Source: Candidatus Hermodarchaeota archaeon (GTDB taxonomy: Archaea; Asgardarchaeota; Heimdallarchaeia; Hodarchaeales; Hodarchaeaceae). Taken from it: a DNA stretch of 32,000 nt. How positions within the stretch are numbered: the stretch's first letter is position 1; every line of letters begins with the position of its first letter. The stretch spans positions 90,001 to 122,000 of the forward strand of contig JBHLKY010000006.1 of assembly GCA_048886185.1 (NCBI GenBank). Reading direction: 5' to 3'. Position numbers and translations under genes: made by a program. The notes under the pieces were generated by a model. That model saw only the letters and a list, made by a program, of their open reading frames with translations. It was not told where the DNA came from and did no database searches. This document shows, piece after piece, positions 1-32,000 of this stretch.

Positions 1-95
1 TGACTTTTCAACGTCTTTATGGGAAAAAAATTCAATATTACCATGCTTTATAATTCTTAAAGAAATTTCAGAATAGTGGTTCTTACAGGACTAAT

Positions 96-452
96 TTAGC
101 GTATATCAGGACCATCCCCTAGGTAGTATGCATCATCCTCAACAAATCCTATTCTTTCAAGTTCTTCTCTTATACTTTTTAGAATAAGAAGCTCTTCATT
201 TTCATCGTCTTCATAGGGCCAAATTGTGAAACCAACGATTATTTCACAGTTATACGTTTCATCATCAAAGCTATCTAGTTCGATAGAAAAGGCTCGGGCT
301 GTTCCAGCAAAGTCTTTCTCCAATGTCTCACTAACTTCGATCATGTTAGCATCAGCAATTTCAAAAGACATCTGTTCATCCCCCTCACGAAAAAGCCCAT
401 TGAATACGTAATAGCGTGTAATTGCTGCGGTCAAAGACTCATGATAGCTCAC
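96..452 (-). CDS. Hypothetical protein, strongly acidic (118 aa)
   Basis: GTG start, TTTATATA-like box about 40 nt upstream, 30 D/E vs 8 K/R; no family recognised. Confidence 0.7.
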   Translation of the reverse strand: MSYHESLTAAITRYYVFNGLFREGDEQMSFEIADANMIEVSETLEKDFAGTARAFSIELDSFDDETYNCEIIVGFTIWPYEDDENEELLILKSIREELERIGFVEDDAYYLGDGPDIR

Positions 453-690
453 AAGAATTCACACTCAAGGAATTCTTTTCCTTGTTTCTGTATATAAATT
501 TCTCTGCAATTTAATCTAAAATAATTTTGACTATGAATGGTAAATACAAAAGGGCATTATCCATTATAAACTTGTTCTTCTCTATCAGCATTAAAACTAG
601 GAAATAAGCCTATAGATTGGAAAAGCAACTCTTTCGTGACCAATGTACCATCTTGTTAAATAATATTAACATGCAATTGAAATCTTTGAT

Positions 691-1938
691 TCAGAAATAG
701 GCATCTAATGTCTTTCGGTTCAAGATTGGACTTTTCTGAAAGTAATAACGCATAGGAATTGTTAAATTGTTAGCAATGAATTTTAGTGCTTTTTGTAAGT
801 CACCAAAACGACGACATGGATTTTTAACCGCTTTACGCATATTTTCACGAACCTGCCATACACCCAATGGAATTGCATACCCTTTTCCTACTTCTCTAAA
901 TGCCACGACTGCAGCTTTCCGTTTTAGCTGATCAAGTTTTTCCAATACAGCAAGTCTTGCAGCATAATATCCTCCAACAGTATTGATTGCATAGGTTGTT
1001 CGTCCATTAGGCCCTTCTGTATCGGTGCCAATAAATGGAGCTGAACCAGTCAAATTCCAAGCACTCTTTCTTTTCCAAGTTTCGTGGTAATCAAAATGCC
1101 ATTCACGTCTAGGAACAAATAAAATCCAAAAATCGTTATCTAAATATGAATTGTGAAACACGAGATAATCCTGAATTTCAGGATTATCCCGAATTTTCCT
1201 TCTGAGATAGTTCCCAGCCATATCGTCAACTGCGGTTATACTCCACCTTGTAGGGACTAATTTACGACTTTTAATTTCCCCTAATAGGCCAGCTGATAGA
1301 ATTCTTGCTATTTGAGTTACTGTTGTATCCACTTTATATAGTTCTGTAACTGCAGGGACAGTTCTTAAATCAGAATCGTTTGTGATGCGTTCTACTTGAT
1401 GACTTACTTTGGGTGTAGAAGCTAGTTGCATTGAATCGACTTTAATGCGAGCCCCCATAGGCTGGGTATAACGATCAAAATTTAAACTTAATTTGGGTTT
1501 TTTGGAGAATTTTACTTCCAATTCAACAGGAGTAAAAGATTGTATTTGCTCTTGTGTGATCTCAAGAATTCTCGATGGGGAAGTTGCTTCCGTTATATGA
1601 ATTGGTTCAGCGATGAACCGAAATAACTGAGCCCGAATGTTAACAACGTCTTCTAATGACATATTCGTTTGCCATAGGTCAGGTTCATCTATTGTATCAA
1701 TACCTTCCCAACTCAACGCTGCCATGGGACCCAATCTAACATTTGGATATCCGAACCTCCCAACAAAAATACTTGGAGGGCTAGGTCCATAGTATTCGTT
1801 TTTTAGTTTAGGTAAAATCTTTCTAACTGGTACTAAAGCTTTTGTTTTCAGAATTATAGGACAATAGGAGAGCCCGCACAAGAATTTACCCCCTTTACAT
1901 CGGAGACACAGCTCTTGTTTTGCAGGGACTCTAACCAT
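691..1938 (-). CDS. nreA: Archaeal DNA repair protein Nre (NreA family)
   Basis: N-terminal C4 cluster CLRCKGGKFLCGLSYCP, motifs PPSIFVGRFGYP, RKLVPTRWSITAVDD, GGYYAARLAV, PLGVWQVRE and a C-terminal PIP-like KTLDAYF. Start moved from ORF-track 2067 to ATG 1938 to remove the overlap with the upstream gene. Confidence 0.93.
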   Translation of the reverse strand: MVRVPAKQELCLRCKGGKFLCGLSYCPIILKTKALVPVRKILPKLKNEYYGPSPPSIFVGRFGYPNVRLGPMAALSWEGIDTIDEPDLWQTNMSLEDVVNIRAQLFRFIAEPIHITEATSPSRILEITQEQIQSFTPVELEVKFSKKPKLSLNFDRYTQPMGARIKVDSMQLASTPKVSHQVERITNDSDLRTVPAVTELYKVDTTVTQIARILSAGLLGEIKSRKLVPTRWSITAVDDMAGNYLRRKIRDNPEIQDYLVFHNSYLDNDFWILFVPRREWHFDYHETWKRKSAWNLTGSAPFIGTDTEGPNGRTTYAINTVGGYYAARLAVLEKLDQLKRKAAVVAFREVGKGYAIPLGVWQVRENMRKAVKNPCRRFGDLQKALKFIANNLTIPMRYYFQKSPILNRKTLDAYF

Positions 1939-1996
1939 AATTTTCTCAACACATATCATTATGTTTAAAGTGGTATTTATGCTTTTGATACCCAGC

Positions 1997-3382
1997 TTAT
2001 AGAGTTGTTTGAATTGGTTTTGAAGAATGAATGATATTAACGTTTTTATAATTTCCCTTCCGTCCAATTACCAAGCTCCCATAAACTCCATCAAACCCAT
2101 AGGGTTCAAATGTAAAATTACCTGCTTTTACTTCCAATAATGCTTGAACAATGTTTTTTTCGATTTGATCACTAAGTTTAGCATCAACTTCTTCAGAAGT
2201 GAATTGCCATAGCATACGTTCTGAACCTAAAAGTCCTGTAATCTGACAATATATATTAGTCAGAGACTTGGATGTCTTAGTTTTTATTTCTAACACATGA
2301 CTTAAGATATCAATTAAGGGTACCATGCGAAAGAACTTTTTTGATGAGCATACTTCCTCAAGCTCTCTTACTACTCCTTGAGCTTTATTAATTTCAACAC
2401 ATCTTTGAAATACTCCAATTGTAAGAGATTTTTTGCATATTGGACAGATGTCATTCGTGGGTACATGTTGTGGAGAAAAAACACAATACTCATTATTAGC
2501 ATGTAACCCAGGGTGTTTCCTTCCAGCACGATGACCAGTTAAGAAATACCTTCCTTCCTCTGGTGGAAATTCAGCTGTATATAATATTTGATTTTTTCGT
2601 AACGCTGAAATAATACTCTTGTATTCAAATTTAGAGACAGAGAGAACAGTAAATTCACGTCCCATCCTGTGCAACGCACTTGAATGAGCGTCAGAACTTG
2701 AAATTAAAACCCTATCGTCCAATTCAGGTATTAATGCTAAAAATTCGGGGTCAGCAGATAGGCCTGTTTCAAAAACATGTAATCGTGGAGTTGCGGATCC
2801 AAAGAAGTCTGTTAGATGATTGATACGAATATTCCCTTTACCTGATCCAAAAACTCCTTGTGGTGTCATGACATGAGCAGGGATAGCTTCTATCCATGGA
2901 TCTAGATCTAAAATCTCATGAAGTCGTTGAGCAACCTGCGTAGAGGCTTGACATGTAATAAAGGGTCGGGCCATCTTTTGATGTTTGACCCCCCATTTAT
3001 CCAATAACTTTCTTAAAGCTTCCACAGAGGAAAAATCAGGAAAAAGAAAGATAACATGTGCTTCCTTTGAATATCTCCCAATTTTTGCAGTGAAAATCAT
3101 TTCTGTTTGCAGAATGAACCGAGTCTGATCTTTACTTTGGAGAAAAAATACTCCATTCATATCCTCGATTAAAATCTCTTTGAGAATATCAGTCCAGATT
3201 GTGAATTGGCAGTCTCCTGTTCCAATTAAATCAATACCTTTCAATGGCATTGTACGATTTGAATTTATTAAGTGAGAAATAGCTTTTTTTCGATTTTCAG
3301 CCCTCTTTTCAGGTTTAATTGCTAGACTTTGAGTTCCCCCAGCAAAAACGGAATGAGCGTGAAGATCAACCGCTACTTTCAA
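1997..3382 (-). CDS. Endonuclease Q family PHP-domain protein
   Basis: DLHAHS, GTGD, PAHVMTP, ETGLSADP, SSSDAHS, GREFT, PEEGRY, CPICKKSLTIGV and GFDGVYG match the EndoQ/PHP family layout; TTG start. Confidence 0.85.
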   Translation of the reverse strand: MKVAVDLHAHSVFAGGTQSLAIKPEKRAENRKKAISHLINSNRTMPLKGIDLIGTGDCQFTIWTDILKEILIEDMNGVFFLQSKDQTRFILQTEMIFTAKIGRYSKEAHVIFLFPDFSSVEALRKLLDKWGVKHQKMARPFITCQASTQVAQRLHEILDLDPWIEAIPAHVMTPQGVFGSGKGNIRINHLTDFFGSATPRLHVFETGLSADPEFLALIPELDDRVLISSSDAHSSALHRMGREFTVLSVSKFEYKSIISALRKNQILYTAEFPPEEGRYFLTGHRAGRKHPGLHANNEYCVFSPQHVPTNDICPICKKSLTIGVFQRCVEINKAQGVVRELEEVCSSKKFFRMVPLIDILSHVLEIKTKTSKSLTNIYCQITGLLGSERMLWQFTSEEVDAKLSDQIEKNIVQALLEVKAGNFTFEPYGFDGVYGSLVIGRKGNYKNVNIIHSSKPIQTTL

Positions 3383-3397
3383 TAACCGTTCTCCTAA

Positions 3398-4711
3398 TTA
3401 TATTTCAGATTTAGTAATGTTAGAGGAATTTTGTTTTAATTTATATTCCAGAACTTGTTCACTAACTAGTTTTAAGAGTCCAACGTCTTTAGTGGAATCA
3501 CCAACCATGAATAAAGAAGTTTGTAATGCACTATCGGTCGCCCACTTCAATGCAATAGCATTTGACCCATGTTGGGACAAAACTATCTGAACCAAATCTG
3601 TACGAAATAATCGTGAACAAAGATTGTTGATTGCAATGAAAATTTGGCATATATATGCATGCTTTCTAGCAACGCGATTATTACTTGTGCGGAGGGTTTC
3701 AAATGTATGCATACTACACCGCAAGAGAGATACTTCTGTAATAATTGGTTTAAAGCTTCTTAGTAGTTCAAAGCTCCCATTTAAAAAATGGTTTTCTGGA
3801 AAAAGGTCACAACTATCCCTAATAGATATTGAATAGCGTGATATATTCGTCTCCACGGTGAGACTACTCTCAATATTTAGATTCCATAATATTTCCCGAA
3901 AGCTTCTAAATAGACTTCCCAGACGTCCTTTACCTGAACTAAATGCAATTATAAAATTATTTCGAATATATAATAGATAAAACTGCTGATTACTATATGT
4001 TTTCCCATGAATCTCGATGGGTAACGCATCAAAGAAAGTTCCATATGTCTTGAGTTCGTCTTCATAATTTTGCATAAGTGAGGGAATAGTATTTACCAAT
4101 GAAACTATATCTGGAGATAAGACAGTATTATGAACAGCTCGGATTGTTCCATCAGAAACTAGAACCGTTTCTTTATCGGTACATATTTCACTAATTCGGT
4201 TTTGAAGTGTATCATCTATTTTTGTTAATAGAATTTTTTTGATGTTCCCAAATACTTTGTGCAGAGAATATATATCCTGATTATTGTTATTTTGAATCTT
4301 AATTTCATGAATAGCCTCTTTTAAAATGTTTGAAAAAGCCAGAGAATGTTGTAATAATTTATCTTGATGAGAACGCGGAATAAATAACATGAAGCTTTCA
4401 ATACGATTTCTTCCTCTAGCTTCAGGATCATCTACCATGAATGAATGTATCAATACCCGTCCTTGAATACCTGTGACATTAATAGGAATAATTGCTGTTT
4501 CAGGATCTCCTGTTGGTTCACCCACCCCAATTGCCATGGTAAATAGTGTAGTAGTAACGCCTTGAAGAATGATTCTGGGGATTTCTAATTCGTGAGTCAA
4601 ATAGGAATCTAGAACAGGGCCATGTTCTTCATCAAAGATAATATGAGCTAAAAAAAACTGAATTGGAATGTCTTCTGGCCTATCAAATGTTCCCATAATT
4701 TTTGGGCTCAC
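3398..4711 (-). CDS. Folliculin/SMCR8-type longin (uDENN-like) domain fused to two roadblock-like domains
   Basis: aa17-135: FDEEHGP and HSFMVDDPEARGRNRIESF resemble the FLCN/SMCR8 longin; aa165-280 and aa308-425 have roadblock-like helix/strand order ending in LGSLF and VGLLKL; GTG start. Confidence 0.6.
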   Translation of the reverse strand: MSPKIMGTFDRPEDIPIQFFLAHIIFDEEHGPVLDSYLTHELEIPRIILQGVTTTLFTMAIGVGEPTGDPETAIIPINVTGIQGRVLIHSFMVDDPEARGRNRIESFMLFIPRSHQDKLLQHSLAFSNILKEAIHEIKIQNNNNQDIYSLHKVFGNIKKILLTKIDDTLQNRISEICTDKETVLVSDGTIRAVHNTVLSPDIVSLVNTIPSLMQNYEDELKTYGTFFDALPIEIHGKTYSNQQFYLLYIRNNFIIAFSSGKGRLGSLFRSFREILWNLNIESSLTVETNISRYSISIRDSCDLFPENHFLNGSFELLRSFKPIITEVSLLRCSMHTFETLRTSNNRVARKHAYICQIFIAINNLCSRLFRTDLVQIVLSQHGSNAIALKWATDSALQTSLFMVGDSTKDVGLLKLVSEQVLEYKLKQNSSNITKSEI

Positions 4712-4860
4712 CTTTTGCTTGTTATGTCTTGATTGAAAAAATCTTTCAAGATTACGATGGAATGGAATGTTCTAATTAGTTTTCTCATTACTTCAATTAA
4801 GTTTTTTTGAATACTCTTAGGAAATTCAACAAATTTTCTTACATCATAGATATCTGCCAT
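4708..4860 (-). CDS. Putative 50-aa small protein, not in the ORF track (MADIYDVRKFVEFPKSIQKNLIEVMRKLIRTFHSIVILKDFFNQDITSKR)
   Basis: ATG at 4860; TGA stop overlaps the GTG start of the next gene (GTGA, 4-nt overlap). Confidence 0.4.
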   Translation of the reverse strand: MADIYDVRKFVEFPKSIQKNLIEVMRKLIRTFHSIVILKDFFNQDITSKR

Positions 4861-4962
4861 TCAAAGTGACAAAATAGTCTTAAGCAAGCTCATATAATAA
4901 AATACTATGGCTTTCTTCCTGTAACTCCTTAAATCAAGAGAAAGAAACAATTAGTTTTGAAA

Positions 4963-5274
4963 TTAGGATTTTGATTTCTTTTTCTTTATTAAATCGATGA
5001 TTTCAGCCCATTCTTCTTCCTGTTTTGATTTTTTCGAAGGATTCAGACGATCCTTTACCCCTAATATATCTAATGCCCATTGGCGTTCCTCTTCTCGCTT
5101 TTTCTCCCTTTTAATTTCACGATGTTCTGCTGCACTAATCCAAGTCCCTAAGGCAGCTTCCTGAATACCACAATTGATGCAAACATACAATTTTTCTTCG
5201 GGATTCCAAAATAAAGTCCCTTCCTTACAATTGGTGCAAGGAATCAAAGAATCACGTACAGGAGGTTTGGACAA
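4963..5274 (-). CDS. TFIIB-type zinc-ribbon protein with charged helical C-terminus
   Basis: CTNC...LFWNPEEKLYVCINCG followed by a K/E/R-rich helix; starts 6 nt after the upstream roadblock gene. Confidence 0.75.
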   Translation of the reverse strand: MSKPPVRDSLIPCTNCKEGTLFWNPEEKLYVCINCGIQEAALGTWISAAEHREIKREKKREEERQWALDILGVKDRLNPSKKSKQEEEWAEIIDLIKKKKSKS

Positions 5275-5280
5275 AGTTGA

Positions 5281-5757
5281 TCACTTCTTCTTTGATAAAA
5301 TAATATCTAGTTCTTGGGGAGTAATCTTTAGAGGTCGCCTCAATGGGGGCCATTGTTGGATTATCTGTGAAATAGAATCAACAGCTGGACCAATTATTAA
5401 TTTCAAGAGCTCAAGGTCGACATAAGGATCCATCAATACTCCTAAAAAAGCGATTCGATCAATTGCTTGTAAAAATAGTTTATAATTACTACTTTCAGCG
5501 GTGAAAGAAACCCAAGGGGAACTGCCAATTTCATGACCAATTGTATCCATATTTGATTGAATACCAGCTACTAGTGAGCAAAGAATAAGGCTGCTTTCCT
5601 TACCTAAGGTGCCTTCCAGATTTACCTCCTCGATTAAAAGCCCATCATTATCAACACAGAATCCGGAATAAATACCATCGAGAGAATTCACGATATCTGT
5701 TAAAACTTGTCGTAATCCGATTTCTGATCGTCTTGAAGTATTATTAGAAAAAGACAA
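5281..5757 (-). CDS. Roadblock/LC7 (MglB-like) domain protein
   Basis: LRQVLTDIVNSLDGIYSGFCVDNDGLLIE ... FLGVLMDPYVDLELL is a typical roadblock pattern; TTG start. Confidence 0.82.
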   Translation of the reverse strand: MSFSNNTSRRSEIGLRQVLTDIVNSLDGIYSGFCVDNDGLLIEEVNLEGTLGKESSLILCSLVAGIQSNMDTIGHEIGSSPWVSFTAESSNYKLFLQAIDRIAFLGVLMDPYVDLELLKLIIGPAVDSISQIIQQWPPLRRPLKITPQELDIILSKKK

Positions 5758-5927
5758 TTAAATTCAACCAGATCTTCCTGAAAGTTTGATAAGACAGATT
5801 ATTTAGTTTCGAGTAAATAATTAATGTCTCCTATTTGAATTTATCTTATAATAATAAGAAAACTGTAGTTCACGATAACATTTTTGGATAACTTACAGAG
5901 TAAGCCTTTCAATAATAAGGAACAGTC

Positions 5928-5935
5928 TTTATAAA
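5928..5935 (+). promoter_or_regulatory. TATA box of the SRP RNA gene
   Basis: TTTATAAA ends about 21 nt before the predicted RNA 5' end at 5956. Confidence 0.6.
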
Positions 5936-5955
5936 GGTACATTAGAGTAACTACA

Positions 5956-6262
5956 TGGAACAGTAGGCGGCTGAGGATAGCGGCTCAGCTAGATCGTAAC
6001 GCTATATGACGAGCTTAATCCCAGAACTGAGATGCCTATACCTAGTAAGGCTCCTTGTTTTGCACAATGAGAGGTCCTCCGACTAGGTGGCCTCTTGCTG
6101 AGATTCCTCTGGAGAGAGGAATGAGAAAGCAAGGTTAAAACGGGTCAGGCATGGGAATGAACAGCCCTAAGACCGAGAGGTTATGCTTTTCGGGCTCGGG
6201 CCTCGAGAGCGATCAAGTACAACCAAGCTAGTGTGGAAGCCCCGAAGTCCTGGTCTGTTCCA
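5956..6262 (+). ncRNA. ffs: Archaeal signal recognition particle RNA (7S/SRP RNA), about 307 nt
   Basis: GC-rich island. Terminal helix TGGAACAG/CTGTTCCA; Alu-like CGTAAC; helix 5 pairs GAGGTCC/GGGCCTC and GGCCTCT/AGAGGTT; helix 6 TTCCTCT-GGAG-AGAGGAA; helix 8 GGGTCAGG-CAT-GGGA-ATG-AACAGCCC. Confidence 0.93.
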
Positions 6263-6546
6263 CTATTTTTAATTATATTATTAACTATTATGAAGTCAAA
6301 ATCAATAACTAATAGCTTTTTATTCTTTATAATAATATTTATTGATGCTTAGAACAGAAAAAAGAAAATCCCCTCACCATCTAAAACTACTAAAGAATCT
6401 TTCATTGATACAAAAGTTTAAAAACTATGACCAACAAGACCAACACGAGCAACAACACCAACAACAAAATTAAAAAGTCGGTAATCTGACTTTAATTTTA
6501 CTCAAACTCCTCCATAATTATATAAAATTGGTGAAAAATAAAGTTG

Positions 6547-6822
6547 ATGCAAATCCTATTAGATGAAGAGGAAAATAGAAGGAAACTTCCAACTATAATT
6601 GGATCTTTACCTTTGCCACAAAGTGCAAAGAGAATCCTCGAGATTTTAACTCAAGAAGGGCCATTAACATCTGGAGATCTTGAAAAAAGATGTACCTATT
6701 CTGATCGAACTATCCGAAACTCCCTTAAAAAGCTAATTAGAATAGGTTTGGTCATAAAGGTCGCTAATTTTAGTGATATGCGAACTTCACTGTTTCATGT
6801 TCAAACAGTAGATGCAGCATAA
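6547..6822 (+). CDS. Winged helix-turn-helix DNA-binding protein (MarR/Lrs14-like)
   Basis: SAKRILEILTQEGPLTSGDL...YSDRTIRNSLKKLIRIGLV; TTATATAA about 20 nt upstream of ATG 6547. Confidence 0.8.
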   Translation: MQILLDEEENRRKLPTIIGSLPLPQSAKRILEILTQEGPLTSGDLEKRCTYSDRTIRNSLKKLIRIGLVIKVANFSDMRTSLFHVQTVDAA

Positions 6823-6848
6823 TTCGATTTACATAAAATAAACTAAAT

Positions 6849-7481
6849 TTACTTTTTTTCATGAACAATTAGCAGAAGTTGTTCCCCATAATGATCCCAA
6901 AGGGTCTGCCATATCCAACTTATGGGTAATCCTACTACATTAAAGTAATCTCCTTTAATGTTGTTAATTAAAAAAGCGCCTAGACCTTGTATGGCATATC
7001 CTCCAGCTCTATTTCGCCATTCGTCTCTCTCTAGATAATAGTAAATTTCTTGTTCAGAAAGTGATCTAAAGTTTACTTTTGTAGAAACAACAGTTTGGTA
7101 TTTAATTTTCTTGGGGTAGATTATAATGGTACAACCTGATAAAACTTCATGAAATTTTCCAGATAATTTACGTAGCATGATTTCAGCATCCCCACGATTC
7201 AGAGGTTTTCCTATGATCGTATGAGAAGGACCTACGACAATAGTATCACATGCTATAACAATACGATCTTTAAGTTTAAATTGAAGTTGAGAGGCTACAA
7301 AAAACGCCTTTTTGTAGGAAATATCCAACACATATTTTTGAGGAGGTGTGGATGATTTATTCTCATAATCATTTTCATCAATTTCACTTGGAATTACTAT
7401 AAAAGGTAAATTAATCTGCTCTAATAGTGTAGCACGTGCTGGGGATTGACTGGCTAGAATGATTTCTGGTATTGATGACAT
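6849..7481 (-). CDS. maf: Maf family nucleoside triphosphate pyrophosphatase
   Basis: IILASQSPAR, IACDTIV, IGKP, LSGKFHEVLSG, AGGYAIQG, NVVGLP. Confidence 0.93.
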   Translation of the reverse strand: MSSIPEIILASQSPARATLLEQINLPFIVIPSEIDENDYENKSSTPPQKYVLDISYKKAFFVASQLQFKLKDRIVIACDTIVVGPSHTIIGKPLNRGDAEIMLRKLSGKFHEVLSGCTIIIYPKKIKYQTVVSTKVNFRSLSEQEIYYYLERDEWRNRAGGYAIQGLGAFLINNIKGDYFNVVGLPISWIWQTLWDHYGEQLLLIVHEKK

Positions 7482-7632
7482 CTCAGGTTCAATTCAGATC
7501 AATAAAAAAAAAGACTTAAAGACATCCATTTTTTTATGTATTCTGTATTTCCACTCAGCTTATTATGATCATCCATTTTCTCTTGTTTATAGCTTTATTT
7601 CTCGCAAAAAAAGAAAGGATCAGGCAAATAAA

Positions 7633-8832
7633 ATGACAATAGAGAAAAAAAATGTTAATCCTAAACAAATTGCTAGTCGTATGACCCGAATCCGTCCGTC
7701 AGGATTGAGAAAACTATTTGATCTGGAACATAAGATTGCTAAATCCTCTTCTCATAAAGTTCTCTCTTTTGGGCTTGGAAATCTCAACATCCCAACCATG
7801 CCAGAGATTATTAATCAATTAAAAATAGCTCTTGATGATCCTGTCTCACACAGATATTCTCCTAATGCTGGGCTTTTAGAGCTACGAGAGGCATTAGTCG
7901 AGAAATATAAAACTGAATACAATCTCGATTATTCCCCCGAACAGGTTGTAATCACTTCAGGTTGCTTAGAAGCTTTGATAGATACATTCATTGCTCTTAT
8001 AAACCCTGGTGATGAAGTTCTCATACAAGACCCCACTTTTGGTTATTATAACAGTCAAATTAATCTCGTGGGGGGAAACGTTAAACGAATTCCTTTGAAT
8101 AATGAATTTAAATTAGATGCAGAAGCTGTAAAAGAAGCTATTACATCAAAAACAAAAGCTATAGTTCTCAACTTCCCTTGTAATCCAACTGGAAGTGTTA
8201 TGAATCGTGATCAAATTCGAGCAGTTGTCGAAACAGCTGCAGATGAAGGGATCATCATAATATCTGACGAAGCATATGAGTCTATCTTCTATAACGACCA
8301 CAAACATACATGTGCTGCAGAAATCGATTATGAGAATGTCATCGTCATCTCATCTTTTTCCAAAACATATTGTATGACTGGTTTTCGGGTAGGTTACCTT
8401 TTAGGCCACCCAGATTTTCTCACCTCCATTTCATTAGTTCATCAATACAATACAGCTTGCGCAAACACTCCAGCTCAAATTGCAGCTAAAATTGCCTTAC
8501 AATCTCCTTCCTCTATAAGGAAACCAATGATGAAGGAACTTGATGAAAGGCGAAAGGAGGCTATTAGAGCTTTTTCCTCTGTTGAAGGGATTGAATTAAA
8601 TTATGATCCTCTTGGAGCTTTCTATATTTATCCCAATGTCAGAGGCTTAGGAATGGATGGAACAGAATTTTCAGAATTCATCTTAAATAATTGCCAGATA
8701 GTAGTGGTTCCAGGAACAGAATTTGGGACAACTACAGTTGATCATATTCGTGTATCTTATGGTTTTTTGAATCAAGAAGACATTCGAGAGGCAGGTTCAC
8801 GAATTAATGAGTGTTTTTCAAAAATTCAATAA
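7633..8832 (+). CDS. PLP-dependent aminotransferase class I/II (aspartate aminotransferase-like)
   Basis: YSPNAGLLELREA, NFPCNPTG, ISDEAYE, SFSKTYCMTGFRVGY; start moved to ATG 7633 to remove the divergent overlap with maf. Confidence 0.92.
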   Translation: MTIEKKNVNPKQIASRMTRIRPSGLRKLFDLEHKIAKSSSHKVLSFGLGNLNIPTMPEIINQLKIALDDPVSHRYSPNAGLLELREALVEKYKTEYNLDYSPEQVVITSGCLEALIDTFIALINPGDEVLIQDPTFGYYNSQINLVGGNVKRIPLNNEFKLDAEAVKEAITSKTKAIVLNFPCNPTGSVMNRDQIRAVVETAADEGIIIISDEAYESIFYNDHKHTCAAEIDYENVIVISSFSKTYCMTGFRVGYLLGHPDFLTSISLVHQYNTACANTPAQIAAKIALQSPSSIRKPMMKELDERRKEAIRAFSSVEGIELNYDPLGAFYIYPNVRGLGMDGTEFSEFILNNCQIVVVPGTEFGTTTVDHIRVSYGFLNQEDIREAGSRINECFSKIQ

Positions 8833-8978
8833 ATTACAAAAAAATTTCTATATAAATCAATCATTGAATCGATTATCATCAGCTATTCCCATTTTTGTAA
8901 GCCTATCGTCAAGATAGATCACTGAAAGTATGAAAAAATATTTATTTTGCGGTTTCACTGTCCTTGAAGGTGCAAAGT

Positions 8979-10295
8979 ATGAAATCAAACAGAGAATTGG
9001 TTCTCAAAGCAGATGAATTACCTAATAAATGGTATAATATCATTCCAGATTTACCTGAACCTCTTCCACCACCTAAAGATCCCCCTGAAGGTTATTCAAG
9101 AGTCAATGACTTGCCTAATATGCTTCTAGAAGAATGCTTAAAGCAAGAAATGTCAGATCAGAGATGGGTTGCAATTCCTGAGGGAATTCGTGACTTATTC
9201 CTGTCAGCAGGAAGACCCAGACCTTTATTCAGAGCAATAAATCTTGAAGAACGATTGGGAACACCGGCAAAATTATTCTATAAATCAGAATTTTTCAGTC
9301 CAACAGGCAGTCATAAGGTTAACACTGCTCTTGCTCAAGCTTTTTATGCAAAACAGGAAGGTTTCGAGCGGCTTACAACAGAAACAGGAGCAGGCCAATG
9401 GGGTAATGCCCTCGCTTATGCTGCAAGTCTAAATAATTTAGAGTGTACAGTTTTTTGGGTTCGAGCGGTCTACCGATGGAAAGAACAGAGGTTAAAATTC
9501 ATGCAAATGTACGGAGCGGATGTCTATGCCTCACCCAGCAACAAAACAGAATTTGGTAAGAAACTATACAAAAAGGATCCGAATCATAATGGTTCATTGG
9601 GAATTGCTATTTCCGAGGGATTAGAAGAAGCCAAGAAAGACCCAAAGGCTGTATATTGTCTTGGTTCTGTACTGAACCATGTAATGTTGCACCAATCTAT
9701 AATTGGACTTGAAACTAAAGCTCAAATGGAGCTTGCAGGAGAATATCCTGATATTATAATTTCGTGTCTTGGAGGAGGTAGCAACTTCGGTGGTTTAGCT
9801 CTCCCTTTCATGCATGATGTCCTCACTGAGAGTCGAGAAATAAAGTTTATTGCTTCACAAAGCAAAGCAGCTCCTAATCTACAAGGAGAGTACAAATATG
9901 ACTATGCTGATCATGCGGAAATGACTCCAATGCTGAAAATGTATACACTTGGACATCAAGTAACAATGGTACCAATCAGGGGAGATGGTTTACGATATCA
10001 TGGTTGTTCACCCATTTTAAGTCTATTACGGCATCATGGTTACATTGATACTGTTGCTTATCCTGAGGATGAGAAATATGTTTTTGATAGAGCAAAAGAG
10101 TTTGTACGAGCAGAAGGATTTCTACCAGCCCCTGAGTCAGCCTATAGTATCGCATGTGCCATTGACGAGGCAATGAAATGTAAAAAAGAAAAAGAAGCAA
10201 AAACAATATTGTTTAATGTTAGCGGGCATGGTTTTATGGATATGGATGGTTACGCGGAGATTTTAGGCTTAAAGAAACACCCGGAAAAGTCATAA
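8979..10295 (+). CDS. trpB2: Tryptophan synthase beta chain, TrpB2 type (stand-alone)
   Basis: LPNKWYNI, SPTGSHKVNTA (PLP lysine), TETGAGQWG, GSVLNHV, GGGSNFGG, GLRYHG, PAPESA, FNVSGHG; no trpA in the window. Confidence 0.92.
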   Translation: MKSNRELVLKADELPNKWYNIIPDLPEPLPPPKDPPEGYSRVNDLPNMLLEECLKQEMSDQRWVAIPEGIRDLFLSAGRPRPLFRAINLEERLGTPAKLFYKSEFFSPTGSHKVNTALAQAFYAKQEGFERLTTETGAGQWGNALAYAASLNNLECTVFWVRAVYRWKEQRLKFMQMYGADVYASPSNKTEFGKKLYKKDPNHNGSLGIAISEGLEEAKKDPKAVYCLGSVLNHVMLHQSIIGLETKAQMELAGEYPDIIISCLGGGSNFGGLALPFMHDVLTESREIKFIASQSKAAPNLQGEYKYDYADHAEMTPMLKMYTLGHQVTMVPIRGDGLRYHGCSPILSLLRHHGYIDTVAYPEDEKYVFDRAKEFVRAEGFLPAPESAYSIACAIDEAMKCKKEKEAKTILFNVSGHGFMDMDGYAEILGLKKHPEKS

Positions 10296-10462
10296 GCCTC
10301 CCTTAATAGCACAAAATGGGTAGGTTTTCCTTTGAAGAATAAAATTTGAATCTATTTCTAATAATAGAAAATATGAAGAGTGTTATTGGGAGATAGTGCT
10401 GTCTAATAGCATTTTCCCAATGAGAATACCGATTTCCTCCCAATGAAACCTTGCTAGTCTCT

Positions 10463-10675
10463 TCACGCAATTAATCTTCGGGAAACATAATCAGAAAGCT
10501 TTTTGTTTCTAGGGATTCGGGTTACAAATGCATCCATACCACATTCATTACACTTCAAACGAAGTGCACCATGATTGACAATAGTATTTATGGTATGAGT
10601 ATGACACCAAGGGCATAATAGCTCTAGTTCGGCCCGATGTTGAAGATCTACATTCTCTTCGATTTCGATTGTCAT
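10463..10675 (-). CDS. Small C4 zinc-ribbon protein (70 aa), possibly Elf1-like
   Basis: CPWC-x17-CNEC; GGAGG Shine-Dalgarno 6 nt before ATG. Confidence 0.75.
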   Translation of the reverse strand: MTIEIEENVDLQHRAELELLCPWCHTHTINTIVNHGALRLKCNECGMDAFVTRIPRNKKLSDYVSRRLIA

Positions 10676-10683
10676 TTTTTTAC

Positions 10684-10817
10684 CTCCAATTCTTTTATTA
10701 GAGTGGAAAACAGCCCTATATGGGTTCGTTTTCCGATACAGCTAAGCTGTATCACACCGAGTTGATTTCAGTGGCCTATTTCTATAGAGAGATGACATCT
10801 AGAAAATCTAGACGGCA
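10684..10817 (-). ncRNA. Candidate structured 5' leader (six tandem hairpins, the last one sequestering the SD)
   Basis: Inverted repeats at 10793-10817, 10776-10787, 10755-10773, 10735-10753, 10705-10734 and 10684-10703; G-U pairs favour the minus strand; TTTTTATA box at 10848-10841. Confidence 0.55.
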
Positions 10818-11462
10818 GATAATTTTTTTTCCTCAGGGTCTATAAAAATGTTATGATTTATAACGGTTTTTGTAATTTTATACAAAGTTACAATTATTTT
10901 TTCATTCAGAAATCTTTCCTCTAGCATCTCTATTCTTCGGGATAAAAGTTAAAGAATTCAGATTTTACCCGAATTTATAATTATTTTGAGGATACCATTA
11001 AATCTTATAATTTTTTGCATCTTTCGAGTCCCCAAGTAGCTAGTGTCCAGTTTGATATATTTAAGATTATAACCGCAAAATATTTTTTCTGAAATAACTT
11101 AATATCAAAAATTTATTTAAATAATCTTTTTAAACTTATTTATTGTGTTGGAGTTAAGGAAAAAATAAAAGATTTTTTGGAAGATATTCATTCAAACTCT
11201 TTGTCAATCAGAATCGAACTATTCTGCCTTTATATAGATTTTAATGAAACAGGATTGAATGATTGATAATAAATTCGCGCTTCAAAATGAATGTTTTAAT
11301 TGACTTAAAATGATTTATTGATAATCAAAAATTATCAAGTAAATACAAAGAACAATAATAGAGAATAGAAAGAAATGGATTTGGTACAATTTTCACATTA
11401 TAACACAGAAGAAATTCTTTCAAGAGCCAGATAGACATAAGTTTTGGAATGATGTTCTTATC

Positions 11463-12626
11463 ATGGTAATTCTTTCTAGAATTTTTAGCAAATATGCGTT
11501 AATTGGAGAAAACCTCACATTAAAAGAGAATGTATTAATAAAGATCAATAACAAAGGTAAGATATCAAGGGTGGAATGCGATACACCACCTAAAAAAATT
11601 ATCTCGGAGTGTTCATTCTCTCATCATTTACTTCTGCCTAAATTTATCAATTCTCATACTCATCTAGGAGATTCCATTTTAAAGGATCAGGCATATCAGT
11701 TGTCACTCAATGAGGCTGTTGGAGTAAATGGGTATAAATATCAAACTATAGGGCATAATAGAATCCAACGTATTGCTGCGATGAGATCAGCTATAATAGA
11801 AATGATTGAGAATGGTACTGCAGCTTGTTGTGATTTCAGGGAAGGAGGATTAAATGGAATAAATGAACTCCGAGAAGCAGCAAAAAACTTACCAATTGAT
11901 CTTCACATACTTGGCCGTCAGCACACAAAGGCTGATTTAAACGATGTTATTTCACAATGTAACGGTTTGGGATTAGCAACACCTCTATTATTCTCTCGAA
12001 AAGAATTAGAGATAATTCGGTTACAAACCTCTTCTTCAAATGTTTTAGTCGCAACACACATTGGAGAAAATCATCAGATAATTCAGGAATCTAAAGAAAA
12101 ATTTGGATTTTCTGATTTACAAGTTGCTCTTAAATATCTTAATTCAGATATTTTGATCCATTTAACCGTAACTGATGAACATGAGCTCGGTGAAATACCT
12201 CAATCTAAATTTATCGTTTTTTGCCCTCGTTCCAATGCTTATTTTGGATTAGGATTTCCTCCTGTTAATTATTTTTTAGATAAACACCACTTGCTTGGAT
12301 TAGGAACAGATAATGTAATGGTTAACACCCCAAATGTATTAGAAGAATTAAGATGGCTTGTACTGCGGTTGAAGGAACAAGGGATCTCAATAGAACCGAT
12401 ACAAGCGTTACAATTTATTACAACAAATCCTTCTAAACCTTTAAAACTGCTCACAGGCTGTATCCAAGTAGGTTACTGGGCAGATTTGTTAGCTATTAAT
12501 CTTCAAAGCAATAGAACCTTATTCGGGGCAGATCCTGTCTTAACACTACTCTTTCGTTGTCAGCTTCCAGAAGATATTACTCTTAATCTTTTTCACGGAG
12601 AAGAAGTTACAGATGAGCTTGTTTAG
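11463..12626 (+). CDS. Metal-dependent amidohydrolase/deaminase (SsnA/MTA-SAH deaminase superfamily)
   Basis: PKFINSHTHLGD (HxH), THIGE (HxxE), IHL, CPRSN, GLGTDN, IQVGYWADL. Confidence 0.88.
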   Translation: MVILSRIFSKYALIGENLTLKENVLIKINNKGKISRVECDTPPKKIISECSFSHHLLLPKFINSHTHLGDSILKDQAYQLSLNEAVGVNGYKYQTIGHNRIQRIAAMRSAIIEMIENGTAACCDFREGGLNGINELREAAKNLPIDLHILGRQHTKADLNDVISQCNGLGLATPLLFSRKELEIIRLQTSSSNVLVATHIGENHQIIQESKEKFGFSDLQVALKYLNSDILIHLTVTDEHELGEIPQSKFIVFCPRSNAYFGLGFPPVNYFLDKHHLLGLGTDNVMVNTPNVLEELRWLVLRLKEQGISIEPIQALQFITTNPSKPLKLLTGCIQVGYWADLLAINLQSNRTLFGADPVLTLLFRCQLPEDITLNLFHGEEVTDELV

Positions 12627-13326
12627 CCTTCCTTCAATTCGACCTTATGTAATTCTATCTGCCGCCATCAGTCTTGATGGACACATCGCTACACTCAATG
12701 GAGACTCACTTCTATCAAATAGAGAAGATTGGATACGAGTTCACCATTTAAGAGCGGACTCCGACGCAATAATGATTGGCAGTGGAACTGTTCGAGCTGA
12801 TGATTCAAAATTGACTGTTAACGAAGATTTAATTGAGGTAAAAAATATAAACCATCCCATTCGGATTGTTGTCAGCTCTGATGGCATGATCCCTCTAAAT
12901 TCGAGGATTATTATTCATCGTCCAGACATTCCAACTCTTATTGCTACAACTTCACGATGTTCATTGATACAAACGGAGAAACTGGAAAAAAGAGGTTGTA
13001 AAATCATTAAATGTGGAAATGGCCCCTTAGTCGACCTAAGTAAGCTCCTATTAGTCTTAAAGACGGATTTTCAAGTTAATAAATTAATGCTTGAAGGAGG
13101 AAGCCAATTAAATGGGGCCATGTTAAATCTCCAGTTTATTGACGAAATTCAATTAGCAATTGCCCCTGTTATCTGCGGTCAAGGAATCCCACTTTTCAAG
13201 CTTTCTAAAGCTTTTTACATGTTTTCGGAGTCACCTTTTTTTGATATAAAATCATACAATCAAATTGGTGACATGATTTGGCTTAAAATGTTAATTAATT
13301 ATCAATCACGAGAGATTGCATTATAA
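12613..13326 (+). CDS. 2,5-diamino-6-ribosylamino-4(3H)-pyrimidinone 5'-phosphate reductase (RibD C-terminal/Rib7/ArfC type)
   Basis: RPYVILSAAISLDGHIA, VHHLRADSDAIMIGSGTVRADDSKL, LMLEGGSQLN, IAPVICG; no N-terminal deaminase domain; 14-nt overlap with the upstream gene. Confidence 0.88.
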   Translation: MSLFSLPSIRPYVILSAAISLDGHIATLNGDSLLSNREDWIRVHHLRADSDAIMIGSGTVRADDSKLTVNEDLIEVKNINHPIRIVVSSDGMIPLNSRIIIHRPDIPTLIATTSRCSLIQTEKLEKRGCKIIKCGNGPLVDLSKLLLVLKTDFQVNKLMLEGGSQLNGAMLNLQFIDEIQLAIAPVICGQGIPLFKLSKAFYMFSESPFFDIKSYNQIGDMIWLKMLINYQSREIAL

Positions 13327-13378
13327 TTGTTTCAGGAGTCTTTAAAGGATGAGATTTTTGAGATAAATTACCCCTATT

Positions 13379-14275
13379 TCATCCTAAAAAGAACATTACT
13401 ACAGCATAAATTATTCCAATGATTACCGCGTGAGATCCTTCAGGATCAAGAGATTTAGCTGCAAAATAAATTAGTACAACCCCCCAAATCAATATGCCCA
13501 TTTCTATGAAAAAAAGTATATCTCCCGTTATCCCGAGAGGTGTACTCATTGAAGATAGATCAAAAATATCATTTACTACATATGTTGTTGGCTCAGTAAA
13601 TAATGAAAAAAGGATAAGGCGTATCAGTTCACTGAATATTCTGGGGAGAAAACTCCAACCTATAATTGTAGCTATAGTTTTAAAATTTCTTTCATGTGAG
13701 GGAACTTGTGATGAAATTATCGATAATAATATCCACAAAATCACACTCCCGATTAACCAGCTAATGATGAATCCCAAAGGGGCAAAAAAAGCTGTAAATA
13801 TCGTCATAACCTCCACCACTTCTTCCATAGAAATGTCCATTCCTGAAAATCCTAAACTGTCATAAAATGCTTGTGTAAACTCTATTGTTGACTTTGAAGA
13901 GAGAACGAATAAAGCTATACCTGAAATAATTCCAGCTATCAAAACAACAAGAAATGGTTGGCCTAAATTCGGTCGTTTAACTATTCGAGCCATTTCCTGT
14001 TGAGGAGAAATCAGAACTCCTTGAAAATGCTGAAAAAACGGAGAGGGATGCTCAGCTGTTATTCTTTCTGGTCTATAAGAATCAGGATAAGAGGGAGTAC
14101 CTCTATCTCTTACAATTGAGGGGTATGAGGAGGGAGGTTTAGAACTAACTACTCCAGTTGGATCAACAGTTGGCACTGGGGTTCCGCAGTAAGCACAAAA
14201 AGTAGCTCCTCCAAGTAATTTCTGACCACAATTTCCACAGAATTTTGGGGAGCCTTTAGGACTGTTATTACTCAT
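13379..14275 (-). CDS. Double zinc-ribbon plus Yip1-domain membrane protein
   Basis: FCGNCG...FCAYCG, Pro/Ser-rich linker, then VLISP...five hydrophobic segments including IIGWSFLP. Confidence 0.78.
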   Translation of the reverse strand: MSNNSPKGSPKFCGNCGQKLLGGATFCAYCGTPVPTVDPTGVVSSKPPSSYPSIVRDRGTPSYPDSYRPERITAEHPSPFFQHFQGVLISPQQEMARIVKRPNLGQPFLVVLIAGIISGIALFVLSSKSTIEFTQAFYDSLGFSGMDISMEEVVEVMTIFTAFFAPLGFIISWLIGSVILWILLSIISSQVPSHERNFKTIATIIGWSFLPRIFSELIRLILFSLFTEPTTYVVNDIFDLSSMSTPLGITGDILFFIEMGILIWGVVLIYFAAKSLDPEGSHAVIIGIIYAVVMFFLG

Positions 14276-14486
14276 GAAAATCAGCTTTTGGTAGTGAAAT
14301 TTTTCATTAATTATAACAAAGGTACATGGAACATGGATTAAAAAATCTTCTTAGAAGGTTTATTTTAAATATAGACAATAGAACATGTGGTCATGATTGA
14401 TGACAAAAGTCTTCGAATTCTATCAAAAATATTAATGATGAGCGATATTGGAGATTAGATCGAAGAAAAAAAAAACCTATATGCCT

Positions 14487-14804
14487 TTAACTAGAACGAT
14501 CTTTTAACACAACGATAGTAAAGCCTGCAGCCTCATCAGGAGTGATAATTATTTCTGATTTAGGCATTTCTACATAAACACTTTGAAGTCGGCCATGTGA
14601 AAGAGCATCCGACACACTTCGAACCTTCTTAACCAATGATGCAATATGAGCTGATACTCTTTCTGCATCTGATTGTGGGAGATTACTTTGAAGTGGTAGC
14701 CCATCTTCATCACAAACTAAAATTCCTTTCACTCCACGTCGGGCTGCTAATCTTTTGATTGTGTTTTGCAATACAGAAGGTATAACATATTCATCATTAG
14801 ACAT
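14487..14804 (-). CDS. Roadblock/LC7 protein, dynein light chain roadblock (DYNLRB)-like, paralog A
   Basis: TIKRLAARRGVKGILVCDEDGLPLQSNL...KVRS...EIIITPD parallels DYNLRB [28 protein letters not shown]...KARS...EIMVAPD. Confidence 0.88.
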   Translation of the reverse strand: MSNDEYVIPSVLQNTIKRLAARRGVKGILVCDEDGLPLQSNLPQSDAERVSAHIASLVKKVRSVSDALSHGRLQSVYVEMPKSEIIITPDEAAGFTIVVLKDRSS

Positions 14805-14825
14805 TTAATTTCATCTTCCTTTTTA

Positions 14826-15170
14826 TTACTTTGATGTTAATGTCATAGTACTACTCTCCCGTTTTACTAGTGCCACAATAATGATTTCGGAGTCATAATC
14901 AGGAATTATTTCTACATCCCCAACCTCCAACTCTAACCGAATGCTTCTAGCTTCTTCTTGTGAAATTTCCCTTGAAATGCTTCTCACTTTTCCCACCAAA
15001 GAGGCAACATGTGCTGCTACTCTCTCTGTATCCTCTTCTGGAAGACTAGATTGGAGTGGTAATCCATCTGTATCACTCAACACAGCACCATATACTCCTT
15101 TATGTTTCCCGACTGATTCTATAACTTTTTCTAGCGCCTGTTGCGATAAATACCCTGCTTCTTGTGACAT
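14826..15170 (-). CDS. Roadblock/LC7 protein, DYNLRB-like, paralog B
   Basis: HKGVYGAVLSDTDGLPLQSSL...ASLVGKVRS...VEIIPD; shares a long block with the downstream paralog. Confidence 0.88.
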   Translation of the reverse strand: MSQEAGYLSQQALEKVIESVGKHKGVYGAVLSDTDGLPLQSSLPEEDTERVAAHVASLVGKVRSISREISQEEARSIRLELEVGDVEIIPDYDSEIIIVALVKRESSTMTLTSK

Positions 15171-15647
15171 TTTTCATCGTATCCTTAAGTGCCCAAGCAT
15201 ATGATGGCCAACTAATAACGATCTAAACAGTAAATCACAATTGTACTTAAAACCTTTTGCTTATAAGTTAGTGGAATTTTAATACTACTCTTGAGAATTT
15301 ACTTAATAATTCAATCAAATGAATATTCTCTGTACATAAACTTATTACGGTAATTTAAAATGTATAATATCAAAATCGGTTAAAAATTTTGATTTATATG
15401 CCTAAATGGAGCTTTTAAATGGGTATTTAGATACCAACTACTCAGATGTTAAGCTATAAACCAATTATTTGAATTTTTATCCTATTATTTATGGATTAAT
15501 CAATCTAAGAAGAATTTAAGGAAGACTTCATGGTCATCATAGTATGTAAGTGATAAATTAATGTGATTTTATAGAGAGAGTTCTGGTAGGCTAAACCTTA
15601 AAAGCAGCTAAAAACAATGAATTCATAATCCTTGGAGCGCATCGCGA

Positions 15648-16097
15648 TTGGTCCCACATAAAGATGAAAACATTAACACATCCCAAGAAAAACTAGATGA
15701 AATTTTGTCATCTATCAAAGAATTAAGATATCATATTGGCATCTTAGATCACAGAATCTCTCAACTCGAGGGGCATATAGACCAGAAATTATCGACTGTT
15801 ACAAAATCTGTTATCTTTCAATCCAGTGTTGATGATGAACAGAAAACAGATTTTGATGATTTAGATGAACATTTGAAACGGACATATCAAACCTTAGCTA
15901 CTGCTCAGGAACCTCTGACTGCCTCACAATTGGCTGAAAGGATGGGAAGGAGTCGCAGCACAACAAGCTATCATTTAAACAAACTTGAAAAGATGGGAGT
16001 TCTTGAAAAATTCCCAAGCCCATTAAAACAAAGTTCAAGAAGTATTCTTTTCCGTCCGAAAGATCGATCATTTGAATTAATAGACTCAGAGCATTAA
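15648..16097 (+). CDS. Coiled-coil plus winged HTH (ArsR/TrmB-like) transcriptional regulator
   Basis: Heptad-like LDEILSSIKELRYHIGILDHRISQLE, then LTASQLAERMGRSRSTTSYHLNKLEKMGVL; start uncertain (TTG). Confidence 0.8.
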   Translation: MVPHKDENINTSQEKLDEILSSIKELRYHIGILDHRISQLEGHIDQKLSTVTKSVIFQSSVDDEQKTDFDDLDEHLKRTYQTLATAQEPLTASQLAERMGRSRSTTSYHLNKLEKMGVLEKFPSPLKQSSRSILFRPKDRSFELIDSEH

Positions 16098-16151
16098 ATT
16101 TTCTTCTGTATAATTTATTAAAGGAAAAAAGTTGAAAAAGAGTTTTATTAA

Positions 16152-16688
16152 TCAAGAGGTAAACTCTAGAATTTCTTTCCCTAATTGATCGAAAGCAGCT
16201 TGAACCCCATCACCTGTTTTCGCACTAGTTTCAATGAAACTTAATCCAAGACGGTCAGCAAGCTTTTTACCTTCTTCTGTAGACACGGTTTCTGTTCCTT
16301 CCTCACGTAAATCAGTTTTATTTGCCAAGAGAACCACAGGTACGTCTTGATCACGTTTAGAGTTAGCTAAAATGTCTTTGAGCCATTTTTCCACATTTTC
16401 AAACGTTTGTCGTCGTGTGATGTCATAAACAAGGATTCCACCAAAAACTTTTGTATAATAAGCCTTTACAACATCTTTAAACACAGGTTGTCCGGCGAGA
16501 TCCCATATTTGCCAACGAATATGCGTATTATTTACTGTTGTATCATATAGGGCGAAATCGGCGCCCATCGTACTTAAATAATCAGTTTCAAACCCCTCAC
16601 CTAAGTAACGTTTACGTAGAGAGGTTTTGCCAACAGCTCCGTCTCCCAGTAGTACAATCTTCCATAAACGATGATCCTCATTACTCAA
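16152..16688 (-). CDS. Rab-like small GTPase (Asgard type)
   Basis: G1 GDGAVGKT, G2 YLSTMGADF, G3 WDLAGQ, G4 NKTD, G5 ETSAK; AAGGTGA SD before the TTG start; no C-terminal cysteine. Confidence 0.95.
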   Translation of the reverse strand: MSNEDHRLWKIVLLGDGAVGKTSLRKRYLGEGFETDYLSTMGADFALYDTTVNNTHIRWQIWDLAGQPVFKDVVKAYYTKVFGGILVYDITRRQTFENVEKWLKDILANSKRDQDVPVVLLANKTDLREEGTETVSTEEGKKLADRLGLSFIETSAKTGDGVQAAFDQLGKEILEFTS

Positions 16689-16992
16689 CTATTTCACCTT
16701 ACATTTTTCTTATTTAGCTAGATTTAATAGTTCAATTGTCTTCTAAATTCGTTATATAAAGGTTTCAATCCTACACATATAGTGATGAAAGAGATTCTCT
16801 AGTCTCCAGCTGTAGTCTCACTGAGACATATTTTTTCTTCATCAATATTTGCTTATATCTGTGTTTTACTTGTTTTAACTCAATTTTCTTATAACACATA
16901 AATATCATTTGATTCGTGAGGAAGGTGCCAAAAAAATTAGAAGTTCAACACAATTTAAACTTTATAGAATTCTCGGATCCAGAAATTAAAAA

Positions 16993-18696
16993 TTAATCAT
17001 CTGATTTGGAATTAATATGAGACACTTGTCTCACATATCCTCGTCTTCGCAATTCTTCGAGGCATTCAAGCTCTAAATTTTGGTCTCGTTTTGTTATTTC
17101 TGTAGCTGTTTCGGGAGAAAGCACTTTGGAAGTAAGTAGAGCTCTAATAGTGGGTCTCAATTTTTCTGGTAGATCTAGAATTCCTAAAGTATCAAAGGGC
17201 TGAATTTGGACATATTTGGGAGGTTCCGAACATACACAAATCTTTCTCCCAATTTCTTCTTCCAATTTATGTCTTTTAGACCGTGGATTAATTCCTAATT
17301 TAAGCAAATAGTCATGTCTAGGATTATGGGCAGTTGTAAACTCATAAAGCAATAAATCAGTGACAAAAGGGTCACTGATGTTTTTCTGAACATAATTATG
17401 GAATAAGATTTCAGGATCGCCTCTTAATAGATCCATTTCAGCCCCGTATGCAAGTATATTCTGTCGTAACTGCTCATTTACAGTCACTATATCAAAAACA
17501 TATGTTTCAAAAATTTCTTCAACATATTTCGTTGCCCCCGCAAATCCACTAGTCTTTCCAGTCTTAGAAAAAATATCTATTGCTTCTTTGAATTCTTTCT
17601 CAAATCTCGTTATATATTGAAAAAGTAATTCGGTTAAGTTATCACTCATAATCGGGCTATAAAGAATACCAATTACATGTTTCCCCTTCCTTTGAGCAAT
17701 TTTCATGTTTCCATTATCAATATAGCGTAAATCGCCGCGACGCCCAGCTGTTTCTGATACCATATGAGCTATGCTAGTTAACGCTGCTGTAATAAGGGCA
17801 GGATTTTTCATTTCATCCTCTGCCTTTCCAAAAAAGTAATAATACATAGTTGATCCTGATTCACGATCTGTAATAAATAAAGCTATAGGTGAAGCTTCTG
17901 TTCCAATAGTAATCCAATCAAACTCTTCTTTTTCTGTGAATTCTTGGAATTTTTCACTCAAATCTTGAAATGTTTCATTCACAATAGATTGTGGTGATTC
18001 TAAATAATAAACACCTTGATCAGAAAAGTCATTAAGTTCAGGAATCCACGGGATTGCATAGAAAATCGGGTGTCTGAATTTTGATTCCATTTGTGTGAGG
18101 AATTGATCGAATTTACCAAAAACTAAAGGAAATTTGACCATGTTCATGATTAATAAAGTAGGTGTGGTAAGGAAGGACAAAAAGTTTTGAATAGTAGATT
18201 TTGTTAGATTAAATGTAGGGTACTTTTCTGATGAAATAACCCAAACCATATCACTCTGTAGAATTGTAGCCATTGTAATACTGTTTTCTTCTAAGCTCAC
18301 AGGGAGAATGAACACTAAAAGATCGATGGTATCCTTGAAAAAGAGGGCGTTGACACGATATTTAGTACGTTCTCTTAAATCACTTGTTGGCAATGGACAC
18401 CCTGCAGAAGGAAGAACACGTATAAAGGATCCTTTATCCTCATCCTCGAAGATTGATAAAGATTCGCTTACAAGAATATCTTCAGATATCTCGCTTAGAA
18501 AATCTGTACTAGTAAAATTCGATTTACCATATCTAAGTAAAGTATATCTTAGTTTTTCAGTAATGGAAAAATCAACAATAAGAATACGAAGTCCAGGCTT
18601 TGAACGGGCATAAGCTAAAAGGGCATTTAATGCGATTGTTTTTTTCCCACAACTAGGGGTACGAGAATAAACACTTATGATTTTGGGAGTTACCAT
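16993..18696 (-). CDS. Degenerate MinD/ParA-like domain fused to a longin domain and a C-terminal winged helix
   Basis: aa1-255: MinD-like order of motifs (IISVYS..SCGKKT, ILIVD, SDMVWV, LIMN, AIPW, ESPQS). aa270-397: longin pattern (LFITDRESG, LITAALTSI, YITRFEKEF, F...VEEIF). About aa505-560: wHTH (LEELRRRGYV). Confidence 0.68.
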   Translation of the reverse strand: MVTPKIISVYSRTPSCGKKTIALNALLAYARSKPGLRILIVDFSITEKLRYTLLRYGKSNFTSTDFLSEISEDILVSESLSIFEDEDKGSFIRVLPSAGCPLPTSDLRERTKYRVNALFFKDTIDLLVFILPVSLEENSITMATILQSDMVWVISSEKYPTFNLTKSTIQNFLSFLTTPTLLIMNMVKFPLVFGKFDQFLTQMESKFRHPIFYAIPWIPELNDFSDQGVYYLESPQSIVNETFQDLSEKFQEFTEKEEFDWITIGTEASPIALFITDRESGSTMYYYFFGKAEDEMKNPALITAALTSIAHMVSETAGRRGDLRYIDNGNMKIAQRKGKHVIGILYSPIMSDNLTELLFQYITRFEKEFKEAIDIFSKTGKTSGFAGATKYVEEIFETYVFDIVTVNEQLRQNILAYGAEMDLLRGDPEILFHNYVQKNISDPFVTDLLLYEFTTAHNPRHDYLLKLGINPRSKRHKLEEEIGRKICVCSEPPKYVQIQPFDTLGILDLPEKLRPTIRALLTSKVLSPETATEITKRDQNLELECLEELRRRGYVRQVSHINSKSDD

Positions 18697-19019
18697 TTTT
18701 ATTTCAGCACTGAGAGTGATAAACTGGAGTCCTTTAAAGAATAAATTTAGAAAATGACTTATTCGTCAATTTATAGTTGATACTAAGGCCTGATACATAG
18801 GAAGGAGAAAGGAATTTAAGAATTTCTAGTTTATTCTTCTGAATTATCAATTCTTTATTAATAATTTGATCTTGCTAATAATATGATTTTTTCCAGTTCC
18901 CAATCAATAAACTTTTTGTTTAATATAAAAGATTATCAATTAATACCTAAATGACAAAAAGACCACTCAAAAGTATTTCAGTTGTGGCAAAAAACTCATT
19001 TATGTAAGGACTGTTTTGA

Positions 19020-19838
19020 ATGGAACAAGAGACGCAAGATCAAAATCCTAATGTCTCATTATCTTTAGATGAAGTTGGACTAACAGACTTTCAAATTCAA
19101 GTTAATATAACCCGAGGTACGAGAGTTTATCATTATCAAACGACTGTTAGTGTCGTAATTAATTTGCCACCTTCCCGAAAAGGAGCCCATCTGTCTCGAT
19201 TCGTAGAATCTATCTCGGAGATCTTGAGTAGTGAAGTCCATACTCATTATTCATTAGAAGAGATGTCAATCCACGTTTTACAGACTTTAAATGAACATCA
19301 TCCATTTGAAAAAGGATCAATGACTCTAGAGTTTATATTCTTTACAAATAGAACTACTCCAGTCTCTCAACGATCCTCAGTTGAAAATTATAATGCTCAA
19401 TTGACCACATGGTTGAACCAAGGGGATATCACACATGATTTAACTTTAGGAACGTATGGTAGTACCGCTTGCCCTCATGCACTTTCTCAAAACTCTGCAA
19501 AACGCACACATATCCAACGAGCTTATGCAGAAATCAGTTTAAAAGGCAGAACAGCAGATATTCCTGACATGGAAGATATAAGCATGATTCTTGATGAAAG
19601 TTTCTCAGCTCCGACGTTTTCTCTAATAAAAGCAAAAGATGAGCAATGGATTATCAATCATATGTGGGAACATCCATTTTTTGTTGAAGATGTGACACGA
19701 AATCTGTTACAATTTGCATTAAAGCAATTCTCAGACCGGAGGCTAGAAATTCGAGCAAAAACTATCTCTCAAGAGTCCATTCATAAGCACAATATCATAT
19801 CGAAAGGTAGTACAAAAACAGAAGGTTATGGTAAATAA
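19020..19838 (+). CDS. GTP cyclohydrolase, FolE2/MptA family
   Basis: LDEVG, KGAHLSRFVE, TACPHA, HIQRA, KAKDE, PFFVEDVTR, ESIHKHN. Confidence 0.88.
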   Translation: MEQETQDQNPNVSLSLDEVGLTDFQIQVNITRGTRVYHYQTTVSVVINLPPSRKGAHLSRFVESISEILSSEVHTHYSLEEMSIHVLQTLNEHHPFEKGSMTLEFIFFTNRTTPVSQRSSVENYNAQLTTWLNQGDITHDLTLGTYGSTACPHALSQNSAKRTHIQRAYAEISLKGRTADIPDMEDISMILDESFSAPTFSLIKAKDEQWIINHMWEHPFFVEDVTRNLLQFALKQFSDRRLEIRAKTISQESIHKHNIISKGSTKTEGYGK

Positions 19839-19889
19839 GGAGACCAACTTACACTGTTTTATAACTAGGGAAATCGTTTGAAAATTCTA

Positions 19890-21221
19890 TTAGGTCTCTC
19901 CTTTCTTCTCTCTGAAGATTCTATTCCGAAATTTCTTAGCTGCGGCAAAAATTCCAACACCACTTGCTTCGACAGCCTTTCTACCTACAGTTAAAGCAAT
20001 GTCCGTCTTACTTATTTCTCCTCTCTTAATACGTTCCATGTAATCAACGAGATCTTCATAGGGAGGAAGAAAATCAAAACGATAAATGTCAGAAGCCCAA
20101 TAACCAGATCCTCCTTGCACAATATAGAAAAATATTACTATTACAAGAATAAGAACCATAAAAATGAGAGTAATATCATGATAAACTTCAGAAAAAGAAA
20201 GATCTCCAATTAAACTTGTTATTACATCAGGTAATAATCCACTCATTAATTGAAGTTGAAAAACTTGAAATCCTAGTGCAAGACCCAAGTAAATTAACAC
20301 TACCCCTTCACCTCCAACTAGACCCACAAATCTACCAATACGAAAAGGATCTTCTTTAATTTCCTTCTTTGACGAATCTACAACGACTCCTTTCATCTTA
20401 ATTCTACGTGAAACGTTTTGGGCTGTATATACGAGTGAAAAAAGTACCATTATGTAGTTGAAACTAGTAATTATGCCTGCTGATCCGTCAATAGAACTGA
20501 TAAAGATCATGATTTGATTTGGTATACTCACTACAAAAAAGAAACCTATCACTGTATTAAACACATCATCACTTAATAAAATTCCTTGAGCCACTAGTAT
20601 AATTAAGATTGCCACAAAAACTCCAATAATCCCGAGAATCATATATGAATAGCTTGTTGGTGTTTTATTATACCCAATATAGATCATAACCAGATTCCAA
20701 ATAAGAGATAATAATGCTATTAGTGTCATTACCCCAGAAAATATTGATTTGCGATCTGTCGTCGGTTTTCCTAGGAATAGTACGCTTCCTGTGATTTTGT
20801 TGGAGAATAATCCTTTTGAAAAAGAAAAAGTAGCTATTGGAACCAATAAAGCCCAAATCAGTAGAGCAAGCAACGGGAAATAAGTAGTTACGAGATCAGA
20901 AACATTAGCTATGACAGCAAATATAGCAGCAACTAGTAAAAGAAGAAGAAAACGAAAAAATAAATTTAACCTTTTAGAAAATAAACCTGAAATGATAAAT
21001 CCAATTGCTATGCTAATTTGTAGTGCAAATATCACGTTAAGCAGATCATCGGTTATTATATCTGCAGCTTGGCTTTGAAATGCAAATGCACCAGTTGTAA
21101 TCGCTGAAGTTATAAACAAAATTATTGAAAAAAGGATAAGACGCCTTGATAATAGAATTCGTACCCCACCAAACAATGTTGTTTTTAAATAATCCCAAAA
21201 TGCCTTTTCTACATAACTCAT
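19890..21221 (-). CDS. Polytopic membrane protein of unknown function (roughly 10-11 TM segments)
   Basis: Long ORF with many hydrophobic segments and a charged cytoplasmic tail; no motif recognised. Confidence 0.8.
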   Translation of the reverse strand: MSYVEKAFWDYLKTTLFGGVRILLSRRLILFSIILFITSAITTGAFAFQSQAADIITDDLLNVIFALQISIAIGFIISGLFSKRLNLFFRFLLLLLVAAIFAVIANVSDLVTTYFPLLALLIWALLVPIATFSFSKGLFSNKITGSVLFLGKPTTDRKSIFSGVMTLIALLSLIWNLVMIYIGYNKTPTSYSYMILGIIGVFVAILIILVAQGILLSDDVFNTVIGFFFVVSIPNQIMIFISSIDGSAGIITSFNYIMVLFSLVYTAQNVSRRIKMKGVVVDSSKKEIKEDPFRIGRFVGLVGGEGVVLIYLGLALGFQVFQLQLMSGLLPDVITSLIGDLSFSEVYHDITLIFMVLILVIVIFFYIVQGGSGYWASDIYRFDFLPPYEDLVDYMERIKRGEISKTDIALTVGRKAVEASGVGIFAAAKKFRNRIFREKKGET

Positions 21222-21354
21222 TGGTTAATCCTCAATTATTCTTATTAAACAAGATAGTATTTTTTTTTATTTTAACATTTCTTGACGATCTGAATATTTA
21301 TTGTTAGATTTTATAATTTAGTAATTAATTATTAAATTCATTATGTGATTGATT

Positions 21355-21660
21355 ATGGATCTAGGTAATTTGACTGAAGAAGTAGATATGTTTATTCAGA
21401 CTCATGGAGGATATTGGAAGCCAGCTTGGCTTCTAGCAGCAATAACAGAGGAATTAGGAGAATTATCCCACGCTATACAATCTTACGAGAAAATTCGACA
21501 AATTTATAATACAAAAAAAGAAAACTCAATGAAGAAGCTAATTGAAGAGGAAAGTGGAGATATACTCTTCGCATTGATCTGTTTAACTAATTTTTATAAC
21601 ATTAATCTAGAATCTGCATTAATCAAGACATTAGGAAAGTATAGTTCGCGGGAAAGATGA
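21355..21660 (+). CDS. MazG-like nucleotide pyrophosphohydrolase (YpjD-like)
   Basis: GGYWKP, ITEELGELSHAI, EEESGDILFALICL, INLESAL. Confidence 0.88.
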   Translation: MDLGNLTEEVDMFIQTHGGYWKPAWLLAAITEELGELSHAIQSYEKIRQIYNTKKENSMKKLIEEESGDILFALICLTNFYNINLESALIKTLGKYSSRER

Positions 21661-21805
21661 TTTATTCAAAAATAAGATGTCTAGAAGTGAGTGTTTTAAG
21701 ATTAAATGAATAGAATACGAATAAAATTGCCGCAAGCTTTAATTATTTAATAAGAATCATCTTTATCCATACACAGACATAAAAATTAATTACAGATGAT
21801 TAATT

Positions 21806-23236
21806 ATGGCAAGTGCAATAAAACTAATAGCAGGTTTTTTCATTATACTAATAGGTTTCCCGATATTTATTGGTGGAAGCGCCTTATTATTAGTTGTACC
21901 GCTTTTCACGGATAGCCAAGGATATTTCATGACAAGTCCTATTCGCATCTCAGAGGAAGGATATTCCGCTATCCGTGTGGACATTCCCTTAGAAGATATT
22001 GAGATCGGAGTGCGTGTTGAGCCTTCGAGATTTGTCACACTAAGAATGGATGTTTATGGAGAGACTTCTAGTGATCAAGTTTTCTTAGGGTTGGCTGAAG
22101 ATTCTGAAGTTGATAAAGCTCTTACTTCAAATGTTTCCTATGTCAAAATAACCAACTTTGAATATTTTGCAGCTTGGGAGTTTAATAAGGATCCAGAGTA
22201 CCGAATGGAGCTAGAATTTGTAGAAAACGAGTCTACCAGAACTGTTCCACAAATAGACGATGTTACGTGGTTTAGAGATACAGGAGAAACTGGATTTTCC
22301 TTCAAATGGGCTCCAACGATTGCAGAACTAGAAAGAGGTACTCTATCATTGTTATTGATGAACGAAGATCTTGGAGAATCCAATAGCATTGATATTACTT
22401 TTAGAGTTGGTGCTAAAATACCTATAATCAATGCTATAGGATGGGTTCTAGTAGTATTTGGTGGATTATTCACCTTACTAGGCATTATTCTTGTATGGAG
22501 TGGATTACGGACAAAAAAACCACGAACAGAGCGTGTGCGTTACTACCAAGGAGCTCCTGCTACAAGAGTTGATACTGTTACTAAACCAACACCCCAGTAC
22601 CAACTGCAATGTTCTAATTGTGGTTCATTAAGTGAACCAGATAGCACTTTTTGCTCTCAATGTGGTGAGATTCTCCTTTCTGAGGATCGAAAAACTGTAG
22701 AAGAACTAAAAGTGAAAAAAGATATTGAAGTATTCGAACCTATAGGTTCTAAACTAGTTGTTGCCGAGGGATGGCCTCGTTTTTGGGCATGGTTAATTGA
22801 CATCCTGATTACTGGTGCAATCACTGGTGTCTTTAGTTCTATAATCTTCTTTGGTCTTGGTGATTGGAGCTGGTGGTCTTTCGGTTTATGGAGTCCTTTT
22901 CAATGGTTCTTTAGTTTAGGTCCCTCTTCAATTGTCTTCTTCGTATATTCAGTCATTATGGAACACTATTACGGCCAAACTTTGGGAAAGATGGCTTTAA
23001 ATCTAGAAGTCGTATCAGAGGCTACTGGTGACCGTCCTATTTTACAAGATATCATTATCTCTGCATTAGGAAAATCATTTTTCTTACCCTTAGATGTCAT
23101 TTTGGGATTAATTGCTAAAGATAAAACCCAAGTTCCAGATCTCAATCAAAGATTAACTCAGAAGTGGGCAAAAACAGTCATCATCCAACAAAGCAAAAGA
23201 AAAGAATCTACTCAATTTGTATCTGGTAGGGTTTAG
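21806..23236 (+). CDS. Membrane protein: two TM-flanked external domain plus double zinc ribbon plus RDD domain
   Basis: CSNCG...FCSQCG; RDD motifs RFWAWLIDILI, GQTLGKMALNLEVV, QRLTQKWAKTVII. Confidence 0.82.
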   Translation: MASAIKLIAGFFIILIGFPIFIGGSALLLVVPLFTDSQGYFMTSPIRISEEGYSAIRVDIPLEDIEIGVRVEPSRFVTLRMDVYGETSSDQVFLGLAEDSEVDKALTSNVSYVKITNFEYFAAWEFNKDPEYRMELEFVENESTRTVPQIDDVTWFRDTGETGFSFKWAPTIAELERGTLSLLLMNEDLGESNSIDITFRVGAKIPIINAIGWVLVVFGGLFTLLGIILVWSGLRTKKPRTERVRYYQGAPATRVDTVTKPTPQYQLQCSNCGSLSEPDSTFCSQCGEILLSEDRKTVEELKVKKDIEVFEPIGSKLVVAEGWPRFWAWLIDILITGAITGVFSSIIFFGLGDWSWWSFGLWSPFQWFFSLGPSSIVFFVYSVIMEHYYGQTLGKMALNLEVVSEATGDRPILQDIIISALGKSFFLPLDVILGLIAKDKTQVPDLNQRLTQKWAKTVIIQQSKRKESTQFVSGRV

Positions 23237-23306
23237 GAAAAAAATTATTCCTTTTTTCCTCCCTTTCATCTTTTTTTATTATTTTTCTTTTATGTTTGCT
23301 CCCCAA

Positions 23307-23777
23307 TTAACTTATTCTTATCGATTCATTTTTTAATAATTCATGCGACTCTTTTAATACTCGTTGATAATCATCGAATGTTAGTAATGAGAGTGCTTCT
23401 TCAAAAGTAGCCCAACGCCAACTGATATGTTCTGTAGAAAGATTTATTTCCTTAGAAAAGAATCTAACCAAAAAGAAAACTACTTTCTTGACTATTGTTT
23501 TTGGACCTCGTTTAGGGAAATAAATTGAGTCACTGATTAGCCTTTTTATGACCTTAAAGTTGGATTGTCCAGTCTCTTCCCGAATTTCTCGAATAGCGGT
23601 TTGTTCATAAGACTCACCTTTAGATTGACGCCCCTTGGGAAACGCCCAATAATGTAGGGGGCCACGATGTTGTACTAAAAGATAAAGAGGGGATGGATCG
23701 TTCCTATTGAAGAAAACTGGAACCCCACCACAAGAAATTTCATCAAAATGTGTCTGAGATTCCTGTTTAAGGTCCAC
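23307..23777 (-). CDS. Nudix hydrolase, Ap4A hydrolase (asymmetrical)-like
   Basis: Nudix box GRQSKGESYEQTAIREIREETG, EISCGG, WAFPKG, LSTEH; GTG start. Confidence 0.88.
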   Translation of the reverse strand: MDLKQESQTHFDEISCGGVPVFFNRNDPSPLYLLVQHRGPLHYWAFPKGRQSKGESYEQTAIREIREETGQSNFKVIKRLISDSIYFPKRGPKTIVKKVVFFLVRFFSKEINLSTEHISWRWATFEEALSLLTFDDYQRVLKESHELLKNESIRIS

Positions 23778-24001
23778 TAATTAACACTCCGTGTTATTAT
23801 TAATTTAATTGTCCATAAATTTCGTTCTCACTCATCATTTTTTAATATTTAAGAATAGCTTATGGAGAATTTGATTATCTTCTCATCACCTTTAAGTATC
23901 TCAGTAGAGAAATAATTTAAAAATCAACTTGGAGTTTTAAAAAATGAACAAAAAATTCTAATAAAATACAAAAGAATAATCTACGATCTGGAGATGAGGT
24001 T

Positions 24002-24907
24002 TTGGCAGAAAAGGATATCATAAAATTTCGTGTGATCCTTAAACAAGAGGATCCATCTACTGATATCAAGAACACTAAGGGAGTACTAATATTCCAAAAG
24101 AATAAGATTATTTTTAATCCAAATAATCTTGATCCCAACCTAAAAAGAACATACTCAATTGATGATTTAACCAAAGCCATCTTAATAACTATTCGAGAAA
24201 GATTGAAAAAAAAACAGGTTGTACTGTTAACTTTTATGAAGAATAATGTAACTGTTTCTGTCTATTTTGAGCCTATCGATATTTCATCCGAATTTCTTTT
24301 GCGAGAAATTTTGAAATTTAAAGAATATATGACAAAAGGATCTTTTTCTGGTGTTGTTGGATCATTAATTGAAAAGATTGGTTCAGAAGGCCAGAAAATT
24401 GTTCGAGAATTTGGGGCAATGATCCAATCTTCTTCTCAAGACATATCACACGCGATAGATCAAACCAGACAATTCATTAGAGAATCAACAAAGACAGCAA
24501 ACATACTAGAATCTGATGAAACTAACACTGGAATAAAAAATAAAACAATAAATTTAGAGGTATCCGATATCGATGAGATTCTCAAAAGATCTCTTGCATC
24601 CGAGAAGATTGAAGCAATGATTTCTGGTTTGATTGCTAAAGGTTTAATTTCAGCCAAGGATCAAAAATTCCAAGAAGCTTTGGATGCTTTAAAGATTGCT
24701 CGTGAAGCAGCACAAAATGAAAACATGAAAGAATATACTGAAATTGCAGACGACAGTATTAAGGAAATAGAAACTGCAGAAAACGTTGAAAACTTGGATA
24801 GAGAGAGTTTAGATAGGAGGGCGATAAAATATGCAAATGAAGCTCGGAATATTGTAGCAGATTGGGAAGCATCGAAAAACAATGAAGAAAAAGATAAATC
24901 AATGTAA
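24002..24907 (+). CDS. Hypothetical protein, possible PH-like N-terminus and TPR/MIT-like helical C-terminus
   Basis: Beta-rich aa1-100 ending in a helix; C-terminal AKGLISAKDQKFQEALDALKIA; start uncertain (TTG). Confidence 0.65.
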   Translation: MAEKDIIKFRVILKQEDPSTDIKNTKGVLIFQKNKIIFNPNNLDPNLKRTYSIDDLTKAILITIRERLKKKQVVLLTFMKNNVTVSVYFEPIDISSEFLLREILKFKEYMTKGSFSGVVGSLIEKIGSEGQKIVREFGAMIQSSSQDISHAIDQTRQFIRESTKTANILESDETNTGIKNKTINLEVSDIDEILKRSLASEKIEAMISGLIAKGLISAKDQKFQEALDALKIAREAAQNENMKEYTEIADDSIKEIETAENVENLDRESLDRRAIKYANEARNIVADWEASKNNEEKDKSM

Positions 24908-26030
24908 ATGGACACTCCTTTTGTTAATTATTATTTTAAATTCTTCTATTGCAATCTCCCAATTTATTAAGAGCTGGGGATACTCTGTACAAAATAAGAA
25001 AGATTTATCCGATAATAGATTGAGATTCAACACTACTAAAGCTTTTAGTCTTATTCAAAAGCAAGTTGATCTTGGGCCACGCTATCCAGGTTCTAAAGGA
25101 CTTGAAGAATTAAGGCAGTTGATCAAAACAGAGCTTCTTCCAACACAAAAATGGCGTATTTCATATCAGAATTTTTCAAAAAGATGGATAGATAATCAAG
25201 ATATCATACTAGTAAATATAATTTGCAGCCCTACTATTTATGATTCATCACAACCATCTTTCCTTTTAATGGCTCATTATGACACACGATTATGGGCTGA
25301 TAATGACCCAAACCCCCTAAAACAAAAAAATAATGTTTTAGGCGCAAACGATGGCGCATCAGGCGTAGCTGTGGCATTAGAGTTAGGAAGGGTGTTACTC
25401 GAATGCTATAATATCTCCAATTTCCAACTTGTCTTTTTTGACGGAGAGGATCAGGGAGGAATAAATGGATGGGGCTGGCTTATTGGATCCCGTTACTATG
25501 TTGAGTCGCAAGATTTTAAAAGCCAAAATTTATTGTTTGCTATTCTATTTGACATGGTTGCTGGTACAAATGCTACTTTTAAACGAGAGCTGTACTCTGA
25601 TCAATATGCAGGTGCACTGGTTTCAATAATCTGGAATAAAGCAGATACATTAGGATTTAATAATTATTTTGTAAATAAAACTGGAGGACGAATAATAGAT
25701 GATCATCTTCCACTAATTCAAAAAGGAATCCCCGCTATCGACATTATTGATGACTTTTCTCACCGATATAAACCTTGGCATACAAGCTTTGACAATATGA
25801 GCTTCATTGATTTACAAACTTTAGAAGCGGTGGGATATCCCCTTGAAGCAGTATTGAGACAGGGTAAAAATGTATCTGAATGGATTACGAGACTTTCAAC
25901 AGTTAATTATCAAACTTCAGTTATAATTTTCAATTTGTCGAATGGATATTTTTTATCAGTGATAATAATCTTATTTCTTAAGAGTAGGCAATTAAAACTG
26001 AAGAAATCTGAATTTTATTTGATTAAATAA
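24882..26030 (+). CDS. M28-family protein, glutaminyl-peptide cyclotransferase-like, membrane anchored
   Basis: QVDLGPRYPGS, AHYDTR, GANDGASGVAV, FDGED, GSRY, DMV, DDHLP, IDII, WHTSFD; N-terminal signal/TM segment and C-terminal hydrophobic segment. Confidence 0.85.
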   Translation: MKKKINQCKWTLLLLIIILNSSIAISQFIKSWGYSVQNKKDLSDNRLRFNTTKAFSLIQKQVDLGPRYPGSKGLEELRQLIKTELLPTQKWRISYQNFSKRWIDNQDIILVNIICSPTIYDSSQPSFLLMAHYDTRLWADNDPNPLKQKNNVLGANDGASGVAVALELGRVLLECYNISNFQLVFFDGEDQGGINGWGWLIGSRYYVESQDFKSQNLLFAILFDMVAGTNATFKRELYSDQYAGALVSIIWNKADTLGFNNYFVNKTGGRIIDDHLPLIQKGIPAIDIIDDFSHRYKPWHTSFDNMSFIDLQTLEAVGYPLEAVLRQGKNVSEWITRLSTVNYQTSVIIFNLSNGYFLSVIIILFLKSRQLKLKKSEFYLIK

Positions 26031-26141
26031 TGGAATGATCCCTATTCACAACACAGAAAAAAAATTAAAATGCGTCCAGAAAGTGATAAAGTATTTATTT
26101 TGTGCATTATTTCTCTCAAATCACAATAAGAGTTGACAAAA

Positions 26142-26606
26142 ATGGCTCCGACTAAAGAACTGAATACAGAATTAACGTTTAGAGCACTTAAAGCGGAGGA
26201 CATCGAAACTATTGTAAGAATTGATGAACAAATACTCCGTAGAAAACGATCTGGGTTATTCCATGATCAATTACATGAACAAATCGAAAAACACGGAGAG
26301 GAGAGTTTTGGTGCTTTTAATTCTGATGGAAAATTAATAGGATATCTCATTGCTGAAACGGTAGTTTACATATACGGAGAAGATGATCTCAGTGCCTGGA
26401 TTATTTTACTCGGTGTGGATCCCCAATATCAGGATAAAGGTATTGGAACAGCTTTAATTAAACAAGCAATTAGTTACTTTAGTCAAAAAGGAATCAAGAC
26501 GATTCGTACAATCTGTGCGTGGAATTGGGGTGATCTAGTCGAATTTTTCAGCTCTGTTGGATTCAATCTCTCCACTTACTTGACGTTGGAACTGAATATC
26601 GGATAA
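26142..26606 (+). CDS. GNAT family N-acetyltransferase
   Basis: FRALKAEDIETIVRID, acetyl-CoA motif LGVDPQYQDKGIGTAL, FFSSVGF. Confidence 0.9.
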   Translation: MAPTKELNTELTFRALKAEDIETIVRIDEQILRRKRSGLFHDQLHEQIEKHGEESFGAFNSDGKLIGYLIAETVVYIYGEDDLSAWIILLGVDPQYQDKGIGTALIKQAISYFSQKGIKTIRTICAWNWGDLVEFFSSVGFNLSTYLTLELNIG

Positions 26607-26626
26607 TTTCCTAGGAGTATGAAAAA

Positions 26627-26773
26627 ATGAGTGAACTCATCCGTCAAAGTAAATTCGAAGTCTATGGCGAAGAAATGCTGGAAAAAGAAGTGAAGAAGAG
26701 CGGCAACAGCGGCCGAGTATATTTACCTCCATCATGGATAGGAAAACGTGTTAAAATTATTCGAATGGACTGA
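26627..26773 (+). CDS. DUF2080-family small protein (AbrB-like), 48 aa, not in the ORF track
   Basis: MSELIRQSKFEVYGEEMLEKEVKKSGNSGRVYLPPSWIGKRVKIIRMD; AGGAG SD about 9 nt upstream; the GNSG.VYLP..W.GK.V.I pattern is typical of DUF2080. Confidence 0.85.
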   Translation: MSELIRQSKFEVYGEEMLEKEVKKSGNSGRVYLPPSWIGKRVKIIRMD

Positions 26774-26896
26774 AAATTATAAAGAGATATTTGCTAACAA
26801 ACTTAATGAACATCTTTTTTCAGTGAAACTAGTAATGGATTTTATTACTTCAAGACAATGTGAAATGCTCTACTAGAAATCATGATTTTTGATATG

Positions 26897-28156
26897 TCAT
26901 TCTGTTTGAGTAGATTCCTCAATAAGCGAAGTTACTTTTCCTTTCCCTTTCTTTTCATATAAATTTTGGGTATTATCACGTAGTTCAGCTATCATAACTC
27001 CTGATTCTTTATATAATTTGTTTACCTCTTCCAAGTCGAAATAAAGGTCGTTTTCTATCCATTTCAGCTTTCGGTACTTATAAAGAGATATACTTCCGAT
27101 TCCAGATTCGGTTTTTGGTATTTCATTTTGAAGAAGTGTCTTAAGGTCGTCGACTGATAGTTTAGCTAGTTTATTAAAATTTTCTGCAACAAACAATTTG
27201 TACCTTTCAAGATTAGTCTTAATTTTTGCTAATTCTTGCCGATATTCTGCAATGATCGGATCCCTAATCTCCTTGCATATATTTTTAATATCATCGTTAT
27301 CGACATTAAATAGGTACTCATCATAGTGTTGGATAGCGATTAACCGGTCTCCTTTAGCAGCTTTCTCAATTTCTGAAACAATGATTTCAGATGGTAATTG
27401 TTGTAATGCCCAAATCACTTTTGTTTGAACATCTACTTCTCTATCTTTAGTTGCACTTAATAGAGGGAGAACTGAATCACTATGTTTGATTTTACCTAAA
27501 GCTTCTGCAGCATTTCCACGAGTTATTTTATCATTATCCTTTAGAGCCTTTATTAGTACTTCATTCGCTTGAGCACTTCCCAATTCTCCTAAACTCCAAC
27601 ACATCTCACGACGTGGATATTCTTCTATTTCTTTGCCAAGTGCAATAATTAGAGGTTCCACGGCAAGAGGAACCTTGATTTGCCCTAAAGCATGAGCTGC
27701 ATTTTCCCGTATATCAGAATTTTCAGGATCATTAAGTGCTTTGATAAGTCCTTGGCTTGCTCCTTTAGCTACTTCCCCCATCTCCCCTAACTGCTTAGCA
27801 ACCATAGCACGAAAATCAGGATCCGCATCTGACTCTAAATAGCTAATTAATGGATCAATTGTCGTGTTATCTGCGATTTCTCCAAGGGCTTCGACAGCAC
27901 CAAATCGTACTGTCCAATAGTCAATGGATGGATCCAAAGCGGCAAGTATTTTTGGAATGGCCATTTTAGGATAGTTTTTACCCAATATAACTAGTTGATT
28001 GACAGCTGAAGCTCGAATAAGCAATTGTTGACTTTCTAATGCACGAATCATCACATCACACAGAGCTTCGGGTGGTAATTCTTGATCATCAGGTATCTGC
28101 ATGATTTCTCGAATGGCCGGATCAATTTCTTCCTCTTTATCTGGGGTCACAGTCAT
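26897..28156 (-). CDS. HEAT-repeat (PBS lyase-like) protein with helical C-terminus
   Basis: Repeated VR..A..ALGEI units (VRFGAVEALGEI, FRAMVAKQLGEM, IRENAAHALGQI, PRREMCWSLGEL, TRGNAAEALGKI); ATG 28156 preceded by GGAG. Confidence 0.88.
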   Translation of the reverse strand: MTVTPDKEEEIDPAIREIMQIPDDQELPPEALCDVMIRALESQQLLIRASAVNQLVILGKNYPKMAIPKILAALDPSIDYWTVRFGAVEALGEIADNTTIDPLISYLESDADPDFRAMVAKQLGEMGEVAKGASQGLIKALNDPENSDIRENAAHALGQIKVPLAVEPLIIALGKEIEEYPRREMCWSLGELGSAQANEVLIKALKDNDKITRGNAAEALGKIKHSDSVLPLLSATKDREVDVQTKVIWALQQLPSEIIVSEIEKAAKGDRLIAIQHYDEYLFNVDNDDIKNICKEIRDPIIAEYRQELAKIKTNLERYKLFVAENFNKLAKLSVDDLKTLLQNEIPKTESGIGSISLYKYRKLKWIENDLYFDLEEVNKLYKESGVMIAELRDNTQNLYEKKGKGKVTSLIEESTQTE

Positions 28157-28406
28157 TACTCCTTGAATAAGCAATTATTCTAATTTCAACAATAATATAA
28201 TGGTATAAAACAATTCGTTCAATAAATCATACCTGAAGGAAGGGACATTTTTTCTAAAAGTGATAATAATTCAAGAACTTATCGACAAAAATGCCATCAT
28301 TTTTACTGAATATAAATTACTCCATTCATTAAATATGCTTTTAACTGAAAGTAAAGCTCGGGAAAGAATGTTCTTTATAAAGGGAAAATTCATAATCTTA
28401 AGGCCT

Positions 28407-28889
28407 TTAACCAATCCGAACTTCGACAATTTGTTGTTTTGTTCGTAAATTTGAGGATAAAAAACGGCCTTCAACTGAAGATAGCTCCATCATAAGTGGA
28501 CTATTCATCCAAGCACATCGAATTGAAGCTCCCTCAAAAACTCGTTCAGTAATCTCCGGGTTCCCTCTTACTATAACTGGTTCTTGAAATTCATATCCAT
28601 CATTACTTTTTTTTATTTGTAGAAAGAAAACTGAAAGCGCGATCCCTCGTTTCATCATGCTAGATACATTCTCTTCTATTTCAATTGCTTGATTTTCTAC
28701 ATTCCAAGAAATACGAGCACGAATACGTCTTGGCTCAGGTTGTTCAATATTGATAAAACGCATACCAGTAATAAAGAATCCCGTCCTATTCCTACCATCT
28801 TCATCTTTCAATCCTTTTACATTGAGATGACTTTCAATGTCAATTATGGGGTATATTTCGATCTTCTTTACTTCATCGATCCGAGTCAT
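28407..28889 (-). CDS. Hypothetical beta-rich protein (160 aa)
   Basis: ATG start, protein-like composition, fills the gap between co-oriented genes; no family recognised. Confidence 0.7.
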   Translation of the reverse strand: MTRIDEVKKIEIYPIIDIESHLNVKGLKDEDGRNRTGFFITGMRFINIEQPEPRRIRARISWNVENQAIEIEENVSSMMKRGIALSVFFLQIKKSNDGYEFQEPVIVRGNPEITERVFEGASIRCAWMNSPLMMELSSVEGRFLSSNLRTKQQIVEVRIG

Positions 28890-29067
28890 GATGGCTTCTA
28901 TCCGTTATAATTAGGTAAAATATGCATGTAAAAAACCTAGAAAATGCGTAGATCACTATCTTCAAAATTTACATACCTATAATATAAATAATTCTCCAAT
29001 GTAGTGCAATATTTCTAGATCGATCTTAATCATTCTCCATAAATTCGTAGTTCTATCTTCTCATATT

Positions 29068-30246
29068 TCATGTAATTGATGTCATGAAGGATTCAACATG
29101 ATCCAAGGCTTCTTTCATAATTGTAACATCAGGGAGCACAACCGAACGAAAGTGCCCTTTTCCAAGCTCACCAAAACCACTTCCGAATACAAATAGTACA
29201 CCAGTTTCTTGAAGCAAATCCAATACAAAATTACGGTCGTTCATATCCTTCTCAATCTGAGGGAACGCATAAAAGGCTCCTTTTGGTTGCACAACTGATA
29301 AACCATTCATCTCATTTATCCGCTTTGAAAAATATTTTGCCCGTTCTTTCAATTTTTCGATAACAGAGGTTAGATAATCAGACTCTTTATTTAGAATTTT
29401 ACTTACTGCTACTTGTACGGAGCTATTGGCACATAAACGAATCCGTGATTGCTTCGCTAATGCCTCCCAAAATTCTGAATAAATATTGTTTTCATCTCGT
29501 AAGATGGCCCACCCTAGTCTCCAACCTGGTGATAACAAGGTTTTAGAAATACCATTTAATTCTAAAACTGGTATGTCTGTCAATGACGCAGTAGAACGAA
29601 AGGAATTTCCAAATGTTAGTAAATCATAGATTTCATCGGAGATTAAGAGAAGATTGTGCTCGCCTGCAATGTCTGCTATCCTTTTTACAACTTTTTCTGG
29701 ATAAACAGCCCCAGTAGGATTATTAGGATTAATTATAATGATTGCTTGGGTTTTGGGTGATATTTTTTTTCTTATATCTTCGATACTGGGCTGCCAAGCT
29801 TCATCTTCTTGAGTGTGATATTCAATTGGTTTGATATTATGGTAGTTAAAATAAGATAAGTAAGGAGGATATGCGGGAGAAGGGACTAATACTTCTGTTC
29901 CCGCCATTAAACTTCCAGAAATAAATGATATCGCTTCTGAAACCCCTGTTGTGATTAAAATCCTGTTAGGATCTAAATTCGTTCCCCAAAGTCTTTTTTG
30001 TCTTTTGACTATTTCATTACGTAAAGTAGGATCCCCTGCTGAATCACTATAGTAGTTAGCTTTATCTTTTGTTATTGCTTCAACTAAGGCATCTTTCAGG
30101 AAGTCAGGAGTGTCAAAATCAAATTTATCAGGATCACCAATATTAAAGTAAAAGAGTTTTTTTCCCTGTTTTTCGATCTTTTTAGCTAAAATTACAATAT
30201 CTCTAATCGCATATTTAATATTGAGAACATTAGGAGAGAGTTCCAT
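29068..30246 (-). CDS. PLP-dependent aminotransferase class I/II (archaeal alanine aminotransferase-like)
   Basis: KYAIRDIV, FNIGDP, INPNNPTG, SDEIYD, NGISK...PGWRLGW; start uncertain (30246, 30273 or 30300). Confidence 0.9.
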   Translation of the reverse strand: MELSPNVLNIKYAIRDIVILAKKIEKQGKKLFYFNIGDPDKFDFDTPDFLKDALVEAITKDKANYYSDSAGDPTLRNEIVKRQKRLWGTNLDPNRILITTGVSEAISFISGSLMAGTEVLVPSPAYPPYLSYFNYHNIKPIEYHTQEDEAWQPSIEDIRKKISPKTQAIIIINPNNPTGAVYPEKVVKRIADIAGEHNLLLISDEIYDLLTFGNSFRSTASLTDIPVLELNGISKTLLSPGWRLGWAILRDENNIYSEFWEALAKQSRIRLCANSSVQVAVSKILNKESDYLTSVIEKLKERAKYFSKRINEMNGLSVVQPKGAFYAFPQIEKDMNDRNFVLDLLQETGVLFVFGSGFGELGKGHFRSVVLPDVTIMKEALDHVESFMTSIT

Positions 30247-30702
30247 TGGTCTACCTTCTTCAACTGCTGACATGCAGTTCTCTAGGTTAAAATGAGACAA
30301 AAAAATCTGAAAGAACAGTAAACACGACTTAATTACTTTATTTAATCAACAGTTACTTAAACTCTTCTATTCCTCTAGTCATGATTCCTTCGACTTCCTG
30401 ATATTTTATTTCAAGTCCCAATTGATAATATAAGTCTTTTTCTTAATCTGGCACTTTCAATTTTCACAAAAATCTATTAATAGTATTGATAGCTCAAAAG
30501 AGATATTTTTAACTCTTCATCAACTAAAATTTTTCTTAAAGAATCATAGAGGGAAAATTCTTATATTTTGTTGGATTATGACTATTATAAAACTAGTGTT
30601 GTCCTTACCACAAAAGAATGGATTTTTCTTTTGCAAGCCTTTTTTAATTTTTATAAATTTAGGATGATTAATTAGCAGTAATAGCTGAAGAAGGTAATAT
30701 CT

Positions 30703-31392
30703 GTGAGTACTGATGTAGAATCATTATCTGTACTTATTACGTCTATTGTAGATCTGGGGGCTAAAATTTGTGTTTTATCTGACATTTCAGGGTTACCAAT
30801 TGTTACCCGTTCGAAAATAGAGACAGAAGATGTCGAAATCGCGCTTAGTGCTCTCAGTAGTCTTGTTATTTCGACTGGAGACACCATTGGTCGCGAGTTA
30901 GATGGAAATTTTGTGAATATGTCTGTTAGAACAAGTGGGGGATTACTCCTTTCTACTGTAATAGATTCAAACCCTAAGGTAGTTCTTACTGCAATTGTAG
31001 ATGAAAATCTCGAAACAACAATCATTCATGAAATGAAACGCTTACAACCCATTATCTCCAATGCGATTGAAGGAGTTGCCATCGAAATTAAAGAACGTGA
31101 AAAACTTCAAGCTCCAGATCAGAGAAAAATACTCACTTTTTTTGATTCATTTCAGTACAAAGTAAAACAAGCTCAAACACCGAGTGATCTAGTCAGTATC
31201 ACACGAGCAGCGAAAGATGACCTATTTACACTTGTAAATTCTGGTACAATATCATATGAAATGAACCAATTCGCCCTTAGATTAGAGAAGCAAGTGCGAA
31301 TTAAATCCATTGATTCGGAAACTCTTTTAAAAATTAAACAGGCAATCAATACAGCTGTTGAAGACTGGAAAAAACGACTTCTACCAATGTAA
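30703..31392 (+). CDS. Roadblock/LC7 domain plus C-terminal four-helix domain
   Basis: CVLSDISGLPIVTRS...ALSALSSL...IGRELDG...VRTSGG...VVLTAIV; helical aa150-229; GTG start. Confidence 0.78.
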   Translation: MSTDVESLSVLITSIVDLGAKICVLSDISGLPIVTRSKIETEDVEIALSALSSLVISTGDTIGRELDGNFVNMSVRTSGGLLLSTVIDSNPKVVLTAIVDENLETTIIHEMKRLQPIISNAIEGVAIEIKEREKLQAPDQRKILTFFDSFQYKVKQAQTPSDLVSITRAAKDDLFTLVNSGTISYEMNQFALRLEKQVRIKSIDSETLLKIKQAINTAVEDWKKRLLPM

Positions 31393-32000
31393 ACACTTTT
31401 CTAACAGTTTTTCTTAAAAAAAGTTATTAGCTATCTGTTATTAATTGAGAAGTTGCCACATTGATAGTAGTTGGCACTCCATTATTTGATTCTAAAGCAA
31501 ACACCTTTTATTTAGAAGTTCAGCCAACAAGGAAACTCCAAAATGGAAATAAGAGAACTAGCAAATTTAAAATCGCAATAAGAGATATTTTCATATAATC
31601 TAAGTAGTCTCAAAGTGTATTTTTCAAGAACTGGCAGGTAAGATTTTTGTTAGAGGCCAACAACAATATATCTCTAGCTACTTTAGTGCTTGAAAATTGT
31701 TTCAAAGTTCCCCGCCATCTCATGCTTTGGTTATCACTAGGACTTTCCTCATCCATGATTTGAAAGTTCCTCATGAGATATCACTTTCACATACCCTCAA
31801 GTCATTGCCTCATGTTAGGGCATCCACCTGTCAAAGTAAAAAACGATGAAAAAGGCTCTATTTTCGTAAAAAAAAGAATCATTTATACGGGAAAGCTTAT
31901 AATATTGTGTGTAATATTCTTATACAAGAAAAGAAAAGGCTTCAGTTCGTTTAACTATCTTCTTATGGTTATCGCACCTGCCCTTTTCTTTTCTCACCTT

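Follow-up and report, generated by a model that had tools for sequence, protein, structure and literature searches.

The window analysed here, i.e. the whole stretch of 32,000 nucleotides, has a G+C content of approximately 35% and carries on its minus strand a gene for a protein with a Folliculin (FLCN)-type longin domain, designated LD1, which is preceded by genes for a zinc-ribbon protein and a Roadblock protein. The following features were assigned:

3398..4711, minus strand: gene of the FLCN-type longin protein, from the list of open reading frames and the translation
4217..4666, minus strand: LD1, Folliculin/SMCR8-type longin domain, residues 16-165, with the order strand-strand-helix-strand-strand-strand-helix
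4616..4621, minus strand: Gly31-Pro32, the 'GP motif' in FDEEHGP at the start of strand 2, invariant in alignments
4415..4417, minus strand: Arg99, candidate arginine finger in the motif D-x-x-A-R-G (here DDPEARG), codon AGA, in the loop between strands 4 and 5
3851..4216, minus strand: middle alpha/beta module, residues 166-287, with a longin/Roadblock-like order of strands and helices
3416..3805, minus strand: C-terminal Roadblock domain, residues 303-432 (the module comprises residues 296-435 in the model)
4963..5274, minus strand: zinc-ribbon protein, 103 amino acids, between the Roadblock and FLCN-like genes, with weak zinc-ribbon Pfam matches
5281..5757, minus strand: Roadblock/LC7/MglB-family protein, 158 amino acids, predicted binding partner, with a Pfam Robl_LC7 match at E 4.8e-4

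Read from the GTG at position 4711, the open reading frame encodes 437 amino acids. The true start is likely the ATG at position 4696 (MGTFD..., 432 amino acids), which lies five codons 3' of the GTG, since the database form and the homologues begin at this position. Residues are counted here from the GTG; Arg99 corresponds to Arg94 when counted from the ATG. A preliminary description of the locus had given the reading frame, a longin segment at residues 17-135 and the position of Arg99, and these agree with the translation and with the codon mapping, which places residues 17-135 at 4663-4307. The 76 homologues of the protein all originate from MAGs of the Heimdall/Hodarchaeales type and are always annotated as hypothetical proteins, and a profile search of the host genome, which is 96% complete, identified a single full-length copy. 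An open reading frame of 50 amino acids (4708-4860) that overlaps the GTG start is probably not a gene, since it is not conserved in a relative that is 78% identical (locus L001). A scan for bacterial-type promoters and terminators, a type of scan inapplicable to archaea, gave counts not above those of shuffled sequence.

Of 16 further genomes sampled from the same genus, 15 contain the FLCN-like family, and the 234 genomes sampled elsewhere in the phylum yielded no member at E <= 1e-10. When 1.8 billion cluster representatives were searched exhaustively, 16 clusters only were recovered. Members at greater distance are scattered over other Heimdall-type MAGs, and one MAG with the label Hermodarchaeota also contains them.

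In LD1, residues 82-146 match positions 44-106 of the Pfam profile PF11704 (Folliculin) with 27.8 bits (E 2.6e-6) and thus exceed the curated threshold (23.3 bits); at E <= 0.1 the profile is matched by 25 of the 29 family members. An AlphaFold2 model calculated from 29 homologues (pLDDT 86.3, pTM 0.82) shows a canonical longin at residues 19-142, composed of strands 19-27 and 31-40, helix 46-62, strands 71-79, 82-94, and 102-112, and helix 113-142. When LD1 was compared with known structures, the FLCN-class longins led every other longin class by 3-6 Z units and thus have the closest fold among these classes; lower Z scores were obtained for sedlin/TRAPPC2 (about 11), NPRL2/3 (about 10-11), and the longins of Mon1/Ccz1/Fuzzy or DENND1 (about 8.5-8.9). 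The closest individual structure is an archaeal longin (8yqg_A), and 16-18% of the structurally aligned residues are identical to those of FLCN. Shape neighbours of LD1 in the ESM Atlas include a heimdallarchaeotal PF11704 cluster as well as eukaryotic C9orf72, SMCR8, Folliculin, and NPR2 clusters, and its protein-language-model neighbours are NPR2, C9orf72-like, NPRL3, and LST7 clusters (scores 0.82-0.91). A word-limited search with the LD1 profile among longer proteins recovered the same family of about 420-440 amino acids and no fused forms. In phmmer and two profile searches, one with the whole protein and one with LD1, against all PDB chain sequences, FLCN, SMCR8, and NPRL2 were not found, so that the sequence signal of LD1 has to be considered weak and dependent on the Pfam profile, and the modelled link to FLCN rests on one Pfam model together with fold similarity. 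With the profile match above the cut-off, a confidently modelled longin and the FLCN class leading the structure comparison, the Folliculin/SMCR8-type longin proposed in the preliminary description is nevertheless supported as a domain-level assignment from profile and model.

In the AlphaFold2 model, Gly31-Pro32 is located at the beginning of strand 31-40 and Arg99 between strands 82-94 and 102-112. Both motifs are invariant in an alignment of 27 homologous sequences with identities down to 28%, in which 21 columns are invariant, 17 of them within LD1, G31, P32, and R99 included. The arginine singled out in the preliminary description (AGA, 4417-4415) is therefore conserved in 27 of 27 homologues, and it is also present in two paralogues. 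In the cryo-EM structure of C9orf72-SMCR8, R147 of SMCR8 lies in the betaL4-betaL5 loop and was equated with R164 of FLCN (bioRxiv 10.1101/2020.04.16.045708); by strand order, rather than by superposition of residues, the modelled loop carrying Arg99 corresponds to this loop. The GP motif was described as present in FLCN, SMCR8, C9orf72, and NPRL2 and absent from non-GAP longins, including the non-catalytic partners FNIP2 and NPRL3 (Traffic 2025, PMC12290439), and the modelled position of Gly31-Pro32 agrees with that of the described motif.

The two paralogues are encoded by two giant open frames on another contig (C13) of the genome and were recognised because their C-termini match PF11704 below the threshold; they are membrane-anchored and end in a longin with the GP and Arg motifs. 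Across the family and these paralogues (17-20% identity), seven LD1 positions only are invariant, namely F26, D27, G31, P32, F57, R99, and G100. That both motifs are among these seven suggests functional constraint and is, at the level of sequence comparison, the strongest evidence for it in this analysis. Arg99 is not the sole candidate for a functional site, since R85 is a second invariant arginine in the 27-sequence alignment and the most conserved stretch of LD1 is the helix 1-strand 3 segment at residues 48-76, which exceeds the Arg99 loop in conservation.

FLCN, SMCR8, FNIP, and C9orf72 possess a C-terminal DENN module, which is absent from Lst7. In fold searches, the C-terminal 270 residues of the archaeal protein match a tandem Roadblock-like pair. 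The middle and C-terminal modules together superpose with a TM-score of 0.67 over 233 residues on an Asgard cluster annotated Robl_LC7 in the ESM Atlas, and with TM-scores of 0.57-0.64 on bacterial hypothetical proteins; the Roadblock fold, with the order helix-strand-strand-helix-strand-strand-strand and an optional final helix, and a family signal were found both for the C-terminal domain and for the upstream 158-residue protein. A DENN reading of the C-terminal half is considered less likely, as none of three fold searches with this part (two of solved structures, one of the ESM Atlas) listed a DENN entry, and language-model features gave weak, sub-threshold leads (0.85-0.89) to Folliculin_C, SMCR8_C, and DENND11.

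The 158-residue Roadblock protein has 69 homologues, several of which are named Roadblock/LC7/MglB in the source databases, and its gene is located two genes upstream of the FLCN-like gene, on the same strand as the intervening zinc-ribbon gene. Downstream of the FLCN-like gene follow a PHP/TIGR00375 (EndoQ-like) gene and Nre, and the gene order around the FLCN-like gene is conserved at L001. At three loci (L001, L004, L006), a homologue of the 158-residue protein is encoded immediately before the FLCN-like gene or close to it, and a Roadblock-like gene is found directly upstream or nearby at these and at L011. The zinc-ribbon gene is kept in the close relative L001 and was not found at the other loci examined (L002-L015), and the zinc-ribbon protein is therefore probably not a core part of the system.

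Prediction of a complex between the FLCN-like protein and its Roadblock neighbour gave an ipSAE of 0.61, compared with 0.00 for the best control. Among solved complexes 58 of 80 attained this mark, among mismatched pairs 2 of 110. The contacts agreed between runs by at least 78%, and the Roadblock partner was modelled with a pLDDT of at least 80. The predicted interface comprises residues 235-272 and 304-424 of the FLCN-like protein, including the invariant G411 and L413, and residues 35-44 of the Roadblock protein, which are nearly invariant among its homologues and are predicted to pair with residues 408-419 of the FLCN-like protein; the likewise invariant S406 lies in the same segment as G411 and L413, outside the listed contacts. 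The upstream protein is thus predicted to bind the C-terminal Roadblock domain, although Roadblock-Roadblock dimers are well represented among solved structures, and resemblance to such complexes may account for part of the result.

A small Ras/Arf-type GTPase gene directly adjoins the FLCN-like gene at five of seven more distant loci (L002, L009, L004, L006, L012), which code for homologues with 28-38% identity; no adjacent GTPase gene is present in this genome or at L001. The genome contains 74 matches to GTPase profiles, about 38-45 of which are small GTPases, and a tree was calculated for 38 genomic and the five operon-linked GTPases. The latter do not form one clade: those of L002 and L009 are sister to the genomic GTPase C15:28012-28551 (support 96/91), that of L004 is Arf-like, and those of L006 and L012 lie on long branches. 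The Ras-like GTPase encoded in the window at 16152-16688, put forward in the preliminary description as a partner for co-folding, is 36% identical to the operon GTPase of L002. In the tree it groups with another genomic paralogue, apart from the operon GTPases, and owing to this lack of specific kinship it was dropped as a specific candidate for the cognate substrate, which it may nevertheless be. C15:28012-28551 was also considered and discarded, as the genes around it (metallophosphoesterase, DnaJ, thioredoxin) revealed no connection.

We tentatively propose, with slightly less than even confidence, that the FLCN-type protein is a longin GAP which uses Arg99 on a small GTPase. The gene product would be a soluble protein of three modules that regulates a small GTPase of the Ras superfamily. 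Its first module would be a Folliculin/SMCR8-type longin with two marks of the eukaryotic longin GAPs, a Gly-Pro at the turn between strands 1 and 2 and an Arg in the loop that joins strand 4 to strand 5, and its second and third modules a tandem Roadblock-like pair. The third module would dock the separate Roadblock protein and thereby form a Roadblock platform resembling Ragulator or MglB, while the longin face of LD1 would bind the GTP form of the cognate small GTPase and Arg99 would insert as an arginine finger and accelerate GTP hydrolysis. That the protein binds a GTPase and acts on it as a GAP is an inference, as is the nature of the substrate; the GAP mechanism appears plausible from sequence and model. 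It is favoured by the PF11704 signal, by the invariance and loop positions of the motifs, by the GTPase and Roadblock neighbourhoods, by the predicted Roadblock complex, and by the conservation of the gene in single copy within the lineage. It is weakened by the failure of PDB sequence searches to reach FLCN, by the lack of a DENN match in the fold searches, by the lack of an adjacent GTPase gene here and at L001, by the scatter of the GTPases beside distant homologues over more than one clade, and by R85 and residues 48-76 as further candidate sites. A further point against it is that the eukaryotic longin GAPs act only as longin heterodimers, the longin of SMCR8 being inactive by itself (bioRxiv 10.1101/2020.04.16.045708). 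The two C13 longin paralogues would be candidate partners of LD1 in such a heterodimer, and a homodimer may also be considered. The preliminary interpretation is partly supported, in that its longin type and its Arg motif can be retained.

Another function, somewhat unlikely in our view, is that of a GEF or a nucleotide-state-specific platform whose longin face would hold a small GTPase, as in Mon1-Ccz1, CPLANE, BLOC-3, TRAPP, and Ragulator, the Arg and GP motifs then serving binding or fold stability. The best matches of the full-length model in Foldseek are indeed subunits of tri-longin Rab GEF complexes (MON1A-CCZ1 chain 9lol_B, E 1.2e-8; CPLANE 7q3e_B, 3.3e-8; BLOC-3, 2.3e-5), and the C-terminal half alone again retrieves domains 2-3 of Mon1/Ccz1/CPLANE (E 2e-6 to 4e-4) besides Roadblock proteins. 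Although the tri-longin matches cover the whole length, their TM-scores are just 0.17-0.26, and tandem domains of the phytochrome or PAS type are also matched at E about 1e-4, so that the signal is partly mere similarity of three tandem alpha/beta domains; the similarity to tri-longin proteins as modelled is one of architecture, with homology not demonstrated. Longin and Roadblock platforms are mostly GEFs or scaffolds (PMC10933270), and a GEF function was proposed for an Asgard module of Roadblock, GTPase, and DENN proteins (Liu et al., bioRxiv 10.1101/2020.10.19.343400). A role as GEF is opposed by the reported specificity of the GP motif for GAP longins (PMC12290439), by the lack of Mon1 or Ccz1 Pfam matches in all 29 family members, and by the genomic profile search, which revealed no second tri-longin paralogue for the usual heterodimer.

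A non-catalytic adaptor or sensor, which is rather improbable, would be a Roadblock/longin scaffold that, together with the Roadblock neighbour and perhaps the C13 longins, localises or sequesters a GTPase or another client, with the motifs as interface residues. The docking of the two Roadblock proteins is the only interaction with computational support, the conservation of LD1 peaks at residues 48-76 and not in the Arg loop, a GTPase gene adjoins neither the copy of this genome nor that at L001, and the gene that is conserved downstream in two lineages, the PHP/EndoQ-like one, is unrelated to GTPases. FNIP, NPRL3, and the LAMTORs are moreover non-catalytic members of the same fold class (PMC10933270, PMC12290439). 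However, a scaffold alone hardly explains why both GAP-signature motifs are strictly invariant among paralogues with no more than seven LD1 positions in common, the non-catalytic FNIP2 and NPRL3 are reported to be devoid of the GP motif (PMC12290439), and GTPase genes do adjoin the gene at the five more distant loci.

That LD1 is a generic Asgard longin which happens to carry an A-R-G tripeptide, as the failed PDB sequence searches, the low identity to FLCN, and an archaeal longin as top structural match might suggest, is very improbable, since the profile match above the curated cut-off, its recurrence in most family members, and the invariance of Arg99 and Gly31-Pro32, two independent motifs at topologically expected places, put the resemblance to folliculin beyond chance, in line with the lead of the FLCN-class longins in the structure comparison and with the language-model neighbours.

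Longin GAPs (FLCN-FNIP, GATOR1, C9orf72-SMCR8) control lysosomal nutrient signalling and are disease genes. Compared with FLCN (human; Lst7 in yeast), the catalytic subunit of the FLCN-FNIP GAP for RagC/D, the archaeal protein, at the above identity of approximately 16-18%, has a C-terminal part matching a tandem Roadblock-like pair, with no DENN entry among the listed matches, its relatives are accompanied by Ras/Rab-like or Arf-like rather than Rag GTPases, and neither an FNIP-like partner nor a lysosome or mTORC1 context was found for it. SMCR8, which acts as Arf/Rab GAP with C9orf72, depends on the C9orf72 longin and has a DENN module and long inserts, whereas no heterodimeric longin partner was detected for the archaeal protein. 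With the subunits of the tri-longin Rab GEFs (Mon1, Ccz1, Fuzzy, Inturned, HPS1, HPS4) it may share three tandem modules of the longin/Roadblock type and a chain of about 400-450 residues, but the TM-score is about 0.2, there is neither a sequence-family match nor a paralogous partner subunit, and LD1 is of the FLCN type with an Arg finger motif, which tri-longin GEFs to our knowledge do not use. A Lokiarchaeota Roadblock-Longin protein (PDB 8yqg, 8yqk), on whose structures our literature search found no paper, has the reverse domain order, Roadblock followed by longin. For the Roadblock modules, MglB and the LAMTOR2/3 Roadblock dimers are the systems for comparison; MglB, which acts as a GAP, does not itself supply an arginine finger.

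FLCN-type longin proteins of Heimdallarchaeia have already been published, and the idea is thus not new. Liu et al. (bioRxiv 10.1101/2020.10.19.343400) described FLCN-like proteins in Heimdallarchaeia and an operon for a Roadblock-superfamily protein, a Rab-like GTPase, and a DENN protein, and its neighbourhood of Roadblock-superfamily, small GTPase, and FLCN-like genes is that of L006, L002, and L009. Fifteen Heimdallarchaeial 'Folliculin/SMCR8 longin domain-containing' proteins were analysed in a further study, which proposed that they may share GAP activity and that their clients may be Arf-related or Rag GTPases of Asgard archaea (Traffic 2025, PMC12290439). The published proteins have the lineage, the LD1 type, and both motifs in common with the one described here; their downstream part was called DENN or left undescribed (PMC12290439; Liu et al.), whereas it is modelled here as a Roadblock-like pair. 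Literature searches found no activity assay for any archaeal FLCN-like member and no paper pairing 'tri-longin' with 'Asgard'. New in this analysis are the C-terminal architecture with a Roadblock pair, the predicted Roadblock partner, the adjacency of GTPase genes in relatives, and the two membrane-anchored paralogues.

The modelled architecture suggests that the functions of a longin GAP and of a Roadblock platform may once have shared one chain. A bolder version, which we regard as speculative and improbable, is that this chain is a prokaryotic 'missing link' which joins a catalytic longin of the Folliculin type to a Roadblock pair and brings in an additional Roadblock subunit, and that it forms a receptor-coupled small-GTPase switch with the two giant membrane-anchored C13 paralogues. 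If so, a single archaeal assembly would unite the longin GAP (FLCN/SMCR8/NPRL2) and the Roadblock platform (Ragulator or the C-terminal domains of the Rags), which are split in eukaryotes, the chain would anticipate the arrangement of three domains found in the tri-longin Rab GEFs, and a receptor-coupled small-GTPase switch would have been present in the closest relatives of eukaryotes.

The question whether arginine-finger chemistry predates the eukaryotes had been asked before and is unchanged by this locus, but it becomes more testable with a compact, well-modelled, single-copy Hodarchaeales family that has a predicted Roadblock partner. The operon-encoded GTPases of the relatives could be used directly as candidate substrates and provide testable enzyme-substrate pairs. 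A member of the family is also carried by Candidatus Hodarchaeum mangrovi, under RefSeq-type (WP_) accessions.

The part of the Folliculin (FLCN)-like family that is most highly conserved is a segment of 29 residues, which marks the conservation peak of the family rather than the loop between strands 4 and 5 that carries Arg99:

Window 4484-4570, minus strand: residues 48-76, ILQGVTTTLFTMAIGVGEPTGEPxTAIIP

This segment extends from helix 1 to strand 3 of the protein, and the loop formed by residues 61-70 was modelled at lower confidence. In the alignment of 27 sequences of the family, R85 is a second invariant arginine.

Two types of neighbouring open reading frames (ORFs) were considered, the first located downstream and the second directly upstream of the FLCN-like gene:

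Window 1997-3382 and 691-2067, minus strand: PHP/zinc-ribbon protein of the TIGR00375 family and the adjoining archaeal Nre gene
Window 4708-4860, minus strand: 50-aa ORF, the stop of which shares bases with the GTG from which the FLCN-like ORF is read

The PHP protein is presumably EndoQ-like. The adjacency of its gene and the FLCN-like gene is conserved, and at the distant locus L006 the same PHP gene (43% identity) is found immediately downstream of the FLCN-like homologue. The 50-aa ORF is probably not a gene, as it lacks conservation in the 78%-identical relative (locus L001). The 258-nt gap at L001 contains no called gene. At the locus of one distant relative (L010:3264-4976), the small protein preceding the FLCN-like gene is itself preceded by a 393-aa GTPase, which has MMR_HSR1 and TGS domains and is not a Ras-like GTPase. 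The orthologue in a single genome of the same genus (G238, C238:16174-17412) contains one in-frame TGA.

Contig C13 of the own genome (GCA_048886185.1), in the part covered by loci L014, L015, and L008, contains two consecutive giant open frames:

C13:1-6681: at least 2227 aa, truncated by the start of the contig
C13:6685-11379: 1565 aa

In both, a hydrophobic, membrane-spanning segment lies about 170-190 residues from the end, and the C-terminus beyond it is an FLCN-type longin with the motifs FDQV(K/Q)GP and (E/A)ARGG; both score below the curated cut-off of the Pfam Folliculin profile PF11704 (18.8 and 19.3 vs 23.3 bits). The two proteins resemble receptors in which the cytoplasmic part would be a longin GAP-like domain, and they could be partners of the longin domain of the FLCN-like protein (residues 16-165).

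A second GTPase-regulator neighbourhood is located in the window, 9 kb away from the FLCN-like gene:

Window 13379-18696, both strands: Yip1-domain protein that also carries a zinc ribbon, a tandem pair of Roadblock/LC7 (LAMTOR5-like) genes, an HTH regulator, a 178-aa Ras-like GTPase, and a protein of 567 aa without a Pfam match

A search of the whole own genome (4.8 Mb) yielded 74 matches to the small-GTPase profile, about 38-45 of which are compact Ras/Rab/Arf-like proteins; several small GTPases are arranged in tandem pairs (e.g., C8:7645-8763, C16:21263-22553, and C5:135168-136356).

Follow-up and report, generated by a model that had tools for sequence, protein, structure and literature searches.

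Bacterial ribosomal proteins such as L20 and S15 are served by mRNA leaders that act as autogenous translational operators, and classical riboswitch aptamers combine conserved junctions and loops with stems of variable sequence. To our knowledge, very few cis-regulatory RNAs have been recognized in archaea and none that is specific to Asgard archaea, for which we know of essentially no post-transcriptional control. The Hodarchaeales are the Asgard group placed nearest to eukaryotes. Among the archaeal systems that have been described, L7Ae represses its own translation via a structured 5' UTR, namely a k-turn leader (PMC5539422, PMC6298567), and long structured 5' UTRs of Methanolobus psychrophilus have predicted roles in masking of the ribosome-binding site (RBS) or in stabilisation (PMC5378194).

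The leader described here is found in a window of 32,000 nucleotides, the whole stretch of DNA that was analysed, from a MAG of the Hodarchaeales (Heimdall-group Asgard), where six hairpins fill a leader of about 145 nt (minus strand, 10820-10676) ahead of a small zinc-ribbon gene. Like the L7Ae and ribosomal protein operators, it is a single-copy structured 5' UTR element beside the RBS that is conserved together with its gene, and the small zinc-ribbon product, of a type that often contacts nucleic acids, makes a plausible effector. Unlike the L7Ae leader, it has no k-turn on inspection, since no 3-nt bulge followed by tandem G-A pairs is present and the internal loop of its fifth hairpin (GAA/CU, AAG/A and similar among relatives) is followed by C-G and not G-A pairs; and unlike the ribosomal protein regulators, the product is near neutral and its RNA binding is putative. 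With the methanogen leaders it shares an archaeal 5' UTR of more than 100 nt containing a stem-loop able to mask the RBS, but those leaders were defined by mapping of transcription start sites (TSS) in one species rather than by cross-species covariation, and we know of no sequence or structural relation between them and the Hodarchaeales leader.

Two bacterial comparisons are also relevant. Thermometers of the ROSE and fourU types likewise consist of several hairpins in a 5' UTR, the last of which pairs the Shine-Dalgarno (SD) sequence; the present leader differs from them in that it matches no such family, its SD helix is short and not universal, no melting is predicted between 15 and 50 C, the upstream stems are conserved in sequence, and the host is archaeal. 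Translational riboswitches resemble it in being conserved, covarying leaders that lie directly upstream of the SD in one copy per genome. Unlike them, it combines fixed stems with free loops, has linkers of nearly zero length, is confined to one genus, and offers no predicted alternative fold with covariation support.

The features of the locus, all on the minus strand, are as follows.

10841-10848, minus strand: TATA box TTTTTATA, preceded by a BRE-like conserved AACA/ATAACA.
10817-10820, minus strand: predicted TSS at A10820 (AUCUGCC), about 21-24 nt past the TATA box.
10796-10814, minus strand: P1, a hairpin of 8 bp close to the 5' end, CGUCUAGA/UCUAGAUG, from folding.
10775-10788, minus strand: P2, a small 5-bp hairpin, UCUAU/AUAGG, from folding.
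10755-10773, minus strand: P3, a hairpin of 6 bp (CACUGA/UCGGUG) whose loop varies, from folding and compensatory changes.
10735-10753, minus strand: P4, a perfect 8-bp helix, GAUACAGC/GCUGUAUC, with a variable 3-nt loop, from folding and compensatory changes.
10705-10734, minus strand: P5, an outer stem of 7 bp (GGAAAAC/GUUUUCC) and an inner stem of 3 bp (CCC/GGG) separated by an A-rich internal loop and capped by a loop, from folding and compensatory changes.
10684-10703, minus strand: P6, a C/U-rich anti-SD tract CUCUAAU paired over 7 bp with AUUGGAG, covering the GGAG of GGAGG, from folding.
10683-10687, minus strand: Shine-Dalgarno sequence GGAGG, 7 nt ahead of the start codon, from sequence.
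10675, minus strand: ATG of the zinc-ribbon gene, from sequence.
10463-10675, minus strand: gene for a 70-aa CPxC...CxxC zinc-ribbon protein of an orphan family.

All six hairpins had been proposed in an earlier sequence-only reading of this DNA, and all six were recovered in place on the minus strand. When positions 10820-10673 were folded, the minimum free energy (MFE) was -46.9 kcal/mol, compared to -27.1 +/- 3.4 kcal/mol in 200 dinucleotide shuffles (z = -5.8), none of which equalled or bettered it. The centroid structure is identical to the MFE structure, and the predicted ensemble shows a single fold in which P3 and P4 are separated by 1 nt and P4 and P5 by none. The same reading had remarked that the leader is richer in GC than its flank, as it is (0.40 versus 0.19-0.28 in the upstream spacer), and had taken the mRNA strand from G-U pairs, an argument that holds modestly, with 40 G-U cells versus 18 A-C cells across relatives. 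The sense strand in those relatives has 92.4% of its cells paired, compared to 88.9% for the antisense strand, and both measures agree with the mRNA orientation.

The TATA box is kept in all 19 of 19 orthologous loci, at 172-175 nt (about 173) from the start codon, the distance being 160 nt in three loci that lack P2. TATA-to-TSS spacing in archaea is well established, and because of this spacing and the fixed distance of the promoter the TSS can be placed near 10820, from which we infer a 5' UTR of about 145 nt. An amidohydrolase gene diverges upstream and is syntenic in at least 10 loci, and the 560-nt spacer between this gene and the promoter cannot be aligned between species; thus conservation of the DNA begins abruptly at the promoter.

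The sequence-only reading had proposed conservation and covariation as a check on the structure, and both are present, the covariation being in P3, P4 and P5. The tested structure comprised P3-P6, and the alignment was built with MAFFT and made no use of structural information. On that alignment 89.5% of cells are paired, versus 40-48% when the 3' partners are slid by 1-3 columns; double changes are seen at seven pairs, and the covariation score exceeds that of every one of 500 column shuffles. The alignment fitted to the model, with 23 distinct sequences that all come from one genus, gives the 92.4% quoted above, a figure that leans towards the structure by construction. In P3, where 77-90% of cells are paired, C-G is replaced by U-A in six sequences and G-C by A-U in one. 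P4 is paired in 98-99% of cells and shows double changes at three pairs, for example C-G to U-A in eight sequences, and P5 is paired in 96-99% of cells, with C-G to U-A in three sequences, G-C to A-U at the closing pair, and a compensatory C-G to U-A change in its inner stem. Nine diverse orthologous leaders fold into the same array, with z-scores from -3.4 to -6.7.

The 5' part of the leader is maintained differently. A 5' hairpin corresponding to P1 is found in nearly all orthologs, with a sequence that cannot be aligned between subclades, and the 5' segment folded alone (the P1 region) has a median z of -3.5. Many relatives have P2 as UCC-N5-GGA; three genomes have lost it, and one subclade has P2 nested with P1.

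The stems of the central hairpins, in contrast to their loops, hardly vary. Among 18 orthologs, mean pairwise identity is 0.88 in the stems of P3 (3' strand), P4 and P5 and 0.39 in the loops of P3-P5, as compared to 0.90 at codon positions 1 and 2 of the very conserved zinc-ribbon protein and 0.53 at third codon positions. Stem identity close to that of codon positions 1 and 2, together with loops that are free to change, indicates that the sequence of the helices in P3-P5 is selected beyond the requirement for pairing. The only invariant unpaired bases are the 1-nt linker of P3 and P4 and one A of the P5 internal loop; a junction GUGU is also invariant. As judged from these sequences, fixed stems with free loops would fit recognition of a helical platform, or strands that are held by a second pairing. 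Sampling is at the level of a genus and the near-invariance of the stems could partly reflect short evolutionary time; nevertheless, the loops and third codon positions have diverged much further than the stems.

The leader is restricted to one genus and to one gene. Searches with DNA found gene and leader in 20 of 21 congeneric genomes, and an RNA model (R1) extending from P3 to the start codon gave one strong match each, of 86-114 bits, in 19 of the 21; of the two congeners that the model missed, one has Ns in place of the leader sequence. The RNA model was also run on 62 genomes from six other families of the class and did not find the leader there, the sole match being one of 27 bits attributable to chance. 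Wherever it occurs, the leader is a single match per genome and always precedes the zinc-ribbon gene. A degenerate core pattern run over metagenome, species-representative and genome collections added four more sequences of the same kind, from the same genus; three matches to the pattern in unrelated bacteria were dropped, as they fail the RNA model. Three weak model matches (L035, L061 and L062) were inspected and found to be chance matches driven by the SD and ATG.

No known family accounts for the element. Neither the window nor any of 12 orthologous loci has an Rfam 15 match at the gathering score. Relaxing the search of the window to E<=10 brings up no credible family over 10684-10820 (minus strand), where rli24 scores best, with 14.6 bits versus a cut-off of 100; the earlier statement that the leader matches no riboswitch consensus agrees with the Rfam search. 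No tRNA or tmRNA is present in the window, this assembly yielded neither LSU nor SSU rRNA, and the closed congener G010 gave no match to the LSU model. A MITE or REP-like repeat was considered, as it had been in the sequence-only reading, and is rejected because the leader is single copy in its own 4.8-Mb assembly by both BLAST and a covariance model; the next-best genome match (E = 0.04, 23 bits) lies inside unrelated sequence. Literature searches found no description of the leader. The best reading is thus of a new, genus-specific cis-acting 5' UTR element belonging to the general kind of structured 5' UTR control elements. This much of what the sequence-only reading had proposed stands: a new conserved and structured archaeal leader that has no Rfam counterpart, is tied to the zinc-ribbon gene, and lies on the mRNA strand.

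The gene that follows the leader encodes a zinc ribbon with the spacing CPxC-x17-CxxC, whose N-terminus is acidic (net -5) and whose C-terminal half is basic (net +5); the family as a whole has a pI of 6-8.9. Identity among orthologs is 74-97%, and their start codon, which may be ATG, GTG or TTG, keeps its position. This orphan family has 1-4 paralogs per genome, and two further paralogs in this genome, with 68-72% identity, have no leader. Upstream of paralogs and distant homologs there is no match to the model, and these regions fold no better than shuffles (z from -1.0 to +1.5). A profile search of 1.84 billion representatives returned 16 clusters only. Pfam and PDB searches by sequence yield marginal matches (E of 0.0005-1), each of them to a ribosomal protein with a zinc ribbon (bL33, eL42 or eS27), and the bL33 match is in an order that looks permuted. 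In Foldseek, a structure model of moderate confidence (pLDDT 62, core 70-80) matches zinc ribbons of a generic kind, namely Elf1, aIF2-beta, eL43 and RPP21, at E of 0.019 at best, and the ESM Atlas adds nothing beyond marginal matches or generic zinc ribbons. The genome has its genuine eL42, eS27 and Elf1 genes at other loci, and the JGI label 'ribosomal protein L44E' is unsupported, as the true eL42 is on C14. The product is an orphan whose modelled fold is one in which contacts with nucleic acids are frequent. A RibD_C reductase gene adjoins the zinc-ribbon gene divergently, both here and at one homolog detected by the profile search only, and this distant homolog beside RibD_C has no structured leader. 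A hairpin in the 3' UTR has z = -1.95.

Metatranscriptomes provide some indication of how the gene is expressed. Logan contigs of relatives, at about 80-92% identity, come from four metatranscriptome libraries of three studies and cover the CDS, and those of three libraries extend past the SD and all of P5, P4 and P3 to reach diverged sequence further upstream; the depth of one contig is 140, in a library of 60 Mb. RNA of this genome itself appears in none of the runs. These contigs are unstranded, carry no 5' ends, may represent DNA, and are uninformative for the parts that they do not cover; as such, they are consistent with a leadered and well-expressed mRNA. Regardless of how the leader acts, we regard it as very probable that selection maintains it as a cis-acting element in the 5' UTR of the zinc-ribbon mRNA.

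How the leader might act on translation is a separate question, for which occlusion of the SD had been the first proposal. One part of that proposal stands, namely that the GGAG of the SD is paired by the 7-bp P6 in this genome; the pairing, however, is ordinary for the genome, and P6 shows no covariation. P6 comprises 7 bp here, but in most relatives it has 3-4 bp (CUCC, CCUC or UCCU with GGAG) in shifting registers. It is paired in 74-80% of cells with zero double changes, the latter being expected since the SD cannot vary; the sequence GGAGGTWAA is invariant in all orthologs. The C-rich anti-SD tract is missing in 2 of the 23 variants (G006 and L098), and the MFE structure of some orthologs has the SD paired not within P6 but with a UCC close to the 5' end.

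In silico, GGAGG is about 80% paired in all orthologs, with an unpaired probability of 0.19-0.21. The background for this number comes from every ORF-like start of the 4.8-Mb genome with GGAGG at a distance of 5-9 nt, 192 in all, each folded over 145+30 nt as for the leader; their median SD unpaired probability is 0.24 and 41% of them are at or below 0.21, in a control that is crude, as the starts are unverified genes whose upstream 145 nt may be untranscribed. Similarly, opening of the five SD bases is predicted to cost a median of 4.4 kcal/mol across the orthologs, with a range of 2.4-6.8, and of 3.9 kcal/mol in this same crude background (interquartile range 2.2-5.6), where the leader of this genome (G000) falls at the 82nd percentile. 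The folding models thus show that predicted SD pairing by itself is no signal in this 33%-GC genome. Because SD pairing is at background level and the anti-SD tract is missing in two variants, occlusion may not be the mechanism, and as an account of the leader it is, on these models, weakly supported. More generally, in-silico pairing of GGAGG is the norm in AT-rich genomes and is not, alone, evidence of occlusion.

Other pairings and signals within the leader were also considered. The invariant UUUCC of the 3' strand of P5 could pair with GGAGG instead, in which case GGAAAAC is an SD look-alike. A systematic scan for conserved alternative helices recovered only this UUUCC/GGAGG pairing and UCGG duplicates, all composed of invariant bases, and a UUUCC/GGAGG switch is neither supported nor refuted, since none of its bases varies. 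Pairing of the 3' strand of P3 with the tract after P5 was rejected on inspection, since it shows no covariation and would set A28 variants opposite C, and a conserved uORF was rejected as well, the AUG in P1 of this genome not being conserved.

Of the mechanisms that we have weighed, the one we favour, tentatively and with some doubt, is that the leader is a protein-bound operator of translation, possibly an autogenous one. In this account, the conserved TATA promoter would produce a monocistronic zinc-ribbon mRNA led by the 5' UTR of about 145 nt, in which P1 and P2 would be required as shapes only, probably for 5'-end protection and folding, and P3-P4-P5 would form a sequence-specific docking platform. 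A protein, the simplest candidate being the gene's own zinc-ribbon product, would bind the P3-P5 platform and, from its position beside the RBS, would hold CUCC and/or the UUUCC of P5 against GGAGG; alternatively, the bound protein might sterically block the 30S subunit. In either case the outcome would be negative feedback on translation. We infer that the element regulates, that its effector is a protein, and that this protein is the product of the gene.

The operator reading is favoured because a single copy is tied strictly to one gene, stem sequences are conserved, one stable fold is predicted, and the element adjoins the RBS. The single predicted fold suits a static operator better than a bistable switch, and the motif, as seen with autogenous operators, is confined to the mRNA of its candidate regulator and co-occurs with the gene. 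GGAGG at this spacing is rare in the genome, with only the 192 ORF-like starts counted above, and the zinc-ribbon mRNA would be one of few that depend strongly on the SD. Against the operator, the product is near neutral, with a pI unlike that of a basic ribosomal protein, and may not bind RNA, an activity that is putative; moreover, the similarities of its sequence are marginal, those of its modelled structure are to generic zinc ribbons, and the genuine eL42, eS27 and Elf1 genes are found at other loci. SD pairing at background level and the two variants that have no anti-SD tract also weigh against this reading.

A constitutive leader that senses nothing, and that guards a short, highly expressed mRNA from 5'-3' exonucleases and fixes the rate of translation from a rare full GGAGG, is the alternative that survives best, although we consider it unlikely. 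The retention of P1 near the 5' end as a shape only, the single stable predicted fold with no bistability, SD pairing that is ordinary for the genome, and the depth of 140 reached by a relative's transcript contig in a small metatranscriptome are all in keeping with such a role. Stabilisation, however, needs shape only, and yet the P3-P5 stems are held nearly as closely as codon positions 1 and 2 of the protein whereas P1 and the loops drift, and the paralogs do without any such leader.

A riboswitch, in which P3-P5 would be an aptamer for a small molecule or ion whose binding alters access to the SD, appears quite improbable, and the suggestion of a ligand-responsive element in the sequence-only reading fares poorly because near-invariant stems and free loops argue against a classical ligand pocket. 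Some features do point in this direction: a conserved, covarying, single-copy 5' UTR directly before the SD with no Rfam match, the invariant A in the internal loop of P5 and the invariant GUGU junction, and the possibility that the UUUCC of P5 pairs with GGAGG rather than with GGAAAAC. Guesses at the ligand are contextual, with Zn2+ suggested by the product and a flavin-pathway metabolite by RibD_C, the divergent neighbour here and at the homolog known from the profile search only. Yet the pattern of conservation is the reverse of that of known aptamers, with loops that are free (0.39) and stems that are fixed (0.88), and linkers of 0-1 nt leave scant space for a pocket. Predicted ensembles show no bistability, the alternative pairing is formed from invariant bases only and so has no covariation support, the leader serves one gene in one genus, and the distant homolog beside RibD_C has no structured leader.

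Very improbable, in our estimate, is an RNA thermometer following ROSE or fourU logic, in which a last, weak SD hairpin melts with heat and the upstream hairpins are scaffold. A leader of several hairpins with the SD in its last and weakest helix has the right outline, and P6 of relatives contains G-U pairs and short stems. The ROSE-like thermometer of the sequence-only reading nonetheless gains no support: partition-function calculations place the SD unpaired probability at about 0.2 at 15, 25, 37 and 50 C in nearly all orthologs, and there is no match to ROSE; no other thermometer family overlaps the leader either, and a match to the LasI thermometer lies elsewhere, at 10921-11005, with 18.9 bits versus a cut-off of 76. 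Loss of the anti-SD tract in two of the variants also counts against melting of P6, and a thermometer would leave the sequence conservation of P3-P5 unexplained.

Least probable is an independent or processed small RNA, with an array that ends or is cleaved before the SD and a gene expressed by read-through or from a second start, for although the array is very rich in structure and has a conserved promoter of its own, and the U4 run of P5 with the A-rich tract that follows could favour termination or cleavage, there is no oligo-T of at least 5 and no terminator-like site (in a sigma-70/terminator scan that is uninformative for an archaeon) and no conserved TATA between P5 and the SD, the leader and the CDS are continuous in RNA contigs, variable loops leave no conserved single-stranded seed, and linkage to the zinc-ribbon gene is strict and of fixed spacing.

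Returning to the operator reading and to what the leader may mean, the locus offers a clean and testable candidate, with a defined promoter, about 145 nt of leader, helices supported by covariation and a single target gene, and its unusual signature of fixed stems and free loops points to sequence-specific recognition. That its three central hairpins form an operator or aptamer through which the orphan zinc-ribbon protein, Zn2+ or a metabolite feeds back on translation, and that they represent the first regulatory RNA class specific to Hodarchaeales, is a serious possibility, if somewhat short of probable. The leader would mark the orphan zinc-ribbon protein as tightly controlled, which is itself a reason to study the protein, and, if the operator or aptamer reading is true, it would provide a handle on post-transcriptional control in Asgard archaea.

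The zinc-ribbon protein encoded at the leader locus is one of an orphan family that accounts for only 16 clusters in a set of 1.84 billion representative proteins. Within the source genus, each genome carries 1-4 paralogs. The members in the source genome, G000, and two further features are as follows.

Window 10463-10675, minus strand: zinc-ribbon family gene at the leader locus
G000:C12:93164-93370: zinc-ribbon family member
G000:C10:168349-168543: zinc-ribbon family member
G000:C14:55955-56200: true eL42 gene
Window 10350-10465, minus strand: 3' UTR of the zinc-ribbon gene

The top PDB sequence matches of the zinc-ribbon protein are to bL33, but these are marginal (E ~0.01) and have the two knuckles in swapped order. 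The JGI name for the protein, 'ribosomal protein L44E', looks wrong, because the true eL42 gene lies elsewhere in G000. Searches with archaeal LSU and SSU rRNA models found no match in the whole of G000, nor did the LSU model in the whole genome of G010, a single-contig congener; the rRNA operons seem either to be missing from the assemblies or masked, or to have diverged too far to pass the initial search filter. The N-terminus of the zinc-ribbon protein also contains one copy of a 23-nt direct repeat encoding IEIEENV (window 10649-10671 versus 28665-28687, 21/23 identical), the second copy of which is inside an unrelated 160-aa ORF (28407-28889) that matches no Pfam family; this repeat may be chance.

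Full-strength Shine-Dalgarno sites appear rare in G000, because only 192 ORF-like starts (at least 150 codons open) in its 4.8 Mb possess a full GGAGG 5-9 nt upstream. By default, these 192 sites are predicted in silico to be largely paired (median unpaired probability 0.24).

Downstream of the zinc-ribbon gene, the 3' UTR contains a possible long-range helix, UGAAGAG/CUCUUCA, around the hairpin AUUGGGA/UCCCAAU, followed by a U-rich tract; the z score of the fold is only -1.95, and in close relatives DNA conservation reaches ~75-90 nt beyond the stop codon. Upstream of the promoter, the spacer between the two divergent genes (window 10905-11462, ~560 nt) is non-coding and of very low GC (0.19-0.28), with no ORF of at least 60 aa and no DNA conservation among congeneric species, except in one genome to ~10981.

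Beyond this spacer, a RibD_C-type reductase is divergent to the zinc-ribbon gene, with an amidohydrolase in between (window 11463-13326, plus strand). A homolog retrieved by profile search alone, P0031, is found on metagenome contigs and likewise has a divergent RibD_C neighbour (L127:292-1413, a metagenome-contig locus). Although P0031 lacks a structured leader, the recurrence of this neighbour at both loci suggests that a conserved link ties the zinc-ribbon family to a riboflavin-type pyrimidine reductase locus.

Follow-up and report, generated by a model that had tools for sequence, protein, structure and literature searches.

The window analysed here is a 32,000-nt stretch (G000:C6:90001-122000) of an Asgard archaeal genome of 4.84 Mb with 35% GC, whose best protein hits carry the names Hodarchaeales or Hodarchaeota. 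It carries a pair of overlapping genes encoding an amidohydrolase and a pyrimidine reductase:

11463-12626, plus strand: amidohydrolase P0001, 387 aa, with a PF01979 (Amidohydro_1) match (E 1.8e-32, 113 bits against a cut-off of 25 bits)
12613-13326, plus strand: ArfC/Rib7-type 2,5-diamino-6-ribosylamino-4(3H)-pyrimidinone 5'-phosphate reductase, 237 aa, a stand-alone RibD_C protein
12613-12626, plus strand: overlap of the amidohydrolase and reductase genes, 14 nt

Both open reading frames were confirmed with their start and stop positions, and the overlap on the plus strand has the length given in the original prediction. The reductase begins with an ATG at 12613, the amidohydrolase ends with a TAG at 12624-12626, and a GGAG lies approximately 13 nt before the reductase ATG. 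The overlap suggests that translation of the two genes may be coupled.

Several other features of the window were recorded. The 1.2-kb gap upstream of the amidohydrolase-reductase operon holds a 70-aa zinc-ribbon ORF with a CxxC...CxxC pattern (10463-10675, minus strand), whose DNA is 71-74% conserved in the syntenic gap of two genomes of the same genus (G102 and G107). Positions 13379-16688 are occupied by a eukaryote-like cluster whose synteny is kept within the genus, consisting of genes for a Yip1-domain protein that has a zinc ribbon at its N terminus, a pair of Roadblock/LC7 proteins, a winged-helix regulator, and a small GTPase of the Ras family. A FolE2/MptA-type GTP cyclohydrolase is encoded 5.7 kb downstream of the pair (19020-19838, plus strand; PF02649 171 bits, below the NCBIfam cut-offs) and probably serves pterin synthesis, outside the pathway of the amidohydrolase and ArfC. 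Two minus-strand ORFs, 16993-18696 and 19890-21221 (567 and 443 aa), matched no Pfam family.

The sole domain match of the reductase is RibD_C (residues 11-196, E 1.2e-39). The domain search detected no CDA domain (PF00383) in either the reductase or the amidohydrolase, bearing out the original observation that the reductase lacks the zinc deaminase domain of bacterial RibD. The protein scored 158.8 bits against TIGR00227, above the cut-off, and its best solved relative is M. jannaschii ArfC (MJ0671, 2AZN; E 1.4e-38), which, like yeast Rib7, is a stand-alone RibD_C protein without Lys at the substrate-specificity site. At this position, B. subtilis RibG has Lys151, yeast Rib7 has Thr35, and archaeal enzymes have Asn (PMC3631187). 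The window reductase differs from M. jannaschii ArfC in having Ser (Ser16, aligned with Asn9 of 2AZN) instead of the usual archaeal Asn, and in a TIGR01508 score of 153 bits, below the cut-off of 186. Among 55 reductases linked to the amidohydrolase, the position is occupied by Ser in 32 and by Asn in 23, and Lys occurs in none. The reductase therefore belongs to the ArfC/Rib7 type and, lacking Lys at the position of BsRibG K151, would take the undeaminated substrate. The presence of Ser or Asn rather than Lys in the linked proteins is likewise consistent with reduction before deamination, the archaeal order assumed in the original prediction, and M. jannaschii extracts indeed carry out the reduction first (Graupner 2002, as cited in PMC5397151).

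The best family for P0001 is NF005552 (PRK07213, 'chlorohydrolase'), matched with 223 bits over profile positions 9-369 of 382. This score is below the curated cut-off of 294 bits; the next family scores 83 bits, approximately 140 bits lower. No other protein of the genome, which encodes about 12 further amidohydrolases, matches NF005552 strongly; the paralogues of P0001 do not exceed 74 bits. Across 42 aligned family members, H65, H67, H199, H233, and D283 never vary, and E202 is almost invariant; the HxH...HxxE...H...D set pointed out originally is thus real and conserved throughout the family. Furthermore, K92, the DFRE stretch at 124-127 (D124-F125-R126-E127), R152, and C254 are conserved specifically in this family.

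An AF2 model of P0001 built on the 42 sequences reached a mean pLDDT of 94.1. Its top Foldseek matches were COG0402-type deaminases (probability 1.00, query TM-score 0.79-0.87, 14-20% identity), and the arrangement of HxH (strand 1), HxxE (strand 5), H (strand 6), and D (strand 8) on a TIM barrel places P0001 in the mononuclear, COG0402-like deaminase subtype. The matched structures include MTA/SAH deaminase (4F0R), TM0936 (1P1M), isocytosine/8-oxoguanine deaminase Vcz (7WW2), guanine deaminase (6OHB/2UZ9), and the triazine hydrolase TrzN (3LS9), which have the TIM-barrel plus beta-sandwich fold and the catalytic set in common with P0001. Their activities span the deamination of MTA, SAH and adenosine, of isocytosine and 8-oxoguanine, and of guanine, besides that of TrzN, and several of these relatives strip a 4-oxopyrimidine ring of its 2-amino group, the chemistry required in the pathway. 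On the other hand, P0001 is shorter than these enzymes (387 versus approximately 430-470 residues), shares only the low identity given above with them, and has its own invariant residues (K92, DFRE 124-127, R152, and C254) and another genomic context.

A quick maximum likelihood search on 47 rows, with SH-aLRT support, recovered the 35 family rows, P0001 and 34 others drawn from seven archaeal groups, as a single clade (94), and six COG0402-like paralogues of the host genome as a separate clade (99). P0001 clustered with members from Hodarchaeales (100) on a long stem branch, which accounts for its low NF005552 score. Judging from these sequence comparisons, P0001 is a new, divergent member of an already known candidate deaminase family.

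The original prediction had been made contingent on the genome having no separate RibD-type deaminase, and none was found. The two PF00383 genes of the host genome encode a ComEB/dCMP-deaminase-like protein and a yeast-type cytosine deaminase, neither of which is of RibD type. The second of these, a 136-aa CDA protein (G000:C11:6091-6378), was considered as a stand-alone RibD deaminase, its match to RibD being weak (36.9 bits). It was rejected since yeast cytosine deaminase is a far better match (2O3K, E 2.8e-30, versus 3e-4 for RibD 2HXV) and since no counterpart is found in G062, a genome of the same genus that has the pathway. The reaction type proposed for the amidohydrolase, hydrolytic loss of the pyrimidine 2-amino group, is that of the N-terminal domain of RibD and of fungal Rib2, and Rib2 also acts after the reduction, as the amidohydrolase would. 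However, RibD and Rib2 have the CDA fold, which is unrelated to the amidohydrolase fold, so that the archaeal enzyme would represent a non-orthologous displacement.

We then turned to phylogenetic profiling and synteny with ArfC-type reductases, the check suggested originally, and both supported the pairing. With a threshold of E ≤ 1e-20, an amidohydrolase homologue was detected in 45 of 121 genomes of the phylum. All 45 also encode RibD_C, and in 38 of them the reductase gene lies directly downstream on the same strand. A consumer of 5-amino-6-ribitylaminouracil was likewise present in every one of the 45 genomes (CofH in 39, RibH in the remainder), and the families of the phylum with neither CofH nor RibH were also without the amidohydrolase. 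Family f3 appeared to be an exception, having RibH and CofH and no amidohydrolase, and was rejected as such: its genome G054 has a divergent NF005552 member adjoining ribH, which scores 139 bits against the profile and falls below detection at the threshold used. In another genome of the sample (G006), the amidohydrolase lies in a RibB-RibC-RibH-ArfA-amidohydrolase-ArfC array and reaches 322 bits, above the NF005552 cut-off. Two patterns in the first step were also recorded. In family f9, RibA was found in 14 of 17 genomes and nothing else of the pathway, while in family f12 (12 of 15 genomes) and in f19 the amidohydrolase and ArfC are encoded and neither RibA nor ArfA was found.

The association extends beyond this phylum. 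We inspected 80 further loci from GTDB species representatives covering Asgard archaea, Nitrososphaerota, Bathyarchaeia, Thermoproteota, methanogens, and Halobacteria. Rib or cof genes lie beside the amidohydrolase gene in 53 of them, arfC being directly downstream in 44, and the gene stands alone in 27. The order in Asgard loci is amidohydrolase-arfC-cofG-cofH, and that in Nitrososphaerota, Thermoproteota, and Bathyarchaeia is ribB-(ribC)-ribH-arfA-amidohydrolase-arfC. In Methanotrichaceae, arfC and the amidohydrolase gene are arranged divergently, and in Methanobacteria and Halobacteria the amidohydrolase gene is solitary. At one locus of the phylum sample (G071), amidohydrolase-arfC-cofG-cofH are directly preceded by a gene for a FolE-type GTP cyclohydrolase I (L108:6762-7319, minus strand; PF01227 198 bits), and the genome has neither RibA nor ArfA. 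It was considered as a conserved first enzyme where RibA and ArfA are absent, but none of the 80 other loci showed it.

We compared the five genomes of the genus (the window genome G000, G062, G102, G107, and G119), which are drafts of 91-96% completeness. RibA, CofD, and the CTP-dependent riboflavin kinase RibK were present in all five. By contrast, RibH/RibC (PF00885) and RibB (PF00926) were found in none of these five drafts, nor was ArfA, and tblastn with Asgard RibB, RibC, RibH, and ArfA seeds gave no match in G000. The genes cofD, an MJ0144-like gene, cofC, cofG, and cofH of G000 lie on the same contig as the window, approximately 53 kb before the amidohydrolase-arfC pair; the MJ0144-family gene between cofD and cofC (G000:C6:39651-40412; L105:6651-7412, minus strand) encodes a Dus-like flavoprotein. 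Given that ribB, ribH, and ribC were not found, yet ribA, cofC, cofD, cofG, cofH, and the riboflavin kinase gene are there, the pair most likely supplies the synthesis of FO and F420 only, and not that of riboflavin. Read most simply, the gene set points to import of riboflavin, with RibA, ArfC, and the amidohydrolase there to supply FO synthase. Of the riboflavin-pathway role originally envisaged, the shared pyrimidine branch is supported, and riboflavin is most likely not its product here.

Within the genus, the amidohydrolase, CofG, and CofH occur together in G000 and G062 only and were not found in the drafts of G102, G107, and G119. The surroundings of arfC are nevertheless kept in G102 and G107, where Maf, an aminotransferase and/or a TrpB-like gene, arfC, Yip1, and two Roadblock genes remain in synteny, and a search of the syntenic gap in both genomes for a pseudogene remnant of the amidohydrolase revealed none. 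These two genomes thus retain RibA and ArfC with no deaminase or known consumer, and the reductase may not strictly depend on the amidohydrolase.

From the genes, fold, motifs, synteny, and phyletic patterns of the pair, we infer the substrate, reaction, and step order of the amidohydrolase as follows. RibA, encoded elsewhere in the genome, would convert GTP to 2,5-diamino-6-ribosylamino-4(3H)-pyrimidinone 5'-phosphate, and the reductase (12613-13326) would turn the ribosyl into the ribityl group. The amidohydrolase (11463-12626) would then remove the 2-amino group of 2,5-diamino-6-ribitylamino-4(3H)-pyrimidinone 5'-phosphate by means of a metal-activated water, with H65, H67, H199, and D283 as predicted metal ligands and E202 and H233 as predicted proton shuttles, yielding 5-amino-6-ribitylaminouracil 5'-phosphate. 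After dephosphorylation by some phosphatase, CofG and CofH would turn this product into FO, the F420 chromophore, while riboflavin would be taken up and phosphorylated by RibK.

Overall, we consider it likely that the pair forms an operon for the middle steps of the pyrimidine branch common to riboflavin and deazaflavin synthesis, in which P0001 is the predicted deaminase of the ArfC product, here serving F420. Synteny, co-occurrence with ArfC and with the consumers, the fold with its catalytic set, and the failure to find a RibD-type deaminase in the genome all support the amidohydrolase as the partner deaminase of ArfC, which was the core of the original prediction. We counted against this reading the score of P0001 below the family cut-off together with its long branch, the solitary gene in Methanobacteria and Halobacteria, and the dozen or so other amidohydrolases of the genome.

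Three other assignments were weighed. The one that fares best, though we consider it unlikely, keeps the amidohydrolase as the deaminase of the pathway and moves it to another point, so that it would act on the ribosyl form, as in bacteria, or on a dephosphorylated ribityl compound. The present data are compatible with more than one step order and phosphorylation state. The family-invariant K92, R126, R152, and R256 could bind a phosphate, as far as can be judged from their conservation. Action on the ribosyl form is nevertheless difficult to match with the linked reductases, which never have the Lys by which bacterial RibD selects the deaminated substrate, and with the reduction-first order of M. 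jannaschii extracts cited above.

A still less probable assignment is that of an ordinary nucleobase or nucleoside deaminase, acting for example on guanine, isocytosine, 8-oxoguanine, MTA/SAH, or 5'-deoxyadenosine, which merely lies beside arfC. The closest solved structures do carry such activities, the JGI label of family members is 'cytosine/adenosine deaminase-related', and there are orders in which no rib or cof genes cluster with the gene. However, a chance neighbour of this kind is hard to reconcile with synteny that holds in at least five archaeal phyla, with the strict co-occurrence of the amidohydrolase both with ArfC and with either CofH or RibH, and with its loss along with cofG and cofH within the genus. 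Further, the family forms a clade apart from the COG0402-type paralogues of the host, which are sited in a purine-breakdown region.

The weakest assignment, a replacement for ArfB that deformylates the formamidopyrimidine made by the archaeal GTP cyclohydrolase III, would fit the position of the gene between arfA and arfC in many archaea and the capacity of amidohydrolases for amide hydrolysis, and is nonetheless highly improbable, since RibA (GTP cyclohydrolase II) releases formate itself and needs no deformylase, this genome and its whole class have RibA, with no ArfA found, and keep the amidohydrolase (ArfA in none of the sampled genomes of families f1, f2, f3, and f5, RibA in nearly all), and both the signature of HxxE plus H and the closest folds are of deaminase type. 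The use of RibA rather than ArfA thus argues against a deformylase and leaves deamination of the ArfC product as our preferred function for P0001.

This function has been proposed before. Archaea apparently have no orthologues of the deaminase domain of RibD (Rodionova et al. 2017, PMC5397151), and a candidate named 'PyrD', proposed from clustering and co-occurrence in a 2010 book chapter, remains to be tested (PMC5397151). HVO_2483 and MJ0699 are the candidates, for which experimental confirmation has been called for (Pfeiffer and Dyall-Smith 2021, PMC8305020). In a 2026 review on the enzymology of riboflavin, no archaeal deaminase is named, and the literature we searched yielded no report of an enzyme assay for any NF005552 family member. 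We take NF005552 (PRK07213) to be the 'PyrD' family (MJ0699/HVO_2483; SEED role 'Pyrimidine deaminase archaeal predicted'). The M. jannaschii and H. volcanii genomes, used as controls, contain NF005552 matches, and Haloferacaceae carry family members; within the literature searched, neither PMC8305020 nor PMC6629838 names the NF005552 family for MJ0699/HVO_2483. A homologue search started from a Methanobrevibacter member returned, among the matches listed, Methanobacteria only.

By best HMM match and by tree, P0001 and 'PyrD' fall in the same family, and they have the same clustering with arfC and rib/cof genes. P0001 differs in sitting on the divergent Hodarchaeales branch, below the family cut-off (223 versus 294 bits), and in its setting: its only partner at the locus is arfC, cofGH lie 53 kb away, and the genome has RibA in place of ArfA, with no riboflavin-specific genes found. 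As to the original proposal of a candidate archaeal deaminase, its role is supported whereas its novelty is not, the family having been put forward in 2010 and again in 2017 (PMC5397151, PMC8305020). The deaminase idea is a rediscovery and the gain is incremental. What the locus adds is the argument from RibA rather than ArfA, the co-loss with FO synthase within one genus, and the inference of F420 rather than riboflavin as the product served. The locus gives independent comparative support to the existing candidate family, at one of the last steps towards archaeal riboflavin and F420 precursors for which no assayed enzyme was found. Given RibA without ArfA and the joint presence or absence with FO synthase within the genus, P0001 is a reasonable target for an assay.

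The pattern within the genus may also bear on how the pathway evolved. We tentatively propose, as a possibility we would not yet favour, that the branch of RibA, ArfC, and the amidohydrolase was uncoupled from riboflavin synthesis in this genus and came to feed FO synthase only, and that cofG, cofH, and the amidohydrolase then disappeared from sister lineages in which cofD, RibA, and ArfC persisted. That loss, with cofD, RibA, and RibK retained, suggests salvage of FO. If uncoupling and loss did take place, FO would be salvaged from the environment, and the product of RibA and ArfC would possibly have a second use in Asgard archaea. More generally, the locus suggests that some Asgard archaea may make F420 while importing riboflavin.

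Follow-up and report, generated by a model that had tools for sequence, protein, structure and literature searches.

Platforms built from longin and roadblock domains bind small GTPases and set their nucleotide state, as in MglB, Ragulator, TRAPP and Mon1-Ccz1. The SRP receptor also contains a longin domain: SR-alpha consists of the SRX longin domain and a SIMIBI NG domain, and SR-beta is a small GTPase. ParA/MinD-type proteins are positioning factors, and eukaryotic Yip1 proteins bind diprenylated Rab tails. In actinobacteria, the conservon joins in one operon the genes for a histidine-kinase-like membrane ATPase, a roadblock protein, an HTH or DUF742 protein and an MglA-like/Ras-like GTPase (PMC8510531). 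For the Asgard archaeon MK-D1 it has been reported that GTPase genes as a rule share no operon with roadblock or longin genes, and that their layout does not reveal the partners (Tran et al. 2024, PMC10933270).

The locus analysed here lies at positions 13379-18696 of the window (the whole stretch of DNA analysed, 32,000 nt) and is found in one genus-level group of Hodarchaeales. Its six ORFs encode a longin fusion protein, a Rab-like GTPase, a winged-HTH (wHTH) protein, two roadblock proteins and a Yip1 protein (Table 1). These are the same kinds of protein as the small GTPase, roadblock and longin proteins of Tran et al., whose Thor-Rab and Asgard roadblock structures are the best PDB matches of the locus proteins; in contrast to MK-D1, this locus does pair a GTPase gene with roadblock and longin genes. 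We propose that it encodes a small-GTPase regulatory module, a reading to which we give a probability of about one half.

Table 1. Features of the locus, in positions of the window.
Feature	Position	Strand	Basis or remark
567-aa three-part protein	16993..18696	-	ORF; domains: degenerate ParA/MinD-like, longin-like, helical with winged helix
ParA/MinD-like (SIMIBI-type) N-terminal domain, putative	17932..18696	-	residues ~1-255; profile matches in orthologues
Longin-like domain (LLD), modelled	17497..17913	-	residues 262-400; AF2 and structure comparison
Helical region with winged-helix-like C-terminus, modelled	16996..17496	-	AF2 pLDDT 78-90 across residues 330-560
Rab-like small GTPase, 178 aa, TTG start	16152..16688	-	PF00071 1.9e-48
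wHTH protein, 149 aa	15648..16097	+	HTH_20 4.7e-11
Promoter-like block upstream of RoblB	15244..15266	-	column conservation
Roadblock paralogue B (RoblB), 114 aa	14826..15170	-	PF03259 1.2e-15
Roadblock paralogue A (RoblA), 105 aa	14487..14804	-	PF03259 1e-16
Zn-ribbon-Yip1 membrane protein, 298 aa	13379..14275	-	Zn_Ribbon_1 9e-7; PF04893 3.6e-15

An earlier note on this DNA had given coordinates and strands for the six ORFs, which the ORF listing confirmed, and had named the longin, Rab-like GTPase, DYNLRB-like roadblock, Yip1 and wHTH domains, calls that proved correct by Pfam, PDB matches and the AF2 model. It had further described spacers of 200-480 nt and argued for separate transcripts rather than one operon. 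Calculated from the coordinates, three spacers are of this size, namely 304 nt between the 567-aa and GTPase genes, 477 nt between the divergent wHTH and RoblB genes and 211 nt between RoblA and Yip1, but the roadblock pair is operon-tight with a gap of 21 nt. The GTPase and wHTH genes converge, with their 3' ends 54 nt apart. Several transcription units are present, as had been argued, and RoblB-RoblA alone is operon-like.

The GTPase contains the motifs GDGAVGKT, WDLAGQ, NKTD and SAK as well as the threonine of switch I. Its top 60 PDB matches are led by a Thorarchaeota Rab (6.8e-41), followed by Rab11A, Ypt6, Rab1, Sec4, Rab8, Rab6 and others, and by sequence it is a Rab-like member of the Ras superfamily. 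The protein ends in ...GKEILEFTS straight after the G domain; a hypervariable tail with a C-terminal cysteine motif for prenylation is absent, and the whole sequence contains zero cysteines. Eukaryote-style, prenyl-dependent binding between Rab and Yip1 is therefore inapplicable here.

The two roadblock proteins reach 60.9 and 57.4 bits with the Robl_LC7 profile (cut-off 23) and have LAMTOR5 as a secondary Pfam match. The best PDB match of RoblB is an Asgard Robl (7f8f, 7.3e-13), followed by dynein light chain roadblock proteins, and human DYNLRB1 is matched by both RoblA (1.4e-8) and RoblB (1.4e-7). Judged by these matches, both are DYNLRB-like. They are 42% identical to each other and probably form a heterodimer.

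With the MglA-MglB system of Myxococcus and Thermus the locus shares a small GTPase gene near roadblock genes, with a roadblock dimer as the likely regulator, and MglB structures align to the LLD of the 567-aa protein at Z 9-11. However, the Rab-like GTPase of this locus carries a canonical DxxGQ and has Rabs as its best matches, two DYNLRB-like paralogues with an expected heterodimer take the place of one roadblock protein, an opposite-strand gene separates them from the GTPase gene so that no operon is shared, and longin-fusion, Yip1 and wHTH genes are added. Identity with the MglA/MglB system, in which an MglA-type GTPase is co-transcribed with one MglB gene, is ruled out by the DxxGQ motif, the Rab matches and the gene layout.

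The copy of the 567-aa protein at this locus has no Pfam match, and 65 full-length homologues (58-84% identity) all come from Hodarchaeales. Homologues occur in 20 of the 21 genomes of the genus and in one of the two of the sister family; beyond these, a sample of 400 genomes of the phylum yielded none at E <= 1e-20. Among 25 orthologues, the N-terminal domain is matched by CbiA (PF01656) in nine (best E 5.4e-6), by AAA_31 in eight and by ParA in four, none of which match this locus's copy; AF2 confidence is low over this part. In a comparison of motifs by eye, the Walker A region of the orthologues reads YSRTPSCGK(K/Q)T instead of the deviant ParA/MinD form KGGxGK(T/S), and the position expected for the Walker B aspartate holds Leu, Ile, Val or Ala before an invariant proline, (I/L/V)F(I/L/V)(L/I/V/A)P, so that both canonical elements are absent. 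The domain is probably not a working ATPase.

The LLD was modelled with good confidence (residues 262-400, pLDDT 86.2, pTM 0.82) and has the topology b-b-a-b-b-b-a-a, a five-stranded sheet in longin order. Structure comparison of this model with VIA gave Z scores of 13.3 for Fuzzy, 12.8 for VAMP7, 12.4 for Bet5, 12.3 for Sec22 and 12.1 for MON1A, with alignments (Z 11-13) spanning 118-131 residues at 7-15% sequence identity, as compared with Z 9-11 over about 100 residues for roadblocks. TRAPP Bet5 was also the best Foldseek match. No Pfam family matched the LLD region at E <= 1 in the 567-aa protein or the 25 orthologues, and it lacks a match to the curated longin profiles Longin, Sedlin_N, Sybindin, Clat_adaptor_s and Fuz_longin; in a nearby Atlas cluster, Fuz_longin_1 is found on just 22% of the members. 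At the level of the predicted structure, the longin domain in the 567-aa protein is confirmed. The helical region that follows contains a CxC motif whose cysteines, C487 and C489, are invariant, and at residues ~494-558 a winged-helix-like domain; residues 502-566 align weakly to the TFE-alpha winged helix (Z 7.7, 65 residues). In the literature we found no description of a pseudo-ParA, longin and winged-helix architecture or of this locus.

Several known systems resemble this protein in part. Like the Rag GTPases, it has an NTPase-like domain followed by a roadblock/longin-type domain, and the separate pair of small roadblock paralogues recalls the LAMTOR2/3 and LAMTOR4/5 heterodimers, which dock NTPase-roadblock proteins. 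Rag GTPases also rank top in Foldseek with the whole model, although the matches are weak (E ~1e-3, TM ~0.22), a degenerate ParA/MinD-like domain stands at the N-terminus in place of a Rag G domain, the second domain has the strand order of a longin rather than a roadblock, and a LAMTOR1-like anchor was not identified. The longin Rab GEFs (TRAPP Bet5/Trs23, Mon1-Ccz1 and Fuzzy-Inturned/CPLANE) supply the best structural matches of the LLD, and the LLD gene adjoins a Rab-like GTPase gene; yet the LLD differs from them in having no family match at the sequence level and in being archaea-wide, and a GEF role would be proposed by analogy. In the SRP receptor, too, a single chain contains a longin and a SIMIBI-class NTPase domain and binds a small Ras/Arf-like GTPase, and SRX aligns to the LLD at Z 10-11, but the domain order is reversed here and the NTPase domain is of the degenerate ParA/MinD-like type.

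In the Yip1 protein, the Yip1 domain covers residues 86-297 (56.7 bits, cut-off 28.6), and the zinc ribbon, at residues 12-34, is joined to it by a Pro/Ser-rich linker. Four cysteines are invariant; the protein evolves fast (32-69% identity within the genus). The genome's sole other strong Zn-ribbon-Yip1 gene belongs to the VPS28/UEV/ThiF cluster, where a Ras-family and an Arf-like GTPase gene flank it. Yip1 and the longin-like domain are not markers of a eukaryotic type: in our controls the Yip1 profile also matched E. coli, B. subtilis and methanogens, and the LLD occurs across archaea, where it is elsewhere fused to MFS transporters, CBS pairs or TM segments.

The wHTH protein combines a helical N-terminal half with a winged HTH of the ArsR/MarR type; its Pfam matches lie inside residues 74-125, with HTH_5 (1.3e-9) and MarR (1.6e-9) next to HTH_20. 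Position and orientation of the gene are kept in 16 of 16 loci that reach it, at an identity of just 35-72%, and like Yip1 it diverges far faster than the core genes. In an alignment of 16 sequences of the 477-nt spacer, the sole long stretch with at least 90% column conservation is the promoter-like block, which lies 74-96 nt upstream of the RoblB ATG and reads ...AAGCAAAAGGTTTTAAGT. This block may be an archaeal BRE/TATA element.

It is possible, if unlikely, that the locus is a neighbourhood and not a module, with RoblB-RoblA as the sole functional unit and the other genes members of abundant Asgard families that came together by chance and whose order was frozen genus-wide. Conservation of gene order in close relatives, which the earlier note had put forward as a check, was found at all 14 loci whose flanks are long enough and, up to the roadblock genes, at all 16. 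However, it is not specific to the module, since the flanking genes (folE2, RibD_C, amidohydrolase, a PALP enzyme and unknown genes) are equally collinear over the whole ~20 kb neighbourhood and all 18 related loci belong to one GTDB genus; synteny for these reasons carries little weight, and both observations fit a chance neighbourhood. So do the long spacers (211-477 nt) and the one opposite-strand gene. In about half of the lineages an additional multi-copy gene of 248 aa separates the 567-aa gene from the GTPase gene, and the locus thus tolerates insertion. Furthermore, the nearest GTPase homologue outside the genus, in the sister family (54-56%), has unrelated neighbours (TPR, EamA, proteasome and SBDS genes), and the roadblock genes are the sole members of the locus that occur together there. 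In G070, the roadblock pair is followed by a gene for a multi-pass membrane protein without detectable Yip1 similarity. In favour of a module, the most conserved genes of the region within the genus are the roadblock pair (83-98%; RoblB 83-97%, RoblA 86-98%) and the GTPase (75-95%), compared with 62-84% for folE2 and 53-69% for RibD_C.

Against mere adjacency stands the rarity of the combination. The 4.84 Mb genome contains 63 Ras-family, 11 roadblock, 4 Yip1 and 24 longin-like ORFs, and in only 20 of 20,000 random placements (0.1%) did at least one Yip1 gene have the other three kinds within 5.4 kb, a figure that is generous because the families were chosen post hoc. The density of such domains, which had been named as a possible background effect, is therefore non-random. 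Pairings also recur elsewhere. Five of the 11 roadblock genes have a Ras gene within 2 kb (4.9% for random positions); for the LLD genes the number is 3 of 24, against the same 4.9% expected, and this class is not clearly enriched. In the same genome, a Ras-longin operon on C19 has an LLD gene 15 nt after a Ras gene, and a 315-aa ORF (C17:28818-29765) that matches both Ras (C17:28851-29324) and the LLD profile looks like a Ras-longin fusion. In the sister family, LLD and the two roadblocks recur in another arrangement: in G069 the RoblB-RoblA orthologues are preceded at a distance of 90 nt, in the same direction, by the gene for a 256-aa longin-like protein (LLD profile, E 1.2e-13), and at G069:C137 Ras, LLD and Robl genes lie inside 7.5 kb. 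The support from outside the locus covers the longin/roadblock/Ras core only; membership of Yip1 and the wHTH protein rests mainly on adjacency.

Alternatively, the genes might serve G-protein signalling of a prokaryotic style, similar to the conservon or MglA/MglB, in which the GTPase, roadblock and NTPase-like proteins would act on gene expression or cell polarity by way of the wHTH protein and the winged helix of the 567-aa protein, with no part in vesicles. We regard this as quite unlikely. The parts list of the conservon (PMC8510531) is close to that of the locus, with an NTPase-type protein, a roadblock, an HTH protein, a Ras-like GTPase and a membrane component. Winged-helix domains occur in two of the six locus proteins, the ParA/MinD-like domain would fit a positioning role, CvnB5 is among the PDB matches of RoblA (E 0.004) and the GTPase has no cysteine for a lipid anchor. 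Nevertheless, each component is of another family than in CvnA-D: the GTPase is Rab/Ras-like with DxxGQ and not MglA- or CvnD-like, the roadblocks resemble DYNLRB more than MglB or CvnB, DUF742 is not among the 18 Pfam matches of the wHTH protein, and neither a histidine-kinase-like gene nor a single operon is present. Identity with the conservon (CvnABCD) is ruled out, as none of the six proteins has a Pfam match to HATPase or DUF742 and there are several transcription units.

In the regulatory module that we propose, the switch would be the Rab-like GTPase with its complete catalytic set (P-loop, DxxGQ, NKxD and SAK), and the roadblock heterodimer together with the LLD would build a GTPase-binding longin/roadblock platform. 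The degenerate ParA/MinD-like domain and the C-terminal winged helix may place or scaffold the complex without use of ATP, a role suggested over ATP burning by the loss of the canonical catalytic residues. The zinc-ribbon-Yip1 protein is a possible membrane docking site, and the divergent wHTH protein could be a local regulator or a partner that depends on the nucleotide state. GEF, GAP and receptor roles are assigned by analogy only. The data show the domain identities, the longin fold, a clustering beyond chance and the recurrence of pairings between these families; we infer the physical interactions, whether regulation is of the GAP or GEF kind, whether Yip1 and the wHTH protein belong to the module, and any link to membrane traffic, including the proto-trafficking role suggested in the earlier note. 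A more far-reaching version, which we consider very doubtful, is that Hodarchaeales have a single locus dedicated to a Rab-type cycle, with a lipid-free Rab-like GTPase that is recruited to membranes by the Zn-ribbon-Yip1 protein and switched by the 567-aa protein and the DYNLRB-like heterodimer, as a living precursor of the longin-GEF/Rab/Yip1 logic of eukaryotic trafficking.

At present no order is placed nearer to eukaryotes than Hodarchaeales, which have been proposed as their closest archaeal relatives. Asgard genomes encode dozens of small GTPases, with 63 Ras-family matches in the present one, and many roadblock and longin proteins. The locus offers a concrete and highly conserved candidate set of one Rab-like GTPase, a roadblock heterodimer, a longin scaffold and a Yip1 protein, and it reveals a Hodarchaeales-restricted architecture of pseudo-ParA, longin and winged helix. 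If the set is one complex, it would show how longin/roadblock platforms came to be connected with Rab-like switches at a time when prenylation and endomembranes did not yet exist.

The six ORFs that the earlier note had described are all present in the window, and we put the probability that the locus encodes a GTPase regulatory module at about 0.5. The genome carrying the window is 4.84 Mb in size and 96% complete, with the window on contig C6, and homologues of the window proteins carry Hodarchaeales or Heimdallarchaeota labels. Along the locus from the 567-aa gene to the Yip1 gene, the spacers measure 304, 54 (convergent), 477 (divergent), 21 and 211 nt. The minus-strand genes therefore fall into at least three transcription units, among which the roadblock pair alone resembles an operon. 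No Rfam family was matched in a scan of positions 13000-19200.

Genes of the locus and two flanking genes, with positions in the window and identity across the genus
Feature	Position	Strand	Basis	Identity across genus
Zinc ribbon + Yip1 domain protein	13379-14275	minus	Pfam	32-69%
Roadblock/LC7 protein (RoblA)	14487-14804	minus	Pfam	83-98%
Roadblock/LC7 protein (RoblB)	14826-15170	minus	Pfam	83-98%
ArsR/MarR-type winged HTH (wHTH), N-terminal half helical	15648-16097	plus	Pfam	35-72%
Ras-family GTPase	16152-16688	minus	Pfam	75-95%
567-aa protein, without Pfam family	16993-18696	minus	ORF	58-84%
folE2 (flank)				62-84%
RibD_C (flank)				53-69%

The 567-aa protein has 65 full-length homologues with 58-84% identity, all of them from Hodarchaeales. 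It is present in 20 of the 21 genomes of the window's genus (GTDB species genomes), and a diverged copy (26-28% identity) was found in one of two sister-family genomes. Across 400 sampled genomes of the phylum, matches at E <= 1e-20 were confined to the window's genus and one 2.3-kb contig, with none elsewhere. A metagenome scan with P0218, which like P0069-71 is a distant full-length homologue (about 20-30% identity), gave no match, and a PDB profile search with the family as query returned chance matches only. The N-terminus is matched by the profiles CbiA, AAA_31 and ParA in 9, 8 and 4 of 25 orthologues, respectively. YSRTPSCGK(K/Q)T is the conserved form of its P-loop, and where the Walker B aspartate is expected the residue is hydrophobic. 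Since both deviate from the textbook Walker motifs, as compared by eye, the putatively ParA/MinD-like N-terminus is probably a pseudo-ATPase. The longin-like domain (LLD, residues 262-400), modelled from a diverse alignment (pLDDT 86, pTM 0.82), has the longin strand order and aligns with Fuzzy, VAMP7, Bet5, Sec22 and MON1A at Z 12-13 over 118-131 residues, compared with Z 9-11 over only about 100 residues for roadblock structures. Because the model has longin order and aligns best to longins, the previously claimed longin fusion is right at the fold level. The C-terminus is helical, carries an invariant CxC motif and shows a weak match to the TFE-alpha winged helix (Z 7.7).

The LLD, for which there is no Pfam model, was found in 358 representative proteins, where its fusion partners include CBS pairs, MFS transporters, TM segments and ParA-like domains. 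According to its Atlas neighbours it is archaea-wide and not specific to Asgard archaea. On contig C19 of the window's genome (locus L030, G000:C19:66000-84000), a 256-aa LLD gene follows a Ras gene after 15 nt. The "560-aa paralogues" on this contig were rejected as ParA-like proteins; they are two tandem MFS-transporter-LLD fusions of 548 and 558 aa. Both Ras and LLD profiles match a 315-aa ORF (G000:C17:28818-29765), which looks like a Ras-longin fusion.

We retrieved eighteen related loci. All 14 that have enough flank share one gene order (567-aa gene, GTPase, wHTH on the opposite strand, RoblB, RoblA and Yip1), and two further loci share it as far as the contig end. However, the flanks are equally collinear on both sides (folE2, three unknown genes, RibD_C, an amidohydrolase, a PALP enzyme and another gene), and all 18 loci belong to one GTDB genus. 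For these two reasons synteny was rejected as proof of a module: the gene order in relatives, which the earlier note had proposed to check, is formally conserved but carries little power. Eight loci (L008, L010, L011 and L014-L018), about half the lineages, hold an additional gene of 248 aa between the 567-aa and GTPase genes; in L010 (11895-12641) just 5 nt separate its end from the GTPase start. This gene is absent at the window genome's locus. We rejected it as a core member because it matched no Pfam family and has three paralogues (54-69%) elsewhere in that genome, on C4, C22 and C10. The joint absence of the 567-aa gene and RoblB in genome G049 is uninformative, since folE2 and RibD_C are missing as well and the whole region is therefore unassembled. 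The locus of genome G057 (L029, G057:C1:166000-185999) opens beside a breakpoint: of RoblB only residues 78-114 are present, RoblA, Yip1 and RibD_C follow intact, and the 567-aa gene, GTPase and wHTH are missing upstream. The break could be a deletion or rearrangement or an assembly mis-join, and G057 was left out of the evidence.

Outside the genus, the sister-family contigs are short. Orthologues of RoblB and RoblA (52-56% identical) lie in tandem in both sister-family genomes. In one of them, G069, the gene of a 256-aa LLD protein (E 1.2e-13) is located 90 nt upstream of the pair on the same strand, so that the LLD and the roadblocks are linked independently, in a different arrangement. In the other, G070, RoblA is followed by the gene of a multi-pass membrane protein, for which BLASTP, the Yip1 profile, Pfam and hhalign detected no similarity to Yip1. 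The nearest sister-family homologues of the GTPase (54-56%) have unrelated neighbours and are candidate orthologues only.

The stronger of two rival explanations is plain collinearity of abundant gene families, which we consider unlikely. Matches in the genome number 63 for the Ras family, 11 for roadblock and 4 for Yip1, and 24 ORFs carry the LLD. When all of these were placed at random, 20 of 20,000 trials put members of the three other families together within 5.4 kb of a Yip1 gene, in a test that spans the whole genome and uses families picked after the locus was seen. For five of the 11 roadblock genes of this genome, a Ras gene is no more than 2 kb away, compared with 4.9% for random positions. 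Of the 24 LLD genes, 3 are this close to a Ras gene, with no clear class-wide enrichment. Ras, LLD and roadblock genes also occur together inside 7.5 kb on contig C137 of G069. The sole other strong Zn-ribbon-Yip1 gene belongs to a VPS28/UEV/ThiF cluster, where it lies between the gene of a Ras-family protein of 404 aa and that of an Arf-like GTPase.

This ubiquitin/ESCRT-type cluster (L032, G000:C14:30000-46000) encodes VPS28, a UEV/E2-like protein, the Ras-family protein with its long N-terminal extension, PAP2, Yip1, a ThiF E1-like protein, a KaiC-like protein and the Arf-like GTPase. A second group of GTPase-regulator-like genes is found upstream (window 3398-5757 and G000:C6:88149-88616). 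Its members are a protein of 437 aa that matches a Folliculin-type longin (PF11704, 27.8 bits, with the cut-off at 23.3), a small zinc-ribbon ORF, a 158-aa weak roadblock (E 4.8e-4) and, just before the window, a 318-aa frame with a weak Ras-family match. A 476-aa protein at 21806-23236, collinear in all relatives, has both a zinc ribbon and an RDD membrane domain, a layout of zinc ribbon and multipass membrane part like that of the Yip1 gene.

The GTPase has the full set of nucleotide-binding motifs, including DxxGQ, and its closest solved structures are a Thorarchaeota Rab, followed by eukaryotic Rab11, Ypt6, Rab1, Sec4 and Rab8. From its predicted sequence the protein cannot be prenylated, because the chain stops directly after the G domain and is without any cysteine. 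RoblA and RoblB are 42% identical, and for both the top structure match is an Asgard roadblock, followed by the dynein light chain roadblock DYNLRB1 (1e-8 to 1e-7), which makes their description as DYNLRB-like a fair one. MglB was not among the PDB matches of either protein at E <= 0.01, and CvnB5 appeared at 0.004 only; a conservon- or MglAB-like signalling module with transcriptional or polarity output (conservon composition taken from PMC8510531) is the less likely of the two rivals.

That Yip1 belongs to the GTPase regulatory module is a tentative assignment, and the role of the wHTH as a local regulator is, if anything, slightly more doubtful. Within the 477-nt divergent spacer (15171-15647), a single block is strongly conserved; it lies at 15244-15266, 74-96 nt ahead of the RoblB start, and looks like an archaeal BRE/TATA element. 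A repeat search of this spacer detected short AT-rich inverted repeats only and no convincing operator.

All protein kinds encoded here are published Asgard "eukaryotic signature" families, and Yip1 occurs in all three domains, according to the literature and to matches in control genomes. For MK-D1, Tran et al. 2024 (PMC10933270) report that a GTPase gene generally does not share an operon with a roadblock or longin gene. Our literature search found no paper on this locus or on the 567-aa architecture. If the locus is a GTPase regulatory module, RoblA and RoblB would pair as a heterodimer and, together with the longin domain in the 567-aa protein, make up a platform to which the Rab-like GTPase binds. 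This platform may set the nucleotide state of the GTPase, as a candidate GAP or GEF, and the probably dead ParA-like domain and winged helix of the 567-aa protein may serve in localisation or scaffolding.

Follow-up and report, generated by a model that had tools for sequence, protein, structure and literature searches.

Eukaryotic membrane traffic depends centrally on small GTPases and the longin and roadblock platforms that they work with, and many of both are found in Asgard archaea. The described examples include the Rab-GEF platforms of TRAPP (Bet5/Trs23), Mon1-Ccz1 and Fuzzy-Inturned, the SRX longin of the eukaryotic SRP receptor subunit SR-alpha, which binds the small GTPase SR-beta, and the bacterial MglA-MglB pair, in which the stand-alone roadblock protein MglB acts as a dimeric GAP on the Ras-like GTPase MglA. 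Longins also have roles that do not involve GTPases, as in SNAREs and the sigma subunits of adaptors. Prokaryotes place things within the cell chiefly by means of the ParA/MinD fold. The longin domains of Asgard archaea are documented to have been shuffled extensively (Tran et al. 2024, PMC10933270; Liu et al. 2020 preprint, 10.1101/2020.10.19.343400), and the combination of a ParA/MinD domain with a longin was not found in either of these papers. Asgard GTPases have for the most part not been matched with their regulators, since their genes seldom lie together (Tran et al. 2024, PMC10933270).

Here we describe a locus that joins a candidate longin-GTPase module to the ParA/MinD fold. It lies within a stretch of 32,000 nt, referred to as the window, from Candidatus Hermodarchaeota archaeon (Hodarchaeales, Asgard; GCA_048886185.1, contig JBHLKY010000006.1, positions 90,001-122,000). 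Our preferred reading of the sequence and structure models, to which we give a probability of about one half, is that its fusion protein, P0001, serves as a non-catalytic adaptor composed of a dead ParA module, a longin dimer that would sit on a Rab-like GTPase, and a C-terminal part that would attach a further partner. The features of the locus are as follows.

16993..18696, minus strand: fusion gene P0001, 567 aa (stop-free ORF translation; 65 homologs)
17911..18696, minus strand: ParA/MinD-fold domain, catalytically eroded, aa 1-262 (HMM, MinD 1g3q alignment, Foldseek)
18637..18666, minus strand: degenerate Walker A SRTPSCGKKT, aa 11-20 (alignment A1, MinD equivalences)
18301..18324, minus strand: Walker B stretch DLLVFILP, aa 125-132 (alignments, six-clade comparison)
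17497..17895, minus strand: longin domain, aa 268-400 (AlphaFold2 model, VIA, Foldseek)
17224..17496, minus strand: five-helix HHCC region with a probable zinc site, aa 401-491 (conservation, model)
17011..17223, minus strand: winged helix, aa 492-562 (model, VIA-wide)
16689..16992, minus strand: 304-bp spacer from the fusion to the GTPase (sequence)
16152..16688, minus strand: Rab/Ras-like small GTPase P0002, 178 aa (Pfam Ras, G motifs)
14826-15170, minus strand: Roadblock/LC7 gene 2 (Pfam)
14487-14804, minus strand: Roadblock/LC7 gene 1 (Pfam)
13379-14275, minus strand: Yip1/zinc-ribbon gene (Pfam)

The fusion gene and its family

A sequence-only reading of this DNA had proposed a gene at 16993-18696 on the minus strand that encodes a MinD-like domain with eroded motifs, a longin and a winged helix. 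The gene is confirmed, with a stop-free translation of 567 aa that is conserved in 65 Hodarchaeales proteins of ~560 aa (58-84% identity to P0001; mean column identity in the family alignment, 69%), and conservation this high points to a functional protein. Profile alignments and structure models likewise upheld the three domains and the erosion of the motifs; what that account overlooked were the HHCC region, a 244-aa partner gene and the ParA genes beside distant homologs. Full-length distant homologs of P0001 are found at 28-30% identity. When a profile of the longin, HHCC and winged-helix regions was run over 400 genomes of the phylum, it matched only in genus g1 (19 of its 21 genomes) and in one other genome belonging to its order; the distant homologs, those of Thorarchaeota included, are absent from the representatives scanned. 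A word-index search with the distant homolog P0069 as query returned P0069 alone. On these sequences, the fusion family is narrow, comprising one Hodarchaeales genus and a few scattered distant homologs, and so says more about the cell biology of Asgard archaea than, directly, about how eukaryotic machinery arose.

Searches of Pfam and NCBIfam with P0001 itself gave no significant family, all matches falling below every Pfam threshold. The family members P0032, P0068 and P0070 match CbiA or AAA_31, with the gathering cut-off reached by P0032 only. A sequence search of the PDB with the full-length family profile returned only spurious acetylcholine-receptor matches and weak matches to the P-loop of CapB.

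The eroded ParA/MinD-fold domain

The AlphaFold2 model of the N-terminal domain is of low confidence (pLDDT 26-64), and residue equivalences were taken from a profile alignment with MinD 1g3q and from the family-only HMM set against the canonical ParA/Mrp proteins of the genome. The family-only HMM matches these proteins at E 1.8e-10 to 1e-5 (in a small database), a wider profile, to which two canonical ParA sequences also contribute, can be aligned with MinD 1g3q along its whole length, and Foldseek matches the P0001 model to MinD 1hyq at E 5.7e-4. The ParA/MinD fold and its motif order are present over ~250 residues, so that the earlier description of a MinD-like domain with intact motif order and eroded motifs stands. 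The top Foldseek matches of the whole-protein model are RagA/RagC; a Rag-type GTPase was considered and rejected, as the N-terminal domain aligns to ParA/MinD and not to Ras-like families, and has neither an NKxD nor a DxxG motif.

The Walker A sequence runs S11-R-T-P-S-C-G-K-K-T20, exactly as previously read, and is deviant when aligned to MinD. R12 occupies the position of the first Gly, T13 that of the signature Lys, P14/S15 those of the Gly-Gly pair and G17-K18 those of the Gly-Lys, this last being all that is retained of the deviant Walker A motif xKGGxGK[ST]. K19 stands at the position of the Mg-binding Thr, which is lost. In the Walker B stretch, D125-L-L-V-F-I-L-P132, the absence of the Asp of the motif hhhhD-x-P that had been pointed out is borne out by I130 at its position, and P132 is kept and invariant. 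The switch I Asp is kept as D42, with the second Asp replaced by S44, and N185 and P216 are kept and align with the Asn of the MinD LNR motif and the Pro of its IP motif, both of which we take to lie near the adenine in MinD structures. S11, G17, K18 and T20 are invariant in the 27-sequence alignment A1.

These losses extend well beyond the close family. Each of the six clades, down to 18-30% identity, has Ile, Val or Leu in place of the Walker B Asp and lacks the signature Lys. Immediately after the P-loop Lys, most clades carry Lys, Gln or Arg; the Thorarchaeota clade has Arg instead of the P-loop Lys, and the P0088 clade has a GKTE P-loop with the Thr in place. Both the Walker B Asp and KGGTGK[ST] are kept by the canonical ParA genes that adjoin two of the clades. 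A P-loop NTPase that has lost the Walker B acid and the Mg-binding hydroxyl hydrolyses its nucleotide far more slowly or not at all. Without the residues that ATP hydrolysis requires (signature Lys, Mg-binding Thr, Walker B Asp), the domain would leave P0001 a non-catalytic adaptor, in which it may serve as a nucleotide-binding or a purely structural dimerisation module and possibly pairs with a canonical ParA-type ATPase. That the domain is instead an active NTPase with an unusual P-loop, which would make P0001 a genuine motor or switch of ParA/MinD-like kind with a longin attached, we regard as very unlikely. Such an enzyme would fit the invariance of G17, K18, T20, N24 and D42 in the close family and of N185 and P216 down to 26% identity, which suggests selection on the nucleotide pocket, as well as the Thr of the P0088 clade; it is hard to reconcile with the six-clade loss of the Walker B Asp and signature Lys and with the substitutions at and after the P-loop Lys.

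The longin domain and its predicted complex with the GTPase

Residues 268-400 are predicted to adopt a longin fold, in agreement with the earlier placement of a longin at aa 270-397. The best VIA match is TRAPP Trs23 (3cue_A; Z 13.0, rmsd 2.5 Å over 126 residues), and the top 50 chains, at Z 13.0 to 10.2, are all longins, drawn from TRAPP, Sec22b, VAMP7, Ykt6, AP sigma/mu, zeta/delta-COP, Fuzzy, Mon1/Ccz1 and SRX (5ck3_E, Z 10.6; 7obq_y, Z 10.4). Foldseek also returned longins, from AP sigma, zeta-COP, TRAPP, Mon1-Ccz1, Sec22b and VAMP7. In the model, which has a pLDDT of about 75 with loops near 50, strands E272-277 and E283-288 are followed by helix H299-316, strands E325-327, E332-337 and E341-347, and helices H352-368 and H370-379, which is the longin order of two strands, one helix, three strands and two helices, with no N-terminal helix on the sheet. 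A roadblock fold was considered and set aside, as the aligned part begins at residue 268, leaving out the preceding helix, and takes in the C-terminal helices, and roadblocks rank lower.

Two copies of the longin modelled with P0002 gave a score of 0.69 (0.69, 0.71 and 0.68 in separate runs), compared with 0.19 for the best control. Of 80 solved complexes, 58 attain this mark, as do 2 of 110 mismatched pairs. Our run, with two copies and its own alignments, differs from the calibration of the tool, and the likeness of the complex to solved longin or roadblock-GTPase platforms may have helped the predictor to this score. At least 84% of the contacts are common to the runs, and the partner pLDDT is at least 80. 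In the modelled interface, helix alpha1 of both longins, the beta1-beta2 loop and the SKTGKTS loop face switch I, the interswitch and switch II of the GTPase; conservation is marginally higher in this predicted interface than elsewhere (0.755 versus 0.673; permutation p 0.056). In combination with the conserved gene linkage described below, the model suggests that a longin dimer docks the neighboring Rab-like GTPase. The longin would dimerise through helix alpha1 to give the usual platform, the GTPase would sit on it through its two switches and interswitch, and P0001 may regulate or read the nucleotide state of the GTPase as a GEF, GAP or effector.

The HHCC region and the winged helix

The longin is followed by a five-helix region (aa 401-491; model pLDDT about 90) in which H457, H461, C487 and C489 probably form a zinc site; the four residues are invariant across an alignment of 31 sequences that reaches down to 23% identity. 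No clear fold match was found for this region; the Atlas gives a resemblance to the zinc and winged-helix region of RecQ and to PriA at TM 0.40-0.46, which we treat as a lead only, and a Foldseek search of the PDB with the C-terminal model returned nothing at E <= 0.001. The winged helix claimed at the C-terminus is upheld for aa 492-562, modelled as three helices and a beta-hairpin wing (pLDDT about 90). Its best VIA-wide match, at Z 8.3 and 1.8 Å over 65 aa, is to residues 172-236 of 8fw5_B, a 362-residue chain of a GATOR1 entry, probably NPRL2; TFE-alpha follows at Z 8.0, and more than 40 chains of MarR, Fur or TrmB type lie at Z 6-7, many of them at about 6.5. The domain is mildly basic (pI 8.5, net charge +1), its third helix carries a charge of -2 (family median), and the computed pI of the whole protein is 5.4. 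The presumed recognition helix is acidic, which leaves little support for a link to the nucleoid through this domain, as proposed in the sequence-only reading. The zinc-type helical region and the winged helix together may serve to tether another protein or a nucleic acid.

Linkage to the GTPase and neighboring genes

P0002 starts 304 bp downstream of the fusion on the same strand, where a Rab-like gene had been noted, and is a small GTPase (Pfam Ras, E 1.9e-48) with intact G1, G3 (DLAGQ), G4 (NKTD) and G5 (SAK) motifs. The spacer contains a T-run after the fusion stop and TTTATATA about 70 nt before the GTPase start; this T-run and TATA-like box suggest separate transcription of the two genes. 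The promoter and terminator scan is of bacterial type and uninformative for an archaeon. In L001 and L002, the position of the spacer is occupied by a 244-aa gene (the P0085 family), for which an Atlas feature search gave no usable match. The order of fusion, 244-aa gene (where present) and GTPase is kept in relatives at 60-80% identity, though in close relatives the whole 13 kb is collinear and synteny there says little. The three P0085 paralogs in the window's genome have no common neighbor, and none lies next to a GTPase.

The order recurs at P0069, which is 29% identical to P0001 and is followed by a P0085 homolog (28% identity, E 2e-18) and then by a GTPase of the same subfamily as P0002. 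The surroundings are unlike those in the window, with primase and M48 peptidase genes upstream and proteasome, SBDS and exosome genes downstream. The P0069-adjacent GTPase is 53% identical to P0002, on a par with the housekeeping proteins of the two genomes (47-62%); of the paralogs in the window's genome, which number at least 33, it matches P0002 best (208 versus 187 bits), and in the tree it groups in the P0002 clade with support of 99/98. In four of six clades (P0065, P0070/P0087, P0088 and P0068), the GTPase is not adjacent, though for P0068 the contig ends soon after the gene. The proposed tie between fusion and GTPase is therefore supported in part and indirectly, with its recurrence beside P0069 and the complex model in its favor and the non-adjacent clades against it.

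The same neighborhoods bear on what else P0001 might do. It may belong to a ParA-type positioning or partition-like system with no functional tie to the GTPase, in which the dead ParA would pair with a canonical ParA, the zinc region and winged helix would bind DNA or other cargo, and the longin would be merely a dimerisation or sensing module. A canonical ParA gene does overlap or abut the fusion start in Thorarchaeota L003 and in the Hodarchaeales clade of L028 and L029, and the weak RecQ and PriA likeness, the basic pI of the winged helix and the non-adjacent GTPases point the same way. In the window's genome, however, no ParA gene adjoins the fusion, and the two ambiguous candidates for a partner-type ParA, only 33-35% identical, lie elsewhere; the third helix and the protein as a whole are acidic, and the linkage of fusion, P0085 homolog and GTPase across deep divergence, like the complex model, would go unexplained. 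We consider this alternative doubtful. It is compatible with the adaptor reading, and the two are not mutually exclusive.

The Roadblock/LC7 pair, about 1 kb beyond P0002, offers equally plausible partners for the GTPase. P0002 could be regulated by these two proteins in the manner of MglB, leaving the longin to bind another of the 33 or more GTPase paralogs or a non-GTPase partner, for example a membrane or coat-like protein. SNARE and adaptor sigma longins, with their non-GTPase roles, are among the best fold matches, the longin subfamily of P0001 also occurs fused to MFS transporters and CBS pairs, and the tool itself cautions that close cousins of a true partner can pass its complex test too, P0002 being the sole GTPase modelled. 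The Yip1/zinc-ribbon and Roadblock genes are kept only in close relatives (L001, L002 and L007), and they are absent beside the distant homolog in L027, whose fusion nevertheless adjoins a GTPase of the P0002 subfamily, and we judge this arrangement quite unlikely.

Discussion

The locus provides a specific candidate pair of GTPase and regulator, probably a triad with the P0085-family protein, which rests on linkage across deep divergence and on the complex model. A stronger proposal, that P0001 physically couples a ParA/MinD-type positioning ATPase, through a heterodimer with its dead ParA, to a Rab-like GTPase, through the longin dimer and the P0085-family protein, seems to us unlikely. If it were true, the place at which a small-GTPase switch of eukaryotic kind turns on or off would be set by a positioning machine of prokaryotic type, an Asgard-specific form of spatial control of GTPase signaling without membrane-bound organelles, and an organelle-less archaeon would thereby give a Rab-like switch a place to act.

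The ParA/MinD fold, longin platforms and longin shuffling in Asgard archaea are known already. A description of a ParA/MinD-longin fusion was not found in the limited collection of literature searched, and the combination is new with respect to that literature. Also new here are the linkage at P0069 in an unrelated neighborhood, the ParA genes overlapping the fusion start in two clades, and the longin-GTPase model.

Compared with MinD, ParA, Soj and FleN (SIMIBI class; CbiA PF01656, AAA_31 PF13614), P0001 shares the fold and motif order and retains the Gly-Lys, switch I Asp, LNx Asn and IP Pro, but lacks the signature Lys, the Mg-binding Thr at its canonical place and the Walker B Asp, and carries fused longin, zinc and winged-helix regions. 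It also lacks the C-terminal amphipathic helix of MinD, the equivalent helix being acidic. With the Rab-GEF platforms it shares the longin fold (Z 11-13), and its modelled alpha1 dimer likewise would touch switch I, interswitch and switch II of a Rab-like GTPase; theirs are heterodimers, whereas P0001 is modelled as a homodimer, has no TRAPPC3-type or other accessory subunits, and is related at only 5-12% identity. The MglA-MglB pair similarly consists of a prokaryotic small GTPase encoded near a dimeric longin/roadblock-type platform, though the complex is predicted for P0001 and its platform is a longin inside a 567-aa multidomain protein. NPRL2/NPRL3 of GATOR1 and the FLCN-type longin GAP subunits also have a longin followed by a winged helix, and the Atlas lists an NPR2 family cluster at TM 0.38; the winged-helix scores are within the range common to any winged helix, and P0001 has a ParA-fold domain, no DENN or TINI region and no identified arginine finger. 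Rag GTPases and the Asgard GTPase-longin/roadblock fusions have in common with P0001 a P-loop NTPase followed by a longin or roadblock, but, in comparison with Rag, its NTPase is of the SIMIBI ParA/MinD type rather than Ras-like TRAFAC, and its second domain is a longin rather than a roadblock. The SRP receptor, finally, also joins a longin and a SIMIBI-class NTPase fold in one chain. There the order of the domains is reversed, the NTPase is of the SRP-GTPase type and not an eroded ParA/MinD domain, and the longin binds its small GTPase, a contact that for P0001 is predicted only; the likeness is at the level of the fold.

Architecture and distribution of the fusion protein

The gene for P0001, the fusion protein, is read without interruption over 567 codons, so the degenerate ParA fusion that had been proposed from sequence alone is a real open reading frame. 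Its parts are as follows.

Fusion gene and domains of P0001
16993-18696 (-): fusion gene, unbroken frame of 567 codons
aa 1-262 (-): ParA/MinD-fold domain (family HMM, profile alignment, Foldseek)
aa 268-400 (-): longin domain (structure model, structural re-alignment)
aa 401-491 (-): five-helix region with H457, H461, C487 and C489
aa 492-562 (-): winged helix (structure matches)

P0001 matches nothing in Pfam, and NCBIfam gives only noise. Among 5.8 billion clustered proteins, 65 relatives were identified, nearly all of 559-578 residues and 57-84% identity, together with P0065 at 43%; the named sources are Hodarchaeales/Heimdallarchaeia metagenome-assembled genomes. Exhaustive HMMER searching of 1.84 billion representatives yielded three further full-length relatives at 28-30% identity (P0068, from a Thorarchaeota genome, P0069 and P0070), as well as proteins sharing the middle domain alone. 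P0088 (576 aa) represents a further clade in other Hodarchaeales. Across 400 species-representative genomes of the phylum, a longin-to-C-terminus profile matched 19 of the 21 genomes of one genus and, outside it, a single genome of that order. These relatives, a mean column identity of 69% in the family alignment and the survey show a family that is real and well conserved, yet narrow and patchy. On one metagenome contig gene calling splits a P0088-type fusion in two (L028:4423-4914 and 5001-6071; 163 and 356 aa), probably through a frameshift or assembly error; its cluster mate at 90% identity is a single 576-aa protein.

The N-terminal domain has drifted so far that Pfam AAA_31, searched against the complete source genome, finds ten ParA-type genes without P0001 among them. 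Its relatives P0032, P0068 and P0070 match CbiA or AAA_31, P0032 alone reaching the gathering cut-off. An HMM restricted to family members matches the canonical ParA/MinD/Mrp proteins of the source genome, the profile with two canonical sequences added gives an end-to-end alignment with Pyrococcus MinD (1g3q), and Foldseek matches Archaeoglobus MinD (1hyq). The AlphaFold2 model of aa 1-262 is poor (pLDDT 26-64). In the alignments, R12 replaces the first glycine of the P-loop, T13 the signature lysine and P14-S15 the Gly-Gly pair, while G17-K18 are kept and K19 stands in place of the Mg-binding threonine; switch I keeps D42 and has S44 at the second aspartate, and Walker B has I130 at the aspartate and keeps P132. 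The eroded Walker motifs of the sequence-only reading are thus supported. The losses are common to all six clades, with varying details (GRST in Thorarchaeota, GKRT in P0069, GKTE in P0088), and the canonical ParA genes adjoining two clades read HSYKGGTGK[ST] and IIDTSPG, so the catalytic residues were lost long ago and the loss is stable. Down to 26% identity, G17, D42, N185 and P216 do not vary; N185 aligns with the asparagine of the MinD LNR motif and P216 with the proline of IP, residues that lie near the adenine in MinD structures. On these grounds, we infer that the domain may retain nucleotide binding without hydrolysis.

The model of aa 268-400 has the order two strands, helix, three strands, two helices. 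Structural re-alignment of the Foldseek candidates gave the TRAPP chain 3cue_A first (Z 13.0, rmsd 2.5 Å over 126 residues), with Sec22b, VAMP7, Ykt6, sigma and mu adaptins, zeta- and delta-COP, Fuzzy, Mon1/Ccz1 and SRX at Z 10-13. All of the top 50 re-aligned chains are longins, with alignments starting at residue 268, so the middle domain is a longin, as had been claimed for aa 270-397. Roadblock proteins and Rag C-terminal domains occupy lower ranks of Foldseek's own list.

The C-terminal region, modelled separately as aa 401-567 from 31 sequences, reached a pLDDT of 87. H457, H461, C487 and C489, which the sequence-only reading had passed over, do not vary in any of the 31 sequences, even at 23% identity, and this makes a zinc site likely. 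An ESM Atlas shape search with this region gave RecQ zinc-binding plus winged-helix domains and PriA (TM 0.40-0.46) and NPR2 (0.38), which we treat as leads only. The best winged-helix match is residues 172-236 of 8fw5_B (a 362-residue chain of a GATOR1 entry, presumably NPRL2, a name not given in the search output) at Z 8.3 and 1.8 Å over 65 residues, followed by TFE-alpha (Z 8.0) and dozens of MarR, Fur and TrmB regulators (Z 6-7); such values suit any winged helix and place the domain in no subfamily. The winged helix that had been proposed alongside the longin is therefore found, though the suggested link to the nucleoid fares less well: because the domain is only slightly basic (net charge +1), its third helix acidic (-2, family median) and the protein's pI 5.4, DNA binding appears possible but is not suggested.

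Linkage to a Rab-like GTPase

Neighbours of the fusion gene in the window
16152-16688 (-): small GTPase P0002, 178 aa, same strand, 304 bp downstream of the fusion (Pfam Ras, E 1.9e-48)
15648-16097 (+): divergent ArsR/MarR-type HTH gene beside the GTPase
13379-15170 (-): Yip1 domain protein with N-terminal zinc ribbon and two tandem Roadblock/LC7 genes
3398-4711 (-): 437-aa protein (Pfam Folliculin, E 2.6e-6, 27.8 bits, above cut-off)

The G motifs of P0002 are intact. Beyond it lie the HTH, Roadblock/LC7 and Yip1/zinc-ribbon genes, which are kept in close relatives only. Gene order around the fusion and GTPase is kept in relatives of 60-80% identity, but the entire 13 kb is shared by these relatives, along with its housekeeping genes, so the conserved order is collinearity between kin. 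A TTTATATA box about 70 nt upstream of the GTPase TTG start (~16760-16767, -) and a T-rich run directly after the fusion stop codon (16980-16992, -) suggest that the two genes may be transcribed separately. The Folliculin match accords with a separate sequence-only note of an FLCN-like longin in the window. Matched against a Rab-like query (E <= 1e-20), the source genome shows at least 33 small-GTPase paralogs; Pfam AAA_31 identifies ten genes of ParA/MinD type in it.

Two relatives carry an extra 244-aa gene, P0085, ending 6-10 bp before the GTPase; its family has no Pfam or Atlas match.

P0085 family
L001:7907-8641, L002:6362-7096 and L027:7774-8364 (the P0069 locus): 196-244 aa
C4:189457-190170, C22:35762-36466 and C10:53240-53950: three copies in the source genome

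The copies in the source genome (best 70% identical) all lie outside the window, and the fusion-GTPase spacer holds no P0085 remnant. The decisive case for GTPase linkage is P0069, 29% identical to P0001; between its genome and the source genome, proteasome, SBDS and exosome proteins share 47-62% identity. The surroundings of P0069 are wholly different: genes for primase and M48 peptidase lie upstream, and those for the proteasome, SBDS and the exosome lie downstream. Within 67 bp after P0069 comes a 196-aa P0085 homolog (28% identity, E 2e-18), and 4 bp further on a GTPase 53% identical to P0002; in the relatives and at the P0069 locus, the P0085 family thus sits 4-10 bp upstream of a Rab-like GTPase. 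Against the at least 33 paralogs of the source genome, this GTPase scores best with the window copy (208 versus 187 bits), and maximum-likelihood analysis places it in the P0002 clade (support 99/98), apart from 14 other paralogs; one long-branch paralog of the source genome, on C26, also falls in that clade. The adjacency of the three families in two unrelated contexts is evidence of functional linkage.

In a complex model that joined a pair of longin segments (aa 262-402, alignment of 27 rows) to the GTPase (28 rows), the score was 0.69 (0.69, 0.71 and 0.68 in the separate runs), against 0.19 for the best control. Of 80 solved complexes 58 attained that mark, as did 2 of 110 mismatched pairs, counts that hold only roughly here because our own alignments and two copies were used. 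At least 84% of contacts recur between runs, and the partner has a pLDDT of at least 80. The predicted interface joins alpha1 of both longins, the beta1-beta2 loop (D277-T283) and one copy's S377-S383 loop to GTPase residues 4-10, switch I (Y37-G42), the interswitch strands and switch II (V69-Y77). It includes invariant G281 and L301 and near-invariant S280, A304, A305, E315 and G380, though taken together its residues exceed the others in conservation only marginally (p 0.056). The same platform geometry is known from MglA-MglB, TRAPP-Ypt1 and Mon1-Ccz1-Ypt7 (PMC10933270), so resemblance to complexes already solved may lie behind the score, and the tool itself warns that a paralogous GTPase might also pass.

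Proposed role and comparison with known systems

GTPase linkage is not universal among the fusion clades. After P0065 comes a Hel308-type helicase gene, on the opposite strand, and after P0070/P0087 a radical SAM gene. In P0068 and P0088, from a Thorarchaeota genome and a second Hodarchaeales clade, a canonical ParA gene precedes the fusion, overlapping or abutting its start.

Canonical ParA genes at the fusion start (HSYKGGTGK[ST], Walker B Asp)
L003:5184-5984
L029:5093-5902
L028:3614-4423

This arrangement suggests that a live ParA pairs with the dead ParA of the fusion, and the main rival explanation is that P0001 belongs to a ParA-type system in which the longin serves another role; the P0069 locus speaks instead for the GTPase. 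Both can be true, and together they would form a physical link between two systems. The best-supported reading is that P0001 would be a non-catalytic adaptor of three parts: the dead ParA fold would dimerise or pair with a live ParA, the longin dimer would dock the Rab-like GTPase through its switch regions, and the zinc and winged-helix tail would take a further partner. We are highly confident of the three-part architecture itself, and give docking by the longin dimer an even chance (about 0.5), as a GEF, GAP or effector without preference.

The same longin subfamily is fused elsewhere, to MFS transporters in the source genome, to a CBS pair and in ~750-aa proteins of other genomes. The transporters (558 and 550 aa) carry it C-terminally, at 25% identity to P0001 aa 261-396.

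Longin-bearing MFS transporters
C19:78296-79972 (L021:229-1905) (+)
L023:1453-3105, on C7 (-)

In many other Asgard genomes (family f20 and others; e.g., G149:C14:16106-16591), open frames of ~740-780 aa match the P0001 family in the longin region alone (profile positions ~232-396) and represent another longin fusion family (compare P0077 and P0089). MFS transporters with a cytosolic longin are reminiscent of eukaryotic transporter-linked GTPase sensing. Earlier work documents longins in Asgard archaea, fused among others to Ras-like GTPases, TRAPPC3 and two-component domains, together with heavy shuffling of domains (PMC10933270; 10.1101/2020.10.19.343400), and in the literature searched we found no description of a ParA/MinD-longin fusion. 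To these known systems our findings add the deep linkage of fusion and GTPase, the P0085 partner, the canonical ParA neighbours, the HHCC site and the modelled complex.
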